Assembly: GCF_037042905.1 (NCBI RefSeq)
Contig: NC_087251.1
Coordinates: 27,840,001 to 27,904,000, forward strand
Length of the DNA: 64,000 nucleotides
Direction of reading: 5' to 3'
Origin: Lytechinus pictus
Lineage: Eukaryota
A program made the translations under genes and the position numbers. Shown here in pieces: positions 1 through 64,000 of this stretch. A model generated the notes under the pieces. It was not told the DNA's origin, did no database searches, and saw only the letters and a program-made list of their open reading frames with translations. Position 1 is the stretch's first letter. Every line of letters starts with the position of its first letter.

Positions 1-80
1 GATAATAGTGCCCGGGCTGACCACCAGAAAAAATAAATGTAGAAAACCGAAAATGAGTAGGTCTAAAACGAATCGTAGGG

Positions 81-491
81 CAGCACACGACACTGGCACT
101 GGTCCGACGGTCCCAGACCAGTAAAAATAGCTGTCGGGCCAGTAACTTTTCAGAAATAGCCAGATTTACTGGTCCAACATGACCAGTAAAAAATATATAT
201 TTTCTCCTCTTTAGTATCTTAAAAAATGTCTTTCCAAAATTGAGAAATGGTTCGCATTAATTGTGTTGTGTGTGTATGTGTGTATTGTTTGTTAGTACGT
301 TTTTTTTTTGGGGGGGGGCAATAAAAACAATAAAAGACAGCAAAATAAACAAGTCTTTTTCATGTTTTTCTTTATTTTTCGGGACCAGTAAATTTTAGAT
401 TCGGACCAGTAAAATATTGAAAAACTGGGTATCTACTGGTCCAACTTGAACAGATTGGACCAGTAGAAAAAAGAGTTAGTGTGGAGCCCTG
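81..491. mobile_element. hAT-like non-autonomous element (MITE)
   Basis: Ends CAG...GTGGAGCCCTG, with multiple internal GGACCAGTA motifs. Flanked directly by CGTAGGG at 74-80 and 492-498 (TSD-like). Left TIR is degenerate. Confidence 0.55.
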
Positions 492-849
492 CGTAGGGAC
501 AGTGATTTTCCGTTTCAGAAAATCGTAAATTCCGTCTTAGCATGTCAGAAAACGGAAATTCCGTTTCCCCATAGACTTTGTGTACACGGAAAATTGGCAA
601 TTCCGTTTACCATTCAGTAGCAATATATCACTCGCGTTGGTCAAAATTTGTATCTGCCACCGTACCCACAACGCAGTAGAATCCGCTCTAATCGGATCTA
701 TGCGGGTACACAAAATATTTAGAAAAACACATTTGACACAAATACACCCTTACCTTTCACATTATTAGCATTATTTTTTTGTTAAATTAATTTTTATCGA
801 TAATTTTGGGGGTTTTTGGACATCGTTTCGACCAGTCAACGACTTTAGC

Positions 850-885
850 CTATCCGCCATTTTGAATTTCAAGACCGGAATATCG
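850..885. promoter_or_regulatory. Candidate promoter (YY1-like CCGCCATTTTG plus ETS-like ACCGGAA)
   Basis: Motif match only; no transcript evidence. Confidence 0.3.
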
Positions 886-1937
886 TGCTGTTACATCTTG
901 AAAAGTAGAGGGCAGCAACACACAACTGTGTTGTTTGCATGTGAATGTTTTCGACACGGCCGACTCGGCCCATTGAACTTGAATAAAGTTAAGTCCTTTC
1001 ATTATAGTATCAAATTCAACGTGTGGTGAGCTTGTTGTGTGTAATTTGGTGATTGAGGACACATTTTGTGATGTTGAGGAATGGACAACTACATGATCAC
1101 TTGTTTATGTTTTGCCTCATCCAAGCCACTTGTGGTTTTGTTCCCACTATTTCTGTAATGTATACTTCTGGGGCCCATTTCATAAAAAGTTGCTATAAAT
1201 TCTTTCGCAGCCAGAGGCTGAACTGTGGAATCTTTTACAAATAAAAAGTATAAACATTACGTAAACATCATAAATAATTACATAATTACACAATGCAAAA
1301 TGAAAATACTAATATGATATCCAAAAACTAACTATGAGTACAGGATATCATGCATTAAAAGAAAACAAATTAAGCACAGAGACTCAGAGTTTACCTTAGA
1401 GTGACATAGAGAAAGGGACAGGGACAGAGAGAGACAGTTACACAGAGGGAGAGAGAGAAACATGGACAGAGAGAAAGAGAAAAGGATCATGAGTAATTTT
1501 TTTAAATCTCCTTTGAAACAAAGGCTTGATTTTGTCCTTTTTAATCTACAGAAAGGTTCCACCAGTAATGTAGTGTTTCACAGCAAACTTACACATACAG
1601 AGTTGATACACTTTACAATTTGTCATGATACAATTTTTTCAATATGCATGTGATGACCACCTAAACTGCCATTTGACTACCTAAAGTTCAGTCCAGGGTG
1701 CCCAGCTGACTTCCAAAAATTCAAGTTAATCGAGAGGCCTGTATACTGTTTTCTCTCTCCTTGAAGGTTAGCAATCTTCATTCCATTTTTCTCATTCCTC
1801 TGGTTTCTCATTAGTGTGTCCTAAATCCATAGATTCGATGTTGCTTGTGCCTGACTGGTGCAATGATCCACTTTAACAGGTTTTGTTTTTCATCCTGCAG
1901 GAGGTCTTAATCCCCCTTCCCACTGGCATAGATGCTT

Positions 1938-1953
1938 CCAGTAGGTGGCGCCA
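1938..1953 (+). promoter_or_regulatory. CTCF-like motif CCAGTAGGTGGCGCCA at the transposon junction
   Basis: Close match to the bilaterian CTCF core consensus CCASYAGRKGGCRS. Binding not shown. Confidence 0.5.
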
Positions 1954-2009
1954 GTTTAGTCGCCGGCGACCCGACTTCTGCCGTCTTGATAAACATATTA
2001 TTCACTGCA

Positions 2010-5000
2010 CTAGTTCTTCTTGGCTTCCTCCTTGTCAGCTTTCAACTTTGCTAGTCGCCGTTCTGACATCGCCTTCCATTCAGCCAAGGGTTGGTTCTGG
2101 GATATCTCGCAATACCAGCTGCCATAATATTGAGTGTGATTCTCTCGATCCCTTGGTTGATGACACTGGCTGCATACAATCGGACCTTTCCGGGGCTTGT
2201 AAACCTTGGTAGAAACCTGTCCTTCTAGTCGTTGCTGTGCCCTGCGCTTCCTGTATGAAAGGGTGGACTTCGGGAGTGATGAAGGTGGTGGTAGACTCGG
2301 TTGTGGTACACTGGGCTGCCAGGTAGGAGGTGTAGACTGGATAGACCGGAATCCAGGGACAGAGACTAGTTGGGGCAGGGGTGGACACATGGGTTGATGG
2401 TATGGCCATTACAGGAACAGGAAGCAGAACAAATGTTGGTTGTGCTATTGGTGCCTTCATCTTTGCCTGACCGACTGTGTTGGAAATCGTCGGAAACTGG
2501 AAGGGCCTTTGGATGGGAGGTGGTGGCAAGGCATGTGGTTTCTCCTTTGGTGGTGGGACAGATCGGTGGGCAGTCATGCTAGGTCTATGTGCTGAAGCTC
2601 CCATCTCCAATGCACTCTTCTCCTCTTCTTTAGATATTCGGTTATGCCTGTACATCGAATAAGAAAAGGATGAGAAAGAAAAATGCCATTAGACAGGCTG
2701 TATTTCATAGGGAGATAGATATTGCTAAAGATACAATCTATGGCTACATTTGAAATACTTTGTAATAACACAGATAAATTTTGTTACAAATAAAATTGTG
2801 ATGCCACTGAATTGCTATCCATGATTCCATATAATTCATTATATTTTAAATTGTCTTTGATTTCAAATCGCTGTATTATTCATATTCAGGGGAATGATGC
2901 CAGGTATGATTCATATACCATATTAATTATCTGTATGTTCCAAAGTATGGAAAAGAATTCAATTCAATAAAAGACATTTCCCAGTGCTCAAAATTTAACT
3001 CATCATACAATATTCTTACCATTGAATGAGGACATGTCGATTGATATCTAACAATTGTAGGCGGGTGTTGGATGTTATGTGGGTGGAGGCCAGGACCCTG
3101 CTTCGAATGTTCTTATAGTCATGGATGATAGTGGTCCACCTGGGAATGACTCTACCTTGGTGCCTCCGGTGCTCTGGGTAGTAGCTGCAGAGTTGACCGA
3201 TGACATACTCCATAACCCTGTTGGCATTGGGCACGGAGGCGGGTCCTGAGTTACTTCCAAGAAAGCATCTGTACGAGGGGAGGACAAAATATACAAAGAT
3301 AGAAAAATATATCAAGAAATCGTGTACAGCACACTTCAACTGCTGGTTGTATTGCTGTAAGTGAAAGTTATAAGGTGATTGATATAAACGAAGAACTGGA
3401 ATGTGATGAATGAAATCCATATCGGCGAGTTGAGAGATACTTCTTTGTTATTCTATTTCTTTGCAAAGTAGACAAGAAGGCTGCTCTTTATTGCATCATG
3501 ATAAATCACCCAGAAAAAATAATAGAGTAGAATGTACATACCTTTGAGTACTCTCTATGCCTGGGAGAACTAGAGATGTTCCTGTGGCTTTGAAGCGTCC
3601 TTTGGTGAGCTTCTCTTGGTGACGGGCCGGGCGTCTCACTTGTTGGTTGTATGGATCCAATTCGTTCCAAAGTTTCACGATCTGTTTGGCGTCCCCGGAG
3701 CTCATCAGATGATCGTCACCTTTGAGTTTGAGGAGGTAGTTACCCAGTGCTTTCACATGGTCGTAACCTGGTCTGCGACCTGTGTGCTCCTCCTGTAAAA
3801 GTAAAATTACAATAAAGAGGACAATGCATATGATGGGATTAACAAAAGAGAATTGCCTAATAGATAAACAATCTATGTCATTTTCAATTGCCATTCATTT
3901 AGCCATCCATTTATAAAATGTCTAGTGATTATAACAGGAACATCAAATAAAAAAAAAAAAAGGGAAACAAATGTTTTTTTTTCAAATGCAAAGTTTGTAT
4001 GTAATACCAGAAACATGATAACATCTTACAATAAATAACTTATTTAAGCCAACTTGTTCTGAATAAAGAAAACAATAACATGGATTCATTTCTTTCCCAT
4101 AGACACTTAAAATGAATCAATCATGCTTATTTCATTATATTTATTTGAAAAAAATATATGAATAAAATAAGCATTATAAAAATAAAAGTTATTTCTCTTA
4201 CGTCAGACTCTTCTCCAAGATCCACATCTTCGACATCCTTCACTTCTTCATCTCCAGCAAGTGTTCCACCATCCGGTGTGTCATCCCTGGGAGAATCAGG
4301 TGCCCGGGAGACAGTTGCTGGTGCTGTGGATGTTCTGTGAATTGAAGTTGGTGGTGGTGAATCTGGAGCACGTGATACTGTTGCCGGTGCCTTGGATGTG
4401 TGGGGTCTGCATCTGGTGGATGGAACCGGCAGTGATGATGATCTCTGTGATCTGTGTTTCTATGGTGTTGCTGTAGATAAAATGAGATAGAAGAAATAAA
4501 AATATTTTCTAATGTTGGGAAGTCACTCAGAAGATTTATTATTGGGTTTTTGCAGGTATATTGAATTGCTATTTAATCTAGCAATGAAGAATACATTGAT
4601 CAAAAAATTGTACAATATCGTACAAAGTAATAAAAAAAGTAAAAGATACAACATGTGTTTGGACTGCAACAACATCTGAGCAGCAGTGTAAGCTCCCAAT
4701 TGTCATGGGGTAAATTGTTGAAGTGAAGCTCGTAGTAATGACTCCCTGAAAATACAATCATTTTGTGCTTTTAAACATAAAAAGAAAAGAAAAGAAAAAT
4801 CGCTGAAAATATAGGAAATACTCACTGCTAACGTGCTGTGGTACTGGTTGCTCGCTTGACACGCTCGAGGCACGTCGGGATGAAGCAGGGCTTACTCCAA
4901 ACTCTGGGGGTGGCTGAGTCGGGTCCTCTACGTCCTCTCCTTCCCGACTTCCTACGTCCTCGCCATCATCTTCTACCTCCCCTTCATCAGGATGCATGGG

Positions 5001-8000
5001 AAGTAGCTCCTCGTTAGTCTGGTTGAAGAGATATTCGAGGCCGATAAGCTCCCCTGTAACGAATAAATTGACAGAAAGAAAGGAATAGAGATCTAGATAA
5101 ATTTTGATCAGCTGGAATTAAAATTGAGAGAACAAACAAAATAGTTCATTTCATCAGTTCATTTCATTTTATATCACATAAACGTTTCTACATTATATTG
5201 ACATACCTCATAGACCATTAGGAGTCATATATGAATGGACTACAATAGAAAAGGCATTGGCATACCTGTGTATTTCTGGGGTGCAGTCAGAGTAGGGTTG
5301 ATCTTAAGTGCGAACAGCTTCTCGGTCAACCGGTTGACATCAAACTCATTGTAGGTGCCATGCGTGAGAAGGCGCAGTGGCAGCTTCAGCATCCCTTGCA
5401 CGATCGCAGTTCCATCTATGTACCCCCTCAAGAAGGTAGGCCTGGAAGTGGACATTGTTGGCTGATGTCCCTGAAAAATGAAATGAACAAAGTATTTTGA
5501 ATGTATTATGAAATGTATCCATCCATCGCCGGTTACTTACAATACACAAATGGAATGTAGACAGAATCCTGTAGAAATAAAGATACTCCAAATAGTTACA
5601 TAGAGGTGAAGAATCAGCATGATCTGACATTGGCAGATTTCATTACACTTGTTTTACAACACACTTTAAGTGATATAAGACATGAACTTACCAGGGATGA
5701 ACTGGTTCATGTGAAGATGGAAGGACTCCAGCGATGTTGAACCTCCAGCACATCATCCCGATAATTTTCTTGTCACAAGCACCTCTGTAGCAAAAAGAAG
5801 AAATTTAGGAATCAGTATATCAGTGCAAATTTCCATCTGTCATAGGGTTTGGAAATATTGCATTTCAAATTACAACCCAGCATGCACCATTTCTATCTGA
5901 AAAGCACTATAGGTTGCAATGAAGTAAAGTATGAGTAATTAAAATTGTATTTATATTGCGCTTAACATGATGTTTCTAAGCGCTTGACAAATAGCATACA
6001 TTAATGTAATTGAACATTTAACAAACAAATTAGGTTAGCAAAGGGCCTACATAAGTTAGGAAATACAAGATAATGATAATAATAAGTCAATGCATTTATT
6101 GATTAAATAGTTTGAATACAATAAGTTAAAGAAATAAATTATCAGAAATACAATGACAAATGACTTTTGTTAGAATAATAAAGCAATGCAAAAGCTATAC
6201 ATAAACAAGAAATACAGGAATATTCTTTGGATATTGACAAGATATTCACTAACCTGTATGTGAGCAACACCGGGAATTGCAGCCGGTGACCGGTGTCCAG
6301 TTGGTCTAAGATGAGCTTGCTCCAACTGATGAACTTCTTGTTACACTTTCTGCATTCCAGGTACTCAGCACCCATGTTGAAGAATCCATCAATGTCCATG
6401 ACCTGTCGCACACCGGTGTAGACACCGGCTGATAACAGCTCCTGACCATTGCATTCTTTGTTGGGACAAAGAATCTTCAATCCCCAAAGCTTGCGAGGCA
6501 TCCACATCAGCAGTTTGGTTGCAAAGTAACGTGCTTGCTTTGGAGCTTGGCCTTGAGCGAAATGTGGTTCACGTGGGTAGAACCAAAGTCTGTTGATCTT
6601 CTGCACGTCAAACTCAGGCTTCCCACGGGCAGACACCTTGAACAAAGCACGTGAAACCCACTGATGATCCTGACGTGGTAGTGTCTGCTTCCACCCTTCG
6701 GTCAGGAGGTTGGGTAGTCTCCTCCGTTTTTCTGGTCACTCGTCTGCAGTGTCGTGCAATCGAGCTCTTTCCAAGGTGCTTCAGGATGATCTCATCAGAA
6801 GTTTCAGCGATGCCTTGGTCCCTGAGTTCACCTCTCTTTTCAGCGATGAGTTGATCCAGGTCATCTGCGCTCCATGCAAAGATGCAGGCTGACAACCGTC
6901 TCAGAAAGAACGGGTAGAGTTGGTGCTCAGTGCTGGTGCATCCTCTAGCAAGCCTCGTCATGAAGTGCTAGACGTCGAGTCGGACAGGCATTTCTGTCCA
7001 CGTACAGAAGCTCTGGTCTAAGTTGGCCGGCTGCTTCATACCGTCTCTGGATGCCCTTGATCATCTCGTAGAGACCGGCTCCATCGCCAACAGTCATCAC
7101 GGACATCAGTACTTGTCCATACTCGTTGCCGATGTTGGTTGCCCAAGCAGCAGTCACTGCTGACTCGCCTCTCAGTTTCCTTGTGATCTGTGATGAAAAG
7201 ATAAATTTTAGAAATGGAATGAATTTCAAGTATCTTATACAATCGTACACATTTATATTACACAGAGAAACAAAGGAAGTAAAGAAACATTGATAAACAG
7301 GAATGAGATTACCATTATTAATCAAAGTCTTAATTGAAAGTCCTTAAAATGTAATGTTTTTGCTGTCAGTCACCACTTAAACCACACAAGCAAGAATAAA
7401 ATAATTCAATGCTTAAAAGTGATTGATTGTTATCAAATGTCCATCACCCATTTTCTTGAATTTTGAAATTATCCATTTTGTTACACATGATCACATTACA
7501 TCAAATGAAAAGCACATTCATGTTCACCTTCTTGGTCGAGTCCATCTTGAGAATACGGCCGAATGTAGATGTGATGCTAGCCTTCACTTCATCGATGCGC
7601 TCCAGCACATCGTTGCAGTACACCGTCAGGAGCCAACGATACGTGGGAAGAGAAGGCATTGCGGGCGGTGGTGGGCAGTTTGGTCAATTGATGAGGCCCC
7701 TTTCACTGGCATTGACGAACTCCTCAACCACAGAACAATAGTGGGCAGTCTTTGCAAGCCAAGCATCGGGGTGGACCTCTTTGAGCTTGCGGATTATCTG
7801 GAATGGTCCGTTGCCAAGTGTCCTGTCCCGCATCATCCCGATAATTTTCTTGTCACAAGCACCTCTGTAGCAAAAAGAAGAAATTTAGGAATCAGTATAT
7901 CAGTGCGAATTTCCATCTGTATAGGGTTTGGAAATATTGCATTTCAAATTACAACCCAGCATGCACCATTTCTATCTGAAAAGCACTATAGGTTGCAATG

Positions 8001-9345
8001 AAGTAAAGTATGAGTAATTAAAATTGTATTTATATTGCGCTTAACATGATATTTCTAAGCGCTTGACAAATAGCATACATTAATATAATTGAACATTTAA
8101 CAAACAAGAAAGGAAATGTAAAGTGTAAAGTATTATCATATTATAAATTAGGTTAGCAAAGGGCCTACTCAAGTTGGGAAATACAAGATAATGATAATAA
8201 TAAGTCAATGACGTTAATGAATTAAATAGTTTGAATACAATAAGTTAAAGAAATAAATTATCAGAAATACAATGACATATGAATTGTGTTAGAATAATAA
8301 AGCAATGCAAAAGCTATACATAAACAAGAAATAAAGGAATATTCTTTGGATATTGACAAGATATTCACTAACCTGTATGTGAGCAACACTGGGAATTGCA
8401 GCCGCTGACCGGTGTCCAGTTGGTCTAAGATGGGCTTGCTCCAACTGATGAACTTCTTGTTACACTTTCTGCATTCCAGGTACTCAGCACCCATGTTAAA
8501 GAATCCATCAATGTCCATGACCTGTCTCACACCAGTGTAGACACCGGCTGATAACAGCTCTGACCGTTGCATTCTTTGTTGGGACAAAGAATCTTAATCC
8601 CCAAAGCTTGCGAGGCATCCACATCAGCAGTTTGGTTGCAAAGTAACGTGCTGGCTTTGGAGCTTGGCCTTGAGCGAAATGTGGTTCACGTGGGTAGAAC
8701 CAAAGTCTGTTGATCTTCTGCATGTCAAACTCAGGCTTCCCACGGGCCGACACCTTGAACAAAGCATGTGAAACCCACTGATGATCCTGACGTGGTAGTG
8801 TCTGCTTCCACCTTCGGTCAGGAGGTACTCGGGGGGAAAAAAAGTCCAAAGAAAATTTTGACGAATATACAGATATTAATCTTTGAAAGAGATTCAAGTC
8901 ACATCATAATAATGTAACATGCTGGTACATTGGAAAATGAAATCAGAAGAATAAAGGAAAATAAAAATAAGGAAAACAATATTTTCTTCTAATAATGTAC
9001 ATGTTATGTTACAGTTATTACATTATCAAGCTACTTCTCTATGTAGGTGTCATCCAATCATTGTTCACACTAATTGCGCAAAAGTTCAATCCTAAATGGC
9101 AGGTGCAAGGGAAGACAGTCTCTACAATAAAAAAACATATGTATTTATTTCAATGCTTTCAAGGTATTCTCAATAATTATATCTAGTGTTGGACTTTATG
9201 AGATTGGTTGCAGTACATATATTTTTGCCATAAGTTGAATGTCCAGACAAGAATGAAAATGTACCATATTTACCTGTCTTATCTCCTTCATCTGCTACTG
9301 CTCTCTTGCAAGTTGAAGTCACTTTTCTTGATGTAGTGGCTTCTA
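2010..9345 (-). pseudogene. Dada-like transposase pseudogene (DUF6729-type CCCC finger, DDE/DxxH core, C-terminal CCHC finger)
   Basis: GT-AG exons 5'->3': ~9345-9274; 8827-8373 (WMPRKLW, CPNKEC..EYLECRKC); 7864-7528 (GACDKK..ILKMDSTKK); 7187-~6712 (TNIGNEYGQVL..LYVDR..RLDV*HFM); ~5752-5692 (GSTSLESFHLH); 5470-5266 (GTSANNVHFQAYLLEG..KYTG); 5053-4826 (ELIGLEYLF); 4470-4202; 3792-3542; 3268-3020; 2647-2010 (CSQC..H..YC). Putative catalytic D 7540-7542, D 6996-6998, E 5726-5728. Nonsense codons at 7684-7686, 6968-6970 and 4460-4462, plus several frameshifts. Confidence 0.85.
5750..6710. repeat. Internal duplicate of 7830-8825 within the transposon
   Basis: Near-identical sequence including the intron and the CCCC-finger exon (ORFs 6142-6645 vs 8261-8897). 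Confidence 0.95.
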
Positions 9346-9757
9346 GTGGGCACTCAAATTATATTTTGATGGGGGTGTGGCTGCCTCACAAAACCCTGAG
9401 GAACTGACAAGAGTAAAATACAGGGTCTTGGGAACTAAATATAGATCTACTCTATTCCAGGCAGCGTGAAAAACAGCGTCTACGTAACGGGATCGCGGTA
9501 CACTAGTGCTATGCATGTATGGGCGCTTACGGTGTTAAGCGGAGGGGGTTGTGAAGGCGAGCATACAGATCTCACTGGACAATTTTGGCAGGGCTAGGCC
9601 TGGGAACTGAGAGGTTTCGTAATGCCTAGGGGTCTTCCGACCGGGGCTGGACGGCATCTAATTAGAACTTTTGTCATTGATTATCTAGAGAACTGAAAAG
9701 GGGGCTCATTCAAAGCGGCCCATCCCCGTACCACCAATATATGTGAGTGCTCCCCGG
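9346..9757. mobile_element. MITE with degenerate GGGCACTCA..ATATT TIRs, interrupting a transposase exon
   Basis: Left end GGGCACTCAAATTATATTTT; right end reverse complement CCGGGGAGCACTCACATATATTGG. Confidence 0.55.
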
Positions 9758-9827
9758 TGGTTTAACTTAATAAGTCAACACGTCCCCCCCCCCCCCTCCC
9801 CCACCATCAAGACTAACGTTAGCCAGA

Positions 9828-9955
9828 GGCTACCTCAAGCGATGTTCGTGTAGGCTCCACTCCACTTCACTACCGCTACATACGTCTACACTCCACCTAG
9901 CGTGTAGCGGTAGTGAAGTGGAATGGAGCCTGCACGAACATCGTTTGAGGTAGCC
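9828..9955. mobile_element. 128-bp hairpin MITE
   Basis: ~53-bp inverted arms GGCTACCTCAA...TTGAGGTAGCC with AGA on both sides. Confidence 0.7.
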
Positions 9956-10539
9956 AGAGGCATGATACTTGAGAGGAGTAGATCTAACGAGTAACGTTAC
10001 TCAGTCAATTCACAGTCAAGCTAAATAAAGACAATCACCTACACACGCCTTCGACACAAATAATGATCTCGGGTAGATATTAATACATCACACACTTAAC
10101 ACTCAATACTTAATCACCGGATTTGGATTAGGCTCCACAGACTGTTACTAGTATTAACTAATCAATAATTCAATCAGAGTTCAAACCAGTTCAACTCATC
10201 ACCACACACGCGTGAAAATCGACCATTGTAATACACGTGAAAAACAATAGCTATCACTTGTCATTGCACTCCAACTGACAAACCGCGACAAACTCGTCAT
10301 ATTTTTCATCAAATTTTTCACTTAATGGTACATCAAAACATAACAAGAGTGATCAAAATTTCTGCATTAACAATCATATCAGCATTCAACACTAATATTG
10401 GCATGAGAAAAGGTAAAATTACCTGTCAAATTGATTGCAGAAGAAGGCCCGCAAAACTTTTGTTCGAAGTTCGAGAGATCTTCGTCAGAAAGCAAAATGC
10501 ATTAGTCGTGGCACATGATCTATGACGTTAAAAGCATCC

Positions 10540-10650
10540 TCTTATAGCAGACAATAGAGACAAAAAGATGCCGAATGGATGCCTTTGATTGGTCGGCTGG
10601 CCCATATCTTGTTCCATTTGTTGGGAAACGCGGCAACATCATTGGCTGCA
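10540..10650 (-). promoter_or_regulatory. Candidate transposon promoter (TATA-like CTATAAG and two CCAAT boxes on the - strand)
   Basis: ATTGG at ~10588 and ~10641 and CTTATAG at 10541. A - strand donor CAG|GTAA at 10423/10422 suggests a non-coding first exon. Confidence 0.4.
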
Positions 10651-11089
10651 GGTTCCAATAAAAATGAAAAAGATTGAGAGGTAGTAGGCGCAATGACTGG
10701 TATAGCTAGCTTGGTGACAAGTGTAATGTAAGTTGAGTGACACCTCAAGGCAGCTGCATTTTTTTTCACATGATGTCATTTAATATAGCTAGTTTCTTTT
10801 ATGTGCAAGCTTTGTATTGAAGGCAACAAATTATACTTGTTTCCAAGATCCAGTAATATATGAAGTTTTTTTTTCCTACTTTTATAATGGATTTGAATCT
10901 AATCCATAGCAGCGAGGTAAGATATATGCAGCAATTGTTGCACAGAACATCAGCTTTTCAAAGCATCATCAACAACAATGCCATTCATATGATATGATGA
11001 AATTACCAATCAATACCTTTGATGAATTTGAGAGTCTTTGTAACACTTAAAATCACTCACAACTCTCTTCTCTTTGTCTTTAATTTCAG

Positions 11090-14000
11090 GCTGCAGAAGG
11101 CAACATTGAGTACAAGGTGAGTTTCTTCTCTACACTTAAAAAAGTCACACCCATGTATAGTAAATCACGTGTTTGTGTTACTATTTCACTGAAGTGTTTG
11201 TTAAGAATGTGTGATTTCCAGGTAGATGCAATATAAAATCGGGAATCCAGTCTGAGCATACATGTATGTAATGTCAATAAAAAGGAGAATTGATAATATG
11301 AGGATTGTTTTAAAGCCTGTTTTCAGCTCAGGTAAAAGATCAGTAATGTGAACTATAATTGAGTTTCATCGAACATGATCCTTCATACCACAACCGTTTT
11401 GAGGCACATGCATTAATGTAAATTAAGTAGAAGAGTGGCATTCCCTTTTTTTTGGGGGGGGGGGGGACTTACCAAAACTAAAGATTGGCTTTTAATATGA
11501 TGTAATAGGATGAAAACAGATACACTTTATATAATTAGTAAATAGTAACATTTGGCTTCTACACTACTGTTGATTTTTATGGAATATAGGAATCTTCAAT
11601 TTACAACATTACACTGAAATTCAAAGGCAACAGAAAGGTAATTTAAACTACATGTGTGGATGGAAATCCCCCCCCCCCCAAAAAAAAAAAAAAAAGAATA
11701 ATAATAATAATAAATAAATGAATAAAATAAATAAATGAAATAAATAAAAAATGAAATAAATGAATGAATAAAATAAATGAATAAAAATAAATAAATGAAT
11801 AAATAAAGTAAAATAAAAATGAATAACTAAAGTAAATACATAAATAAGTGATTAAAAAAATTAGATAATGAAGTGAATAAATATAATAAAAATTGTTAAT
11901 TGATATTAAGAGAAAATAAAATTAGTAAAACAAAACCTTGAATCAGAGTAAAACTGACCAAATCTACCAGCAGTGTAGAGAGTTAAAGTCTTGCAATACA
12001 GAACTGTTGACAATGTGTATTTTATTTCATGTCTGTTATCAACAGATTTTCAACTGCCTTTGTTGTGTTTGCCATTAGATACAGTACGTGTAGTAGTAGT
12101 AGTAAAGAAAATGGTCCAAAAAGTGTTTAGAATATTAAGAGTTTAATTTGCATTTAATAAAACAGAATCTGGGAACTGTATTTTAAATACTATATTATGT
12201 ACAAATGTAACAGAGGCTGTTACAGAGCCCAAATTCAATTAGTTTTCATCTGTTAATGCTCATTGTGTGTGTGTCATGGGTGTTGTTGGTTCCTATGTCC
12301 AGGGTTTGTTTATTATTGTACTGAAGATGATAACAAAAGATAGTTGACTCATCTGGTATTTGGACACATGTCATAGGGTTGTGTAATATACACATGTATA
12401 CAGTTGTGTATGATTGTACGCCTTGCTGGCTTAGGTGTATTATCTTCCTGTGTTATTGGCAGCTGTATCAAGGATTCATTACTGTTATGACTTGAAAAAT
12501 CACAATCATAACTTACCTGTAGCTTGCATTTCAGTGTCAGCTAGCTACACAAAACATATTCTACTGCAATTGAATTCTGCTTGATAGTATTGTCTAGCCT
12601 GCATTATGATTATACATGTAGCAGAAGCAAAATTGAATTGAAATTGAAAATATTTGACATTTCAATGTCGTGAAGTCTAAACGTAAACACTCTTGCTAAT
12701 GTATGTATGACCTGCATGTATATTGTAGTTGTCTAAAATGGCAAGGGGTATCGTTCCTCTTGTTATCGTCATCGTCCTCAGTAATTATTATTGTTTATTT
12801 TTTTCATTGTTATTGTTACAATTATCATTATGTTGAATATTGTGGAATGTATAGCTCAAAAGGCTTAACCCCCCCCCCCCACAGTTTGTTTATATTATTG
12901 TTCACAACAGTCATAACAGAGATGCCTGACTCCACAGGACTTTAACTGGCATTTGGGTCAGATGTCAATGACGTGATCTATAATTGTATAGCTACAGTAT
13001 GACATCCTACCAGGGTGTTGTGCTAATTGTAATCAAAGGTCAACCAGCTGTTTGGGGGGGGGGGCATGTTCAGGCAGTTGGTTCAACCCTGGAGTTTCCT
13101 TGAAAAGCAGAAGTGCGCAACAGCCTCTCTTCTAATAATGCTGCATTATTTTAGCGTGCTTTGAGTTCAAGACATCCGATTAAAAGTGATTAGTACTATA
13201 AGCAAGTATAATATGTACATGTGTCCTCCAAACTCCAAAGTCTCTCATTTTCATGTGGACACATATATCTAACACTACAGTCTATCCCGCGATGCTGTGC
13301 ATGTATCTAAAGCAGAATAAAGATGTCATGCATAGTTCAGTAGTCTTAGAAAGTATTCCCACCAGAAAATTATTACCATAAATGCCTACGACATGTATGT
13401 GTACAGTATGAATTTTGAGCACCCCTTGCATAGTGGCAAAAGGCCAGACCAGATTTTCAGGTGCACAGTGTAATAAAAATCATGTTTGATTTTTAGTATT
13501 CAAATTATTTTTGAATAATTTAAATTATTAATTTGTTAGTCTCTCATGCCCCTGTAATACATCATAGGAAATAAATGAGAGTGACGATGAGTTGCCCAAG
13601 AGACCTGTCACAAACAATATTCTAGAAAATCAATATTCTAACTACACTGTATGGCAGAATAATGGTACTTGCTTTTAGTGCATAATTGCTTGTTACCCCC
13701 AAAAGGTAGCCATGTAAATGAGAGAAATAACCCCCCCCAAAAAAAAAAAAAAAAAAATAATAATAATAATAATAATAATGAATAAATAAAAATAAAATAA
13801 AAAATCTGCAATTGCCCCAATGTTGAAAAAAAAGATAGCCCTCAGAAATAAAGATTATTTCCCACCCTGCTGTAACATAAAAATACAATAAATCATATGA
13901 TTAAGCATACTTATGTAACTCTATGGTGCAAACCGTGATTAAAAAGTTGATACAATCAGTTCTTTATTGTACCTACATAGATTTGCATGTACATGTATAC

Positions 14001-17000
14001 ACATAGGTGCCAATATTGTTTTCAAAATCAAAATATTAGTTTCTAAATTGCTATGAAAAAGTAGTTTAAATGGGTACATAACTGTAGAATCACAAAAAAT
14101 GTCTTCATTTTAAAACATGTTTGCTACTTTATGGTTTTGTTTTCAATGTCATGTTAGAAAATGTTAACTTGTTCAGGATATTATCAGCATGTGTGCTGTG
14201 TATTTTTTTTCACATGGAACTTTAAAAATATCTTTTTATTTTAGTCTACATTTATATTCAAGAAAAAGCATCACATGAAAAAAAATATCATGTATAGTAA
14301 TGAGTTCATGAAAGTACTGCACTGTTTGTCTGGTTTTCTTTCCCCTTTCCTTGCGAGGCCTTTATCAATTTCGAGCTCTCAGCTTAAGATAATGGTCTCT
14401 CACATTTCAAAATGTATATATTTTGATATATGTATATATATATTTTTTTTCTATTTTGATAATAAAAAGAAATTCATCAGGTATATATATATTTCAATTA
14501 GATTGTTAGAATGTATGTATGCATATGTTATTATGTCATTTGCTTTTTGTTATGTTATGCTTAGAAAAAATGATTACACTTATACTGTTGACTGTACTTT
14601 GTGCTTATCTTATTTTGTGTTTAGTTGAAGCTGGTGAATCCATCCAGTAGTCGCTTTGAGCACCTAGTGAGCCAGATGAAATGGAGGCTGAGGGAGGGGC
14701 AAGGAGAGGCTATCTATGAGATTGGTGTCGAAGACAATGGGATGCTAGCAGGTCTCTCCCAAGAAGAGCTGGAGGCATCACTGAATACTCTCAACAGAAT
14801 GGCAGCCAGGTATTAAAGCTTCTTGGAGGTTTTTTTTTCTGTTATCCTCAAATCGAGGTATTTATTCACAAGAACACATACAAACAATTGAAAATAATGA
14901 AACTCAATTAACAATGCAATGATTTTTTTAATATCATATTTTTCTACAATTTCCAAACTTGCTTTTTTGTTTACATAGGCTTTCTAAATAAACAATCATA
15001 GTAAGCTCTAATTCAACCCTTAAAGAATTTGCATATGTTTCCCTTTTGAAATATACTTTTTATATAATTTAGATAAATAACAAATTGAGCAATAATTAAC
15101 GTTTTTTTCATCTTTAGAAATGATAATCTTGAAAATATGATATACCAATCTTTCTATAATCTTCCAAGATAGTCGAATATGTTTACAATACAGTCTTTGA
15201 ACCTGGATATAGTTGTGGCATGGAGCAGAATTGGGGTGTCCCTGTAGAGGACAGTGTAGCTAGCTGGTCTTCCCCCAGAAGAGCTGGAGGCTTCACTGAA
15301 TACCCTCAATACCATGGCATCCAGAAGTTGAAAGAGAAATCTGAAGTGTGGTAGAGTGATATTTGTGTAGGAGACAATTAAAGATTGTTGCAAATTTGAG
15401 GAAATTGATCTTAAACCTTTTGAAAGCTATGTACCTCAATTATAGAAACTTGTGTCCTCTTGGGCTCTTTCCCTAATTTGACTTGTCTCTTTCATTGTGC
15501 TTTACTTAAGACTTGGAGCTACAACGACAATCCTGAGAGAGCGATGTGTAGATTGTGAAGGAGAAAACACTGGGAAGAAAGCCTGTGAAGTACTTGTGAG
15601 GAGAGTACCTGATGACCAACAGGTAACATTGCTTTAATTCATCCTTCAAATCCTAATGTCTTTCAAGTAGGCAGAAATCTGTTTGCCACTCTCCACCCGG
15701 ATGAATAGGCACCATAGAGTTGTAAAATTTTATGAGTTTTTGTCTCGCCTGCATAGCAGAGCGAGACTATAGGCGCCACTTTTCCGACGGCGGCGGCGGC
15801 GTCAACATCAAATCTTAACCTAAGGTTAAGTTTTTGAAATGACATCATAACTTAAAAAGTATATGGACCTAGTTCATGAAACTTGGACATAAGGTTAATC
15901 AAGTATTACTGAACATCCTGCCTGAGTTTCAGGTCACATGACTAAGGTCAAAGGTCATTTAGGGTCAATGAACTTAGACCATGTTGGGAGAATTATTTTC
16001 AAAATCTTAACCGAAGGTTAAGTTTTTGAAATGACATCATAACTTAGAAAGTATATGGACCTAGTTCATGAAACTTGGGCATAAGGTTAATCAAGTATTA
16101 GTGAACATCCTGCTCGAGTTTCAGGTCACATGACCAAGGTCAAAGGTCATTTAGGGTCAATGAACTTTGGTCAAGTTGGGGGTATTTGTTGAATTACTAT
16201 CATACATTTGAAAATTTATGGATCTAGTTCATGAAACTTGGACATAAGGTTAATCAAGTATTAGTGAACATCCTTCCTGAGTTTCAGGTCACATGACCAA
16301 GGTCAAAGGTCATTTAGGGTCAATGAACTTTGGCCAAGTTGGGGGTATTTGTTGAATTACCTTCATAACTTTGAAAATTTATGGATGTAGTTCATGAAAC
16401 TTGGACATTAGGTTAATCAAGTACCACTGAATATCCTGTGCGAGTTTCAGGTCACATGACCATGGTCAATGGTCATTTAAGGTCAATGAACTTTGGCCGT
16501 GTTGGGGGTCTTTGTTAAATTACCATCCTAACTCTGAAGGTTTATGGATCTAGTTCATAAAACTTGGATATAAGAGTAATCAAGTATCACTGAACATCCC
16601 CTGTGAGTTTCAGGTCACAAAACCAAGGTCAAAGGTCAGTTAAGGTCAATAAACTTAGGCCATGTTGGGGTAATTGTTGAATTGCCATCATAACTTTGAA
16701 AGTTTATGGATAGAGTGAATGAAATGTGGAGATGGGTGTAGTTGACAAGTCTTAAGTCACCGTTCATATGTCATCTATGGTCAATTAACGTGGTATTATG
16801 TCATTATATGAATGGTGTTTTTGTGAATGATTATTTTATAGTAGTTTTCAAAGTTAGCACTGCTGCTATATTAAATCGCGTAATGCAGGCGAGACTGCCA
16901 GAGGCGTTCCACTTGTTATTACTTTTTTTCCACAAAAGTTTTTGATGGTTTTCATGGAAAGTGCTCTTTTCCCTAAGACCCTAATAATGCTTTTTATCCC

Positions 17001-20000
17001 TCTGCCCTAAGTAGGTGATTGCTGGTGACAATGTGTTAAGGCATGGTAGCCCCCATGAAAAGGTCACCAGAAATGAATTTTCAGCTCAATATTCCTACTG
17101 AGAGAGGATGTTTTCAGCTTTAAGATGGTATTTCTAATGTATTGTGTTTGAGAATGTCGTGTAGACACTCCAAATATCAGCCTTTTGATTGCCATATGAA
17201 TGTATTAAATACCATTGTTGAATCTAGTATATTCATGTAATACTAAAATGTACACTTGAAAAGATTAGGCCCACTTTTTTCAATGACCTCATAGTGATAC
17301 TAAAAAAAAACACAGCTGAAATGTTTGGTCGATATTGTGAAAATCATCTCCCTGTTTTTGCCTTGCATAGTTCATAGATCTTAGGATAGCAGTACTAGGT
17401 AATGTGGAAGCAGGGAAAAGCACTCTCCTTGGGGTCTTGACACAGGGTGAGCTGGACAATGGCAGGGGGAGGGCACGACTGAATCTCTTCCGCCATCTAC
17501 ATGAAATCCAGTCGGGAAGGACATCAAGTATTAGCCATGAGATACTAGGATTCAATAGCAGAGGAAAGGTATGTATTTTCCTTCAGATATTTATGTGGTT
17601 GGTGGGCTGATAAATCCTGTATCTCAAAGTTTGAATATCTTGGTGACTGCTCAGAATAAGCTATATTCTAGAGTTATAACATGGGTAGCAACCTTCTTTT
17701 GCCTTGAGAGATTTCTGCAAAGGTATCAGGAGACTGTTTTCAGACAATATGAGACTGCCACCATTGCTATAATTTTGAAATACAGCCTTTTCTAAGCCGA
17801 CCTAAATTTTCTTTTAATTTTGAGATACAAGGTTTTATCAGCCCAGCCACGATATGATATGAAATTGTACTGAATAGTATTAACATTTCTCGAAGGGTAT
17901 TCCAATCCAAACGAGAAAAAGAGTGATGAAATTCAAAATTAATCATAAAATGCTTTTAATGAGGTTTATGAGATTACTCGATTTATTAGTCACCAGGAAA
18001 TTACCCTCTATTGTGTATACATTCTCCTTTTCTTCTATATGGGGTTTTTAATGGGAGATACAATTAAAATTGTATTATATGATCAATTCTTTTCAAATTA
18101 GAAATGCAATCGTGGAAAATACATTTTTTTTTTATTGAATTTAAACCTTGGTAATTCTATTTCTGTCTTTTTCATACTAGTTGTTTGTTACATAAAATTA
18201 TGATGTTAATTCCACATGAAACTTTACAATATAGCTTTAGTGTGATCACTAAAATGTAACTTACTGACAAAGTTACCTTGAGAAGTGTTTACAAACACAG
18301 TTGTAGCACTCCAAGGCCATATGTGTTGACAAAAGGATATTATGTAACAGTGGCCTGATTACCCTGTACTGGAGTTCTTAAACTGCAGTCAGCTGATACC
18401 TGCTTTCATTATAATTCTCGCTACCCCAAATAGCGATTTCGCCGAGATCCGGGAAAATCCCTGTAACGCGCATTGCATTATGGGATAGCTTTTCGGTATT
18501 ACAATTTCCTGATCGGAAGTCCAATGCACTGTTTTGCCATTCAGATCAACAGTGCCGTCATGCACAACAACACAACGTGGCTTTCGCTCGGAAAGTTCGT
18601 GATCACAACCTTCTCTTTCACATTTTCATGTGAAATATATTTTTTATTTATAATTCAAATGGAATCAAAACTGACCAAATTAGATAAAAAGTATTATAAT
18701 CTGTACATATTACGCTGATTGGCATCGATTTCAGCGTGGTGGACTCAGTATCGCGAACCTCGCGCGAGCATGACTCTGAACCGGAAGTGGTGATGACGAC
18801 CCGACGGAGTGAAAATTATCTCGTCTCGCGCATTATGAGATGTTTGTTCCTATTTGGGGTAGCGAGAATTGCAAACCCAAAATCCCAGCCCCCCCCCCTT
18901 CTAAGTACTTATTTACCTTAATTGTATTGTGTGAATGAATGTGTGATTTTAATCTGCTGGGAGTAGCCCTCCTTAATCCCTTTTCTTCAGGTTATTATGT
19001 GAGTGTAACCCACTACCATATGTTTTTTTAATGACTTGAAGATTTACTGAAAGTGTACAATTTTGTGTATTGATACCCTCATATTATGCAATTTATTTGG
19101 ATTTTTACTTGTCTATGGATCTCTTTTTTAGGGACTCACTCTTGGTGTCTTGAAATAATGTGGTCTAGTGGTTAGAGCATTGGATTCATGATTGAGAAGT
19201 TGCAGGTTCAAATATCTGCTCAGCCATAACCTCCGATGTAACTAAAAAACTCAAAGAGTAATTTCTGTGGTCCATAAGGCCACTATGACTGTTAAAACTT
19301 GGACGTTTGGACTTGGCATTAATGCGGGGGAATGCTGAGCTGCCGAGTTCCTAAAGGGGTTACTTCAAACGAAACAAAATACAAATCTGTTCTTGCTAAC
19401 AGTTGTATTTCACCTTTCTTCAGCCATTCCTCTTCTTTTTGTGCCTGCTTACGAGATACTTAACAGACTGTGCTGGTGTTCTGTGCTTAATTTCTGTATC
19501 AACCTAGCCTCACTACTACAATATCTTTGTATCTCCCTGTAAATTACAGGTTATCAACTATTGCGATTCTCAGCAAGGTTGCTTAACAGCAGAGGAAATC
19601 TGTGAGAATGCCTCTAAGCTAATCACACTGCTAGACCTTGCTGGACATCAGAAATACATCAAGACGACCATCTTTGGTCTCATGGGATACTCGCCTGACT
19701 TTGCCATGCTTGTGATCAGTGCAAGCACAGGAATCGGTAAGTATATTGTACTTTCAACCACTTGCAGATCAAGGGGGGGGGGGGGCACAGCCAGCCCGTG
19801 CCCCCCCCCCTTTTGAGAAGCAAAATTAAAATTTGTAATGTAAAATGCCATTAAAACCAAAATGTGCCCCCCCCCCCCTTTGAAAGTGAGGACTTTTTTT
19901 TTTTTTTTTTTTGCTTGTCAAATTTTTCCTCTGAAATGTGTGCCTCCCTCCTTTTGGGAAATCATGGATCCATCCCTGCTTTCAACTTTGGTATAATACT

Positions 20001-23000
20001 TTTGGTGTTAATGTCAAGCATGAGTAACTTCGTCACGTCGGTGCAAGAATGCCCTTAACACCACACTTTTGTGCATCACATGCTTGCAGAAACGTCCTTG
20101 GCAGGATGCATAAGTGCATCTTGAGAGGGCATTTCTGCACCGATACATGCATGAAAATGTTTTGCCCAGGGCGTTCTTGCACCAAAACGACAACTTACCC
20201 AAATGGAAATCATAAAAATCTTAAATTTGTTGCACCTGAAAGGATATATCATCGGCTGTCCAGGGTAGAAGTAATGGTGACAGTGTGTGTGTATATGATG
20301 TGCAAGTAAAACAAGCCAGACATCTGTGAAGGTGAAGAGATGCTAACTCTACAGCATAGCTGGGACTCCTGATGTTATATAAAGGGCCAATATGTTTTGA
20401 ACATTAATTCTAAACTTATCATAAGAAAACATCCATGTATAAATAAACAAACTACTCATCTGTTTGCAGCCATATTTCATTTACACATCAATTACTTCAA
20501 TATTGAATGCATTATATTAAATTATCGTTGAATTCACCTTCTCATCTAAACGCCAGCATTACTTTACAATTTTATGATTACTTTTCAATCAACAACCATT
20601 AATACTCTCACCTGACTAAATTGAGCACGGTTTCTGGGGGTTATTGCATGGTATAGTGCATGAAACAAAACTTCATATTGTGTCATATCAAAACTGCAAG
20701 TTTTATATTCTCTCATATATATTTATAATCTTTGCTGTTGTGTACTACTACATGGAAACATACCCCCCCCAAAAAAAAAAAAAATAATAATAATAATATA
20801 ATAAATGAATAAAATAAAATAAATAAATAAATACAAAATACAAACTTAAAGAAAACAAAACCAAGTAAGGGATGAAAGCAATCACAAAATGAGCAGTAAC
20901 TAAATTTACAAACCTGAAGGAAACAAAACCAAACAAGGAACTATGCACCTAAAAGATATGATCATTTTTCAGATAGTAATAGCATGCATTATGCTCCAAA
21001 CATGACATAAATAGCAATCACAAAATGAACAGTAAGCAAATTTACAAACTTGTAGAAAAAACAAACAAGGAATTATGCACCCAAAAATTTTTAGCTCTTT
21101 TGAGATAGAAATGGCATGCATTATGCTCTGAATGTGAACTGTAGAAACCAATCAAAAAATGAACAGTTACCATGATGAAAGTAAGAAAGGCATTACAAAG
21201 AGCTCCATCTGTAAGGTCATTAAAAGTATAACGGTATATTGAGCTCCATTATGATATTCCTAAACTGTATCTACTCTTGTAAGGTAGCCCTGACCACTCA
21301 TCCGTTGAGATCACATAGTGGACAGAAGTTATTGACCAGTTTACCAGGGTCCTCTGGACTTTCCACATCAGCATGATCTTGTAGCTTACAAAGTGCTTGA
21401 AGCTGCTGTTCTGTGACTTCTATGGGGTCTTTGAAGAGAATGAAAGTGAGACTCTTTTAGCAAGGTGGTGTGGTGAGGGAGCCCTCGTATGTCCAGTAAT
21501 CCTTTTCATTTTCTGGTAATAGAAAGCTGGGATCAAATCCCCCTCCACGGGTGCAGTACAATTCTTGTTTTGAGTCTTCTTCAAGCAAGGCACAAGCTTT
21601 TCAAAACCTTCATGTGGTTGGATACCAGGTGGCAATGAAATATTCATGAGGATGGAATTTCATCAGGGCCTGTTGCCTTATTTGCCTCGAGTTGTTTAAG
21701 CTGCTTCACCACTCCCTGAAGACCTATTTCTAAGGCATCAATAGGTGTATAAGGGCTCCGTCCTAGACAGGGGAGTTAGTTTGCATCATCTTTTCGAAAA
21801 CAGATGAAAACTGTCTGTTGAGTTTTCTGGTTATTTGTAAAATACGATGTCTCATTCCACTTCAGCGTAGGTATGCTGATAAAGTCCTGTCTACGGTTTT
21901 TCACATATGTCCAGAACTTTTCACCATATGTTTTCAAGCTATTGCCAATGACATAATTCATGTAGTCATGATGGGATTCCCTCAACGCTTTCTGAATTTC
22001 TCTCCTCTTGGCCTTTTAGTTTTCCCATAATCCATCTGTCCTCTCCCTCAAGGCTTTACACATTTATACATTACCTATAGAAGGGAATTTTAACCATTTT
22101 TTCACATATCAATGTCTTGTCATTAAAAATTTCACTAGCATTTGTCATGGTTCTTTTAATATTGAATCCAGAAATGCAAGTGAGGTTATTCCTTTGGATT
22201 GGGAAGTGGCACCCTAATATCAGCAGACCAAAGGGTGGCTAAGTCATGTCTTGGCTCTATTTCATGTAACTTTTTTATTATTAAAAATTAATAACATTTC
22301 GAACTTGTGACTTGTTAGTATTCACCTCAGTTCAATTCCCACATTGTCACAAAATTTATTTTGGTGAGATATTAATCTAAATTTGCCACCTTCAAGCAGA
22401 TGTAACTGGGTACTGGCAAGAAGGAGATCCTTGTATACTGTGAACACTGTAATGTTTAGCCCAGCTAAGTCAGGGTAATATTTTGGCAGCTTTAGCAACA
22501 TGTTTAGTGATATGTGCTCTACACTGCTTTACAATATTATCATTATCAATTCCCTTTGAATCCTCAAAAACTCAAGAACCCTTTTAAAATGATATACATC
22601 TACATACAACAGCACATCCTGATAGTAAGTCTTGATTCTGATATTCTCTTGCTTCCTAGCCGGTACAACCAGGGAACATATAGGACTTGCCATGGCCCTC
22701 CAGGTCCCCATCTTCATCGTGGTCAGCAAGATGGACATCTGCTGTCCATCGGTCAGGCAGCGGACAATCTCTCAGCTGACCAGGCTATTGACTGGTCCTG
22801 GCTGCAAGAAGGTCCCTTACCAAGTCAACAATGAAGATGATGCTGTCACAGCGGCAATCAACTTCAACAACTCCAAGTATGTTGTAGTTCTTCAGTGCCA
22901 TTTATAGTTGTTTGAAATATCTATGCACAGAAGTCAATTAAAGCAATAATATCATCAGCTTTCATTTGGGAAGTTGATACCATTCATGTATATATTCAGT

Positions 23001-26000
23001 AACACATTGCTGGGCTGTTTAACTTTGTTTCTCAAAATTAAAAAAATTCTAGGTTAGCTGAGAAAACTTTTAATTTGGAGAAAGGACATATGTAGCAAGT
23101 TAGCAACATTCTTTTGCCTTGAAAGAGTTCCCTACAGGAATTAGGAAACCGTTTTCAGACAATATAAGGTTGCCATTATCGCTATTTTTCTATTAAAAAT
23201 AAGCCTTTTCTGAACTGCCTTAAATTTTTGAAAATTTTGATACACAAGTTTTTAACAGCTCAGCGACAAACAGGTGTTGTCCATCACCCAGGAAGAAAGA
23301 AGATTTTTAGTGCACTGTATATTCCACTAATTGCCTCAAATGGTAGAGTCATTTCTCTCTGTACCTACCTGACAAAGCCTATAGTGAGGGTCAATGAGTT
23401 TTATGGCATTGTTGCTTCAGTATTCTTGCTTTTATCAGAAAATTTCTTTCTCTCCATTATGAAATATATACTCCACATAATGCTCAGGTTTATTCATAAA
23501 TTATTGGATTAATAATCAAAACTATCAACTGCACATTCAAGTGCTATATGTGATGTAATGGCTCAGTGAGACAAGGCACAACGAGGCTTGGCAATATTTC
23601 TGCTTATAAAGTAAATGGTCTATGATGCAAAGAAAAAATTTGCGGAGATAAAAGACATTGTTTTTGTCGCAATGCCAAAAGGCTGTGAACTATTGAAATT
23701 ATTTTGAAAAAGTTACCGCAAAATTATGTGACCAAAGTTGCATGGTCAAACTCGTACCATCATTCAGCAAGACTCATGATGTCATACATGTAATCATTAT
23801 GATGTCATGAGTTTGTCTGCAATTGATGTTAGTTGGGAATTGGGGGCTTGTCTGAGTTGTCTCATCATGTTTGAACAATGAAAATACATTCTGAGCATTG
23901 TCACATGAAATCGGAATGAGCTCACCAAAGTTGGGATAATTTTATTGACTATCATACATACTCCTGCAATTCAAATTATATAATCAAATTTAATCAAATT
24001 CTTCCTTCCTCTGTCTCTCGTAGCATATGCCCTATCTTCTGTGTGTCCAGTGTCACAGGAGCCAACATGGAGATGCTGAAGAAATTCCTTTATGTTTTGT
24101 CTCCTGCCAACACGTCCATGGAACAGGAAAAACTAACACAGGAACTCACAGAATACCAGGTATGTCCACATGGTGTTTCATGGATCTGTTCTCAAAGTAA
24201 TACAGGACTTTATGAAAGACTGATATATGGAGTGCCAATAATAAATCCCAAAGTTATTTTCCTGAGTTTCATCAAACTCAACTCTTTCTGTTTTTCTAAT
24301 TATCTGATGTAAATATTGCAAATGAAATACTCTACAATAGCAGTGTATATCATTGAAACTTGTATATTAAGATTACCTATCATGTGATATTAATTAAAAG
24401 GGAGACAAGAGATGTATTTCTTATGAACAGGTTCCTATAATACATGACTCTTTGTGGAAAACTACTAGAGGGAAACAAAACAAAAGCCTGAAATGTATTT
24501 AAATTATGCAACATCCCAAGCCTTGAACATTCCATATATGGAACTTGAATTTATGACAAGGAACTTTCAAGTTGAATTGCCAATTTTGTACTAAAACTTA
24601 TGTACTTTTATTTACTATTTGTCTTTTTTTATTCCCAAAGGTGGATGAGGTGTACAGTGTTCCTAATGTTGGGAGAGTAGTAGGAGGTACATTATACAGG
24701 TGAGTTAATCAAATATTTGATGAATGGTTTTCATTTCATCCATGCATGTCTATGTGGTGCGGCCCAGAAAAATGAAACAGAGAATTATTGCTGATATATC
24801 ATAACTTATTCACAAATACAACAGACAAATGGCCTATTATTATAAAACTTGGAATCTCCTCATTCGCATAGTATAAGTCATATGATTCCCCATTCATGTA
24901 TGAGTAAGCAAAAATAATTTGAAGAAAGGATACCAAAAAGTCACTTGGCAGGTGGTATCTGAATTTCAAAAAGAAAATCATACGCTCAAATAATTCTATA
25001 TCTGCTCTTTAATTTGATACCCCAATCACAGAAAATAGTCAAGAAATAAAAGTTCTGTTTGTTTGAAGTAATGCTTGAATTCCTTTAGTTTTACTATAAA
25101 AAGATGTCTTACAGGATAGCTGTCAGACTTCCTCTTCACTCTGTTTTCTTGATGATGATCTGTGAAAACACATTTTGTTTAGTGAAATTATGGAAACAAA
25201 GCATTATTTCAAAGAAACAGACCTTTGTTATTTCTGGACGACTTTATGTGATTGATATATTAACTTAAAGAGCAGATATCAAACCTTTTGAAAACCTGTA
25301 TTTTTTGTTCCGACAGGGGTGTCATCAAGGAAGATGATGCACTGTTACTGGGACCGAGTGAGGAAGGAACCTTCAGCAAAGTGACCATTCAGAGTATACA
25401 CAGGAACCGGTCAGCTAGCAGGGTGGTCAGGGCTGGTCAAGCGGCCACTCTGGCTCTCGGAGAGATGGAAATGCCAGTTAGGAAGGTATATTCCCCTCTC
25501 ATTATCTCAAACATGACCTGGGTCCCGTAACACAAAGCTTAGCGATGAATAGCAAATATGAAAGAACACTTCTGCTTGGTTCCTAGTCAGTGTTTTGAAC
25601 TAAATGCATGTGTAAAATCAATTGCAGTAAAATTACAATCAGTTTCAAGTTAAAATATTTAGTTTCAATGTTAAAAACAACATAATGAATTGTTGACATT
25701 GACAAGTCGACTTGCAGAGTTTCAATACTTGTTACCTTGCTTAAACAGATTTACTCTCTAAGTTTGAACACTTCATCAAGTATTCTTGTCCCAAACAACT
25801 CAACCTGCCGAATTTCAACAACCTTTTTTAAGCTTCCATAATTAAAGATAAAAGAAATAGGTTAGCAGATTTAATATCAACCACTTAGTAGAACAAGTTG
25901 TTACTTAGAAAGATGGATGGATGGATGGAATTTATTATAATGAAAATCCAATAACATCAAAAGGCTGATTGCAAAAATTTTTACAGAGTTAATTTTCAAT

Positions 26001-27105
26001 ATGAATATACCAGCAGATAATAGAAATATATAAAGGAAGAGATAAACTATGAGAAAAAGGGACACAAAAGAGAATGGTAGGTACACAAAAGAAGTAGAGA
26101 TTTCAACAAAAAGAAAAGGCGGAGGTAAGAGAAAGAATGAAAAATAAACTAGTTGTAAACTTGTAGGATACTCAACATTAAAAAAAAATATGAAGTTGAG
26201 TAAACATCAAGAAACATTGAAGTAGCTGTCATATTATCATTGTGATATTTCTTTACTTTCTGTTTACAATGAGATTATTTTCCTTTGATCCGTAGGGGAT
26301 GGTCCTAGTGAGTGAGAAGCTAAAGCCAACACCTTGCTATGAATTTGAAGCTGATATCTGCATCTTATACCACACTACCTCCGTCAGTCGGGGATACCAA
26401 GCTACTGTCCATATAGGAAACGTCTGCCAGAATGCTATTATATGTGACATGGACAAGGTAATATTTTAAGCCCTTCTTCTTCACTGAAAATGAAGTGCTA
26501 TCAGGATAAAGTGTCAAAGTGTTGGGCACTGCAATAAAGTACCTTGTCATCTTGAAAATGTGCGCAAAGTTCCTTTATTAACGAAAAGGCGATTGATTAT
26601 TGAAATGAATGATGCTTTAGCACATTACTGCTGGGAAGATGACATCTTGTATTTAAAAAAAAAGCTAGTATGAGTTTTTAACTTGGTTATAGTGATTTCC
26701 TCTTACTTATTTTATGTATTTATTGGTATATACATTCAAACATTAATATTGACCAGCAGTACATGTAGGAGGGGTCTTTTTACAAAGGAGTGAATTACAA
26801 AGCAAGTAATTAAAAACGTAATTACAGTATACAATGCTATAATGGTTGACTTATACAGATAAATAAAAGTCTACTAGCAAGAAAATATTTCACCCTAGGG
26901 AAGGTAATAGAGTGCTGGGATCGGACAGAACATTACTTGATAGATAATGTAGTCATTAAAACAAAAACAAACATGTTCCCCTAAATATGATATTTGAGGT
27001 TGTAACACCCCACCAATGATATCTTATTTCGTGAGAGCGCTTTTCTCATATATGGCTAATGGTTTATGTAGCTAATGGTTTAATCCACATCAAGCCCCCC
27101 CCCCC

Positions 27106-27162
<57 letters not shown>

Positions 27163-27496
27163 GTAAATAAAAAAATATATAAAGAGGATATCAACAGAGA
27201 AATGAATTATTTATTATATCTCCTCCAATGTAATAAATAAAACCAGTTTAAATATTTAGGCAGTAAAGTAATGCTTTTGACTAAAATTTGGGATTGATTT
27301 TTTTCACCTTCACTCTATAATATTTGATTGTTCACAGGAGTGTGTAAAAATCAACGAGCAGGCGCTGGTTAAGTTCCGCTTCGTCCGGCAGCCTGAGTAC
27401 ATCCGAGAGGGTGCAAGGATCCTCTTCAGGGAAGGAACTGCCAAAGGTCTTGGACAAGTCACCAAAGTCTTTTCTCTATCAGCTGTAGAAAGATAA
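11090..27496 (+). CDS. GTPBP2: GTP-binding protein 2 (translational GTPase, ribosome rescue); 5'-most coding exon not identified
   Basis: Exons 11090-11116, 14625-14809, 15511-15622, 17371-17568, 19550-19736, 22660-22876, 24024-24159, 24641-24699, 25317-25485, 26296-26457, 27338-27496 (stop TAA). All GT-AG with consistent phases. Protein [28 protein letters not shown]1 [27 protein letters not shown] matches GTPBP2. Confidence 0.96.
15230..15325 (+). pseudogene. Decayed partial duplicate of GTPBP2 exon 14625-14809
   Basis: [22 protein letters not shown] vs [22 protein letters not shown] (18/22 identical); donor site lost. Confidence 0.8.
15737..16917 (+). mobile_element. Helentron/DINE-1-like (HINE) non-autonomous element with internal ~163-bp tandem repeats
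   Basis: Subterminal IRs GTCTCGCCTGCA (15742-15753) and TGCAGGCGAGAC (16884-16895), T-rich ends, (CGG)n after the 5' IR, ~5 internal repeat units. Confidence 0.7.
17601..17848. mobile_element. MITE (GCTGGGCTGATAA TIR family), copy 1
   Basis: ~28-bp imperfect TIRs; second copy at 23009-23264. Confidence 0.65.
18413..18870. mobile_element. MITE with AATTCTCGCTACCCCAAATAG TIRs (internally deleted copy)
   Basis: Perfect 21-bp terminal IRs; near-identical longer copy at 53172-53912. Confidence 0.85.
19158..19386 (+). mobile_element. tRNA-derived SINE
   Basis: A box GTGGTCTAGTGG, B box GGTTCAAAT, A-rich (CAAAA) tail. Confidence 0.6.
20875..21168. repeat. Diverged tandem repeat, ~135-bp unit, ~2.2 copies
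   Basis: GCAATCACAAAATGA..CAAACAAGGAA..GCATGCATTATGCTC recurs at ~20878 and ~21013, and partially at ~21149. Confidence 0.75.
21230..22060 (-). mobile_element. Degenerate LINE (CR1/L2-like ORF2) relic
   Basis: Peptide [19 protein letters not shown] and an EKVQR-like C-terminal remnant, typical of CR1-group ORF2. Confidence 0.5.
23009..23264. mobile_element. MITE (GCTGGGCTG TIR family), copy 2
   Basis: Shares internal TTCTTTTGCCTTGA and GTTTTCAGACAATAT with 17601-17848. Confidence 0.6.
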
Positions 27497-28189
27497 AGAG
27501 TTTTTCTCAATGCAATCCATAGCTGTGAAGATTAGAAATAATCATGTTAATCATAAGCATGATGCATAATATGCCATTGATCAAGAATAATCAGTTATAA
27601 TGTCTTGCAGCTTACGTGAGTATGAAAAGAAATGGTGTTTCATTCAGAGCAAAATGGACTTAAATTCACACTGCAATTCTTAGTAAGATGCAGTATATAG
27701 CCTATCTTTATTTTGGTCAGAATACGCTTGTAGAATGCATGTTATTGGGTAGTTTATTAAAGGTATATTTTTTCTTTTACTGGGTAAGTCACAAAACACA
27801 TAATACTTACACCTCCCTTAAAAATCAATTGTCAAGAGGTGAGTATCATCGATTGTATGTAAGAATATTGTATCCCATGTTGCTGATATCATTTTTCAGT
27901 GGTATATTCTCAAACTTGGATTTTTAGCAATTCCCAATGTCCACTCCAAGTTTTAAGGAGAATCTGTAAGTCCCAAAATGTGAATTTTTTCCACTTTATT
28001 CCTAGTAACAGAGTGATAAGGAATGCAAAGTACAACTTTGTGGAACCAAGTCAAAGATCCTTCTAGTCAAACAGAGAATCCCAGTACTTCTTATCCATGG
28101 GGGCCTATCTATTTAAACAAAAAGCCTGAAATGAGTTTGAAGAACTGATATTTCTTCATTCATTTTCATTGTGTAGTAGGTACCTTACT

Positions 28190-28249
28190 TGGGCAAGTGT
28201 TGGTCCTGAAAAGGATTGGGTGGTCCTTTTCAGGACCAACACTTGCCCA
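28190..28249. repeat. Perfect 26-bp inverted repeat with 8-nt loop
   Basis: TGGGCAAGTGTTGGTCCTGAAAAGGA / TCCTTTTCAGGACCAACACTTGCCCA. Confidence 0.95.
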
Positions 28250-29804
28250 CGAAAGATACATGGTGTTTGCCTTCAATACGAATGGCTCATTGTCAGCCAA
28301 TTGGCAGTAACAATGTACATTTATTTCTTTGGGGATTTTTGCAAATTCAGATTTAAGATAAATTTCAAAATTTGTGACACCTATCCCAAGTATTTTACTG
28401 ATGACATTCATCTACTTCCAATGAAATGTTATCTTGCCTGTTGCAAATATTTTTTTAAGCTGTAGTCTTGTTGTTGTACCATCCTTGTAGTTTTAGCATT
28501 GTATATAGTTTTATGCATCTATTATATATTTTTACGGTACTGAATTTTAATGATTGTAAAGCATCTTTGTGGGTGACGATTACTTCAGCAACAATTGTAC
28601 CTCAATGGTTTATAAAAAAAAAAGGTGTTTCATTGCAGTTGCACCCTTTACTAGTGCTCTAAGAGCGGGGCCTCGTTTCATAAAACTTGCTATTGATATC
28701 AGGATACAAGCTATGTTCTTCCACTACTTAAATTGTGTCATTTGAAATGGCTGAAGAAAAAGATTATCATGGAATTGGAGGATTTGTGATAAAAGGTACT
28801 GTTACAAGAGCAGTTATCTTTGGATCATTTGTTGCAAAATACTGGAAGCAGAATCATTGCTAAGCTTTATCTTCTGATCTGTTAAAAGCAAAATTTGTTC
28901 ATTAATTGCTAATGCAAATTCAAATTCAAAATGTTCTCCCTGTCTTCTTTTTACCTATATGTGCTGTCACTGCTGTCTGTTTATAATGTAGATTATCTTA
29001 TAGCTGTGTACATTTCCTTCCTAGATAGTCCTGTAAATAGTGTACAAAATAGAGTTCATTTTATAACTTTATGTAAATATTGGGAGCTCTCTATAAATTT
29101 GTGTGTGACATAGGCTTGCAGTGGCAAGACTGTATTGGTAGATCATACTTTCTGGTGGCATGTGTTTTTCAGTCAAATGAAGTTGAAAATTAGTTTGAGA
29201 GGGTAGACTAGCCAATGGTTGTTGTAAGACCTATGATACGCTCAACTTTCCAGCATCATCCGTTGCATGATGAATAAGTGTGTTGTTGGCTTATGGAAAT
29301 TTATTTTATTTACATATCTCATTAACGGGTTTCACTTTAAATACTGCTGAATGTTTCTGCTGTATGTTGCTGAATTTTATTGCATCATATCTGAATACCC
29401 TGGTCAGACTGAAAAGTGCATGTCACACTTTATAAGAAGTATCCTCTACCACTCATATTTATTTGGTTGCCAATTTGAAGTTTGCATATCGAGCCAATGC
29501 CAAAAATGTCTTTTAACTGTTGATCAGTCATGCAATAGTCATCATTTACTGAGGAAATTAACTTGTGATTGTGTAGTTTGAGTATGTTTGTTCCACTAAG
29601 ATCAGTAGCTTTCTGTGTTCTTGGAAAAGCATGGTTTATTTGTATAATAGTAGTGATATTAATAATGTAAAAAAAATAACAATGATAATAATTTTAGATT
29701 TTTCAAAAAGCGGGTCTTGGGAGAAAGAAAATTGTTTAATAAACTAATATGAATGGGGTGGGATTGAGGGCAACTTATTATGTACTTATTTCATTTTCCG
29801 TACA

Positions 29805-30056
29805 TTTTAATAATAGTAATGTAAGGCATTTATAAGAGGCAAATTTTCTAGTTGACTAGATATTACCCCAGCTTTAGCCAACAGCTGCGTAGAGGCCCTT
29901 GGTGCATTAAAGAAATTAATCCTTACCTCATCTGGGTTGAGTATAGCATGATGTTAATCAGTTCCTTGCCCAAAGGAAATTACGCCATGGTTGGGATTCA
30001 GATTCATGACCCTCTGTTTTAAAGCCTTGAGTCAACCACTAGAGCTCAATGCTCCA
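29805..30056 (-). mobile_element. tRNA-derived SINE (same family as 59164-59470)
   Basis: Reverse complement matches the head GGAGCATTG..AGTGG, the core CCCAACCATGGCGTAATTTCC and the (TAT)n tail. Confidence 0.7.
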
Positions 30057-33000
30057 CTTTTTAACAAATTGTAAAGGTTTTAGTAAAGGTAATGGTGATA
30101 ATAAGAGAACACTGTTATGAGTTCTTGGGTAATATGACATTCATGATGGTTATAAATACACATTTATAGAAATATGTGTATTTACCTTACTGTTTTCAGA
30201 GTCGTTATCCCACCACTTAACGTACCTACCAGACGATTTGGTTGACTTTATATTTTTTTTCAATTAGGAATTCATTTGAGTATTAGGAGAGTATATATTT
30301 TGTTACATCCATGTGTGCTTCAATACTTTTTTTTTTTATTGATTGTTGTTAGTGTGAATGTAACAGCTTTGGTTTATTTATTATTTTAACTTGTTGAGCT
30401 TGTTGCTTTGTTTTGTATCTTATCTCAATGACCTAGTTAGAGATTTTCCTCATGTTGTCTTTTCAATCATATTTTTGTCTTAACTTGCCAGGCTTCTTAT
30501 CAGACAGGATTTTTTTTACATTTGAAGTCTGTCACCCATTTTAATGATAAATATTGATGTATGACATGATTAACATGCCAATATTACATGAACAATTCAT
30601 ACATATATCAATAACGCCGTGCACCTACATTAGGTCCATGTTTAGACTTTACTACTACCATTGTATGAATGCAGGCAAAAATAAAATGAGGGAAAAATAA
30701 TTGATATTCATTAATAAAACCTGGAGTAATTTATGGCAATGTTTACAAGATGTGTTTAAGATTGAAATTACTCTAATCCATTTTCTGTGTAATTTAATGA
30801 ATGTTGACAGAAATTTTCATTAATGTACATGTGATTTAGATTTCTAAAATGTCAATTATAATCCAGAAAATAATGTCATCTCCTTGTAGTTAATTAAAAT
30901 GTTGTGGATATCTGTATTCGCCTTCTAATGAAACATGTAGATTTCACCTTATTTATATCCAAGTAATGTTCATAATTTATTATGAAAATAGTCAACTGTT
31001 TTATAAGAAGGCTTCAGTTGTAGTTATGGCTTTATGCTATGGCTCACTGAATGGTTTGTTAAATAATCATATGGTCTATTGTGAAAATTTAAAAAATAAA
31101 ATGCTATAACTTCTGATGACAGAAGTTGGTATGTTGGATTTCTAAATGTTCAATATAATCAAATAATACAAAAGACAAATGTTAACAAGTTAGGATTAAA
31201 CTTTTTAGAAAAATCATATTTGGGTTTTAAGTGCGATTTTTATTGTTTCCTTCTTAAATTGACAGTCCCTCCACTTGCTCTTTGCTGTTTGTATTTTCTC
31301 CCTCAAAGCCCTCCATCCCCTAGCTGTTCCTAATTTGTCTATCCCATGCATTGCAGTATAGATTCATATGCATTTGATCAGATTTTTCTTTTAATATTAC
31401 GGTGTAAATTAAGGAAGAATAGAAAGAAAGGGATGGAGTAAGGAAGAAAGAATGAAAGAAGTAGTGAATCTAAGGGAGAGAGAAAGAGAAAAATAATGAG
31501 GGGGAGATAGAGAATAGGAGAGAGAGGGGGATGGGAGAGAGAAAAAATCAAAGGAAGGGAAGAAGTTGATAGAGGAAGATGGGGGAAAGAATGAAACAAA
31601 GTTACATGATGAAAATGAAAGATTTTTAAGTAAGAGAAGGAAAGAATAATTGATTATAAATGAATATCAATTTTAACTGGTCATCATGTCTATAGTGGTG
31701 AATTGAAAGATGGTGATACGGATTGAATGTACAAATAAGGAAGGGGGCAGCATACTTCTTCAAATTATATGAACTTGAAATGTTAAACCTATATGTAATT
31801 GTCCATAAAATTTTGCAAAAATACCCTTCTCGAGAGATAAATCTAAGAATTAAGGTAATGCATATGGAAATATATTACAAACCAGGCTATGACCGACCAT
31901 ACAAAATATAGCTTATATTTACAATGGTGGTTGCGATAACACTTAAAAATGATAGACATGGATGAAGAAAGTTCATTAAATGAAGGATAGGAAAGCTCAA
32001 AGAAAAATGTCAGAAAGAAAGAATTTAAAACAAAAATAAAAGTAGGAAATCTGAGAAGAGTAGAACAGTAAAGAATGATAATAATAAAATGGGAAAGATA
32101 TTAAAAATGTGATCATATAGACTTATATAGACACAGGCCTAACATAGGAAAAGAGAAGGAACTTTGAGTAATGACCAAATATCATAGAGAAGACCAAGAA
32201 TGGAAGAACGTACAGCTTATTGGTGAACTAGCTGAAAAAAAATAGGGGTATCGAAAAACGAAAGTTTACCTAATTATCTTTTTCTAACATAAATATATAT
32301 ATATAATATATATTTACTGAATGTAGTATTCACTCAAAATACAACTGACTATGATTGAAACGAAAGCAGAAGAACAGAGAAAGTGCCCAAAATTAACTTC
32401 GGGAAAGAGAGAAGAAAACTTCTTTATTGAATAAGATACAGTGTTACTGCATGGGATCGGTAAGATCAGAACTTAGAAAGTAGAGGGAAAGTCGAAAAGA
32501 TGTAGAGAGAAAAGAAATAATAAGAGAAGAAAAAAACTTGGAAAAAATGAAACAATTAAAAAATGAAAAGAAGGTGGCGAAATGGAAGGGAAAGCGTATA
32601 AAAGAAGTTAGAATTAGAATAGAAAATAGAAGAAAAAGAAATAATCAAATAAATGAATACAGAAAGAAAGAGTTTAGAGAGTGAATGCAAGACAGAATGA
32701 AGAAGCCAACAACAAATGAAGAGGAAGGGGGGGGGGGGGGTTGAGAAAAAAAAAAGACTCGGACGGGGAGCTATAGCTATAGAATGAAAACAATAAGAAT
32801 AGAATATCCGGAGAATATCCCCAGACATGCCAGAAGATATATCTCCAATCAATAAAAAAAGTTTTTATCACTTATTCACTTTGACAGCCAGACATTAGAC
32901 TTTGCTTTATTAGCAGCGTGGCTTTACTAGTACTCTCTGGCATCTGCATCTGCCACCACTCTGAAGAGCGTTTTGTTATATGAAATATCAAATATGTGAA

Positions 33001-33254
33001 CAAAAGGAGTTTTGTATTGTCCGCAAATTTATTGCAAGCGCACAAAAAGACCATTCATGTGCAGAGTTGATGCCAATTTGAAACAAATGTTTATAAAAGT
33101 TTGGTAATAATTTACAAGTGGAATTAAAGATTTTGGATACAAATTGCAAATAATTTATTCCTAAATATCTTAAGATATTCATCACCGACCAAACATTTAT
33201 TTTCAGATCAAATAATTTGAATAAATAATTAGCAAGAAATCACAATATTGCAAA

Positions 33255-36200
33255 ATGGCGGGGGATAACTCTTCGGATTGTTATTGTGGAGATATTCTCA
33301 AGCTACTTGATTTGGGTAAGAGACTTCATTTTATTTCAAAATTTTAACATTTTTATGTGTGAAAAAGTGTATTTTACCATTTCTTTACTGAAAAACGCGG
33401 AGATTTTATAAGGTATGTGAAAGCGAGGCCTGCAAGTGCAGAACGGTTAACGTGACAATGCATGTGTGAGAGAAAAATTGTAGTCCCAGATGTTGTAATC
33501 CACGTAAGTTGTTAGCAAGATTTTATACTGTCGTTGTTAAATGCAAATATGGCAATGCACTCTCTCTTCGATCTTCCTGGGCCAGGCCAGATACAGAAGC
33601 AGACCCAATAGGGCCCACTCATCCAATGTACAAGGTTATAAAGGCTTAGTACTGAGCTGTTGAAATGCCAATTAGACCTTCATAGCCAGCAAAATGTCGC
33701 CTTTGTCGGTCATCATTGTTTGGCTTTACTAAGCTTTTGGGAACCAATCTTCCATTCCAAGACCAAGTTCCAAACAGACACGCCAGACAAACCAAATATT
33801 GACCCAACAATGATTTAAATAATAAAACGTTGCTGTTGAGGCTTAAGTCAAAATTACACTCTTAACTTTTAGTTTTAGTCAGTGCACAGGCATGATGACA
33901 GGCCACAGTCACCCAAGGGTTCATTACATGCCGCCGCGCACAGAAAAATCAAGCCATAGAAGTCGTGTGTTGTGGACCCAAGAAGTGAGATCCCAGCACG
34001 CGCGACCCACTAGTTAGAAATCCACTGCCAAACGCGGTTCGTGGTGCGAGGTTAGTATACTAATACTAACCTCGCAATACGTGTGAGTATACTAATACTA
34101 ACCTCGCAATACGTGTGAGTGGGCCACAGTTGGCAGCCACATCAATTTTACGAGTTCGTCCCTCACGAGGTTTCCGGTAGTGCTGGTCGATATTTGATTC
34201 AATTTAATATCGCTTGCAAGCAATGGCCAAAGCAAAGTATCATCTATGTCATGATGCATTGCCAGAGTCACCAGAAATGAAATTATTGCTTAATATTTTA
34301 CCTGAAAGAGGATATTCTTGGCTTTAAAATGAAACATGACTCACTAGTGGTTCCTGACCCTCATTACAAAGAGAAAAACATTTGGTGGACACCACTGTAT
34401 GGTAAGGTCACATCTCCAAGTCTGCGCGGTTCCCCTTGTCTGTACATGCGTATCTACGCGATTTCAGTAAAGGAAGATGCACAACGACCACTTTCTTATA
34501 CATAGAAAGATATTTAAAAATGTGACTCAAAATGGTGGAAAATGTATTACTTTTGGGCATTCCATGTGACGGAATCAAAATGCAGCCTTTGTTGTCAAAA
34601 TCCCTGAATCATGTGTAAAGTGAAAGGGTGCGCAGAAATGGGGCACCATTTTTTTCAGTCTGAAAATTACTGGCCAATGTTTTTTCCAAGAAAATTATAT
34701 ATTCAAATTCATTTATTTCACATCTCTAAAAAACATACAAGATAAAATACATCGAAATCAAAATTTCTTATGATATTTTTGGCATACTGTACCTATAAGA
34801 ATATAAGGAAAATTATCAACAGAATTTTTTGTGAAATTAAAAGAGATTCAAGTTCAATCTTAACGTAAATAGTTAGGTGTGCAGACATGGGGCCCTCCTT
34901 CATACCACAGGATGTTACTCTTCAGAGAAGAGGGAGAAAAGTTGACAAGTCTATTGAAGCCCACTTACTCAGACACTATTGTACAATGTGGTTAAAAGTA
35001 GTGCTGTTGTCGGGAACAAAAATCCATGTCGACATATCGCTTAAAAATTAATCCCGACATCGACAACGTCGACATGAAAAAGGGACTGTAATTTAGCCTA
35101 CGCTCCCTAACATAAAAAAAAATCATTCGATCGTGGAACATAACACTCTCAATCAAATGTATTCACCTTGACACGAGTGATATCCCCACACTAGATCTAG
35201 ATCTATATAATACAGGCTCAGTTCAGGAAACATTTTCACTAAGCTAGAGTGAATTCACTTCCAAAATCACCGATTAATCCGCATTTTTTTCTGGAGAATC
35301 AAGTTTTTTTTACCACTATCCGGTCTCGAAAGCATTGCGCAATAACACTCGGAGCCAATTTGAGAATCACCAATTACAACAGTGATCATTGCGTATTATA
35401 CGCTGGTACACATGTGCTGCAAACGCAAGCTCCTCAAATTGACAAAAAAACAATGAAAATCGACCGATCATTTCAGTATCACTTCCGCGGCGATCCGTGC
35501 AACGATCTCCAAACGAAGGAAGGGAAGTTTTCTGTGACTTCGTGATATGAAGTAAGCGCTCAATTGCAGCGGTCACAACTTTGACAAAAACACAGGTTCG
35601 CTGCTGCTCACATTTATGTGAAAAGTATTGCATTGAGGAGCAACGTATTATCAAGCACGGTGAATAGCGATGGGTACATATTTCCGTGGATGGGTACGGT
35701 GAATGCTACTACGCTACGCTCGCTATAGCGCTAGATACAGATCTAGAGCGATCGTCGGGATCGAGGGTGGCTCGATCGGGCATGCCGGCCCCGCACTGAC
35801 GTATTACTGTGGATAAATGCTTCCAACTTTTCAGCTAAGCTTAACACTCGTGACTTTAAGCTAGACCCTTTTTTATTTTATGTTTACATGTCGATGTGGG
35901 TGCGTGCATGTCGACATGTCGGAAACATTGAAAAGCCTTTGTATGTCGACATCAATGTCGATATGAGGCCTATCGACAACAGCACTAGAGGATTAGAACT
36001 CTTTCAAATATCCTGGAAGGAGTTGTTAAATGAGCTCCAAATTTGTCTCACTAATTAGGCACATCCTATTTATTACCAAGAAATGTCGATGGAAGGTCTT
36101 ATCCATTTTTTAAATTTATTCAAGTTCAAGATAGGGGGAATAGGAATACTTTGGTTTTCAGGAAGAACAAATAGCAAAATCTTTAAAGACACAAAATGTG

Positions 36201-39200
36201 TCTACATGTAATTAAAACTGTCAGAACAATCATCCGGGTTAGTTTATTACATCCATTTTTGTATAGTTCAGAGAAAACAGTATATTCTTTGAAGAAATAC
36301 TAAAAACTGAAATTGACCATTTTACCCAACCACTCTTATTGTCCTGTAAATAACACGTTGCGACTTTTTGTGGGCTTTGCAATTGCCATGCCTCATCACA
36401 TATTTGTTCATTATGAGCTGCAATTCTATTAGAGTAGGGAAGGGGAAAATTAAAGTTATATATTGATCTGTGCTTTATATCAATGAAAAGAGGGAATTTG
36501 GGTACCATCTTACAAGGTTCTGAGTTGTTTAAAAACAATACAGAGCTGCATAAAATTTTGTCTTGCCTGCATAGAGACTATATACATGTAGGCACCGCTT
36601 TTCCAATGACGGCAGTGTCAACATCAAATCTTAACCTAAGGTGAAGTTTTTTTAATGACATAACTTAGAATATTTATGGACCTGGATCATGAAACTTGGA
36701 CATAAGGGTAATCAAGTATTACTGACTACCCTCCCTGAGTTTCAGGTCACATGACCAAGGTAAAAGGTCATTTAGGGTCAATGAACTTAGACCATGTTGC
36801 GTATATTTGTTGAATTGAAAGTTTATGGAGCTAGTTCATAAGACTTGGACATAAGAGTAATCAAATATCACTGAACATTCCGTGTGAGTTTCCAGTCACA
36901 TTACAAAGGTTAAAGGTCATTTAAGGTCAATGTTTGGGGTAATTGTTGAGTTGCCATCATAACTTTGATAGTTTATGTATCTAGTTCATGAAATGTTGAC
37001 ATATGGGTAGTCAAGTATCATTGCTCATCTTGAACTAGTCTTCGGTCATTTCATCAAGGTCAAATGACTTCAAGCCAGGGTCAAATGTCATTTATGGTCA
37101 ATGAACATAGTTCTTATATATATATTATTATACGAATTGTGTTTTTTTTGTGTGTGAATTATTTAATCAAAGTCAGCACTGCTGCTATTTAATCGCGTAA
37201 TGCAGGCGAGACTGCCAGTGGCACTCTACTTGTTGGTCAATAAATAGTGAATGAATTTTCATAATCAATAACATGTTGTTAATATTGTGTTACTGCTATA
37301 TATCAACATGATCGTTTCAATTCAATTTATTAATAATTCATAAAATGCAAAGCAGATATATTATACAATAAAATCTGTATGGGAATCACAAAAGCCTATG
37401 GCTTGCTAAACAGTGATCCCCTTACACACAAAATATACATAATGACATGGTAAATCAAGAACTTAAATGAACAATCAAATCTACAATAGGTCAATTACAA
37501 CCAGAGTTTGTGCACAGTTTAATTGCTTTCTTTTGCAAACAAATAACCGATTACTGTTTTTTTTTATTATTACCTGAATAAACTATTCCACAATAATTTA
37601 AATGCGGCAAGATAAAGGCATTGTATAACATGAATAAGGTTTTTAAAGGTATAAAATGTCAAATTTTGCTCATAACACCTACGGTACATGTATGTACATA
37701 CCTATTTTCGAATAGATATTATTAAGATTATCTTTTTTTGGGAAGGGGGGCACAACAATAGATGTCCCCCCCCCCCAAAAAAAAAAAGATAAACCTCTGT
37801 GCTAATGCCCATGTTGTTGAGTGTTTGATACTTGTAACGAGTTTCGTGCTCGGCTTCTTTTTGTCTCTCGCAAGGGAATGTACAATCTAGCCAGCTTCCG
37901 GGGCAAACTGGGGGTCTTGCCTGTGGCACGTGCCGGTCATATAACATGAATGAACATGTGACATCTTGTGCTGAAATACCAAATTTGGACATGGAGCAGA
38001 TTGTATACAAAGAATTTTGTGTGTGATGAATGAATACAATTAAATTTGCCACTCTCCACCCAGATTAAGTGTTGTTATTTGGTGCATGTACCTGGTAGGA
38101 AGGAATTACTGCTGGAGCACCTGATCAGGGTAGCTGTACTAATGTCGGGGTAATAGTATGCAGTGCTTACAAATATTTTATTAGGCACTACCTGGTACAT
38201 AAATGTTGCATAAAATAAATGATTAAATTTGCGATCCCTTTTTGTTTTGGGGATCACATTGCTGAAAAATGTGACAAGACAACACCTTACGTATAAAGGT
38301 AAACTAGTTGTGATGTGACAAACAGACAAATTTTCACTTGTTAGAGCCTTTAAATCCCCAAACATACTATAGTAGTCAGCATAGATCTGCAGTTCAGGAA
38401 GATCAGTCGTTTATTTTTCCATTAAATTTTTAATGTAGCCTACATGTACATGTACATTTATCCCATCTCATACCGCATACATGTATTTACACATACATGT
38501 ATGTTGGATGGGGGGTCGGGCGTCCGGACACTTTATATTTTTGAAGCCTTTTTTTTGTCTTTGGATTACACTAAAAATATGAATTCAATAGTTGTAATCA
38601 TCTTCTATCTTGTTCTCTATAATATTTCCTAACATTTTGTACTAAAAATTGATGAAACTTCACTTGTAAATTTTTCCAAATGACTTTCTAAAATTGATCG
38701 TCCAGGCACACAACCTGTCCGGACACAACAACCCACTATCATGGAAATATCTGAAATCGTCATGATTGTATTTTTGTTTTTTCTTTGCTTTAGATTTCCC
38801 TTAACATTTTCTTTTGACATTTTATTGGCTCAGGGCAACAGGCCAGTGGTAGTGCTGAGTTATTTTCCCCTTGACCTGTTTTATTTTTGTCTCGCCTGCA
38901 TAACAGAAGCGAAACATAGGCGCTACATTTCCAAAGGCGGTCATAAACACGGAGTCTTTACCAAGGTTAAGTTTTGGAATATAGTTCTACATGTAAGGGC
39001 TTATTTCATAAAACTTGGACAACAGGATAATCAGGTTGCTGGTATTTGTTTCAGGTCACATGATCAAGGACAAAAGCCGTTAAGGTTCATGTCAAAGGTT
39101 TGATGAAATTCCATTAAAAAATATTAGTTCTGGATATCAAAAGATTTAAATTCAATTTGTAATGTCATACATGTATGCAAGCATAAATGCCATTAATGGC

Positions 39201-42200
39201 TTGAGATGCCTAAAATATTTTTTCTTTATCATAGAAGTGGGTTTCAAATGATGCATCTAATGGTAAAATGAATGCATTTGTGAGTAAAATATTTTGTTGA
39301 GAAACTTGCAATTTTAATTTGAAAGGGGTAGCTTTCATGGGATTTCCAATGGGCTGCTCACATGTAATTTATGGAAAAAAAAACTGTTCATGACCACCAC
39401 TTGATCAGGGCCTTATAACATAAATCTTTGTGATTGATTGTTAGGTGCCATTTTACAATTGATTGCATTGACCACAACATGAAGTCAGTCGCTAAAATCA
39501 ATAGTATGATCCGCCACTGAGCTTTATGTACAGTGTTCTGGGCTCCTGAAGTCTGATTTGTGTCACCTTGAAATGCTTGACTCATACATGAATAATTTGT
39601 ACATTACAGTCAGTCCGCAAGCCCTGAAAAAGTAGCTTCTTTTATCCAAGTGATATTCATGACAAGAGGGTTTTTGCATAGTTAATGAGCTTGGTGCGAA
39701 CCAAAACACCTCTTTTTATTCGGCCATTGCTGCTCTAAATATTGACCAAATTTCATGTTTTTGGTATCTTTGTAAAGAAGAAGAATCATTCTTTTAGGTC
39801 ATGTGTTTGGATTTTTAAAAGAATGTTGTAATATAGGAAAAACTTTTGATCTAAAACATGAAACAAAATATTTTTTTTCATGCAACAAAAGTTGTTGTTT
39901 TCACACTTAATTTCTGTTTAGGCACAAATGATTTTTAAATCATGATAAAGCTGAAGATCTAAGCTTTAATATGATATAATTTTTATAAGAAGATGTATTT
40001 TAGATGGGTCAGCAGCCAGCTTTTCATAGGCCAAGTACATTTTGCAGCTCAAAAACAAGAATACTGCGCTCTGATTGGTCATAGACCACACACCCACGCA
40101 AATTCCAATGTTCCCCACACTGGGCCTCTGCAAGGTCACACTCACCATGTGGTAATCTCTTCAAATTACCCGCGCCTGTTTGTTTTGAAAACAGTATTCA
40201 GCCAATCAGAACTCTGGATTTTATGTTACTCAGAAATTTCAGAAATCTCGTCTTGCATCTTGATGGATATAACTGGCTGCTGACCCATCTAAAAGATGCC
40301 ACATATCAAGAGTGACATTGTAAGAAAGTATAGAGTTTGAGCTTTCTGATGATATAAATAATGTTGGTGCCTAAAACACAAAATGTTGCACAATTTGCAA
40401 GTGAAAACAGAGGAAGAAAATTCTGTTTGATGCATCTTTTCAGGTAAAAAATTCACTTATTTATCAAAATATTTCATTCAAAAGAAATGACCAATATAAA
40501 AGGGTAACATTTACTCTTGCCCATGGTACAAAAATAATCAATATTACTCAAGGAGAAAGTGGTTAAATTCTTTGAGAAAGAAAGTCTCACAATTCACGAG
40601 ATTTTGCAGGGACATGAATTCAGCCACGAGAGGACTTGGATAAATCTTGCTCATTTGCTCATTAACACAGGGGCTTGCGGACTGACTGATTACACCTAAA
40701 TTTGCCCCCTCTGCTAGTTCACCAGACACAATCCCAATTGAATATCCCAGATGCATGCAGGAGTAATATAATTTCTTTAGCTAGTACCATACATAAAGAC
40801 CAGCAGCCCTGATTATTATCTCATCATCTCCTGTGTGTATTTTATCCCACATTGGCGTATGTAAAAAGCCATCTATTCATGCACACACAGACACTCAACC
40901 CTTGTCACCTTTCGAAAGCACAGGGGGTACCCAATTCCATTCATAAAATTTTGTATTGAACAAGTATGTACTTTGTAATGTATCATGAAGTGTGTGTACA
41001 CAAATGTGTATTCTTGAATGCACAGATATAGATGCAGTGCTTTGGAATAATCTGTGTATGATTTCTTCAGCAACATACACCAGACAAAAATATGATGAAT
41101 GCTTTCTACCTCCAATTCCTCGATAATGCAATCCATGTTGTTATCATACCACTGCTGTTTTGTCTCAAGTGCATCAAATTAAACCAAACATTTAACAAAA
41201 TATTTGTTTGTTCTCTTTCACTCAAATTGTATCAGACATGTTGGCCTAATAGTTTTTAGTACTGACTTTAATGTGGGGTTTTGTTCATGAACTTTGAATA
41301 ATGAATGTATATGCACAGGTATGAAAGAGACTTCGGTCCTCCTGGAAATTGTTGCAACCCCAGAGGAAAAACTTTAGATTTCAGATAACCCAACCCAATT
41401 AAAGTAAATCTACATTACATGTATGATGTAGGCCTACATGTACTGTTCCCAGGTTGAACGCAGTCTGAAACTGAAGGCTTCTTGTACAAAGTGTATATCT
41501 ATAGGCATATATGTAGGCCTCTTATAAATTATGCATGTATCACTCTATACCATACAAAAACATGGCAGGACTTTTTTTTTCTGACACAAATGATGTATGT
41601 TAATTGTTTTTATATAAATTTCAAGATCATCATCATTATCATCATCGTCACCGTTGCCATTATCATCGTCACCATTGTCATTATCATCATCAGTGTCATC
41701 AATATCTATTATCACCCTAATTCATAATCTTCTTTATCATCATTGTTGAGCTTCTTCTTTATCTTTTTTTACTTTTTACTTTATCTGCAGGCACTCATGA
41801 AAAGATTGAATTGCAAAAAGAACATGTATGGATTCTGTACAACTACACACAAGCCTTTCTCCACAGGTAAATATAAAATTTATTACTTTTTTGTATTTGT
41901 TTATAGAATACATTTAGGGACTAAGCCTTTTATAAATAACTTTCTTATTAACTGTGTTTCATTTCTCTGAGAGGTGTGATTGATTGAAATCAGAATGCAA
42001 TTTTTCATTAGCAATGGCTGGCTTAATAAGGTATCATGTATATCGGTGCATGAGGGATGCCTGTAGAAGTTACAGAATAAACCCGTATGCAATAAAAAAA
42101 AGTCTCTTTTGACGTGGGAATTTATGATTAGGCCTATATTTTCAGTATTGAACAAAATACAAATATATTCAGGCTTTGAGAAAGTATAGTATACAAATAT

Positions 42201-45200
42201 ACCAGGCTTTGAGTAAGTATAGCAGGAATTATTTATCCGAGGTTGGACTGGCATTACTATTGATTGATTTTGCCAGTACAACCGAGGATGAATAATTTAT
42301 CTCTATACTTTCGAAATAAAGGCCTGGTATATTTGTTTTATATCCTACTTTCACACCTAGCGGATTACAATATCAGTTACACCATATGTGTATTTATATT
42401 TTTTCATATACATTTCTTTTTTGGATATATTTATATACATATCACTTATAGATACATATTTACACTTACCTTCTTCTCTTAGTTTGTTTAATGCTTTATC
42501 TGTCTTTTGCACATTATCAGTTGTTCCCCATTCTTTTCCTTTTTCCCCCACTCTTATGCACCAGTTTATTATGCCTTTCTTTGTAACCTGTTTGACCCAC
42601 CTCTCACTAATTCTCTAGTTATTCATCCCTCTATCACTGTTTTGTTCCAGATCCTGTTTGATGTTGCCTGCCTCATTATCTTAATCCCTCTTGGCCTTAC
42701 TTACACTAACTTCCCTTTTACCCTTTTTACACACGCTAAAATTTCCTTAACCCCGTACTATAGGTGGGGCTAAATTGCCATTTAGCCCCACCTATAGTAC
42801 GGGGTTAAGCTTAGCCCACTTTCTTTTTACACAGCATTTTTGCAAAGTGGGCTAACCCCACCTTTAGTACGGGATTATTTGGCCCTGCAAAAAAGCAGGG
42901 TTATCCCAGCAATTGTGGTGCTAAGAGCGATAGTACGGGGTTAAGATCGCTAGTGTAAAACGAAAGTTGGCTAAGCTTAACCCCGTACTATAGGTGGGGC
43001 TAAATGGCAATTTAGCCGCGGCGGCGCTGACTGACCTACTTTTCCTGAAGTGCTTAGCTATGCGCTCAGTGCGCGGAACGCGTATTAGTGCTTGCGCCAT
43101 CATGATCTGTGGCGTCAATGATGGAATAGTCGACTATTCCATCATTGACGTCACGGAATAGCACATTTTCTTCGGTGGGCGTTTCATTTTCGACATCATC
43201 ACAAAATAGTGAGAATATGTTTGGTCACATGATGCTATTTAAACCAATCAGCGTACATGATTTAATTTATGTAGGATATAATGGGAATTATTTATCCAAA
43301 GGAGTTCTGGCAGTTACTTTTCAGTCCAACTGAGGATTAATCATTCCCATTATGCTTTCAAAGGAAATGCCAAATATATTTGTTTTATATCCTACTTCTA
43401 ATAAATTAGAACCAAAATCTATGCGCTGAGCTTGTAGAGTTCGGTTACTTGCGTTGAATGACCTACTTTTCACTAAGCCACCGTGCTCAGCCGAATGCGA
43501 ATTAGTGCCTGCGCCGACGCATCTCTGGACTTGCCTTGGAGAGACGGCTCGCTGACTGGTGTGTCCGAGCGATTAGCTGAATATCCAGTTTTCTTAAACA
43601 ATGACGACAGGATATTGGTATTGCGAAAAATGTATTAAGGTCTGATATCATGCAACATCATAGAATATATTTGGTCACATGATGCTGTTTGAACCAATCA
43701 CTATACAGGATTTAATCTTTGTAGGATATAAAAGCTACTATGTATCTTCTAAGACCTTGGCATTGTGTAATCCAAGCTGAAGTACATGAGGGAAGTTGCA
43801 AATTGGGTTAGAGGTTCAAATCTTGGGGGAGAATTCACAAAGACTAACGATTTGCCATTATGGTAACACCATGGAAACCTTGATTTTGATTGGCTACTAA
43901 GCCTGGTTACCATGATTGCAAGTCCTATATTCGAATTGGCCCAGGTCAAGTTTTTTTAATGGTGATGTTAAACGGTCAGTCTCAAACATACATGTATGTA
44001 GTCATATCTGATTCATGCACATCTGTATAAAATCTTGGTTACATTTGCATACTCACACAGGCCTCTACAAAAAAAAATTCATCACTTGCCCTGTCGGGCA
44101 AGTGATAAAAAAATTTGCTAGCCCGATAGAAAAAACTGCTTGCCCGATTTTTTTTCAAAAATTCTTTTGCTCTTAATTATTCTTTTCTGTCCTGGCTGAA
44201 CTTGATTTACTGGCGCTGCCCTTGGCATTTCTTTTTCTTGACTCTTGTTCAAGTTGTTCTGGCCGCCGATCATGACGACAAAAGTCGCCTATTTTAGTCT
44301 GACGACTCATTGTTTATTTGGTTTGAAGTTGAAGCCGAGCCCTGGCCAGGGTGACCAGATTTCACAAAATGAAATACAGGATAATCGACAAAAAAAAAGA
44401 TCAAGAAAGAAGGCTACACAGCGTTAGACTTGTGAAAAAAGTACAGAATTGGAAGGGAGGGTGAACGAAAGAATGAAGGAGAGAAAGAAAAGAGATGAAT
44501 TGAGAAGAAAGAAAGAAAAAATGAAGAGGAAAATGAAGGAAATAATAAAAATATAAGAAAGTTCTAATAAAAGAAGGATGAAAGAATAAAAATAGATAAA
44601 AAGGTTTCTGTCATTCTTTGAATTGAATATAGAAAGAAAAAAAAAGAAAAGGGAAGATGAATAAATGTGTGAAAGTAAAAACAAAGAAGAGAAAGACAAA
44701 AAGAAAGTAAGAAAAAAGGAGGAGGAAAGAAAGAAGGAAGGAAAGAAAATTTTCCTTCATTCTTGGAAAGAAAGAAGAAAACAGGAAGGAAGGAAGAAAG
44801 AAAGTATAAGGGAAAAGAATAAGGACAAAATGAAATAAATAATGAAAGAAAGAAAGGAGGAAAGAATGAAGGGAGGCCAGAATGAAAAAAAAGAAAATAA
44901 TGGAAGGAGAGATAGAACGAAAATAAAAACGAGTGGAAGGGAGAAGGAATGAAGGAAATAAAAAAAAGGAAATGTAATAAAGAAGGCAAGTAAGAGAAAG
45001 AAGGAAAGAAAGAAAATGAACAGAGAGAGAGAGAGAAAGGATCAGGAAATAAAAATAGATATGTAACAAAAAAGGGCAAGAAGGAAAGATAGAAGGATAG
45101 AAAAGAAAGAAAGAGGAAAAAGTTCAATCTTCAAGCAAATAAAAACAATCCAATCATATAACAAAAATCCTAATGATATTTGGTGTTTCTTTTATATATT

Positions 45201-48200
45201 TTTAAAATAAAATAAAAACTAAAATGTTTTAGAAATGAATAAAATATGGGACGCTGGTCCTGGCCGAGTCAGTCCGAAGCTTGCATGCATTCAGCGCGAT
45301 CTAGCTCGAGACTCGGCTGGCTCGATCGCGATCGCTCGTGTACGTCCGTACATGTACATGCGCTCAGAGGGCGAGAGAGGGGTTTCCCCAGCTAGCTCCT
45401 TCGTCGATTAGTAGCGCATGCGCACATTGTAGTTTATAAAGTAAGATGGCAGCCTCCATCGAACGGGACCGCTCGCGATATATTGTCGCCTTTTGTCGGT
45501 AAATTGGCGCTGATTTGACATGTTTCCACTGTTTTTTGACTGGTATGACATTGTATGAGAGATAATTGGCCGATAATTGCAATTTATCAAAAATTATTAA
45601 ACTTTACTGTCAATTATCTTGTTCATTTTCAAAACAACCACTTGCCCGATCGGGCAATTGACTTTGAGAAATGCTTGCCCGCACGTCATTTTCACTTGCC
45701 CCGGGCAAGCGGGTTTGTCGCGCCCTGCTCACACACACATACACATGGGGAAAGTGTGTATAGATTTTTTGTACAAAATGAAATTTGATTTTATAGCTTT
45801 GCATAAAAAAATTATTTAGCCATATGATACATGATTACATTGTCTTGAATGGGTTAATTTGGCTGGCCTGTTAAGTTAGCATCGCTAAGCAGGCATTCAA
45901 ACGAAAATCCCTTATTATACAGATTCAAGAAGTGACATCATTAGAACACCATCATACCCCCTGTTTTAGTCATAATTCACAGAAACTCGCAGAAACTTCA
46001 ATGGAAAGAGCTGTATATGCTCTTTATTTGCAAAAAGGAGTTAAATCAACTTTTTATTTTGAGAGAAAAATGTATTTGATTGTATCAAGTTTTGCACAGG
46101 CATCTACTGTATGGACAAATGAATGCAGTTTTGTTTTTCTAATCGGTCTTGGAGAGCTATGCCTACTGCAGGCCTTCAATTTCATTATTTTTAGGGCAAG
46201 GCCACTTTTCCAAAGGGCACAATTCTATATTACAACACAAATGGGAAAATCAAAAGGGCACGAATGTCCAAAGCCTATGAGATGGGTATCAATTGGTGGT
46301 TACAACCCGCCTCGAAGTTTGTCAGTTCCAGGTATTTCCTGATCGGGAAATTTGCCCTGATCAGAAAATACAAGGTAATTTTGGCAGTGTGAAAGAAAAT
46401 TACATGTAATATCCCCGATAGAAAATACCCGCTAGGTAGTAGGTACTTGTTTAAAATACAAGTTTCGCTGGGATTTTTCCAAGGTTGCAGGTATTTTGGC
46501 AGTGTGAAAGCAAATTACTGGAACTTTCTTAGTTGGGCGCGGGTGCCGTGGGTTGCTACTGAGCTAGTGATTTTGAATCTCACGCCTTGTCTGCTTATAA
46601 GACCATAGTGCGCATGCTCAAAACTTCAGGAATTTTCGGGGCAGTGTGAATGCAGGAATAATTATCGAGTATTTTTCAGCCTGAAAACAGTTCTCCTAAT
46701 GTAACAGGGATTTTGTGATTGAGGTGGTTTGAAAACACCTAATGCCATTCAATAGGCCATCCACAGCCATGGATTTTGATGACCTTTGATTAATCAATCC
46801 ATGCCTTGCTACTGAAAGAATTCCTTGGAAATGGTACGGTATTATACTCTATACTATTATGGAGACATGAATTTCCTATCGTAAATATCCATATTACAGG
46901 CCACAAAATAGTCTATTAAACTAAGCCAATTCCTGTCATGCATTAAGCCCCCATCACACTTATTCGGAATCAGCAGGAATCAAGCAGAAGCTGGAAAGAA
47001 AAAATATTCAAAAAATCTAGAAATTTTTGGGAGGAACTTATGAATTCACCAAACTGGAGTTGAAATTCAGCAAATTGTCCAGGTGTATCATACACTAGTC
47101 AAAATGAACTGCAATGGAGTCAGATTGATAATTCGTGCTACATTCTTGGACATTCTAGGCGCATTCTAAATATCCTGACTGCATTCTGAGTGCATTCAAA
47201 ATATTTTTGTCATTTCTTTTGGCCGTCCCGAAGGTTTTGGTCATGTTCAAAACATTCGAGGGATATTTTCGAACGGTGTTTGAAGTAGATTTAAATGACC
47301 AACTGGTGGTCAAACAATAGTACTTTCATTCAGGCCAATTCTGCTTGATTCGGAATAAGTGTGATGGGAGCTTTAAGGTTTGTAAACTTAAGGTATGATC
47401 CTGGCAAAAATTTTCTAACTACTTTTAAGTAGGAAGCTGTTTTCACTGACAAACTTGCTTTCAGCAAATGATCAGATACAAGGATTTCAGTAGCTTATAA
47501 CAAAGCTGAAACAAACACACGGAATAATTTTCAGGAGCCTCATGTAAACATGACCGAACAGTGATCAGGGGAATGAGGGGATGTTCTTGGAGCTTGATGT
47601 TGTCTGTTAGCTTCTATGAAAAATTTGGTTACATCTAATCAGATGTAAGAATTTCAGTAGCTTGCAACAGCTGTTGATGAAAGAACAAAATGATGGATAA
47701 ATCGATGTCTTTGTAAGAACACGAGTTCCCCTTATATCAACAATCCATATTCTTCAAAAGTGGATCTAGCGCCTATTGGTAAGTAGCTCCGAGAGCAAGA
47801 TGCAGTATCATACAGGATTAGGGGGGAAAAAGTGTCGGGAGCTTATTAGCTTGCATCATCATTAGCACAGTGCAGACACGGAGCATTAGAAGGGGCTTTC
47901 CTGCAAAACAACATATCCGTCGATGCCTGGAATGGCATTTATTTCGTTAGAAAAATTGACTTCCTGCCAGTAACTTTGATTTCCTGTCTGGTTCCTGGTG
48001 CATTTGTACTTACGTAGTTTTATGATTTTTTATTTAGACCAAATATTTTTACACACAGAACGATAAGGATACATAACAAACTTGAACATGACATTGGTCT
48101 GTGAAAAAAGAAGAGCTCACCTACAATGAATAACATTTAAGGAGTGTACACATTAGTTTTCCTAGATTTCGAAGGGGAATCAAATATCTAGAAATAAAAT

Positions 48201-51200
48201 ATTAAATACAATATAAAAACATTGAGGAATTTTGCCTCAGGAAAGCTGAAAAAAAAATTATTCATGATTTTTTAAAAGCTGTTACAGACAATCTAATTTG
48301 CAATCAACATTGTTTTTCTTTTCAAAGCGTACTATTACATGTAGGTCTACAGTTTTACTGATTTATTTTAATGATCGTTTTTTTAAATTTCATAAGAAGG
48401 TCATTTTCATCTGTATAATATTATGTAGTTGTGGTAGGTCAGTGGTATAGTGTGAACGTTTTGTAAATAAAGCAGTGTTATTCTAAGTCTGAAACTGAAA
48501 TGGATTGGGGAAAATGGATACATCCTATTTAGCCTTGAACTTGTTGTGTTTCTGGGTCTAGAGGCCTGGCTGAGACATTCAGCAGGGTGCTAATTTCATT
48601 AGCCAAAGACGATCAAGAGATCCGTAAAGAGACAATGAGGAAGTATGTAATTGTGTCACCTACTGCTCTAACTGTTTGATTCCATTATATGTGCATCATG
48701 ATGAATAATCCAAAACATCCAGAAGATGAATTAGGATGGAGGGAGTGGAAGAGAGAGAGAGAGAGCTACATATATCGATAATAAGAGAGACAGAGAGGGA
48801 GGGGGGTGAAGACGGAGGCCAGAGCGTATTGTAGAGTAGAGAGAAGGAAGCAGGGGGGTATGAAGAAGGGCAGAAGAGAAACAAGTGGTGGTGTGAGGGG
48901 TGTAGAAATTAGTGTGACATATTTTTATAAAAGTCTCATTGAAATGAGGCAAGTTGAAGAATGCCGTTAGTCAAGAATATTCTCTTTATCAGGACCATTA
49001 ATTTTTAAAAGGACATGAAGCACGACTCATGTTTCTTATTTTTAAACTGTCAATCAAATTTGCATAGAGTTCAAGAATCAGTCAGTCTAATAAACACACA
49101 AGATATGGGTGAAGATTTTATTAAGTCATTAAAGGTCACCGAAACAGGACTCCATGTAGTTGTAAAGCACTTAAAAGTATTTTCGGACCAGACTCACTTG
49201 AAAACTTGAAATACCTGATATTTTGTGAGTGTGAAAACTACCCTGATGTACCTCAATCAGAAAATGGCAGGTATTGTTGCCAGTGTGGAAGCAAATTACT
49301 TGTAAATACCCCTGAAAATATTCCCTGTTAATTGGTAGTTTTCAAAATTACCACAACTTTGTAGTTCATGAGTATTTACACAGAATTTCTATCCCATCAC
49401 AGTGAGGGCACTTGGGTTGCTGGCTGGCAAAAGAGCATTTCTATTTTTATGAAAGGACTTGTTGGGTGTATATATATATCTGATGTATTCTATAGCCTTG
49501 ATTGCTAATCAGGCCGTACTTGTACTTGCTCAACTTCAAGACTTTACCGTGGAAGAGTCTAGTTTTTTGGTTTGGTATGAATGCCGACAAAAAGTATGGA
49601 GTATTTTGAGGCATGAACATATATTTTCTGTGATTTTACGTCTTCCCTGTTCCTGTTACTGGTCCCTGTAATTGTATCGTTTATCAAATTTTATCATTTC
49701 CTTTTCAGGCAATGCAATTGTGTCTTCAAGGAATATAAGAACTTTGAGCAGCTGAATAGCTTGGTTCAGCTCGTCCTCCGACTTGCAATTAATATCATCT
49801 CTTCGTGGCACCAATCAAGGGAGAACGATGAAGAAGAGCGGAGAAAAGGAAAAGAAGACAAGACAGAGGATCCAGGAAAGGAGGTTAGCGAGACTGACCC
49901 TGGAGCGTCCTGCAAAGAGGACGACACAGAACTGCCTATTGCAGAGGACACTGTCAAAGACAAGTGTGATGATAGTGTGAAAGACAAAGAAAAGAGCAGT
50001 GATGGAACAACTGAAGATGGAAAAACTGGTGATGTGAAAAAGAAGGAGGAGGAGGAAAGGAAAGATGGAAATGAAGAGGGCATGGAGGAAGAGAAGGGTG
50101 TTAACACCACTGAGGATGGGGATGATGTTCCAAGGGATGGTGAGAAGAAGGCGTCCAGGTGTAGAACACCGGAGGAGAGCAATCGTCGGGCGGAAGATGA
50201 GGATTGGACGCAGGAGGAGAAGGAGAGGTTATTGCATCTTGTTGCCAAAGTTTTTCACATGACCTTCCCATTGTATTCAGCACATAAACAGTACTACCAT
50301 GGTGTCACAGATGTAAGTATTATACTTTGTACAATGCTATCAGAAAATCCCTACCAATGACCTATCTACCCAGTTAGGGGTGTGCAGTTGTATCATAGAT
50401 AAATGCAATATTGGTTCATGACAGTAGAAAGTTGAACAAGTGTATTTAAGATCATAATATTTTGGCAAATACAAATAATCGATTGTAATCAATACTCATA
50501 CAACAAGTAAACATAGAATGATATTTTTTAAGAAAAGTGATAAAAAGTTTCATATCTCTTTCCGTTTAACAGGAGCTGTCACCACAAGAATCAGAAGCAC
50601 TGGGAAACTACTGTGACACAAATGTAAGTTATGTTATCGTCTAAGGGAGTGTTGCAAGGAAATGACCTGTTATCAGTGGCGAAAATTGGATGCAAATTAT
50701 AGAACAAATTTAAGTTGAGTGAATGAATTCAATCCTTTATGGCAATTAGCAGAGCTGTGAGTGTTTCACAAACGTTGACTGAATTGCACTAAAATCCCAA
50801 GTTGTGTGAGGTATATAATGCATCAATACATTGGTCAGATCCCGCTCATATGTACATGTATGCTGTCCTTTATTCAAAGATGCCCCTTTGTGAAACAGCC
50901 CCAGAAATCAGTTGCAAGATTAAAAATTGGTTTGGGTACCTACAGTTGCTTGCAAAAATTATAGATAACATATTAATCATATGGAGTCTACCGTTAAAAG
51001 ATACCTTATTGTATTGAATAGTTAATTCATCGTATAGGCATTGAAACATTTGTTTGGTACAGGTGCAGGAATTGAGGGGGAAAATTCCATGATTGTCAGT
51101 ACAGTTGAAGTTTATATTGTTTGTGTTTTTTCTCCTTTTTTTAGGATTTAGATGTCAGTCTCCATCTATTGCGGAATGTATGTTTCTTCTGTGACAGCAA

Positions 51201-54200
51201 TGGATTGGTGAAGATGAGGCAGTGCTTCCAACAATCTACTCCTGAGACACTGCCATTCTCCTCAGCGCATGCAATGTTCACTGTCGTTACTAATGTAAGA
51301 TGTAACTTCTTCCTTCCTACTATCAAACAAATTACAGAAATCGTTTGTAAATTACTATATTTTTGTCTTACCTGCACAGCAGGGTGAGACTATAGGTGCT
51401 GCTTTTCCGACGGGGGCGGAATCAACATTGTTAAGGTTAAGTTTTTGAAATGTCAACATAACATAGAAAGTATACGCACCTATTCCATACACACTCATTA
51501 CATCGTCTTGCATGATGTTCAGGTCACATGATCATGGTCAATGAACTTTGTCCATGTTGAGGTATCAGCATTAAATCTTTACCAAGATGAAGTTTTGAAA
51601 TGTCATCATAACTTTGAAAGTAAAAGGGCCTATTTGATAAAACTTTCATATAATGCTTATCAGGTATCTGCAAATGAACGGATGTAATTTCACGTCTCTT
51701 TCAAAGAGGTCAATGAACTTTGTGAACTTTATTATCAAATGAATGCTTGTTCTTTCCTCTCATTTTGAAATATCATTCATCATACATGTAGTTGTTTTTA
51801 AAGTCAGTTCTGCTGCTAGATGGATTTTGTAATGCAGGCAAGACTTTCAGAGTTGTTCCACTTTTTTATATTGGTGGTAAACTTCTTTTGTTTCTATATT
51901 TTTGTCATTTTAAAAGTATTTGTCTGGTAAGCATTTTTTTTTTCATTTTGGGGGAAGGAGCGGCAGGAGGGAGGGGGGGGGGGCTCTAATGTTAGTTGTT
52001 TGGTATAACTCAAGAATATCCTTTAGTTAATTTTGAGGGAGTTATCTCATTTCCAATTACACATTTGGAATAAAATGAGATGAATATGCTTCTTATTGAC
52101 TATTCTGAAGGGATAAAAGAATGAAAATTGCACAATAGTTATTATTTAGAACTTATCCAAGTAGAAAAACACTCTAATTTATTTTGTAGGTCTTTGGTTA
52201 GATATTTTTCTTTGCATATCAAGACCCACATATCTGAATACTAGGCCTACTACCCCTCTCCCTCTATCTTTCTCTCTCAGTTTTGATTCCTGATAAAATA
52301 TAGTTCTTTATTTGAGTAATAGCATGATTTTGAAGAATATGCGAGGGTTGTGAAACCTGTTACGCCTATTTCATCACTCTATGCTGTTCTATTTTAGGAA
52401 ATGGTTTCACATGCAGCACTTTCAATCTACTGTTTGTATTTAAGATGGACATAGAAAAAAATAATAAGTTCTTATTTTGATAATTTACATCATTATGCCT
52501 AACAAGGTCTTTACATAATCATTTTTCTATGTTAACCTTATAAGTTCCAACACAAACCCCATGCTAGCTAGAAGTTATATATTTGCATATGATACAAAAC
52601 TCCAGTTAATACAAGATTTCAACAATATACTGTTGGACGTGATATCCAAAAAGCACTCTTGTTTGTTATTTGTCATTTTCATGTGGTATGTACATGTACA
52701 TGTATGTGTAAGGCTCTATAGCAAATTAGAGCTACATGTGTGTTCAATTGTTTAATATGTTGTAATTGTAAGATAATCCATGTTCAAAAATACCGGTACC
52801 ATCAGTTGTAAATCTGAATATCATATCAATTTTATATCAATATTATGTATCAGGTCCTAGTACTGTATTTAAATAGAAATACATTCAGATTCATATTTCT
52901 TTAAGCTGGACTTTTAATGAAGAGTCATTAGTTTTTTTCTTTCTTTTAAGGTATGTCACATGTTCTTTTACAATTGAATTAGCAATATATGTATTTTTTT
53001 TTCATTTCAATTGGTTGTGTGGCTGTAATATGGGCTCAGATATATTCTGCTGTGTTGACACATTATCTAAAAGAGCTACATGTGTACGCTCAGTTATGAA
53101 TTATTTTGATGATTGCAATATTTCATATTTAATTTTAAGAAATTAAGATCTATTATAAACACTACATGTACAATTCTCGCTACCCCAAATAGCGATTTCG
53201 CCGAGATCCGGGAAAAATCCCCGTAACGTGCATTGCATTATGGGATAGCTTTTCGGTATTACAACTTCCTGTTCGGAAGTCCAATGCACTGTTTTGCCAT
53301 TCAGATCAACAGTGCCGTCATCCACAACGTCGCTTTTGCTCAGAAAATTCGTGATCACAACCCTCTCTTTCACGATACAGTTTAACGGCCTGTTCTGCTA
53401 AAGTCACTAATTCTGCCCAACGCTTTCCATTGCACGGTATTCCTTTGTCAGTTAAGATTTTTTAAAGTTCCGAAACTGATTTTTTAAATCCATTTTGTGG
53501 TCGACGAAAAATTGAACGGAATGAATGCTGTAGTGTATATATTTAGTGTCTAGTCGAATACGATCTTGATGTCAGGCCGGTCGCTAAAAGCAAAATTTTA
53601 AGATATTCATTTTTTGTTTAATTTTTTTATAACCAAATAAAAACATGAATAAAAATTACTTTCACGTAAAATATATATTTTTTTTTTATTTATAATTCAA
53701 ATGGAATCAAAACTGACCAAATTAAATAAAAATTATCATAATCTGTACATATTACGCTGATTGGCATCGATTTCAGCGTGGTGGAATCAGTATCGCGAAC
53801 CTCGCGCGCGCATGACTCTGAACCGGAAGTGGTGATGACGACCCGACAGAGTGAAAATTATCTCGTCTTGCGCATTATGAGATTTTTGTTCCTATTTGGG
53901 GTAGCGAGAATTAAATTCCCCCTTAATATGAAAAGTGTAATCTTTTAATGAAAGGGTTTGAGGGATATGTCCTGGGTTCCGTTTCATAAAGGCGTGTTAT
54001 AATAACAAATACAACATTTCTATAACAACTTTACCATAAGCCAATGAAAGGATTTTGGTAGCTGTTAACTTTTATTGCAAATTTGTTATTGTAACAAGTT
54101 TTATTAAACGGAACCCTGGTCTACATTTTCCTACAATTGTTTACTATTTGTAACCTCTTTGACAAAATCAAATTGATGAGTGATTATGCAGTGAAGGGCA

Positions 54201-57200
54201 AAATGGACACTTTGTTAAAGTGACAAGAAATTAAGGGTAATTTTTGCAAATGTCCTTTCTAGTTCATGTTCAAGTGCTGCAGTGTAAAATATTCTTTCAC
54301 ACTTATACAGCCTTTTTTGTTCATTCTTTTGAAGTCGAGTGAGCGCATTCTTTGTGGAAATCAGTGTTGTTTAACTCTTCCATTTGCAATTTCCCTAAGC
54401 AATCTAACTTTACTGAAATTTTAAGAAAATTACTCATGCTACCAAGATGTGTTGTCAATTTGCTGCATGTAGCAAACAAATGAGGTAATATCATAGTGGC
54501 TGAGCGAACATACTTGAAATTAATATCAGAAATGATACCTGGATCATTTCACTGGTAATATTGTATTGAAATGACTCTTGTGACTGAACTTCTACATAAC
54601 TCGATGGGTCAATCTCATTTTGACACAGCAGTTAGATGATAGGTGTAAGAAAACTCCTACCAACTTATTTTTCAGAAAAGCAGTTGATTTTATGGTTGAT
54701 TGCTAAATTTCCTGTTTATTTCCTTTGTTATCTTTATTTTTTCTAACATATGCTCTTGATATTAGTCATTCTATCTCATGTTACAAAATATAAACATTTT
54801 TCTTTGATTGAATCCATTTCAAAAGGATAATTTTTTTATCGTATATGCTGTGCTTTAAAAATTGCCAGAGATTTTGTAATCACACCATAAGATTTATATA
54901 TATATACATATGTATATATATATATCTTTTATTACAAGTATGAATTTTTCATGTTTTGTGTAAAAATGAGGTGATTGTACGAATTCTTATATACTTGTAA
55001 GTGTGGAAAAGACTAGAATAGTTTTGCTCTGTGTTTATTGGATGGATGAAGTAGATACTAACTGATTAGTGCTGTGATATGGTTATTTCCAATTCTGTTT
55101 AATGAAGAGTAAAATTGGATGGTTTAATTTACGCAGCATAAAAAAACATTGGCACAAATTTTCTTTTGTGGGACCAGTCATAAATCAAGGGAGACCTGCT
55201 TCGTAACATGGGAACTCTACTTTTAGGGACATGGAAAGTAAAGATTATCAGTTGGTAAAAACTTATACTTACATGAATATTTAATAGAGTTTTATACCCT
55301 GCCCTATCTGCTTTTATTTTCATGATTAACCATTTTATTTCCTGACAAAACTTTAAATTAGCTATCAGCTACATCCAGAGTAAGACTTGTGACAGGGATT
55401 TGTTCTTGAAACAAGCAGGAACTGTGCTAGTAAGCACCTTCATTTTCTGAGATTGGATCAAAGTAACAAGTTTAGATCTGGCATTTCATGTCAGACCATC
55501 TGTAACAAATTACACTTTTGAAGTGATTTGTTTTAAAGTATATCTTTTCCTTGTTCTTTTCTTTTTAATAGCTGAGGATGTGGCTGCACTTACATGCCAT
55601 CATGCAATTTGTTGTCCCCCTGAGAACTCACATAATAAGGTAAGTCAAAGGTCATATCCATATGACCTCAAGGTCAAATTGATTAGGCCAAACTCACTGC
55701 TGTACCCCCAGAGGCCTGTCATGCAATTTCATTGAATCCACCAAAGTTAAAGGAAACCAAAACCCAGAAGAGAAGCAATCTTATTGGTAAGAGTAAAATG
55801 AGAGGAACAATTTTTTAAAGTTTCATCAAAATTGGTTATGAAATAAGCAAGTTATGGACGTTTAAAAAGTCTTGTTGTACTTTCTATGGGGATCCTCAAA
55901 TTGGCAAACGTCCTTCAAAATGGCTGATTTTGTAGACAACTCTCCCATTTGTTTTGTTCACAAATTTTCAGATTTCCCCTTTATTTTACATATTTCACAT
56001 TATCTCCTCCTGACATTGGCATATGTGGTGTGAATTATATTTTCCCATGATACATGTTGTGCTCAGAAGGAGGCAAGATGCAATTTGAAAGATAATGAGG
56101 AAAAATTGAAAATTTGTGTACAAAACAAATGGAGAGTTGTCCACAAAATCAGCCATTTTGAAGTACGTTTGCCAATTTGAGGATCCCCATAGAAACTACA
56201 ACAAGAGTTTTCAAACTCCCATAACTTGTTTATTTCATAACCGATTTTGATGAAACTTTTTTTAATTGTTCCTCTCATTTTACTCTTTCCAATAAGATTG
56301 CTTCTCTTCTTGGGTTTTGGTTTCCTTTAATTTCTTTTAGGTAATTGAATACACTCTCATCAAAGAATTTCAAAGTGCAAATAAAACTCTAGAGGTGAAA
56401 GGTCATTGTTGTTTAATTGCCTTTATGTGTTTAACAATTTTCTAAATCAAATTTTAAATTAAATTTTTAGATTTCATGCAGTGTGTTTTATGATGATATT
56501 TCTGTGTATCTTAAATTAAGTACAGGTATTTAATATAATGATAAAGATATAAGTTGCAAAGAAAAGCCAAAATTAAAAGATTTATAAAACTTGAGACAAG
56601 GTTAAACATAGTGGCTTCCAGCCCTCACCTTGTTTAACTTCCGATTATTCAGTGCATATGGATGATTGAAATGGTGAGAGCAAATCACTTGTTTCCGCTG
56701 TTATGTCTTCTTAAATGTCATTTTGGAGTCAATGCGTGGGAGGGAGCAAAGAATGTCTCATGTTAATGTACATGACTTCCCCCCGCCCTATATATCTCAG
56801 TCTGACCTTGTTATCAAAGAAAATACAGGTAATGGACTTTAATGTTTGATTAGAAATCAAGAAGGACCCAAATGATACAATTAGCAATGCAATTTAATTA
56901 AATAGAGTATCAAATTGTATGTTATTTCATAATTAATGGTGCAAATTGAAGTAGTTTCCTATCTCACACTTTTTAATATGTGTGCTTGAAACATAACACT
57001 AATCTTTGAGGGGACTTGTTTGATGACCTAAAGTCTTTTGTTCTAGAGGATTTCTTCACCAAGTAGGGGATTCTCCCATCTGTATTCATATTATGAGTCA
57101 CCATAGACTTGTGGGACTGATTAAGCTCTGAGTAGGATCATCCAGTTCTATTTCTGCCGAGGCTGGGGTAGCCCAAACTTTTTTAAAGATGTTTTTACAA

Positions 57201-60200
57201 AGGACATTTTTCTATGTGGATCCCACCTATAGATATCTGTGTAAGTTGCCCGACAAGGAGCTTCGAGGAAATGGAGCTCGGCACATGGCTGATATGATGT
57301 GGAGCGCCATCAAGGAGCCAGTAGAGAGCCCTCTATGTTTCGATCAGGACAGTCTGGAGCTTGCTTTCAAGTTTTTCACATCGGCTACCCTCACCATGAG
57401 GCTAACTGGCTTAGGTCAAATCACTGTAAGTTTTTCCAGGTGTTTTCTAATGTATCAATATCTTTTAAGCATCAATTTAAAGTCTACAACTATAATTTTG
57501 CCTATTCTCAATAATCAGCAGTCAAGAAATAATTGTGATTAAGAATAATATATATACACTAGTAATCGAAACTAATTAATCTCTGAATTTAACAGTTATC
57601 TCATCATATGCAATTAATTTAGTTGTTTTTGTTTTAATATCTCTTTAAATATCTCCTCTTTCTTTCTCTCTCTCTCTCTTTCCTTGTCTTTCTCTATCTT
57701 CAACCATTTTCTCTTTCTGTTTGTCAATATCTATTTCTGTCTTGCTATTTTCAGAATCAAATCCATATGTTCAACGAGGTTTATCACAATGAATCAGTCA
57801 CGGATGTAGAAAAGTAAGTCCACTCTTCCTCATTCTTCATACTCTTGAGCTGAGTACTTAGAATTAAACCCTTTCATTCCTGAATTCTGTAATTCCCACA
57901 GGCTTTGTAAGGGAACCACCCGGTTTCAGTAGACAACTGGTTAACATTTGGTTCTTGATATCCAGGCAGACAAATGAAAACATTTTATTTCCTTGTAATT
58001 TATAAAATGTGATTTAAAATGTTAAATTGTATAATTCCATCTCAGTGTTTTTAATTTCTGATCCTACCTCATTTTTTTTGTGCTCAGTCATATTTTATAG
58101 TTCAATTCTACAGTCAAACCTGTACACAAAGACTGACCAAGGGAGACAAGGAAAATGGTCTTTATGAACGGGTGACGTTTGTAGACAGGTCCCTGTAATA
58201 CAAAAATTGGGAATACTGTTGTTGGAAAACCCAAATTAACGTCTGTATAGATGAGTTGTCTTTCTATTCAGGTGGTCACTAGAGCAGGTTTGACTTTATT
58301 ATGAGATGGCTTATTTGTTTGTTTCATTGTATCCCAAATTAGCCTTAGTGCTTTTATGTATGATGGAAATTTCAGATGATAATTGATATTTGGCTGAAAT
58401 TTTACAAACCTTCCACTCTTTAAAATAGAATATTCTGTGTCATATTTCTTTTGCAGTATGGGCTCTGAACTGACAAAATGGCTGCTAGAGAGGGAAATCG
58501 TTGAGCATATATTTGGTCCCAATATGCATGTGGAGGTGAGAGGCAATAGCTTAAGATAACATGAAGCAATAGCTTAAGATCAACAATTAACATGAGTCTG
58601 ACTTGTTATGAATAAAATAAAGCTTAGAATTTCCAAGTGTTTTTCTCACCGTTGCCTATTAAAGATTTTTGTGGGGCAGTAGTCCACAGCTGAGAACATT
58701 CTATGAAAAAAATGAAATTGAACAGAATTTACCACTTAATTTAGTTTATTTCAATTACCTCTATTACACAATATTCAGTTTTAAACCTTAAATCATTAAC
58801 TAAACAAGCATTAGTTGTGAATACATTTGGTTGCATTATATTTTGCTTAAGGCGGTAAAACAGTTGTAAAGAAGCAATTATTTGTGAAAACTTAAGACTA
58901 TAGATTACATTTTTGGTTATAAACATATCATGATTTAGTAAGCTTACTTCATGAATAAAGCATTATATTGTTGACCCAGGATTTTTTTGTGTAGCCTGTA
59001 GACTTCCTTATATTTCTGAATTGAGGGAGAGGATATGAACTTCAACATTTCCAATTGTGTGATCTGATTTTCCTATTTTTGCGTAAGAAATGGCTCCAGT
59101 GACTTTTGAAAATTTACTATGTTGTCTTAAATGGATACTCACTCAATCTTGACTTGACATACTGGAGTGTTGTGGCCCAGTGGATAAGTCTCTGGACTTT
59201 GAAACAGAGGGTCGTGGATTCTAATCCCAGCCATGGCGTAATTTCCTTCGGCAAGAAATTTATCCACATTGTGCTGCACTCAACCCTGGTGAGGTGAATG
59301 GGTACCTGGCAGGAATTTATTCCTTGAAATGCATGTGCGCTGTAATCTTAGTAATTATGGCTGCCAAGCTACAGCTGGGGTAATAATATCCAAGTCCTTT
59401 GGAAGCGCATAGAGACATTATTCATAATTCTGATTTGCGCTATACAAAAACTATATTATTATTGTTATTAATCAAATTGTTCGATAGGTAGTCGATGGGT
59501 ATAGGATCACTCCTGCCAAATTATTTTAATGAAATATGTTGAAAAGATGTGGGTTTCGTAAAAGGGGGGGGGGTAATTCTTGGCGTATTTAAAATCAACA
59601 ACATAGACCCTACTTAAAGCAGAATTTTCAATTATAAGCTCTTGTCTGATTTCAGATTATCAAGCAATGCCAGGTGATCCTGAATTTCCTTGCTAGTGAC
59701 GGCGCCCTCACCCTAAAGCACCTGGACACCGTGTGGGCGGCGGCCCAGCTGAAGCATTCTGGTCGCTACGTCCACGATCTCTTCCCCCATCTCATCAAAC
59801 ATCTTGAATCGCGTCCCCTTCTCCATCTCATGCAGCTGGTCTCTAAACTCCATCCATCTGAACACACTGAACAGGTAAGTAGGGAAATGTATGAGATATC
59901 GTATCATGGTGTGTTTAGATGAATTGTTATTCTTAAGTTTTATCATATCAATGAGTACTAATCACTGAACGTTCTTGATATGCAGCAGCCATCAGAACAC
60001 TCCTCGTAGACCAGTGAAGAAAAGATTGAAAAGCTTTGGAAGGAAAGAAAAGAAGAAATTTGAACTATCTTGTACAGCTGATTTCTGATCTGGAGTTTAT
60101 TGTAGGGTTAGGGGATGGGCTATGATTAACCCTATGAACCCGATAGGCCGGAATACCAGCCTTCCAGTGAACGTGCATATACCTGATGGGTTCTAAATGT

Positions 60201-61065
60201 CAGGTGATCTTTTAAAATGACGTCATCTTTCTAGCACGTGTAGGGATGTTTAGTCGATAATTTCAGTCAAGATTGGTATTGATTTCGGAAGGTTTTAGCC
60301 ATAATAAAGGCCAAAATATGCCACTCTTATGCGATTGCCCTTGTGGCATGTGTGGTAATACACGGTGTAATATGCGGCGAGTCACATGCTATGTGGGAGC
60401 TATTGGTAAATCTGACCTCAGTCAAAACAGACACTTAAGTTGATATTTCTGTTTGTAGACTAGTTCTACGATAAGCTAAACAACTTCAGCCGGCCCGGTC
60501 AAGGTACTAGCGTGGGGAAGATGCCGTACGTTGGGCTCGAATCATGGGAGCTTGTGAATGTGGACCATACGTGCAAATAATTCAGGGTATGGGTCACCGC
60601 TGGCCCTAATAATTTAGGGTTCAAAGGGTTAAGGATAAAAGAGCTGTGAAGTTGGTTCACTTTGCTTTACCAATCCTCTGAAGACCACCAAGTGTATTTA
60701 GGACAATCCCTACCAACAAACCTCATGGCAACAGTCAAAACAAAATTGTAGCACTTCTTGTCTCTCCTTTGCTTAATAGACCCTCTACATCTTACAGGTC
60801 ATCACCAAGTGTGCATTGGACAATGTTCTTTTCACAGAGGTCATGACAGCAACTCGAAGCATATCTGATATTTATTTCCTTTCCTTTGCTTCACAGACAC
60901 TCTACCTATCCCAGGTGATCACCAAGTGTGTTTGGGACAATGCCCTGTCAACGAGAGCCATGGCAGCGACCACATCCCATCCCAGAAGATTGCTGCCTTC
61001 TGTCCAAGTCTCACCCACCACCCAAGACTTCCCGCTACTCAAGAGCAGTCTGGAGAAAGGCAGAT
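33255..61065 (+). CDS. USP34: Ubiquitin carboxyl-terminal hydrolase 34, N-terminal part (gene continues beyond the window)
   Basis: Exons 33255-33315 (MAGDNSSDCYCGDILKLLDL), 41791-41866 (IELQKEHVWILYNY), 49709-50312 (QCNCVFKEYK..WTQEEKERLL..FPLYSAHK), 50573-50623, 51145-51294 (TPETLPF), 55572-55639, 57233-57425 (YLCKLPDKELR..LTMRL), 57755-57813, 58457-58535 (VEHIFGPNMHVE), 59656-59874 (IIKQCQVILNFLA..WAAAQLKH..HTEQ), 60897-61065 (last donor less certain). Phases are consistent and the motifs match USP34. Confidence 0.95.
34045..34120. repeat. 14-bp hairpin overlapping a perfect 32-bp tandem duplication
   Basis: TGCGAGGTTAGTAT/ATACTAACCTCGCA arms; AGTATACTAATACTAACCTCGCAATACGTGTG at 34054-34085 and 34086-34117. 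Confidence 0.9.
34999..35987. mobile_element. hAT-like non-autonomous element
   Basis: TIRs TAGTGCTGTTGTCG / CGACAACAGCACTA, with clustered subterminal GTCGACAT motifs at both ends. No TSD seen. Confidence 0.7.
36556..37234 (+). mobile_element. Helentron/DINE-like element, copy 2 (~2 internal units)
   Basis: Same ends (GTCTTGCCTGCA..TGCAGGCGAGACTGCCAG..ACTTGTT) and internal unit as 15737-16917. Confidence 0.75.
38884..39100 (+). mobile_element. Helentron/DINE-like element, 5' fragment
   Basis: TTTTTGTCTCGCCTGCATA start plus a partial internal unit. Confidence 0.6.
39607..40688. mobile_element. Tc1/mariner-like non-autonomous element with internal inverted repeat
   Basis: TIRs CAGTCAGTCCGCAAGCCC / GGGCTTGCGGACTGACTG, TA at the left end; inner 22-bp IR at 39998-40019 / 40273-40294. 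Confidence 0.7.
42164..43733. mobile_element. Cluster of nested palindromic MITEs (TTATATCCTAC/GTAGGATATAA family plus a TTAACCCCGTACTATAGG foldback)
   Basis: Repeated inverted termini at ~42338, 43271, 43383 and 43721; perfect 30-bp-arm hairpin at 42746-42809. Confidence 0.6.
44058..45727. mobile_element. hAT-like non-autonomous element containing a purine-rich tract
   Basis: TIRs CAGGCCTCTACAAA / TTTGTCGCGCCCTG, subterminal CTTGCCCG arrays, flanks CTCACA / CTCACACA; GA-rich tract at 44440-45120. Confidence 0.7.
46946..47372. mobile_element. PIF/Harbinger-like MITE
   Basis: ~26-bp TIRs AGC(C/T)CCCATCACACTTATTC with a TTA 3-bp TSD on both sides. Confidence 0.8.
51361..51863 (+). mobile_element. 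Helentron/DINE-like element, older diverged copy
   Basis: GTCTTACCTGCA..TGCAGGCAAGAC ends with degenerate internal units. Confidence 0.65.
53172..53912. mobile_element. MITE with AATTCTCGCTACCCCAAATAG TIRs (longer copy)
   Basis: Perfect TIRs; near-identical to 18413-18870 plus ~285 bp extra. Confidence 0.85.
55751..56326. mobile_element. Kolobok-like palindromic MITE
   Basis: TTAA TSD on both sides, AG..CT termini, inverted arms over 200 bp. Confidence 0.85.
58111..58296. mobile_element. Tc1/pogo-like MITE
   Basis: TA-CAGTCAAACCTG ... CAGGTTTGACTT-TA. Confidence 0.6.
59164..59470 (+). mobile_element. tRNA-derived SINE
   Basis: A box TGGCCCAGTGG, degenerate B box, core GCACTCAACCC..GAATGGGTACC, (TAT)n tail. 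Confidence 0.8.
60130..60628. mobile_element. piggyBac-like MITE
   Basis: TTAA-CCCTATGAACCC ... GGGTTCAAAGGG-TTAA. Confidence 0.8.
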
Positions 61066-61814
61066 GTAAGAAACACCAGGGGCTCATACTAAAGAGCTTA
61101 CTAATCAATTGTACAGTTGATTTATATCGTTAACTGCACATGATGATCACTGTAATTAAGCATAAAAATCAACCACATGATCAAGTTGTAAGCTTTATAT
61201 TATGGGGCCAAAAGATTGTTTCTGTATGCTATTAATGCTTTGTTTACTGATCTTGTTGGTCCCATGTACAATGCATAATGGAATTACAGAATTCGCAATT
61301 GGTTACATTATGAGTAACTTTGTAGATTACTCAGATTTCGACAAGCAAAATTTGATTTCTCAATTTTTTGCCATTGACAGAAGGTGAAAGACTTTGATGT
61401 CGATAAACATTCTTTATATTATTTAGTGCTAAGTATATTACAGGCCGTAATTCAGTGACCTCATTCAATACTTTATCAAAACAAAATCTTCAGGGATTCG
61501 GGCCCACACTCTTTTGCAATATAATTCTGAATCCCACAATGTATGTACTTTCTACTACATAGGCTTTTGCATCCTATCGGCTACCCATTTAACACTTGGG
61601 TGGAGCGAGTAAACTGTGCATTGATGCACTAAGCCACCTAGACAGGAATAACTGTCGTTTCTGGGGATTTCTTTAACAATTTCTGACATTTTACTATCCC
61701 CATTCACCGACAGTTGTACCTGAGTGCGAGCCCGCATGTGTAATCATGTCGCCCAATTCCGGCCTATAGTGTTTTGTCTAGATTTTTTTTTTTTAGGTCT
61801 AAATGACGGTTCTA

Positions 61815-62070
61815 GGACAACTACCCCCTGGACAATCACCCCCCGGACAACTACCCCCCGGACAATTACCCCCCGAGGACAATTACCCCCCGGACAATTA
61901 CCCCCCGGACAATTACCCCCCGAGGACAACTACCCCCCGAGGACAATTACCCCCCGGACAATTACCCCCCGGACAATTACCCCCCGGACAACTACCCCCG
62001 GACAATTACCCCCCGGACAATTACCCCCCGGACAACTACCCCCCGGACAATTACCCCCCGGACAATTACC
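61815..62070. repeat. Minisatellite (GGACAAYTACCCCCC)n, 15-17 bp units
   Basis: Directly visible tandem array. Confidence 0.95.
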
Positions 62071-63369
62071 TTCAGAAAATCCCCCCTTCTCTCCAGCATC
62101 AATGTTAGAATTAAGCGGGACCCATTGTAAGTTTTGGTCGGTGGCACAGGTTTCCGAAATATTTTCTACTTCATCTTACGTGTATAACTTTTTCTTTCTC
62201 TTTTATATTGCTCTTTCTCCTGTTCTCTCACTTTCTTCTTTTTTCCTTTTTTGTTTAGCGGCGCCTTCTGCATCATGAAAAATGGGGGGGGGGGGGCTTG
62301 CACCCGAAACCTCCCGTTTGGCTATGCATATATACATCAGAAAATTTGTAAACTGGCCCTCATTCTAAGTTTTCATTTAACAATTGAACACGTTGAGTCA
62401 TAATAATCACAAATGCTGAATATCTTTGATTCCAACTGATCTGATTTTTTTGAATATTTATTTTGGGTTTAATTTCAGGTAAGAAATCAGGCAAATAGAT
62501 AAATCGTTAAAAAAAACACCTTTATAGGTAGAAATATTGAAAGTCGATAACGCAACTATGAACACTAACACTGTCAAGTAGACCTATTAATCTGTTTTTT
62601 TAACAGTTCAACTAACAAGAAGCTAAGAATTATGAAACAATTGGTGCACATTCCAGATTAAGATGTGGCTTTATAACTTAATACAGTAAGCTAAAAAACT
62701 TAAAGAAAAGATAATACACACAAGAACACCTTGTAAATTACAAGGTGTTTTTGTGTGTAGTATTCTTGGGTGAAAGCAATTAAACATTAAAGAAGGAAAT
62801 TAAGTACCAAATTTACTAAATTGTAAACAATATGACATATTCAAATACAGTGTTTGTTCTATACAAATTGACAATCATGATGGTATACAATTCGTTTAAG
62901 GTGCATTTTAAGGACGGTTTGTAAGAATTTATTAAGAAGTAGGCCTATGCAAATCAAATAATGCGACCGAGCATCGTGAGCTGAAAATATTAATATTTAG
63001 ACCATAAAACGGACATTTTACAGAGCACTTGAAAAATCAATTTGCAAATTTAAAAATAATGAAAGCTCGATATCCGAGATGAAATATGTTTTGTATATTG
63101 GCTTCGAAACTTGATATTTTAAGCTTCATATCAGCCTATATTGAGCAAGATATTAATCTCATCGAAAAAGCAATGCGAGCGCGAAGCGTGAGCGGAAAAT
63201 ACTTGATATTCCGGTATGAAAATGGTGAATTTGAGCACTATCTAAAGCATTGTGTAGGGAAATTGTGAAGTGGATTTGTAAAGCACTTAATAAATGATGC
63301 GAGTGTGAAGCACGAGCTGATATCTTCATTATTATTTTGACCTAGGACCTGGTCATTCTATAGGTTTAA

Positions 63370-63953
63370 AGGAGAATGAAACTCTTGGAGCAAGTTAGCT
63401 TTTGTGAAAGCAGAAAATTCAAAGAATAAGATCAACAAAAGTTTGAGTAAAATAGGACTAGCAATAGAAGAGTTATGAGCATTTGAATGTCGAGATCACT
63501 AATGCTATGGAGATCCTCTTATTGGCAATGCGACCAAGATCTATGATGTCACAGATGAACAACTCTCCCCTTTTGGACACTGAAAATATACCCCAAAACA
63601 TCTCTTTTTGCTCATTCTAATCATATGACAAACGATTCATCAATGATATAATGTTGTGAAACCTCTGTACTTGTCCTCTCATAAAGAGAACACTTCACCT
63701 TGTGATAGACTCTATAAAAGTGAGAATATGAGTGAAATAAGTACTAAAGTAATGAGGGAGTTGTACGTGTGTGACATCACAGATCTTGGTCGCATTGCCA
63801 ATGGGAGGATCTACATGGCATTAGTGATCTCAATATTCAAATGCTCATAACTTTCTTATTATTCATTCAATCTTCCTCAAACTTTCAACAATATGTTTCT
63901 TTGATTTTTCTCTTTGATATGGATTCAGCTGGTTTCAAGGGTTTCATTCTCCT
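63370..63953. mobile_element. Kolobok-like palindromic MITE
   Basis: TTAA-AGGAGAATGAAAC ... GTTTCATTCTCCT-TTAA with long internal inverted arms. Confidence 0.85.
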
Positions 63954-64000
63954 TTAAGGACATTTTGTCATCATATGAAAACAACCAAAAAATTACTTTT

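Follow-up and report, generated by a model that had tools for sequence, protein, structure and literature searches.

The DNA analysed here, a stretch of 64,000 nt from Lytechinus pictus (the window), contains between positions 1742 and 10693 what is very probably the right-hand two thirds of a long-dead Dada-U6 DNA transposon copy. The element belongs to an already described kind, canonical Dada-U6, as that type is laid out in its original description (PMC3706591). An initial annotation had called the region Dada-like and had recognised GCGCAA as a Dada-type end, both correctly; it had gone on to propose a Dada family directed at CTCF-type binding motifs. That new target class is absent here, and the CTCF-like motif on which it was built is cargo inside the element, not its target.

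According to Kojima and Jurka's 2013 paper (PMC3706591), Dada-U6 elements lack TIRs, carry a sub-terminal motif CAGAGAAGA at a spacing of 14 nt, encode their transposase opposite to U6 in all but Capitella, and insert between U6 nt 1-70 and 65-104, duplicating 6 bp (GCGCAA/GCGAAA). Superfamily proteins, as described there, bear a CCCC finger at the N terminus and a CCHC finger at the C terminus, and the second D of their DDE core is followed by DxxH; the elements are given as 4,666-10,979 bp long.

The identity of the family is seen most directly in the sister copies. All three other full-length copies, a lower bound like every copy count given here, interrupt U6 snRNA genes at the position typical of Dada-U6. 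The left end of each (3/3) is preceded by U6 model positions 1-68 (Rfam numbering; 70.6 bits, gathering score 44), which end in ...CCCCTGCGCAA with GCGCAA directly at the element, and on the right GCGCAA is followed by the 3' part of U6, GGATGACACGCAAAATCGTGAAGCGTTCCATATTTTT. Inside the left end of the copy on contig C21, an exact TCTTCTCTG lies 14 nt from GCGCAA; the same motif is present in the left end of the window copy and in a fragment at C7:27910585. The right sub-terminal motif, TGAAAAAGA, which matches CAGAGAAGA at 7 of 9 nt, stands at 14 nt in all four copies (10665-10673 in the window, forward strand, 14 nt before GCGCAA). In the oriented copies the U6 fragments are on the plus strand and the transposase exons on the minus strand. 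The sister copy on C7, the contig of the window, and those on C21 occupy different U6 loci: the elements are 96-97% alike, and their flanks match over the gene and its immediate surroundings only (83% over 299 nt on the left, 92% over 125 nt on the right). Taken with the 2013 description (PMC3706591), the anatomy of the sister copies suggests a family whose DDE transposase, coded opposite to U6, would recognise the U6 snRNA gene and insert at U6 nt 65-70, leaving GCGCAA on both sides.

The coding region of the window copy is a transposase pseudogene on the reverse strand (2013-9343), resolved into about 12 exon-like blocks by tblastn with its closest full-length homologue, P0001. The closest proteins are of sea urchin origin and are named "uncharacterized protein" with PF20499, the DUF6729 domain, which is matched in the window at 6142-6735 (E 3e-53); a literature search on DUF6729 found no paper. 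DUF6729 with its N-terminal CCCC zinc finger, the DDE residues, and the C-terminal CCHC finger are still present. The damage comprises two in-frame stops, one of them replacing the W in DxWH, a frameshift past the second D, the loss of the segments equivalent to homologue aa 1-163 (the first coding exon) and 627-694, and the duplication of one exon.

In P0001, the CCCC finger is formed by C269, C274, C307, and C310 (C-x4-C-x32-C-x2-C), the catalytic residues are D448, D516, D538xxH, and E703, and the CCHC finger consists of C1143, C1146, H1155, and C1164. D448, D516, D538, and E703 are invariant in five of five homologues, and the D-D spacing of 68 equals that given for Dada-U6_DR (D567, D635; PMC3706591). 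The transposase was assigned to Dada by the order and spacing of these motifs, matched against the description in that paper alone. A KDZ/Zisupton transposase was considered and rejected: the weak CxC5 match (PF18718, E 0.04) scores 14.5 bits where 26.9 are required, and no KDZ domain was found.

Set beside Dada-U6 as published (PMC3706591), the Lytechinus family is alike in the U6 insertion site of the sister copies with GCGCAA on both sides, in the lack of TIRs, in the placement of TCTTCTCTG 14 nt from the hexamer, mirroring the CAGAGAAGA of U6, and in an intron-bearing transposase antisense to U6 that combines CCCC, DDE with DxxH, and CCHC at the same D-D spacing. Occasional copies flanked by non-U6 sequence are a further likeness (PMC3706591, PMC8869645). 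The family differs in four respects. Its host is a sea urchin, whereas the hosts listed in the two Dada papers belong to Chordata, Arthropoda, Mollusca, and Annelida only (PMC3706591, PMC8869645); among the titles and abstracts listed in a literature search on Dada in sea urchins, none appears to describe such a family. At 13,044 bp (13.0 kb), the full-length C21 element is above the size range given in 2013, which ends at 10,979 bp. The motif near the right end is degenerate, and the window copy lies between stretches of non-U6 sequence, a situation that the 2013 paper reports never having seen (PMC3706591).

Comparison with the sister copies also defines the extent and the parts of the window copy. 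On the left, it is split by a nested, unrelated high-copy repeat (1-1741) that starts 76 nt before window position 1 and measures 1,817 nt counting one TATA copy; TATA(C) stands on both sides of the repeat and once in the uninterrupted C21 copy. Among 41 genome matches to window positions 1500-1960, 37 cover only the part left of about 1745, and 3, all of them Dada copies, only the part from 1742 on. The left boundary had been placed at 1941; sister copies instead align continuously from 1742, and the remainder of the element lies upstream of the window, where the equivalent of the left 2.4 kb, left terminus included, is found at C7:27836056-27839924. The whole copy begins 3.9 kb upstream of the window and measures 14,632 bp with the nested repeat, and its in-window part (1742-10687) is the right-hand 8.9 kb.

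Identity to the C21 copy is 86-91% over 1742-5754, 6709-9345, and 9346-10696. Positions 5751-6710 hold a displaced internal duplicate of about 7831-8812 (89-99% identical), with a second copy of the DUF6729 exon at a spacing of about 2.1 kb, and C21 reference positions 8828-9806 match both locations. At the deletion breakpoint 9345/9346, a 2.47-kb stretch of the C21 copy (reference 10359-12827) that holds the exon for aa 1-163 is absent. The non-coding right part contains a hairpin at 9828-9955 with 53-nt arms that are 94% complementary, conserved in the sister copies; compared with mir-885, it scores 37-40 bits, under the gathering score of 66. Weak matches to twister-P1 (24.4-28.4 bits, gathering score 67.2) also occur in the non-coding part of the element.

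On the right, family homology stops at 10696 by BLAST, and comparison with the U6-flanked copies places the end of the element proper at 10687. It is followed on the forward strand by the GCGCAA hexamer (10688-10693), corresponding to U6 nt 65-70 and to the "target-site duplication" of Dada-U6, so that the right boundary was essentially correct in the initial annotation. The window copy keeps the right hexamer only, and at its left end the element's initial AAG is missing or altered. No TIRs were found bracketing the element region, as had been reported, and the flanks were likewise confirmed to be free of recognisable snRNA and tRNA genes: the window contains no tRNA gene and no Rfam family at gathering score, no U6 was found at E<=1 in 1-14000, and none lies within 1.5 kb to the left of the copy or 3.3 kb to its right (to window position 14000).

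The host site is a MITE. The flanks of the window copy are two parts of a 130-bp Tc1-like MITE of which 46 nt have been lost, with breakpoints at C7:27836055/27850694; its left 72 nt form the left flank, and on the right its last 9 nt remain, followed by TA (10694-10704, forward strand, TGACTGGTA then TA). The MITE is intact at many loci, where it ends in ...TGTGACTGGTACTG directly before TA. The right flank (10688-11100) has five weak genome matches besides itself, none touching the junction, so the MITE identity of that flank is given by the 9 nt and the TA. No MITE sequence is duplicated at the two ends of the copy, and with 46 nt missing the integration was not a clean transposition.

How the copy came to lie in the MITE can be proposed only tentatively. 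The reading preferred here, held at a little under even confidence, is an aberrant off-target integration in which an old GCGCAA would have been carried along at one end. A fuller version, for which our confidence is limited, would make this a genuine off-target transposition, with the left end joined beside a U6-mimicking stretch of the MITE, CAGAGAACA...TGGTCC, near the canonical distance, and the right end bringing its old GCGCAA from a former site. The MITE sequence CAGAGAACA matches 8 of 9 nt of the U6 motif at a nearly canonical distance, the junction lying 4 nt closer to it than in U6, and may have helped the integration. Of random window positions, 0.17% have a match of at least 8/9 to this motif, which was fixed a priori, no more than 5 nt to either side of the canonical distance. 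Measured along all 40 nt of the upstream target, the likeness to U6 is marginal and weak (18/40 identities, p = 0.044); a higher figure, 15/22, is reached at 1 of 20,000 random positions, but the stretch behind it was picked post hoc. One further left junction outside U6 exists, at C7:27910585, and it has no U6 likeness (10/22 and 6/9).

A precedent for one-sided carriage is offered by Dada-tA, in which the reverse complement of GCGCAA stands in place of the target sequence, in some cases at one end alone; the author inferred from this that Dada does not make a duplication every time and that the element may take adjoining sequence with it when it transposes (PMC8869645). The window copy resembles that case in its one-sided GCGCAA at a foreign site. 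The difference is that there the carriage is a regular feature of a tRNA-Ala-specific family, whereas here it concerns a single degenerate copy in a MITE with a 46-nt deletion (PMC8869645).

The same Dada-U6 identity is compatible with an origin in which the transposase took no part: host double-strand-break repair or microhomology-mediated recombination would have inserted a U6-resident copy, and a few nucleotides of its U6 flank, into a MITE that was broken. The missing target duplication, the 46 deleted MITE nucleotides, and the one-sided GCGCAA all suit such an event, as do the marginal outcome of the fair 40-nt test of U6 mimicry (p = 0.044), the presence of a U6-resident copy just 31 kb away on the same contig, and a possible TGAC microhomology at the right junction, shared by GCGCAAGGATGAC of the U6 3' flank and TGTGACTGG of the MITE end. 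At the left junction, however, clean MITE sequence runs up to the end region of the element with no U6 nucleotides kept, and it does so beside the 8/9 match to the a-priori motif at near-canonical distance (p about 0.002); one-sided hexamer carriage has, moreover, been described for Dada transposition itself (PMC8869645). We consider repair a possible origin, though a less likely one than not.

The CTCF-like 15-mer, CCAGTAGGTGGCGCC (1938-1952, forward strand), lies within the element, about 60 nt beyond the stop codon of the transposase; the true left terminus is about 2.6 kb away (position 3737 in the C21 reference, where the element starts at 1122). It fits a CTCF core pattern that is modelled on vertebrates and was chosen after the sequence had been seen, and is the sole match to that pattern in the window (0 in 100 window shuffles). 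The 15-mer is identical, with matching flanks on both sides, in all three full-length sister copies (L002, L003, and L004), and 13 of its 15 nt agree in a diverged copy on C18. Transposon-borne CTCF sites are known, for example in mammalian SINE B2, and the present motif is similar in that a CTCF-type sequence inside a mobile element has been copied along with it; here, by contrast, the motif is putative, present in 4-5 copies only, and not a target site.

That the element carries a functional site, a putative insulator or boundary, is improbable. The motif is unchanged in four of four copies of the subfamily and nearly so in the C18 copy, despite small indels among the copies 6 nt upstream and about 50 nt downstream of it, and genome-wide the pattern is found about 7-fold more often than its reversed control (157 matches against 23, 4 of the 157 being Dada copies). 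Yet the copies are 91-97% alike overall, so that an unchanged 15-mer carries little weight, and the pattern is a post hoc one modelled on vertebrate CTCF.

The proposal of a Dada family that targets CTCF or insulator motifs, with the element spanning 1954-10680 and the motif restored by joining its flanks, is almost certainly wrong, despite the perfect match to the CTCF core pattern at 1938-1952 (0/100 shuffles) and the lack of U6 or tRNA flanks around the window copy, because the motif is internal (in all three full copies and, nearly identical, in the diverged fourth, at least 190 nt to its left belonging to the repeat unit in all copies), and the three other full copies split U6 snRNA genes. 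The true left end lies 5.9 kb further left, and only 157 matches to the pattern exist genome-wide, 4 of them these Dada copies. The flanks of the sisters are U6, and those of the window copy are halves of a MITE. The two 13-mers reported as bracketing the element, GTAGGTGGCGCCA (1941-1953) and GTAGTAGGCGCAA (10681-10693), are indeed identical at 10 of 13 positions, a similarity at chance level: when as many as 3 mismatches are tolerated, the window contains 9 matches to the right 13-mer, whereas shuffled versions give 6.99 +/- 2.51 and a count of 9 is reached in 26 of 100 of them. The CCAGT/ACTGG frame that had been taken to support the boundaries pairs the internal motif with a remnant of the MITE end.

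The modest result that remains is a Dada-U6 family in a sea urchin genome, which, if true, would extend the Dada-U6 lineage to a fifth animal phylum. For annotation, it means that a Dada element extends past the end of the transposase reading frame, with kilobases of non-coding DNA on one side. A rare copy with foreign sequence at both ends bears, if weakly, on target recognition by Dada and on the question of whether the hexamer is duplicated or carried. Kojima and Jurka only speculated about a role of the CAGAGAAGA box in target recognition (PMC3706591). If the off-target reading is true, the transposase would read U6 upstream of the cut, the CAGAGAAGA box included, and a one-sided "target-site duplication" would be carried with the element rather than newly made.

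The stretch 1938–2140, used as a genome query, returned three near-full matches at 94–97% identity, two on contig C21 and one on C7, the contig that holds the window. BLAST comparison with these full-length sister copies placed the start of homology at 1742, which displaces the left element boundary put at 1941 in the initial annotation; on the right side, all three copies match as far as 10696. Genome matches of 1500–1960 numbered 41, with 37 lying only left of ~1745, three (the Dada copies) only from 1742, and one being the window itself; 1500–1741 is part of a separate high-copy repeat. The sister copies are alike over more than 1.3 kb leftward of the 1742 equivalent, and each holds, 2.4 kb further left, a 5′ fragment of U6 (model positions 1–68, 70.6 bits against an Rfam gathering score of 44). 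In the C21 reference copy, the sequence across the left junction is ...GATTAGCATGGCCCCTGCGCAA / AAGCTACCGACTAATCTTCTCTG... and that across the right junction is ...TGAAAAAGATTGAGATGTAGCAG GCGCAA GGATGACACGCAAAATCGTGAAGCGTTCCATATTTTT, with 13,044 bp of element between both GCGCAA hexamers. The C7 sister copy (C7:27792226–27805084) and the C21 copies occupy different U6 loci; matches between their flanks are confined to the U6 gene and the sequence next to it, at 83% across 299 nt to the left and 92% across 125 nt to the right. The C21 copies have flanks in common over kilobases (94–95% identity) and therefore represent a segmental duplication, so this position in U6 was hit independently at least twice. 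The genome contains at least eight uninterrupted U6 genes, a lower bound from 48 scored candidates.

Dada-U6 elements are described as inserting between U6 1–70 and 65–104 and duplicating GCGCAA, as lacking TIRs, and as coding their transposase opposite to U6 (PMC3706591). As far as that description extends, the present family is alike in all four respects. The published elements also carry a 9-bp sub-terminal TCTTCTCTG mirrored by CAGAGAAGA, spaced as CAGAGAAGA is in U6 (PMC3706591); here the spacing is 14 nt, with the left motif exact and the right matching at 7/9 positions. The coding blocks of the window copy lie on the minus strand and include Pfam DUF6729 (E 3e-53). The full-length proteins nearest to them are unnamed ones from the sea urchin Lytechinus (76–78% identity across the DUF6729 exon), with those of Diadema and Ptychodera next. 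The best full-length homologue contains C-x4-C-x32-C-x2-C, the residues D448, D516, DxxH at 538, and E703, and a C-terminal C-x2-C-x8-H-x8-C. D448, D516, D538, and E703 are invariant in all five homologues, and the D–D spacing, 68, is the same as the one published for Dada-U6_DR (PMC3706591). By every feature tested, the family is assigned to the Dada-U6 lineage, its predicted transposase being likened to Dada through published motifs and spacing.

The left remainder of the window copy lies directly upstream of the window (C7:27836056–27839924), separated from 1742 by a nested repeat of 1,817 nt (C7:27839925–27840000 plus window 1–1741). This 1.8-kb high-copy element has ends CAGGGC.../...GGCCTG and a 4–5-bp duplication, TATA(C), which stands at each side of it and once in the C21 copy. 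Relative to C21, 2.47 kb are absent at 9345/9346, removing the exon for amino acids 1–163; a displaced duplicate of the segment ~7831–8812 occupies 5751–6710; and amino acids 627–694 are absent; and there are two in-frame stops and a frameshift. Identity to C21 is 86–91% in the window and 77–88% upstream, compared with 96–97% among the U6-resident copies, so the window copy is older and dead.

Several further features were observed in these copies. A hairpin at 9828–9955 (53-nt arms, 94% complementary) is kept in the sister copies and scores as mir-885-like at 37–40 bits, short of the 66-bit gathering score. Weak twister type-P1 matches (24.4–28.4 bits; gathering score 67.2), which contain the GGUCCCAAGCCC and GAGGG cores, occur on the transposase-sense strand of the non-coding part in every Dada-U6 copy examined: at C7:27838527–27838595, ~1.4 kb before the window begins (minus strand of the upstream extracted stretch, L051:3972–4040), and at equivalent sites in extracted stretches L046, L047, L048, and L053. 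In the C21 copy, ~220 bp of the non-coding part on the left (L042:1754–1972) have more than 100 genome matches at 70–87% identity, many of them arrayed in tandem (such as those at C9:17.53 Mb, C10:23.96 Mb, and C18:21.66 Mb); here the Dada element captured, or seeded, a satellite-like repeat.

The window copy is hosted by a 130-bp Tc1-like MITE, which is intact at many loci and has the termini CAGTACCAGTCACC.../...GGTGACTGGTACTG and a TA duplication. The first 72 nt of the MITE close the left flank; on the right, GCGCAA is followed by the MITE's last TGACTGGTA and then TA; and the 46 nt between these parts are absent. MITE sequence is not duplicated at the ends of the window copy, and GCGCAA occurs at the right end only. 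Within the MITE, CAGAGAACA, which agrees with the U6/Dada box at 8/9 positions, lies 19 nt before the junction, compared with 20 nt in U6; 0.17% of random window positions have a box match of 8/9 or better within ±5 nt. A 22-nt U6 comparison, over a stretch picked after looking, gave 15/22, reached by 1 in 20,000 random positions, whereas the unbiased 40-nt comparison gave only 18/40 (p = 0.044). The other non-U6 left junction (C7:27910585) has no U6 likeness (10/22 and 6/9). One-sided carriage of a GCGCAA-type hexamer has already been described for Dada-tA, and Dada is inferred there not always to make a duplication (Kojima 2022, PMC8869645). Based on the site data and this precedent, as far as the published account carries it, aberrant off-target integration into the MITE is tentatively favored as the origin of the window copy. 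The main alternative for the same junctions, that host repair pasted the copy into the MITE, is a serious but less probable one.

A CTCF site as the Dada target, proposed in the initial annotation, is ruled out, although the superfamily assignment to Dada was correct. CCAGTAGGTGGCGCC at 1938–1952, the sole pattern match in the window, fits what we take to be the CTCF core pattern. It recurs in the three sister copies, which sit in U6, with the same neighboring sequence on both sides. In the C21 reference the motif is at 3737 and the element starts at 1122, placing it ~2.6 kb inside the element; the motif follows the transposase stop codon (2013) by ~60 nt, and the point where the reading frame stops was mistaken for the limit of the element. 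Across the genome, 157 matches to the pattern were counted, compared with 23 for a reversed control, and four of the 157 are Dada copies. The two bracketing 13-mers, at 1941–1953 and 10681–10693, are indeed located there with 10/13 positions identical, but their similarity is at chance level: with up to three mismatches, the right-hand 13-mer has nine window matches, against 6.99 ± 2.51 in 100 dinucleotide-preserving shuffles of the 64-kb window, 26 of which reach nine. The window yielded no tRNA genes and no Rfam families at gathering score, and no U6 was found within 1–14000 (E ≤ 1) or within 1.5 kb left of the window copy; the lack of a small-RNA flank was thus read correctly. Overall, the original observation is literally present and not significant, an ordinary finding of small remaining interest.

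Other loci were noted in the course of the analysis. A heavily deleted Dada-U6 fragment (C7:27910585–27913616; extracted stretches L074 and L006) lies 6.5 kb past the window end, its exact left terminus (AAGCTACCCACTAATCTTCTCTG) adjoining non-U6 sequence; three Dada-U6 copies thus lie within 120 kb on C7, one in U6 and two outside. A diverged Dada copy (C18:14796815–14837831 and C18:14849201–14849307; 81–84% identity) has its right-hand region amplified into at least five tandem units of ~1.1 kb, and the best-scoring U6 gene among the 48 candidates of the lower-bound survey (117 bits) is 11 kb away. Within the window, long plus-strand open frames at 49617–50360, which includes an acidic low-complexity stretch, and 57132–57542 are putative host-gene exons with conserved-looking segments.

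The host here is probably echinoid, whereas the two Dada papers name Chordata, Arthropoda, Mollusca, and Annelida (PMC3706591, PMC8869645). Judging from the accessible sea urchin genome literature, Dada appears to be mentioned only in passing, and Dada-U6 itself is named in few papers. The length of 13 kb departs from the published Dada-U6 picture, as does the foreign sequence at both ends of the window copy, a situation that the 2013 Dada-U6 study states it never encountered (PMC3706591). Within the Dada-U6 lineage, the window copy represents a degenerate, off-target member.
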